Shown here: positions 1 to 4,735 of the stretch, piece after piece
How the letters are laid out: the number at the start of each line of letters is the position of its first letter
How positions within the stretch are numbered: the first letter of the stretch is position 1
UHGV virus genome: UHGV-1398520
Strand: one strand, 5' to 3'
Source of the DNA: a virus
DNA: 4,735 nt
The notes under the pieces: model-generated
Told to the model about the DNA's origin: nothing
Database searches by the model: none
What the model saw: only the letters and a program-made list of their open reading frames with translations
Program-made: the position numbers and the translations under genes

Positions 1-90
1 AGCACTTCGCATCACTCAGACATGATTTAACATAATATACATTATGCGCACCAATGGTAAGGATGGCGGGAACTGGCGTTACCGGTGCCG

Positions 91-324
91 TCATTGGTCA
101 CAGACCGTAATCCACTGGCCCAGGACGTCTTTCAGGCAATGTTGGCATAAATCCAGTTTTAAGCGATTACTGTCACCAAAAATTGAACCGTATCCAGCTA
201 AGTGATTAACAGACAGAAACTCATTGAACTCAATGTCATCTACCACCGTCTTCGCATGGCGACCACAGCGATCGCAGGTCTTCGCACATAACATTACAGT
301 ATCGCTGGATGTGAAAAATTGCAT
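91..324 (-). CDS. hypothetical small protein (77 aa) with zinc-ribbon-like CxxC...CxxC motif
   Basis: ATG at 322-324 and TGA at 91-93. Strong SD-like GAGGAG about 5-6 nt upstream on the minus strand (reverse complement of roughly 330-337). Cys pairs CDRC and CQHC are about 40 residues apart, plus two further Cys. No family recognised from memory. GC content (about 44% by hand count) is similar to the phage genes. Confidence 0.5.
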   Translation of the reverse strand: MQFFTSSDTVMLCAKTCDRCGRHAKTVVDDIEFNEFLSVNHLAGYGSIFGDSNRLKLDLCQHCLKDVLGQWITVCDQ

Positions 325-395
325 TTTATCTCCTCGTAATGCTGCCGCGCCGAATCAGCAATAACGCTAAAAAAACAGAATTGTTCGGCTTGGCC

Positions 396-440
396 AACCC
401 CTGACACTAACAAAAGCAAGTTTTGTCATTGTCCGGGGTT
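396..440. promoter_or_regulatory. imperfect composite palindrome between the two small ORFs (candidate operator or weak terminator)
   Basis: Outer arms aacccctgaca (396-406) and tgtccggggtt (430-440) pair with one mismatch; inner arms acaaaa (410-415) and ttttgt (421-426) pair around loop gcaag. It lies 2 nt 3' of the 102-aa ORF stop on the minus strand. An A7 run (T7 on minus) at 369-375 is about 20 nt away, so it is not a canonical intrinsic terminator. Confidence 0.3.
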
Positions 441-441
441 A

Positions 442-750
442 TCATATAAACCAATAGACCGTCCTTACGCCATTCTGGTTATCAATAACATAGCCGCATT
501 GTTTCCTTAAAAATTCTTCTGCTAAATCAATGGCTTTTACAGAAATCTCATAAGAAGGAAGTAAAGTGTATCCTTTCCCTTCACTGGCAGCTGCTTTGAT
601 CGCATCCAGAGTATTATCAATCAGTAACAGAGCAAGTGATGCTTCATTTACCTGAGCCGAAGAACTTCTGGCTGCAAGTGTCATTGTTTTTGCTTCTTCC
701 GCTGTAATCGTTCGTTCTGCCAGAGCAGATAAAATCCCATAAGAATCCAT
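442..750 (-). CDS. hypothetical protein (102 aa), function unknown
   Basis: ATG at 748-750 and TGA at 442-444. GGGG SD-like element about 6 nt upstream on the minus strand. Co-oriented with the phage genes, 20 nt downstream of the hairpin that follows gene IV. No signal peptide or recognisable motif. GC about 40% by hand count. Confidence 0.5.
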   Translation of the reverse strand: MDSYGILSALAERTITAEEAKTMTLAARSSSAQVNEASLALLLIDNTLDAIKAAASEGKGYTLLPSYEISVKAIDLAEEFLRKQCGYVIDNQNGVRTVYWFI

Positions 751-771
751 TAGTTACCCCAATCAATAATG

Positions 772-829
772 TCCATTTGATGGATAGCGAGCAGGGCTCA
801 CGCACCTACCCGCTATCCATCAAAGTGGA
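772..829 (-). terminator. long stem-loop overlapping the gene IV stop codon; candidate leaky intrinsic terminator, attenuator or packaging-signal-like hairpin
   Basis: Arm 772-789 (tccatttgatggatagcg) pairs with arm 811-829 (cgctatccatcaaagtgga): 14 contiguous bp, one bulged G at 825, then 4 more bp. Loop is 21 nt (790-810). On the minus strand it is followed by the A/U-rich ACAUUAUUGAUU. The gene IV stop TGA (820-822) lies inside the right arm. Confidence 0.4.
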
Positions 830-2085
830 CGAATGATATGTGCTGTAAGCAAAATATACATAATACGCTGTTCATTGCTGTCTGCCTTGCTACTGAAAAT
901 CCAGCCTATAAGAGGAATTTTACTTATAACTGGAACTGAACGCTCGGCATTGCTGAACGATGAATCGATAAGCCCTCCCAATAACAACGTCTGACCATCC
1001 TTAATCTGGACTGTCGTCTGAATCTGGCGCTGATTAGTAATAATATCGGATGCCTGATCATCATTGCTGATTGAATCAGCGCGAGTGTCGATAGTCAGAA
1101 CTAGTTGCCCGTTACCCATGACAACAGGCGTTACCTTGAGAGAAACGCCAACATCATGACGCTCGATAGTCTGAAACGGATTATTTACCCCGGCAGATTC
1201 GCCCGTTACCTTTCCGGTGATAAACGGCACATTCTTACCTACGGAAATGTAACCAGTCTGACCAGACTGAGTAAGAATACGCGGCGTTGAAATCACCTTA
1301 GAGCGTGAATTACTCTGGACAGCACGCAGAGACAGCGCCAACACGTTACCATCAAAAATACCAAAAGAACCGCCCGCCGTAGAAAGAGCGCTACCCAGTG
1401 CAGAAGTATTAAAGCCCCCCGCAACCTTATGACCGGATGCAGAACCTGCCGCAAACGATAAATCAACGCCATCAGACAAGCTGGTTTCAAACATCAGCGA
1501 CTGAATGAGAACCTGATCGCGGGCAACATCCACAGAATTGATAAAATCGGACAGAACCGGCAGCAGCTCGTCAGGCGCAGAAACAATCAGCGAGTTATTG
1601 CCTGGATAATCCACGACATTACCACCACCATTAGAATCAAGATAAATTTTAATCAGTTGCTGAACATCGGACGATCTAACTTTTGTCAGCTTAAAATTTC
1701 TGACCGTAAGCGCCACAGGTACTGGCTGGTAAGATGGCTCAGAAGGAAAAGTATCATAAGACTGGTTATCAGAATCATCGGAATCCGAAACCATCTGTGA
1801 AGGTAATTTAGACGGCAAAGAGACTACCGCAGGATTGCCAGAAAGCATGACAAAACCGTTAGCATTCAGAACAGACTTAAAGAAATCATCAATATTTGCT
1901 GGATTAACATCAGCATTAAATACGGTTACGTTTCCTTTAATATCAGGATTAACAATAACAGGCTTGCCAGTTTTTGAAGAATACCACTGAACAAATGAGC
2001 GAACAGATGAATTATTTAAATTAACAGTTTCAGCAGAAACGCAGAATGAACAGGCAAATAAAAAAGCAACAATAACAGAGCGCAT
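820..2085 (-). CDS. IV: filamentous-phage secretin pIV (outer-membrane export channel)
   Basis: 421-aa product from ATG 2083-2085 to TGA 820-822. N-terminus MRSVIVAFLFACSFCVSA has signal-peptide character. C-terminal VPVISKIPLIGWIFSS and the GGSFGIFDG / NPFQTIER blocks align with M13 pIV as I recall it. AGGAG lies about 10 nt upstream (fwd 2096-2100). The track ORF extends to ATG 2176-2178, but that extension overlaps gene I and has no homology support. Confidence 0.9.
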   Translation of the reverse strand: MRSVIVAFLFACSFCVSAETVNLNNSSVRSFVQWYSSKTGKPVIVNPDIKGNVTVFNADVNPANIDDFFKSVLNANGFVMLSGNPAVVSLPSKLPSQMVSDSDDSDNQSYDTFPSEPSYQPVPVALTVRNFKLTKVRSSDVQQLIKIYLDSNGGGNVVDYPGNNSLIVSAPDELLPVLSDFINSVDVARDQVLIQSLMFETSLSDGVDLSFAAGSASGHKVAGGFNTSALGSALSTAGGSFGIFDGNVLALSLRAVQSNSRSKVISTPRILTQSGQTGYISVGKNVPFITGKVTGESAGVNNPFQTIERHDVGVSLKVTPVVMGNGQLVLTIDTRADSISNDDQASDIITNQRQIQTTVQIKDGQTLLLGGLIDSSFSNAERSVPVISKIPLIGWIFSSKADSNEQRIMYILLTAHIIRPL

Positions 2086-2092
2086 AATAATA

Positions 2093-2467
2093 TTACTCCT
2101 GACAGGTAACAGTCTGTAAATAACGGCCTTTTCTAATAACAACACGACAGGCATCTTTAATATCAACGGAATAACCATCTTTAATCAAATCAAAATACTG
2201 ATATTTCATACCTTTTGCATCAACAAACGTAACGGAAACGTCAAAGCCAAGTTGTGAAAAAGAATTAATAGAAAGTCGGGGTAAGTCACTGGACGAATCA
2301 GGCGTTACCGCCCTCGCCTGTTCAGCATAAGCAGATTTAATAGCTGAGATTTCATCAACATTCTTTCCAGACTGGAGCCAGAAACCAAACGCAAGCCCCA
2401 GCGCCAAAAAAGAAAGCATTAATATAAGACGGTTCGATTTGCGAAAATAAATTTTAGTGAGGCGCAT
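2093..2467 (-). CDS. XI: pXI, in-frame internal-initiation product of gene I (C-terminal 124 aa)
   Basis: In-frame ATG at 2465-2467 is Met241 of pI, the same relative position as the pXI start in Ff phages (MRLTKIYFRK here versus MKLTKIY in M13 by recollection). GAGGA lies about 12 nt upstream. It is immediately followed by the transmembrane segment. Inferred by positional homology only. Confidence 0.5.
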   Translation of the reverse strand: MRLTKIYFRKSNRLILMLSFLALGLAFGFWLQSGKNVDEISAIKSAYAEQARAVTPDSSSDLPRLSINSFSQLGFDVSVTFVDAKGMKYQYFDLIKDGYSVDIKDACRVVIRKGRYLQTVTCQE

Positions 2468-3187
2468 ATAATAATTAAATCCTCTGTGAACAGAAAATTG
2501 ACCGTGCGTGATAAATGGTGGCAAAAGCGAAAATGCGCCATGAGGATAATTATCTGTGAACGCTTGTTTGGTATTGTAAGCAGAATAAAGAGATTTTCCT
2601 GTATATATCCATTTATCAACAGTGATTGAATTAACATTATCACCATATTTGACAATGCCAAAGTGTACCTTTGGTAAAGAAAATCTCGCCCCTGAAACCA
2701 AATTCATAATGGAGCCAACAAAAGGAATGTTTAATTTATCTGAACGGCGACAATAAACAACATGCTCAGCAAGCGCCAGACGAGCTTGCTTATCCATTAT
2801 CGAAATATCCTGAATCAAAAATATAATATCCCAGCCTAATTTTCTGGCATGTAAAAACCAGTCAATAACAGGTTGCCTGTCTTTATCACCCCATGAGCGG
2901 GAATTAAACCAAGTACCACATTCATCAAGTACAAGGAGGCCATTACGGGATTCATCGTAAGATGTATTCCCAGTACCAATAGCAAGTAAATCATTTAATG
3001 AAGGTTTGTCAGGAATGCGAATAACGCGCGTTTTTTTCGCATAACGCCCAACCATAGGCATATTATGCAATTTAAGATCAAGATTAGTGGCAACAGGACA
3101 ACCCTTAGCAAGTCTTTCCTGTATTCTGGAAACACTAACAAGTGTCTTGCCTGAGCCTAATTTGCCTGTTACTACATAAACCGCCAT
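2093..3187 (-). CDS. I: filamentous-phage assembly protein pI (Zot-like P-loop NTPase)
   Basis: 364 aa, ATG 3185-3187, TAA 2093-2095. Walker A GKLGSGKT (aa 8-15, nt 3143-3166) and Walker B-like LLVLDE (aa 84-89). Long collinear similarity to M13 gene I protein as I recall it (MAVYVVTGKLGSGKTLVSV..., QDISIMDKQARLALAEHVVYCRR...). Hydrophobic segment LILMLSFLALGLAFGFW matches the pI transmembrane helix. AGGGTGA SD-like element upstream. Confidence 0.9.
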   Translation of the reverse strand: MAVYVVTGKLGSGKTLVSVSRIQERLAKGCPVATNLDLKLHNMPMVGRYAKKTRVIRIPDKPSLNDLLAIGTGNTSYDESRNGLLVLDECGTWFNSRSWGDKDRQPVIDWFLHARKLGWDIIFLIQDISIMDKQARLALAEHVVYCRRSDKLNIPFVGSIMNLVSGARFSLPKVHFGIVKYGDNVNSITVDKWIYTGKSLYSAYNTKQAFTDNYPHGAFSLLPPFITHGQFSVHRGFNYYMRLTKIYFRKSNRLILMLSFLALGLAFGFWLQSGKNVDEISAIKSAYAEQARAVTPDSSSDLPRLSINSFSQLGFDVSVTFVDAKGMKYQYFDLIKDGYSVDIKDACRVVIRKGRYLQTVTCQE

Positions 3188-3529
3188 TTAAATCACCCTG
3201 TTTGCATAATCAAGAAATTTTTGTTTTAAATCGAAAACAAAAACACTGATACGAGTAACCATAATAACGTTAACACACGCCTGAAAATGGTCAGGCAATA
3301 CAGACGCCATTAAATGGGAGAAATCAGCAGGTAAACCGTTATACATGACCTCAGCAAGGTACTGCATTAAAAGCGTAACAGTTGTTGTAATTAATGCGAC
3401 CAATGCAAAGGCAATTAATCCTGTTCTGGTAGCAAGTCGAGCTAAAAAACTCGCCACATAGCCAATAAACAAAGGAACAAGACCAATAAGAAAACGCAAC
3501 AATGCAGGAATACCTAATAATAAAGGCAT
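3188..3529 (-). CDS. VI: minor coat protein pVI
   Basis: 113 aa from ATG 3527-3529; the track M at 3530-3532 is a GTG one codon upstream. TAA 3188-3190 directly abuts the gene I ATG. Hydrophobic small protein MPLLLGIPALLRFL... and C-terminal VFVFDLKQK resemble M13 pVI (MPVLLGIPLLLRFL..., IFIFDVKQK by recollection). GGGGGTGA SD-like element upstream. Confidence 0.85.
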   Translation of the reverse strand: MPLLLGIPALLRFLIGLVPLFIGYVASFLARLATRTGLIAFALVALITTTVTLLMQYLAEVMYNGLPADFSHLMASVLPDHFQACVNVIMVTRISVFVFDLKQKFLDYANRVI

Positions 3530-4694
3530 CACTCACCCCCTTTGCGAAGCAATGAAGTTAAAGAAGTAAAGACATACCAGAACGTAAGGCAATAAAAAAC
3601 CCATGAAAGAACATCTTTAATAGTCAGTAATTTATCGCAACCAATATCAATCTGATAAACCTCTCCGGGAAAATAATAAAATCAGAGCAGCCGTTACCAT
3701 TGGGTAAATTAGGCAGCATAGCACCTTTATTTAAAAATGCTTCCCATAAAGCACCGTGAGAATCCTTTTCAATTCCCAATTCAGAATCAGCTAAAGTAGA
3801 AGCGCCATCTAATTCAGAGTCGCCCTTTCCATAACGAGAATCACCACCTGAAGGGTCAGCAAAACGGCCAGCCCCCCGCGTAAGATTGTTAATGGAATCG
3901 TCAAGACGATTTATATTATTCCTGGTTTGTTCATCGGCATTTTTTTTATCATCTGATGAAGTGTCTTTCTCCGTTAATTTATCATGAATATCGCTGGCTA
4001 TTTTGGGTGAAGCACCTTCGATCGCAGACTGAATATCACCTTTAGAAAGACTGGAACCACTAGAGCCACCGCCAGAACTACCGCCACCGGACTCACCACC
4101 GCCAGACTCACCACCACCGGACTCACCACCACCGGACTCACCACCGCCGGACTCACCACCGCCGGACTCACCACCGCCGGACTCACCACCGCCAGACTCA
4201 CCACCACCATTTTGGGGGGTTGAGGGTTTATCAGAGGGGTCAGCTACAGCACCTGTAGGCTTCCATGTTGCAGCGCAAACAGTACCATCACCCTGACAAA
4301 CAATGACACCAGTAGCCTCATATTCACAGCCGTTATAGTAGATATAGCGACCACCATCATATGAATCAACATTATTAAATACACCTTCTTCTGGCGGCTT
4401 CGCTTCACAAATTTCTTCTGGTGTCGGGTCAGTAGGTTTTTCATCAGGAACAGAACGCTGAATATTACCAACAATATAAGCCGTTAAAGACCAATATTTA
4501 TCCTTCTGCCCTGGTGAATCGCTGTAAGTACAATCGCCAGTAAAAACAAGACGGAATTCAGAATCAGGCCAGATACCCTCATAAGTTGGTTTAATCCGAG
4601 TAAATACACTCTGAGCACTGGATTTAGCACCCTGACAAGCGGAGGCCTGCATAGCAGCATCAATATAGTAAACCGTTATCGGTAATGATTCCAA
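3529..4694 (-). pseudogene. III: gene III (adsorption/minor coat protein pIII) interrupted by a single-base frameshift; N-terminus atypical
   Basis: Frame A (3624-4694) encodes an N1-like domain (EICEAKP...[26 protein letters not shown], aligning to M13 N1 SCLAKP...YEGCLWNATGVVVCTGDETQCYGTW), a (GGGES)8 linker and the start of the C-terminal domain (NKGAM...). The conserved C-terminal anchor is only readable in another frame (3529-3672): [47 protein letters not shown], aligning to M13 ...GKPYEFSIDCDK...YVFSTFANILRNKES. The frame switch is at fwd 3667-3673 (ggg aaaa). The frame-B stop TGA overlaps the gene VI ATG (TGATG). There is no signal peptide; the track start is TTG (4692-4694) with no SD. 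Confidence 0.65.
4050..4208 (-). repeat. tandem 15-bp repeats encoding Gly-rich linker (GGGES)x8-(GGGSS)x2-GSS within gene III
   Basis: Near-identical 15-nt units (ggactcaccaccgcc / agactcaccaccacc on the fwd strand) repeated about 10 times. They translate on the minus strand to GGGES repeats at aa 163-215 of the frame-A product. Confidence 0.9.
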
Positions 4695-4735
4695 CTTATT
4701 GATAGTGTTTTATGTTCAGATAATGCCCGATGACT

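Follow-up and report, generated by a model that had tools for sequence, protein, structure and literature searches.

CUS-1, a filamentous prophage of Escherichia coli K1, reportedly goes back to Gonzalez et al. in 2002. Phages of the YpfPhi/CUS-1 type have been associated with the plague lineage of the third pandemic and with invasive E. coli K1; they integrate at dif, form tandem arrays, and also exist in an episomal form, which in YpfPhi is unstable (PMC4266046). Next to attR, YpfPhi of Yersinia pestis carries two ORFs of stated unknown function, YPO2280a and YPO2281, which have homologues in the CUS-1 prophage of E. coli K1 (Derbise & Carniel 2014, PMC4266046). These ORFs sit in the slot that ctxAB fills in CTXphi, and they have been named as candidates for the fitness benefit of the two phages, seen as a roughly sevenfold effect on LD50 for YpfPhi and an effect in infant rats for CUS-1, although the CUS-1 phenotype on record is that of a mutation in puvA, the gene of a virion protein (PMC4266046).

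Here, we analyzed a 4,735-nt stretch of DNA from UHGV virus genome UHGV-1398520 (the window), in which a preliminary description had reported two small unknown genes downstream of gene IV, at the position of the Ff intergenic origin region. We identified the window as a defective E. coli inovirus prophage with dif as its integration site. All of the inovirus proteins pIII, pVI, pI/Zot, and pIV were found in it (Pfam: G3P_pilus-bind/Phage_Coat_A, DUF5455, Zot, and Secretin, respectively), with gene III disrupted twice, by IS1 and by a frameshift. The complete gene order gII-gV-gVII-gVIII-gIII-gVI-gI-gIV was recovered in UM146 and VL46, in both of which gene IV is annotated as a 421-aa secretin. 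The phage is of the CTXphi/CUS-1 type, with dif as its integration target; the Ff framing was therefore wrong, and the region after gene IV is instead a cargo slot that ends at attP/dif. The dif site, the host junction, and the IS1 end had all been overlooked in the earlier reading (Table 1).

Table 1. Features at the right end of the prophage (positions in the window; minus, complementary to the strand shown)
Feature	Position	Strand	Evidence and remarks
Host chromosomal flank outside the prophage end	1..24	.	Outside dif; matches to E. coli genomes begin at 21-25 in some and at 1 in others
Exact 28-bp E. coli dif, attR-side junction	25..52	-	Exact match to GGTGCGCATAATGTATATTATGTTAAAT; XerC arm 42-52, central region 36-41, XerD arm 25-35
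ORF77, 77-aa acidic four-Cys putative zinc-ribbon protein (probable YPO2281 homologue), final phage gene ahead of attP/dif	91..324	-	phrog_5435, E 4.5e-46; GAGGAG RBS; pI 5.4
Hairpin 2, ~20-bp imperfect stem-loop directly after the ORF102 stop, followed by a U-rich run (~369-375)	395..441	-	RNA fold z -3.8 (117-nt spacer); ssDNA z -5.5
ORF102, 102-aa acidic, apparently cytoplasmic protein (probable YPO2280a homologue)	442..750	-	phrog_4115, E 2e-68; pI 4.7
Hairpin 1, 27-bp stem-loop across the gene IV stop (820-822); candidate terminator/attenuator or ssDNA cis element	771..830	-	RNA fold -46.4 kcal/mol, z -7.2; ssDNA z -8.8; inverted repeat
Gene IV (secretin), anchor for the position of both ORFs	820..2085	-	Pfam Secretin, E 6.6e-43, plus GspD N0 and Secretin_N

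The dif site lies 38 nt past the ORF77 stop, and the same site was found 39-48 nt downstream of ORF77 homologues in UM146, in Phytobacter, and in IMG/VR contigs. At the junction of the tandem prophages in VL46, attP consists of two inverted dif-like sites, which fold as ssDNA (z -8.1) with the arms paired and a bubble in the center; in UM146, the locus lies within the fim-like/hipBA region. Of 5,426 complete E. coli genomes, 49 carry the whole segment, with an identity of at least 99.5%. A tblastn search of the INPHARED phages gave no match to either ORF, and a literature search by accession returned nothing. There is little doubt, on this evidence, that the window represents the right end of a CUS-1/YpfPhi-type filamentous prophage in the E. 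coli chromosome and that both ORFs are its cargo genes. Judged by position, by the published description, and by UniRef clusters that span the Enterobacterales, ORF102 is most probably the homologue of YPO2280a and ORF77 that of YPO2281; the breadth of the clusters is consistent with this equivalence and is no proof of it. The pair, presented before as new unknowns, matches attR-adjacent ORFs that had already been reported (PMC4266046) and thus consists of previously described hypothetical phage genes.

Both ORFs are present as first described, on the minus strand 3' of gene IV, with ATG starts and 117 nt between them, and the GC content of positions 91-750 (0.424) is indeed like that of the phage genes (0.419). 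Of the ribosome-binding sites, that of ORF77 is a strong Shine-Dalgarno sequence (GAGGAG) and that of ORF102 a weaker one (GGGG). Besides their PHROG matches, the two ORFs gave dN/dS values of 0.14 (ORF102, E. coli versus Salmonella) and 0.06-0.18 (ORF77), in comparisons where synonymous sites were close to saturation. Both are therefore under strong purifying selection and do not look like chance ORFs. They are present in each tandem prophage copy in VL46 and are carried by the 7,938-bp circular episomal form from Salmonella, NZ_CP140410; therefore, both belong to the phage genome, and they are genuine phage-encoded genes and not host flank, as had been proposed. In agreement, 10 of 10 sampled contexts keep both ORFs, while the genes across attP differ from context to context. 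Neither protein gave anything above threshold in Pfam, NCBIfam, or PADLOC, nor a significant match in PDB profile searches.

ORF102 is flanked by two conserved hairpins (Table 1). Both are kept in the Salmonella phage: in hairpin 1, a double change from GGATAGCG/CGCTATCC to GGCTAGCG/CGCTAGCC is compensatory, and in hairpin 2, an A-T pair has become G-C by compensatory change and two mismatches have been repaired. In contrast, the palindrome to which the preliminary description had drawn attention between the genes, TTGGCCAA, is not conserved; the conserved element of the spacer is the 20-bp hairpin right after the ORF102 stop. In a promoter/terminator scan, both ORFs lacked a sigma-70-like promoter, and canonical terminators were absent as well, both hairpin loops being larger than the limits of the scanner. 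The ORFs fill the cargo slot that separates the secretin gene from the attachment site of the phage. Their transcription would come from the viral plus strand, as the last part of the main operon, with ORF102 behind hairpin 1 and ORF77 behind hairpin 2. If the hairpins attenuate read-through, low expression of both ORFs would follow; the conserved hairpins probably gate both genes in this way and may also carry cis functions on the viral strand.

In Ff phages, a packaging-signal hairpin directly follows gene IV. The region could accordingly be read as an Ff-like noncoding intergenic region, with packaging signal and origins, in which the ORFs are incidental: here too a hairpin comes directly after gene IV, and both hairpins are very stable, conserved, and able to fold as viral-strand ssDNA. 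We give this reading next to no probability, since purifying selection on both ORFs is strong, synonymous sites being saturated, both have ribosome-binding sites and conserved homologues in other elements, and the hairpins lie between the ORFs and not across them. It is only the notion of incidental ORFs that is rejected here. By analogy with CTXphi, the replication origin probably lies in the intergenic region between gene II and the repressor gene.

The two cargo genes do not always travel together. The Salmonella phage has kept the ORF102 homologue and is missing ORF77. Conversely, inoviruses of Phytobacter, Klebsiella, and IMG/VR, with pIV proteins 23-29% identical, carry an ORF77 homologue (55-79% identical) after gene IV without ORF102; plasmids carry ORF77 alone; and a Citrobacter remnant retains ORF77 next to a truncated ORF102. 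We therefore consider it likely that ORF102 and ORF77 are two independent modules and no functional pair, which agrees with the earlier view that they do not form a tight toxin-antitoxin pair. In mqsRA, a gene for a toxin of about 100 aa comes first, followed by that of an antitoxin with an N-terminal zinc domain. The gene order here, with an approximately 100-aa protein followed by a zinc-ribbon protein, is similar, the ORF77 domain is fused elsewhere to antitoxin-type modules, and addiction would help a phage whose episomes, as in YpfPhi, are unstable. A toxin-first type II pair of the MqsR/MqsA kind that stabilizes the episomal phage is nevertheless highly improbable: (i) the genes are found apart and under purifying selection, and the Citrobacter remnant retains ORF77 with only a truncated ORF102; (ii) there is no tight bicistronic coupling, the 117-nt gap containing a conserved hairpin and a U-run; and (iii) neither protein matches a toxin or antitoxin family in Pfam, PHROG, NCBIfam, PADLOC, or the PDB.

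The two genes also differ in their distribution. Homologues of ORF102 fall into only about 10 database clusters, all of them enterobacterial, and profile searches did not extend the family any further; in the contexts examined, the gene always stood immediately 3' of gene IV. As far as these homologues indicate, ORF102 is restricted to the lineage of CUS-1/YpfPhi inoviruses. A PDB match of ORF102 to the Tre1 ART effector (E 0.26) was attributed to chance, the overlap being short and helical and ORF102 too small, and the proteins annotated as G2P in its cluster come from a Citrobacter deletion chimera and not from homology.

ORF77, in contrast, belongs to a family that runs to at least 1,238 clusters (E<=1e-3), found in phages, plasmids, transposons, and islands rich in toxin-antitoxin and defense genes and spread over environmental bacteria and nonpathogens. 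No Pfam or NCBIfam model matches this family. Among 150 diverged homologues, the CxxC...CxxC pattern is conserved, with C20, C60, and C63 invariant and C17 present in at least 90% (in the close homologue P0018, Ser replaces Cys17), as is a GYGSxFGD motif. The AF2 model built from these 150 sequences reached a pLDDT of 90.2, replacing a poor first model from seven sequences (pLDDT 64), and it predicts strands at 14-16/23-25 and 37-42/54-59 and a helix at 61-71, so that the Cys knuckles sit on beta-hairpins. The zinc-ribbon-like motif noticed at the outset is thus, to judge from Cys conservation and the predicted fold, real, and ORF77 can be regarded as a stand-alone copy of a four-Cys zinc-ribbon domain that is widespread and uncharacterized. 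It shows no relation (E 13) to ECs_2282, the zinc-binding protein encoded at the opposite prophage end.

The larger architectures in which this domain occurs are of the antitoxin type. It stands N-terminal to Xre_MbcA_ParS_C (PF09722) in 8 of the 150 members, with more such cases seen by motif, and it is fused once to PF08681 (TacA1) and also to DUF4926. Genes near family members include GmrSD, HigBA, BrnT, GNAT, SIR2, Tn7-like genes, and ParAB, and clustering of the neighborhoods yielded no conserved neighbor. At the fusion loci examined, there were no RES toxins beside the ParS_C fusions and no other recognizable toxin adjacent to the fusion proteins; therefore, "antitoxin-like" describes an association at the domain level only.

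These fusions bear on what ORF77 does. Since the ORF77 domain takes the place where Xre/ParS- and TacA-type antitoxins have an HTH or RHH domain, and since the N-terminal module of canonical antitoxins is usually the DNA-binding one, ORF77 could be a small zinc-ribbon DNA-binding regulator, a stand-alone version of that module acting on phage or host transcription or on attP. The best structural neighbors of the model, eS26 and the PARP-1 zinc fingers, are nucleic-acid-binding zinc proteins, but these matches are weak and all insignificant. The family is also acidic (median pI 4.97; ORF77 has a charge of -3.3), most of the residues that it conserves are acidic or are glycines, and some fusions apparently have a separate HTH (L035, a weak HTH_17 match). 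A role as a regulator is therefore unlikely, and the evidence weakly favors a protein-binding accessory factor over a DNA-binding one. The combination of an acidic domain and an invariant, exposed GYGSxFGD loop points to binding of a protein partner; tentatively, a small protein-binding modulator is the likeliest role of ORF77, with DNA binding less likely. Such a protein would act as a small neutralizer or modulator, and its targets might be a host or competitor toxin or a defense factor.

The position of ORF77 next to dif raises a different possibility. TLCphi encodes XafT, an accessory factor for Xer recombination. ORF77 might similarly assist XerC/XerD at attP/dif, favoring integration or blocking excision. 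In at least three inovirus lineages (secretins 23-29% identical), no gene lies closer to the Xer site than its homologue, which is 38-193 nt away, and on a Klebsiella plasmid, about 1 kb separates a copy from a strong Xer-like site. However, such closeness is expected of any gene in a terminal cargo slot, the Salmonella relative has no ORF77 and still integrates at dif, and plasmid loci L006-L009 have no Xer sites. A linkage of the wider family to Xer sites was likewise rejected, its distant members having none nearby. We thus regard an Xer accessory factor as very unlikely. A broader reading takes ORF77 to define an undescribed domain family and to be a stand-alone sensor or neutralizer module of antitoxin-like proteins, kept close to attP in dif-integrating inoviruses to disarm host toxin-antitoxin or defense systems or to tune Xer recombination upon entry of the ssDNA genome; we hold it to be a long shot, but if true, such a role would account for part of the YpfPhi/CUS-1 fitness effect.

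The same fitness effect raises the question of whether both genes are host-modulating morons comparable to ctxAB and responsible for the modest in vivo benefit of YpfPhi/CUS-1. The genomic slot is the same as that of ctxAB, the terminal ORFs are named candidates for the LD50 and infant-rat effects (PMC4266046), and the right arm is invariant across all sampled hosts. On the other side, the CUS-1 phenotype was traced to puvA (PMC4266046), inspection of the two small, acidic proteins showed neither a signal peptide nor features of secretion, and the ORF77 family also occurs in environmental bacteria and nonpathogens. It is distinctly doubtful, therefore, that the two genes are morons of this kind.

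Considered as a whole, the best explanation is that these are terminal accessory genes of a CUS-1/YpfPhi phage, that they are independent modules, and, tentatively, that ORF77 is a protein-binding modulator, an account we consider reasonably probable overall. What is new is the placement of ORF77 in a large, uncharacterized zinc-ribbon family on mobile elements. The question of what the YpfPhi/CUS-1 terminal ORFs do is thereby narrowed and not solved: (i) it is ORF77, and not ORF102, that is common to several inovirus lineages and other mobile elements; (ii) the genes can likely be treated separately; (iii) the ORF77 family, besides being large and unnamed, is confidently foldable and tied to antitoxin-type architectures; and (iv) expression of both genes is probably under the control of the conserved hairpins.

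Compared with the known systems, the locus is closest to YpfPhi/CUS-1, in which two small ORFs likewise lie between the secretin gene and attR/dif; the layout is identical, and there is no demonstrable difference in a comparison of position and published description. With CTXphi it shares the slot after the morphogenesis and secretion module, next to an Xer attachment site, as well as an attP of two inverted dif-like sites that folds in ssDNA. Unlike CTXphi, however, this phage brings its own secretin, and its ORF products are small, acidic, apparently cytoplasmic, and unrelated to cholera toxin in sequence or structure. The likeness to Ff phages (M13/f1/fd) consists of strong viral-strand hairpins right after gene IV, whereas the slot here is filled by two protein-coding genes under selection, with an Xer attachment site at its end. 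ORF77 resembles the N-terminal zinc domain of MqsA as a small four-Cys zinc module in a toxin-antitoxin-related protein with a gene for an approximately 100-aa protein upstream, but it has no sequence match to PDB profiles and no HTH, and it is separable from ORF102. Finally, the ORF77-type domain is shared with Xre/MbcA/ParS and TacA antitoxins, as an N-terminal fusion to PF09722 and once to PF08681, whereas ORF77 itself appears to be a zinc ribbon only, with no Pfam match and without the toxin-binding domain PF09722, and no RES or GNAT toxin lies beside it in the phage or the window.

ORF102 and ORF77 are real genes. The preliminary description holds for the coordinates and base composition of both, for their ATG starts and ribosome-binding sites, and for the 117 nt between them. 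Comparison with diverged homologues gives a dN/dS of 0.14 (ORF102) and 0.06–0.18 (ORF77), synonymous sites being near saturation, and each ORF has a very strong match to a PHROG family of unknown function. The 783-bp segment carrying both ORFs is complete, at ≥99.5% identity, in 49 of 5,426 complete E. coli genomes (median of two copies per genome, maximum 16), and in the assembly collection the exact ORF77 protein is indexed in over 13,000 blocks. That the region is instead non-coding intergenic sequence is virtually untenable. The 16 separate segments, against the median of two, belong to E. coli EC5502 (NZ_CP092647.1), which suggests either several insertions or one very long tandem array. 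The E. coli phage end, 100% identical, and an exact E. coli dif also lie on a contig assigned to 'Candidatus Nanosynbacter' (JARKOR010000214.1, locus L010), almost certainly an enterobacterial contig placed in the wrong bin.

Features of the window and the variable cargo of database loci compared (L numbers)
Feature	Position	Strand	Basis or remark
Host flank	1-24		
dif, exact copy of 28-bp E. coli site	25-52	-	sequence match
ORF77, 77 aa	91-324	-	ORF call
Hairpin 2, ~20-bp stem-loop directly after ORF102 stop, then U-run	395-441		
ORF102, 102 aa	442-750	-	ORF call
Hairpin 1, 27-bp stem-loop across gene IV stop codon	771-830		RNA z -7.2; ssDNA z -8.8
Gene IV secretin	820-2085	-	ORF call + Pfam
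Gene I/Zot	2093-3187	-	ORF call + Pfam
Gene VI	3188-3532	-	ORF call + Pfam
Gene III fragment	3624-4694	-	ORF call + Pfam
IS1 end, inserted in gene III	4681-4735		right end of window
Variable cargo across attP, downstream of 60-aa repressor-like ORF	L067 2138-2872; L001 15112-16317; L002 15662-16414; L133 6370-7491; L134 6377-7111		

All genes of the window lie on the minus strand, and 38 nt separate the ORF77 stop codon from dif. This prophage copy is defective and unable to make pIII, because gene III carries the IS1 insertion and, at ~3670, has lost 1 nt in an A-run relative to strain UM146, where the prophage is flanked by a fimbrial operon and hipBA. Within gene III (~4075-4200), consecutive 15-nt repeats code for (GGGES)n, and their number varies among genomes; pIII is 408 to 433 aa long across the loci compared.

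Both hairpins are kept, with compensatory substitutions, in a diverged Salmonella phage, and a promoter scan found no sigma-70-like promoter ahead of ORF102 or ORF77. Expression of the two genes would probably occur through attenuated read-through from the main operon. The hairpins might instead, or as well, act in the ssDNA, for example as a packaging signal. The TTGGCCAA palindrome previously pointed out in this region is not conserved.

The two genes also occur apart. In the same Salmonella relative, an ORF102 homologue (60% identity) directly follows gene IV, and ~420 nt of unrelated sequence replace ORF77 ahead of dif. Inoviruses from Phytobacter, Klebsiella and IMG/VR contigs, whose secretins are just 23–29% identical to the window gene IV product, carry ORF77 homologues (55–79% identity) directly 3' of gene IV without ORF102, often with an exact dif just beyond, and plasmids too have ORF77 homologues without ORF102. 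In a Citrobacter youngae remnant (L076 2807-3493), a deletion joins gene II codons 1–43 in frame to ORF102 codons 36–102 with ORF77 intact downstream; this chimera chained true G2P proteins into the ORF102 90% cluster. A toxin-antitoxin pair, already doubted in the preliminary description, is highly improbable because the genes are separable, the 117-nt spacer between them holds a hairpin, and a toxin signature is absent. Two independent accessory genes are the best-supported reading.

ORF102 has a very small family, restricted to this CUS-1/YpfPhi-type inovirus lineage. The protein is acidic (pI 4.7), has no match among protein families, the PDB or the defence library, and shows no obvious membrane or secretion features by inspection; its C-terminal 67 residues are nearly invariant and its N-terminal 35 variable.

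With ORF77, a word-indexed search returned close enterobacterial relatives only; an exhaustive profile search returned 1,238 clusters at E ≤ 1e-3 and 611 at E ≤ 1e-10. Among 150 diverged members, C20, C60 and C63 are invariant and C17, D18, E35, G44, S47, F49, G50, D51, D58 and Q61 are at least 90% conserved; the family signature is CxxC...GYGSxFGD...CxxC, and neither Pfam nor NCBIfam has a model for it. The zinc-ribbon-like motif noted earlier is upheld by this Cys pattern and by a confident AlphaFold model from a deep alignment (pLDDT 90.2), which predicts two short knuckle strands, a beta-hairpin with the GYGSxFGD loop at its tip and a C-terminal helix. Fold searches gave nothing significant, and the PDB contains no sequence relative. 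The domain stands alone in ~40% of the top 150 members and is almost always N-terminal in the others, followed by an Xre/MbcA/ParS toxin-binding domain (8 members by Pfam, more by motif), TacA1 (one member), DUF4926 (two members) or unassigned tails. Since family members share an acidic domain (median pI 4.97) and a conserved acidic/glycine loop, protein binding appears likelier than DNA binding, and a DNA-binding regulator is rather unlikely. Tentatively, ORF77, a small zinc-ribbon member of this large and uncharacterised mobile-element family, may act as a modulator that binds a protein.

Neighbours of ORF77-family genes include GmrSD, HigB/HigA, BrnT, GNAT, SIR2, Tn7-like TniQ/TniB, ParA/ParB and WYL regulators, a heterogeneous set, yet typical of mobile and defence regions. 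The fusion proteins examined have no RES toxin beside them, so the antitoxin link is architectural rather than proven. We give a low probability to the reading that this is a new domain family with an anti-defence role or a relation to antitoxins. Xer-like sites accompany ORF77 homologues in inovirus contexts only, and a Xer accessory factor seems improbable.

Several individual contexts were recorded. On a conjugative-plasmid-like contig (L006 3962-5156, also L007-L009; YubE, methyltransferase, StbA/ParM, UmuDC, ParB), an ORF77 homologue with Ser at Cys13, Cys17 and Cys75 precedes a coiled-coil-like ORF, 77 aa long and unrelated to it, and a GNAT acetyltransferase, and the three might form a unit. 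Proteus terrae pZF2-7kb (L068 2142-5202) has a homologue (55% identity) divergent from an adjoining 844-aa SIR2-family gene; this arrangement, with a RelE/ParE pair on the plasmid, recurs in similar 7-13 kb Proteus/Providencia plasmids. At L035/L036/L041 (~3367-4660) and L127 (126-935), a ParS_C/DUF2384-type protein precedes an ORF77-domain protein ending in ParS_C, with no recognisable toxin found nearby. In L022 (3091-3801), a YggL 50S-ribosome-binding domain fused to the ParS_C toxin-binding domain adjoins an ORF77-domain gene and a GmrSD restriction gene, which shows that varied N-terminal modules combine with ParS_C. A K. pneumoniae IncFIB/FII plasmid (L069 6001-7317) has a near-perfect Xer site, AGTGCGCATAA-CAAAGA-TTATGTTAAAT, ~1 kb from an ORF77 homologue, and this locus may be what is left of an inovirus or IMEX that integrated at a plasmid Xer site.

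Both ORFs are phage-borne, as had been proposed: both are present in the phage's episomal form, a circular Salmonella 'plasmid' of 7,938 bp, and the gIV-ORF102-ORF77 right arm is constant in all 10 contexts sampled, while the cargo across attP differs (a 244-aa Fic/Doc-family toxin; an ECs_2282-type zinc-binding protein plus two hypotheticals; a 250-aa or 230-aa ORF). A host-modulating moron is also conceivable, though unlikely. In VL46, where the prophage forms a tandem array, the circular order is gII-gV-gVII-gVIII-gIII-gVI-gI-gIV-ORF102-ORF77-attP-(opposite-strand cargo + 60-aa ORF)-gII. The copy-to-copy junction (L002 16400-16515) is attP, a GC-rich hairpin between two inverted dif-like sites, which folds on the viral strand as a forked ssDNA hairpin, its arms paired and its centre open (z -8.1); the crossover is apparently within the shared ACATTATGCGCACC, on the side of the XerC arm.

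The Ff intergenic region, with which the region was originally compared, is the wrong frame. The element fits YpfPhi (Yersinia pestis) and CUS-1 (E. coli K1), with a CTXphi-type attachment site of inverted dif-like sites and an ssDNA fork. Those phages have been described as integrating at dif, forming tandem arrays and having an episomal form (PMC4266046), and two ORFs of YpfPhi, YPO2280a and YPO2281, directly adjoin attR and have functions that could not be predicted (PMC4266046). All of these features, including the two attR-side ORFs, fit the window element, and we strongly infer, from layout rather than sequence alignment, that ORF102 and ORF77 are the equivalents of YPO2280a and YPO2281. 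Because of this fit, the pair is a rediscovery of known CUS-1/YpfPhi genes of unknown function in the attP-proximal cargo slot, the position that ctxAB occupies in CTXphi (PMC4266046).

Follow-up and report, generated by a model that had tools for sequence, protein, structure and literature searches.

Among the closest described systems are the prophages CUS-1 of Escherichia coli K1 and YpfΦ of Yersinia pestis, which are integrated at dif, carry two unknown ORFs next to attR and have puvA as their gene III (PMC4266046). The puvA gene of CUS-1 has been linked to the in vivo fitness of E. coli K1 (PMC4266046). The stretch of DNA analyzed here (4735 nt, referred to as the window) carries on its minus strand the morphogenesis half of a filamentous phage, with a gene III remnant (gIII'), gVI, gI, gIV, and two small ORFs. 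The same layout, gIII'-gVI-gI-gIV-orf102-orf77, is also annotated in E. coli UM146, VL46, and MB51. Judged from its sequence, the filamentous prophage is IKe-like and of the CUS-1/YpfΦ type, and the window holds its distal half, at the E. coli chromosomal dif site. An earlier note on this DNA had described a frameshift in gene III and was silent on a second lesion, the cut made by IS1 at the 5' end of the same gene. We consider it very likely that gene III has inherited a 1-nt deletion (T5 to T4) as well as the IS1 truncation, and that it is a doubly disrupted pseudogene of a non-viable prophage remnant. The features of the window are as follows:

25–52, minus strand: dif, the canonical 28-nt E. 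coli site, at the attR end (exact script match to GGTGCGCATAATGTATATTATGTTAAAT on the minus strand)
91–324, minus strand: orf77, intact conserved hypothetical gene by attR (77 aa; 0 nt differences from VL46, UM146, and MB51)
442–750, minus strand: orf102, intact conserved hypothetical gene by attR (102 aa; 0–1 nt differences from the relatives)
776–824, no strand assigned: inverted repeat, candidate terminator or packaging (morphogenetic) signal (arms 776–795 and 805–824)
820–2085, minus strand: gene IV, intact, outer-membrane secretin pIV (421 aa; Pfam Secretin 5.7e-43, Secretin_N, and GspD N0)
2093–3187, minus strand: gene I, intact, Zot-family assembly ATPase pI (364 aa; Pfam Zot 4.7e-41)
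3188–3529, minus strand: gene VI, intact, minor coat protein pVI (DUF5455) (113 aa; Pfam DUF5455 6.6e-09)
3529–3669, minus strand: C-terminal segment of gene III with the hydrophobic membrane anchor, now in the -1 frame (translation; relatives)
3624–3626, minus strand: premature TGA closing the shifted gene III reading (translation)
3624–4680, minus strand: gene III remnant in the original frame, puvA-type attachment protein (Pfam and alignment to intact pIII)
3670–3673, minus strand: gene III lesion, plus-strand A4 (coding T4) where relatives have five (single alignment gap)
4066–4205, minus strand: tandem array of 9.3 copies of a 15-nt unit, encoding the GGGES linker of pIII (Tandem Repeats Finder)
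4681–4735, no strand assigned: IS1 terminal inverted repeat and adjacent sequence (end of homology and matches to IS1 ends)

The 28-nt match to dif, the XerCD target, directly adjoins the prophage end, and relatives with another chromosomal flank start matching the window at base 25. By this exact canonical site, the element can be recognized as a filamentous prophage integrated at dif. Among complete E. coli genomes, 47 hold more than 80% of the window; in the 30 of these that were listed, identity ranges from 98.4 to 99.8% and homology ends at 4677–4680 in every case. The UM146 prophage is 99.6% identical to the window over 25–4680. In the E. coli relatives, the region is a complete prophage with replication (II/X), DNA-binding, G7P, major-coat, 'attachment protein', DUF5455, Zot, and secretin genes, and it is sometimes present in tandem copies. 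At positions 6001–16678 of the VL46 record (L001), the prophage occurs in at least two tandem copies, like the arrays reported for YpfΦ.

All five genes other than gene III (gVI, gI, gIV, orf102, and orf77) have the lengths found in intact relatives, contain no internal stops, and show 0–8 nt differences. Gene IV differs from its relatives at 1–2 nt and gene I at 3–8 nt, each with zero internal stops, and the exact gene VI protein is already on record as 'Head virion protein G6P'. Internal to gene I, just upstream of a transmembrane segment, lies Met241; pXI of the Ff phages starts at codon 241 of gene I, the same number, which suggests that a pXI equivalent may be encoded here. The inverted repeat at 776–824 has 20-nt arms that are 90% complementary and a 9-nt loop, and it overlaps the gene IV stop; its position makes it a candidate for one of the two kinds of signal given above. 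The orf77 product, annotated as hypothetical in the relatives, gave only a sub-threshold zinc-finger match in a Pfam search, and CxxC...CxxC motifs are present in it. A Pfam search with the orf102 product returned no significant match. Both ORFs lie between gene IV and dif, in the position described for the YPO2280a/YPO2281 homologs in YpfΦ/CUS-1.

The frameshift in gene III lies in a short homopolymer. At this place the window has ATTATTTTCCCGG (T4) on its coding (minus) strand and intact relatives have ATTATTTTTCCCGG (T5); the plus strand correspondingly has gggaaaa at 3667–3673, with the A4 run at 3670–3673. Alignment with VL46, MB51, and UM146 revealed exactly one gap, and the flanking sequence (about 280 nt) was otherwise 99% identical. 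The 1-nt homopolymer indel proposed in the earlier note was thus confirmed against three intact relatives, and its direction can now be specified as the loss of one T from the coding-strand T5. The deletion sits at codon 384/385 of gene III. Frame A runs through codons 49–385, continues for 16 out-of-frame codons, and then reaches the premature stop at 3624–3626, which is where the note had placed it and where translation puts it. The last 45 codons, from G386 to ...WYVFTSLTSLLRKGGE and the TGA at 3529–3531, are shifted into the -1 frame. As had also been proposed, this frame (frame B) carries the pIII C-terminus, its TGA has one base in common with the gene VI ATG (3527–3529), and F-P is read in both frames across TTTTCCCGG. 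The comparison with related phage gIII genes that had been recommended as a check gave T5 and one ORF: in intact relatives, gene III is a single ORF of 420–430 aa, and its C-terminus is identical to the frame-B peptide of the window. The expected size of the restored ORF also has to be corrected, from about 390 aa to about 430 aa for the intact gene, because the visible 5' end in the window is IS1 and not gene III.

The T5 allele appears to prevail in a wider set of genomes. A 71-nt stretch of gene III was carried by 48 complete E. coli genomes, and 47 of these differ from the window in a way that fits T5: 43 match at 98.6% over the full length, as one gap would give, and 4 more match at 97.2% or over 96–99% of the length. 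The single match at 100% is in E. coli EC5502 (NZ_CP092647.1), where 15 places match the gene III stretch. Nearly all genes in the prophage copy concerned (26318–33388) carry a frameshift in their annotation. This looks more like noise from the assembly of a long tandem array than like biology, and EC5502 was therefore rejected as an independent occurrence of T4.

Homology searches identify the gene as one for an inovirus attachment protein (pIII/G3P) of the IKe type. The pIII of an intact relative is 51% identical to IKe pIII from end to end and matches PDB entries 4eo0 and 4eo1 (IKe G3P domains) and 8b3o (f1 pIII including the C-terminus). Its pilus-binding domain, PF21443 (G3P_pilus-bind), covers positions 2–105 of the 105 in the profile (E = 2.4e-25) and matches 4eo0 (IKe G3P); the window remnant covers only positions 41–105 of 105 (E = 2e-18), since the first part of the domain was removed by IS1. 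The TolA-binding domain, PF05357 (Phage_Coat_A), was detected with E = 1.3e-05 (25.3 bits against a cut-off of 20.8) and matches 4eo1, 1tol, and 1g3p. The remnant retains a portion of the pilus-binding domain, followed by the TolA-binding domain and the Gly-rich linker, and it reaches into the beginning of the C domain. The copy number of the GGGES array differs among the window, UM146, VL46, and MB51, and members of the pIII cluster span 440–488 aa, so that the linker is polymorphic in length.

When searched alone against Pfam, the C-terminal piece had no match. However, it aligns to the IKe pIII C-terminus and to residues 343–403 of f1 pIII (PDB 8b3o), in agreement with the earlier identification of the out-of-frame segment as the conserved pIII C-terminus. 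By the 8b3o alignment, the 45 lost residues correspond to f1 pIII from about residue 360 to about residue 406. The segment is thus conserved and identical to that of the relatives, but it stands in the -1 frame, and the remnant has no in-frame C-terminal anchor. In the Ff phages, the C-terminal region of pIII is needed for membrane anchoring, incorporation into the virion tip, and the termination of assembly and release.

The second lesion is at the other end of the gene. Homology of the prophage to its relatives stops at 4680 and IS1 begins at 4681; the sequence from 4680/4681 to 4735 matches annotated IS1 ends in P1, SfIV, RCS47, and others at 96–98% identity. Relative to UM146, 143 nt of gene III (47 codons and two bases) are missing. 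The first 47 codons (MRRKILILSAVLISPFSHA...) have been replaced by IS1, so that the gene has lost its start codon, the Sec signal peptide (MRRKILILSAVLISPFSHA), and 28 residues at the beginning of the pilus-binding domain. The TTG at 4694, given as the start of a 356-aa ORF, lies within IS1, and the opening residues of that ORF do not belong to pIII. Moreover, the replication (gII/X, gV), gVII, and major-coat genes, which lie upstream of gene III in the relatives, are not adjacent in the window.

The remnant is also found outside the window. The exact 342-aa truncated gene III product is on record in NCBI, JGI/IMG, and ENA, where it is encoded by five contigs. Two metagenome contigs, a MEGAHIT-style one from a human gut sample (L006, ERZ920136) and a SPAdes-style one (L007, ERZ1745065), the assembler being taken in each case from the contig name, each match all 4735 nt of the window at 100% identity. 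A third contig, from an NCBI isolate assembly (L005, GCA_003304195.1), has one SNP relative to the window, at 3379. T4 and an identical IS1 junction were present in all three of the contigs read. These three could stem from one widespread clone, and T4 may then be a single mutational event. Neither the window nor any of the three contains a complete genome of a CUS-1/YpfΦ-type prophage, gene III running into IS1 in each. All retrieved contigs with the remnant end within IS1, so that the far end of this IS1 lies beyond them as well as beyond the window; short-read assemblies typically break at repeats such as IS1. L005 and L006 run on past the window into sequence consistent with IS1.

Searches for the two lesions in other collections gave no further occurrence. 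A 42-mer carrying T4 and a 41-mer spanning the IS1::gIII junction each had 0 matches in GTDB species-representative genomes and 0 in JGI metagenome contigs. A megablast search with the junction (4600–4735) against complete E. coli genomes returned no record spanning it, indicating that the lineage is absent from that collection. IS1 may have entered gene III by simple insertion, which would leave the 9-bp duplication GATAACGGT, or may have caused a deletion. Of six fusion ORFs predicted for the 5' side (gIII::IS1), under assumed duplications of 8 or 9 bp and with several IS1 end variants, none was on record.

The isolate contig also provides the chromosomal context. Its flank (ydeO, ydeP, ydeQ, and ydeT) is ordinary E. 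coli sequence at 99.8% identity. A Shigella host was considered on account of the IS1 load, but this ydeO–ydeT flank, compared with E. coli genomes, is ordinary and gives no ground for assuming one. On the same 11-kb contig, IS1 is present at both ends, and the fimbrial usher gene ydeT is called as a 185-aa fragment (5513–6070). Both observations point to a lineage in which IS1 is active and genes nearby are decaying.

We propose the following course of events for gene III. IS1 would have inactivated the gene first, replacing its first 143 nt and parting it from the coat and replication genes, and the T deletion would then have accumulated as a neutral replication-slippage mutation. The loss of the T shifts the frame; translation would stop 16 codons on and leave out the last 45 residues. 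We favor IS1 as the first lesion on grounds of parsimony, as this order needs fewer assumptions. In Ff genetics, pIII lacking the C-terminal anchor is not inserted into the membrane or assembled at the virion tip, and the phage is not released. Here, the loss of the anchor would have no practical effect, since neither synthesis nor export of the protein is possible. Given that the 5' end of gene III has been lost to IS1 and that the coat and replication genes are not adjacent, the phage would be defective whether or not the frameshift were there, and the frameshift is best regarded as one lesion among those of a decaying prophage remnant. The earlier statement that a genuine lesion would make a defective phage accordingly holds in that the lesion is genuine and the phage defective, but not in casting the frameshift as the sole or necessarily decisive lesion, as the IS1 cut is present too. 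The remaining five genes are intact, with at most 8 nt differences each from active relatives, so the inactivation is recent.

The reverse order of events is unlikely, although it deserves to be weighed. On that account, the frameshift came first and crippled virion release in a complete prophage, and IS1 later entered a gene that was already dead. Loss of the pIII C-terminus alone suffices to block the release of Ff phages, and both lesions are always seen together, as would fit either order. However, T4 was not seen with a complete 5' end in any genome or contig examined except in the noisy copy of EC5502, and neutral slippage after inactivation by IS1 requires fewer assumptions. Intermediates of either kind, T5 with IS1 or T4 without IS1, were absent from the GTDB representatives and the JGI metagenome contigs.

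A different explanation for the state of the locus, and a highly improbable one, is that the pVI-pI(Zot)-pIV(secretin)-orf102-orf77 block has been kept under selection while the loss of pIII (puvA) was tolerated or even favored. If this were true, the retained block could act as a domesticated export module, or as a helper set for a co-resident or incoming filamentous phage or satellite. A lesion-free block of five genes is equally what very recent inactivation would leave.

Very improbable, too, is a sequencing or assembly error in the homopolymer, with T5 as the true sequence and gene III open as far as its usual stop. Errors of one base do arise in homopolymers, and the T4 in one copy of the 15-copy EC5502 array, with its many annotated frameshifts, may be an instance. 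Against this, T4 and the IS1 junction recur together in an isolate assembly and in MEGAHIT and SPAdes metagenome contigs, and a five-base run is short for a systematic short-read error. The 47 other genomes, assembled by various methods, differ from the window at the T run. Restoring T5 would still leave the gene 47 codons short at its 5' end. Because independent samples and assemblers agree, we regard the T4 allele as genuine and a miscall as very unlikely, with read-level support inferred from the concordance of the assemblies; the sequencing error that the earlier note had offered as an alternative is set aside on the strength of at least three independently assembled contigs.

The other alternative in that note, programmed -1 ribosomal frameshifting (or transcriptional slippage) at the T run to yield full-length pIII, has a negligible probability: frame B, read from the sequence, is -1 relative to frame A, and tRNA-Phe could in principle re-pair from UUC to UUU on U_UUC, but T ATT TTC does not fit the X XXY YYZ heptamer, T4 is too short for efficient transcriptional slippage, the RNA fold of 3600–3700 (101 nt around and downstream) was no better than that of shuffled sequences (z = +0.43) and thus offers no downstream stimulatory structure, the native start codon and signal peptide are gone through IS1, and the two-frame arrangement is not conserved, as the three aligned relatives have T5 and one continuous ORF and 47 of the 48 genomes differ from the window, an outcome that the note itself had named as refuting programmed frameshifting.

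In practical terms, gene III here should be annotated as a pseudogene (IS1-truncated and frameshifted) of a CUS-1-type remnant, and not as a sequencing error or a recoding site. The combination of T4 and the IS1 junction is a handy marker for one E. coli lineage seen in human gut metagenomes. A natural loss of puvA in a commensal-type lineage is mildly relevant to the literature on CUS-1 and fitness. The event itself is of a known kind in a known prophage family, and it represents ordinary prophage decay.

Comparison with known systems places the locus as follows. The segment lost from gene III corresponds, by the 8b3o alignment, to the C-terminus of f1 pIII, and the loss can be compared with the pIII C-terminal truncation mutants of the Ff phages (f1/M13/fd). 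Those mutants are laboratory constructs in replicating phage, whereas the lesion described here is a natural one, known from sequence, in an otherwise broken prophage. With IKe (Lineavirus, Inoviridae), the prophage shares the gene order III-VI-I-IV and the order of the pIII domains: signal peptide, pilus-binding domain, TolA-binding domain, Gly-rich linker, and C domain with hydrophobic anchor. The stem-loop at the end of IKe gene IV is annotated as a terminator and 'morphogenetic signal', and the inverted repeat of the window is in the same position. The linker repeat differs, being GGGES in the pIII of the window and a sequence of its own in IKe. Furthermore, IKe is episomal and non-integrating and has an intact gene III, whereas gene III in the window is a chromosomal pseudogene. 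Compared by description, CUS-1 (E. coli O18:K1:H7) and YpfΦ/CUS-2 (Yersinia pestis) are integrated next to an intact dif site, as is the prophage of the window (PMC4266046). They also share its arrangement, in which gIII (puvA), gVI, gI (Zot-like), and gIV (secretin) are followed by the two attR ORFs. Unlike them, the copy in the window is a remnant, in which gene III is both cut by IS1 and frameshifted and the upstream genes are not adjacent.

Follow-up and report, generated by a model that had tools for sequence, protein, structure and literature searches.

The gene III remnant that ends a 4,735-nt stretch of virus DNA (UHGV virus genome UHGV-1398520; the whole stretch is called the window here) would be a doubly inactivated, non-functional pseudogene: its 5′ part is cut off at a junction with IS1, and its 3′ part is thrown out of frame by the loss of a single nucleotide. 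The window is almost certainly the dif-proximal part of an E. coli filamentous prophage of the UPΦ type, related to IKe and I2-2, in which IS1 abuts gene III; this part comprises dif, two UPΦ-specific small genes, genes IV, I and VI, and most of gene III. The absence of a leader from the apparent adsorption protein is secondary: it is caused by the IS1 junction and is not a trait of the IKe/I2-2-type g3p family. The features on which the argument draws are given below in the numbering of the window.

[quoted passage not shown]
91-324 and 442-750, minus strand: two small ORFs between gene IV and dif, with no Pfam family above cut-off
820-2085, minus strand: gene IV, secretin, intact (Pfam PF00263/PF03958/PF21305)
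2093-3187, minus strand: gene I, Zot family, intact (Pfam PF05707)
3188-3529, minus strand: gene VI, intact (Pfam PF17537)
3529-4680, minus strand: most of gene III, in the gene order III-VI-I-IV
3529-4065, minus strand: C domain of g3p, disrupted by a 1-nt deletion (comparison with intact relatives)
4066-4205, minus strand: Gly-rich linker, a 15-nt tandem repeat (GGGES, 9.3 copies; Tandem Repeats Finder)
4239-4436, minus strand: predicted TolA-binding (Ff N1-like) domain (PDB 4eo1, 1tol, 1g3p/2g3p; Pfam PF05357)
4443-4680, minus strand: remnant of the putative pilus-binding domain of an IKe-type g3p, residues 49-127 of the 430-aa intact precursor (Pfam PF21443, PDB 4eo0)
4680/4681: junction of gene III DNA and IS1 (comparison with UM146)
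4681-4735, minus strand: right end of IS1, with the terminal inverted repeat GGTAATGATTCCAACTTATTGATAGTG and the last codons ...KHYQ before the stop at 4698-4696 (database matches)
4692-4694, minus strand: TTG "start" of the 356-aa ORF, fortuitous and within the IS1 inverted repeat

The phage portion of the window has close relatives in E. coli. Positions 25-4680 align with positions 1728-6381 of L001, which carries the prophage of E. coli UM146, at 99.6% identity, the homology starting at window position 25, and prophages in 47 complete E. coli genomes are 99-99.8% identical to the window. Genes VI, I and IV differ from those of UM146 by point substitutions only, and the two small ORFs have counterparts in UM146 and VL46 that are annotated "hypothetical protein". 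The gene block follows the canonical order III-VI-I-IV, with the same synteny in IKe, I2-2 and UM146, and its nucleotide identity to I2-2, IKe and Erwinia PEar phages is 66-70%. As published, UPΦ phages are integrated at dif, are nearest to IKe and I2-2, carry two novel genes (h1 and h2) in a region that is intergenic in IKe and I2-2, have a GGGES repeat of variable copy number in g3p and often occur in tandem copies (Shapiro & Putonti 2020, PMC7307601). These features and the 99.6% identity to E. coli prophages together suggest that the window belongs to the UPΦ group.

The longest ORF in the gene III frame runs from 3624 to 4694 on the minus strand and encodes 356 aa from a TTG codon. The original prediction held that this ORF has neither a signal peptide nor a convincing start and that stop codons occur in all three frames within 4676-4721, and our analysis bears out both observations. 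No Shine-Dalgarno-like motif is present in the 25 nt upstream of the TTG (CTGAACATAAAACACTATCAATAAG), and minus-strand stops at 4678-4676, 4698-4696, 4712-4710 and 4718-4716 cover all three frames. The best 9-aa Kyte-Doolittle mean within the first 30 aa of the window ORF is 1.26, where the intact orthologue reaches 3.34 and the IKe and I2-2 proteins 2.62; a signal peptide is absent from the window ORF and present in the intact orthologue (MRRKILILSAVLISPFSHA).

The window ORF lacks a signal peptide because phage coding DNA ends at the IS1 junction. The window and UM146 are identical up to AACCGTTATC, after which UM146 continues with TTAGAGCC and the window with GGTAATGATTCC; the break point, between AACCGTTATC and GGTAATGATTCCAACTTATTGATAG, is the first base of the IS1 terminal inverted repeat. 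When window positions 4300-4735 are compared with the complete E. coli genomes that carry gene III (47-48), the match ends exactly at 4680. What lies beyond agrees with IS1 at 54-55 of 55 nt. On its own, the segment 4681-4735 matches 71,109 places in 4966 E. coli genomes and at least 5000 plasmids, the latter at 95-99% identity and with IS1A/IS1B family transposases as the features annotated there. A 60-nt query that includes this segment matches annotated IS1A/IS1B elements at 96.7-98.3%, and in L007 the match to 4681-4735 falls on the 3′ end of a CDS that is annotated as IS1B transposase. The reading frame that ends ...KHYQ on the gene III strand, with its stop at 4698-4696, we take to be insB. 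From this one visible end, 55 nt in the window, we infer that a complete IS1 element adjoins gene III. IS1 holds the TTG and three of the four upstream stops, and contributes to the ORF the codons for M-E-S-L and the first two bases of that for P5. Since the TTG and the in-frame upstream stops are IS1 sequence, the apparent start of the ORF is accidental.

Comparison with intact relatives defines what is missing. In UM146 and in VL46, which has the same intact gene III prophage in the same chromosomal flank, gene III is 1293 nt long and encodes 430 aa; the UM146 CDS is annotated "attachment protein". The N-terminus of the intact orthologue WP_013649912.1, MRRKILILSAVLISPFSHA followed by ESWESITKSTYQ (mature ESWESITKS...), aligns with the annotated 19-aa signal peptide of IKe and the mature DNWESITKS that follows it (DNWESITKSYYT). 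This alignment, together with the hydrophobicity of the segment, suggests that the signal peptide of the intact orthologue is cleaved. Intact orthologues with a signal peptide are present in 47-48 complete E. coli genomes. Relative to them, gene III in the window lacks 143 nt, corresponding to its first 48 codons (the 19-aa signal peptide and the 29 mature residues after it). The suspicion that the 5′ end is also damaged was therefore well founded, the junction at 4680/4681 having removed these 143 nt, although the damage is neither an indel nor a sequencing error. Two other ways of accounting for the 5′ end were considered and rejected. A signal peptide is not restored by a single indel, there being no phage sequence upstream of 4680 in the window. 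A fusion of insB to gene III, or read-through from one into the other, is not supported either: the frame that ends ...KHYQ is not that of gene III, which the stops at 4712-4710 and 4718-4716 close.

The junction recurs outside the window. An exact look-up of the TTG-start 356-aa product gave no match, and that of the ATG-start 342-aa product (3624-4652) identified three contigs:

L004: NCBI isolate assembly GCA_003304195.1, contig NRWR01000088.1, 99.98% identical to the window
L005: human gut metagenome contig, ERZ920136, 100% identical to the window
L006: gut metagenome contig, ENA assembly ERZ1745065, 100% identical to the window

All three have the same junction to the base, share with the window the A4 allele described below and end 54-130 nt into IS1. 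L004 and L005 run 54-73 nt past the end of the window, giving about 110-130 nt of IS1, and the added sequence presumably resembles the 3′ region of insB. The junction is absent from all 5426 complete E. coli genomes, and a search for it among species-representative genome contigs and JGI metagenome contigs, two collections that probably lack the strain, returned no match. The lineage with the doubly disrupted gene III is represented by one isolate and two human gut metagenomes.

The second lesion lies near the other end of the gene. At plus-strand positions 3670-3673 the window and L004-L006 have four A residues and the intact relatives L001, L008 and L009 have five (a run of T on the coding strand). 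Translation in the shifted frame ends at 3624-3626 and in the original one at 3529-3531; the frameshift alters the last ~40 codons and puts the C-terminal membrane anchor out of frame. One added A restores a C-terminus that ends at 3529 and is collinear with the membrane anchor of IKe and I2-2. The Gly-rich linker is there, as is the greater part of the C domain, and both are collinear with IKe and I2-2. In calling the 5′ end "also" damaged, the original prediction implied a lesion at the 3′ end, and the deletion that turns A5 into A4 confirms it. On the established biology of Ff pIII, a product with no signal peptide would not be exported and one with no anchor would not be incorporated into virions, and it is on these grounds that we consider gene III in the window to be a pseudogene. 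This copy of the prophage, unaided, would probably yield no infectious particles. As UPΦ prophages are often tandem (PMC7307601), the same genome may hold an intact gene III at another site.

The part of the protein that precedes the Gly-rich linker consists of two recognizable domains. An N1-like domain had been placed from about aa 93, with an extra segment containing two Cys in front of it. This placement agrees with the alignments to 4eo1 and to 1tol/1g3p, which put the onset at about ORF residue 87-94 and leave ~85 aa before it. PDB 4eo1 matches ORF residues 87-152 (E 2.5e-25), the Ff N1-TolA complex 1tol matches with an E value of 9e-16 and 1g3p/2g3p with about 1e-12, and the Pfam family PF05357 (Phage_Coat_A) scores 25.3 bits against a cut-off of 20.8; the domain is accordingly named here for its predicted binding to TolA. 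Ff pIII structures align to ORF residues 94-181 only, that is to N1 and the linker, with no match for N2, as expected from the earlier statement that no N2-like domain is present.

The ~85 aa before the N1-like domain are a 5′-truncated copy of a ~108-aa domain. They score 68.6 bits (cut-off 27) against PF21443 (G3P_pilus-bind), the window covering profile positions 36-105 of 105 and the intact orthologue positions 2-105, and PDB 4eo0 aligns with the window ORF from chain residue 30 to 110 of 115 (E 5.8e-20). Both Cys of this N-terminal segment are invariant in IKe and I2-2. The "Pro/Glu-rich linker" that had been described after the segment is conserved in IKe and mostly forms the N-terminal part of the crystallised TolA-binding domain. 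A search of IKe g3p against the PDB places 4eo0 at IKe residues 20-128 and 4eo1 at residues 130-199, so that IKe itself has the pilus-binding domain first and the N1-like domain second. Jakob et al. (2012, in Mol Microbiol) reportedly characterized these two domains of IKe g3p, 4EO0 as binding N-pili and 4EO1 as binding TolA. It is from the Pfam name, the homology to Ff N1 in its complex with TolA and that work that we regard 4EO0 as the probable pilus-binding domain and 4EO1 as the probable TolA-binding domain.

The same layout extends over the whole protein. Aligned together, UM146, the window, IKe and I2-2 are collinear over the full length, signal peptide to C-terminus, with 54% identity for the intact orthologue. 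In the region of the Gly-rich linker the window and UM146 differ by a 3-nt in-frame indel, and PDB 8b3o (Ff pIII) matches the C domain of IKe g3p. The proposal that the architecture is a distinct one is thus correct relative to Ff only and does not hold against IKe and I2-2, whose layout is identical; nor are the N-terminal 90 aa a novel feature, since in the alignment to IKe and I2-2 g3p they are a standard domain. Identity to IKe and I2-2 is 46% in the pilus-binding domain versus 73% in the TolA-binding domain. The lower value raises the possibility that receptor specificity differs, and UPΦ phages could conceivably use a primary receptor other than that of IKe and I2-2, although we consider this improbable. 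The UPΦ authors did not succeed in obtaining infections (PMC7307601).

Gene III in the window thus carries two lesions. The right inverted repeat of IS1 takes the place of the first 143 nt of the gene, and with them of the ATG, the Sec-type signal peptide and 29 mature residues; a separate 1-nt deletion in a run of five T residues removes the membrane anchor. If the element entered by simple insertion, a 9-bp direct repeat (about ACCGTTATC) is predicted to flank IS1, followed by TTAGAGCCATCC (TTAGAGCCATCCTGATTGG) and gene VIII. Inactivation of genes by insertion of IS1 is commonplace. In E. coli MB51 an independent IS1A interrupts gene II of a related UPΦ prophage, one half of the gene lying on either side of the element, which indicates that decay of UPΦ prophages by IS1 recurs.

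Other readings of the same DNA fare differently against these data. The raw appearance of the ORF, with its TTG, its missing leader and the unfamiliar domain in front of N1, is all that would suggest a leaderless, distinct adsorption protein with a natural start near 4694 and a novel receptor-binding domain. We give this reading next to no credence: the start codon and the sequence upstream of it are IS1 DNA, orthologues that are 99-100% identical downstream of the junction run 48 codons further and begin with a classical signal peptide, the N-terminal domain is a homologue of the IKe pilus-binding domain cut at profile position 36 of 105, and the C-terminal anchor is frameshifted as well. It is also very unlikely that the contig end is chimeric, with IS1 reads misjoined to a gene III that is actually intact. 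Every contig with the junction does end within about 130 nt inside IS1, a repeat of the kind that confuses short-read assemblers, and the failure to find the junction in any complete E. coli genome would fit an artefact. However, three assemblies made in different projects (the NCBI isolate, ERZ920136 and ERZ1745065) share this junction to the base, and the break lies exactly where the IS1 terminal repeat starts, as transposition predicts and random chimerism does not. The A4 frameshift common to all three assemblies is likewise consistent with a real clonal allele.

More weight attaches to a variant of the favored account, that the junction was left behind by an IS1-mediated deletion or inversion and not by a simple insertion; the 5′ end of gene III and genes VIII, IX, VII, V and II would then not adjoin the far side of IS1 and may have been lost. 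We hold this to be a possible course of events, though on present data an unlikely one. Each end of the 11-kb contig L004 is an end of IS1, the two being inverted relative to each other, an arrangement that permits inversion, and the species-representative and JGI metagenome collections gave no match to the reciprocal junction predicted by simple insertion (the left end of IS1, 0-14 nt and the gene III bases that come next). The known junction is missing from these two collections as well, so that the negative result is a weak one. The IS1 in gene II of MB51 is moreover a simple insertion, and other copies of the lost genes may exist regardless in prophages that are usually tandem (PMC7307601).

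These results remove a false lead, in that the window offers no leaderless or novel adsorption-protein architecture. For annotation, the ORF at 3624-4694 is best described as a pseudogene, the gene III of a UPΦ-type prophage truncated by IS1 and frameshifted. Its seemingly unusual domain order is the IKe/I2-2 layout, the reverse of that in Ff. The allele is a possible clonal marker of an E. coli lineage in human gut samples, and it adds a second example, beside MB51, of the decay of a UPΦ prophage by IS1. A weaker possibility than a different receptor, and likewise an improbable one, is that the lineage with the doubly disrupted gene III has kept pIV secretin, pI and pVI intact because the remnant serves the host in some way or because another copy of the phage, tandem or co-resident, makes up for it. 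In kind, none of this is new: the architecture of IKe/I2-2 g3p, the UPΦ group and inactivation by IS1 are all already known.

The closest known systems place these observations in context. The g3p of IKe and I2-2 (Lineavirus) has the same domain order as that reconstructed for the window gene, namely signal peptide, pilus-binding domain, short linker, N1-like domain, Gly-rich linker and C domain. The two Cys of the first domain, every Cys of the N1-like domain and the C domain as a whole are conserved, and the gene order III-VI-I-IV is the same. The window differs from IKe and I2-2 in a linker built of GGGES units, in the absence of the first 48 codons of the gene and in the 3′ frameshift. With pIII of the Ff phages (M13, fd and f1) it has in common a homologue of N1, linkers rich in Gly and a C domain, whose membrane anchor is out of frame in the window. 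In Ff pIII, however, N1 comes right after the signal peptide and is followed by N2, which binds the F pilus, whereas in the window the putative pilus-binding domain stands ahead of the N1-like one and N2 has no homologue. UPΦ901 and its relatives share with the window integration at dif, a pair of additional hypothetical genes that separate gene IV from dif, variation in GGGES units and occurrence in E. coli from humans. One UPΦ, GCA_001519645, is described as having a premature stop in gene III, and term searches of that paper and one section of it gave no IS1-disrupted allele (PMC7307601). The copy in the window differs from these phages in being defective, with IS1 in gene III and a frameshift in what is left of it.

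Gene III in the window carries a frameshift and a repeat-encoded linker:

3670-3673: single-base homopolymer deletion, A4 in place of A5 (on the coding strand, a run of T)
4066-4205: 15-nt tandem repeat, 9.3 copies, encoding the GGGES linker

The deletion shifts the frame of the last ~40 gene III codons, with loss of the membrane anchor. The A4 allele is common to the three contigs that share the window's gene III-IS1 junction (L004-L006), whereas the relatives with intact reading at this position (L001, the prophage of E. coli UM146, L008 and L009) do not have the deletion. Relative to UM146, the GGGES repeat has several substitutions and an in-frame indel of 3 nt, and variation in g3p among UPΦ phages is reported to come chiefly from this linker region (PMC7307601).

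The IS1 end that abuts truncated gene III (4681-4735) has a one-base difference from the majority of IS1 copies. The best plasmid matches to a 60-nt query (window 4676-4735) stand at 98.3%, and only 1/5000 plasmid records among the matches listed reaches ≥99%. As an IS1 variant this end is rare and could serve as a marker of lineage. A single base likewise separates it from the second IS1 end of L004 (GCA_003304195.1, NRWR01000088.1), an 11-kb contig that holds the window's sequence and is itself bounded on either side by an IS1 end (1-109 and 10832-11165), the two inverted relative to each other. The second end adjoins a gene cluster with Pfam matches to HTH_AraC, SafA, Molybdopterin, FimH_man-bind and Usher, which we take to resemble the ydeO-safA-ydeP-ydeQ region of K-12. 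Together, the inverted ends and the adjoining cluster suggest an IS1-rich host and a possible IS1-mediated rearrangement of its dif region. In E. coli MB51 (NZ_CP073946.1), a related UPΦ prophage carries an IS1A in its gene II (L009, 7091-8920), which is split into two halves that are each annotated as a pseudogene. This insertion is an independent event; the UPΦ prophage family has therefore been struck by IS1 at least twice.

The opposite end of the window contains the following features:

25-52: 28-nt E. coli dif site, an exact match to the reverse complement of GGTGCGCATAATGTATATTATGTTAAAT
91-324 and 442-750, minus strand: small ORFs of 77 and 102 aa, between gene IV and dif
771-830, minus strand: long near-perfect hairpin overlapping the gene IV stop

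The boundary of the prophage is marked by the dif site. The chromosomal flank of VL46, a further E. coli with intact gene III, is matched by window 1-24; in UM146 a different sequence follows dif and window 1-24 is unmatched.

The small ORFs probably correspond to h1/h2, the genes specific to UPΦ. A Pfam search with both returned no family above the cut-off; the 77-aa product contains CxxC...CxxC motifs and has a sub-threshold match to the zinc finger PF06827 (17.3 bits, cut-off 21.3).

Folded as single-stranded DNA, the hairpin has an energy of -25.3 kcal/mol (z = -7.5), equalled by 0/200 shuffles. Because it is placed as is the annotated "morphogenetic (packaging) signal" of IKe and I2-2, this candidate is probably, by analogy, the UPΦ packaging signal.
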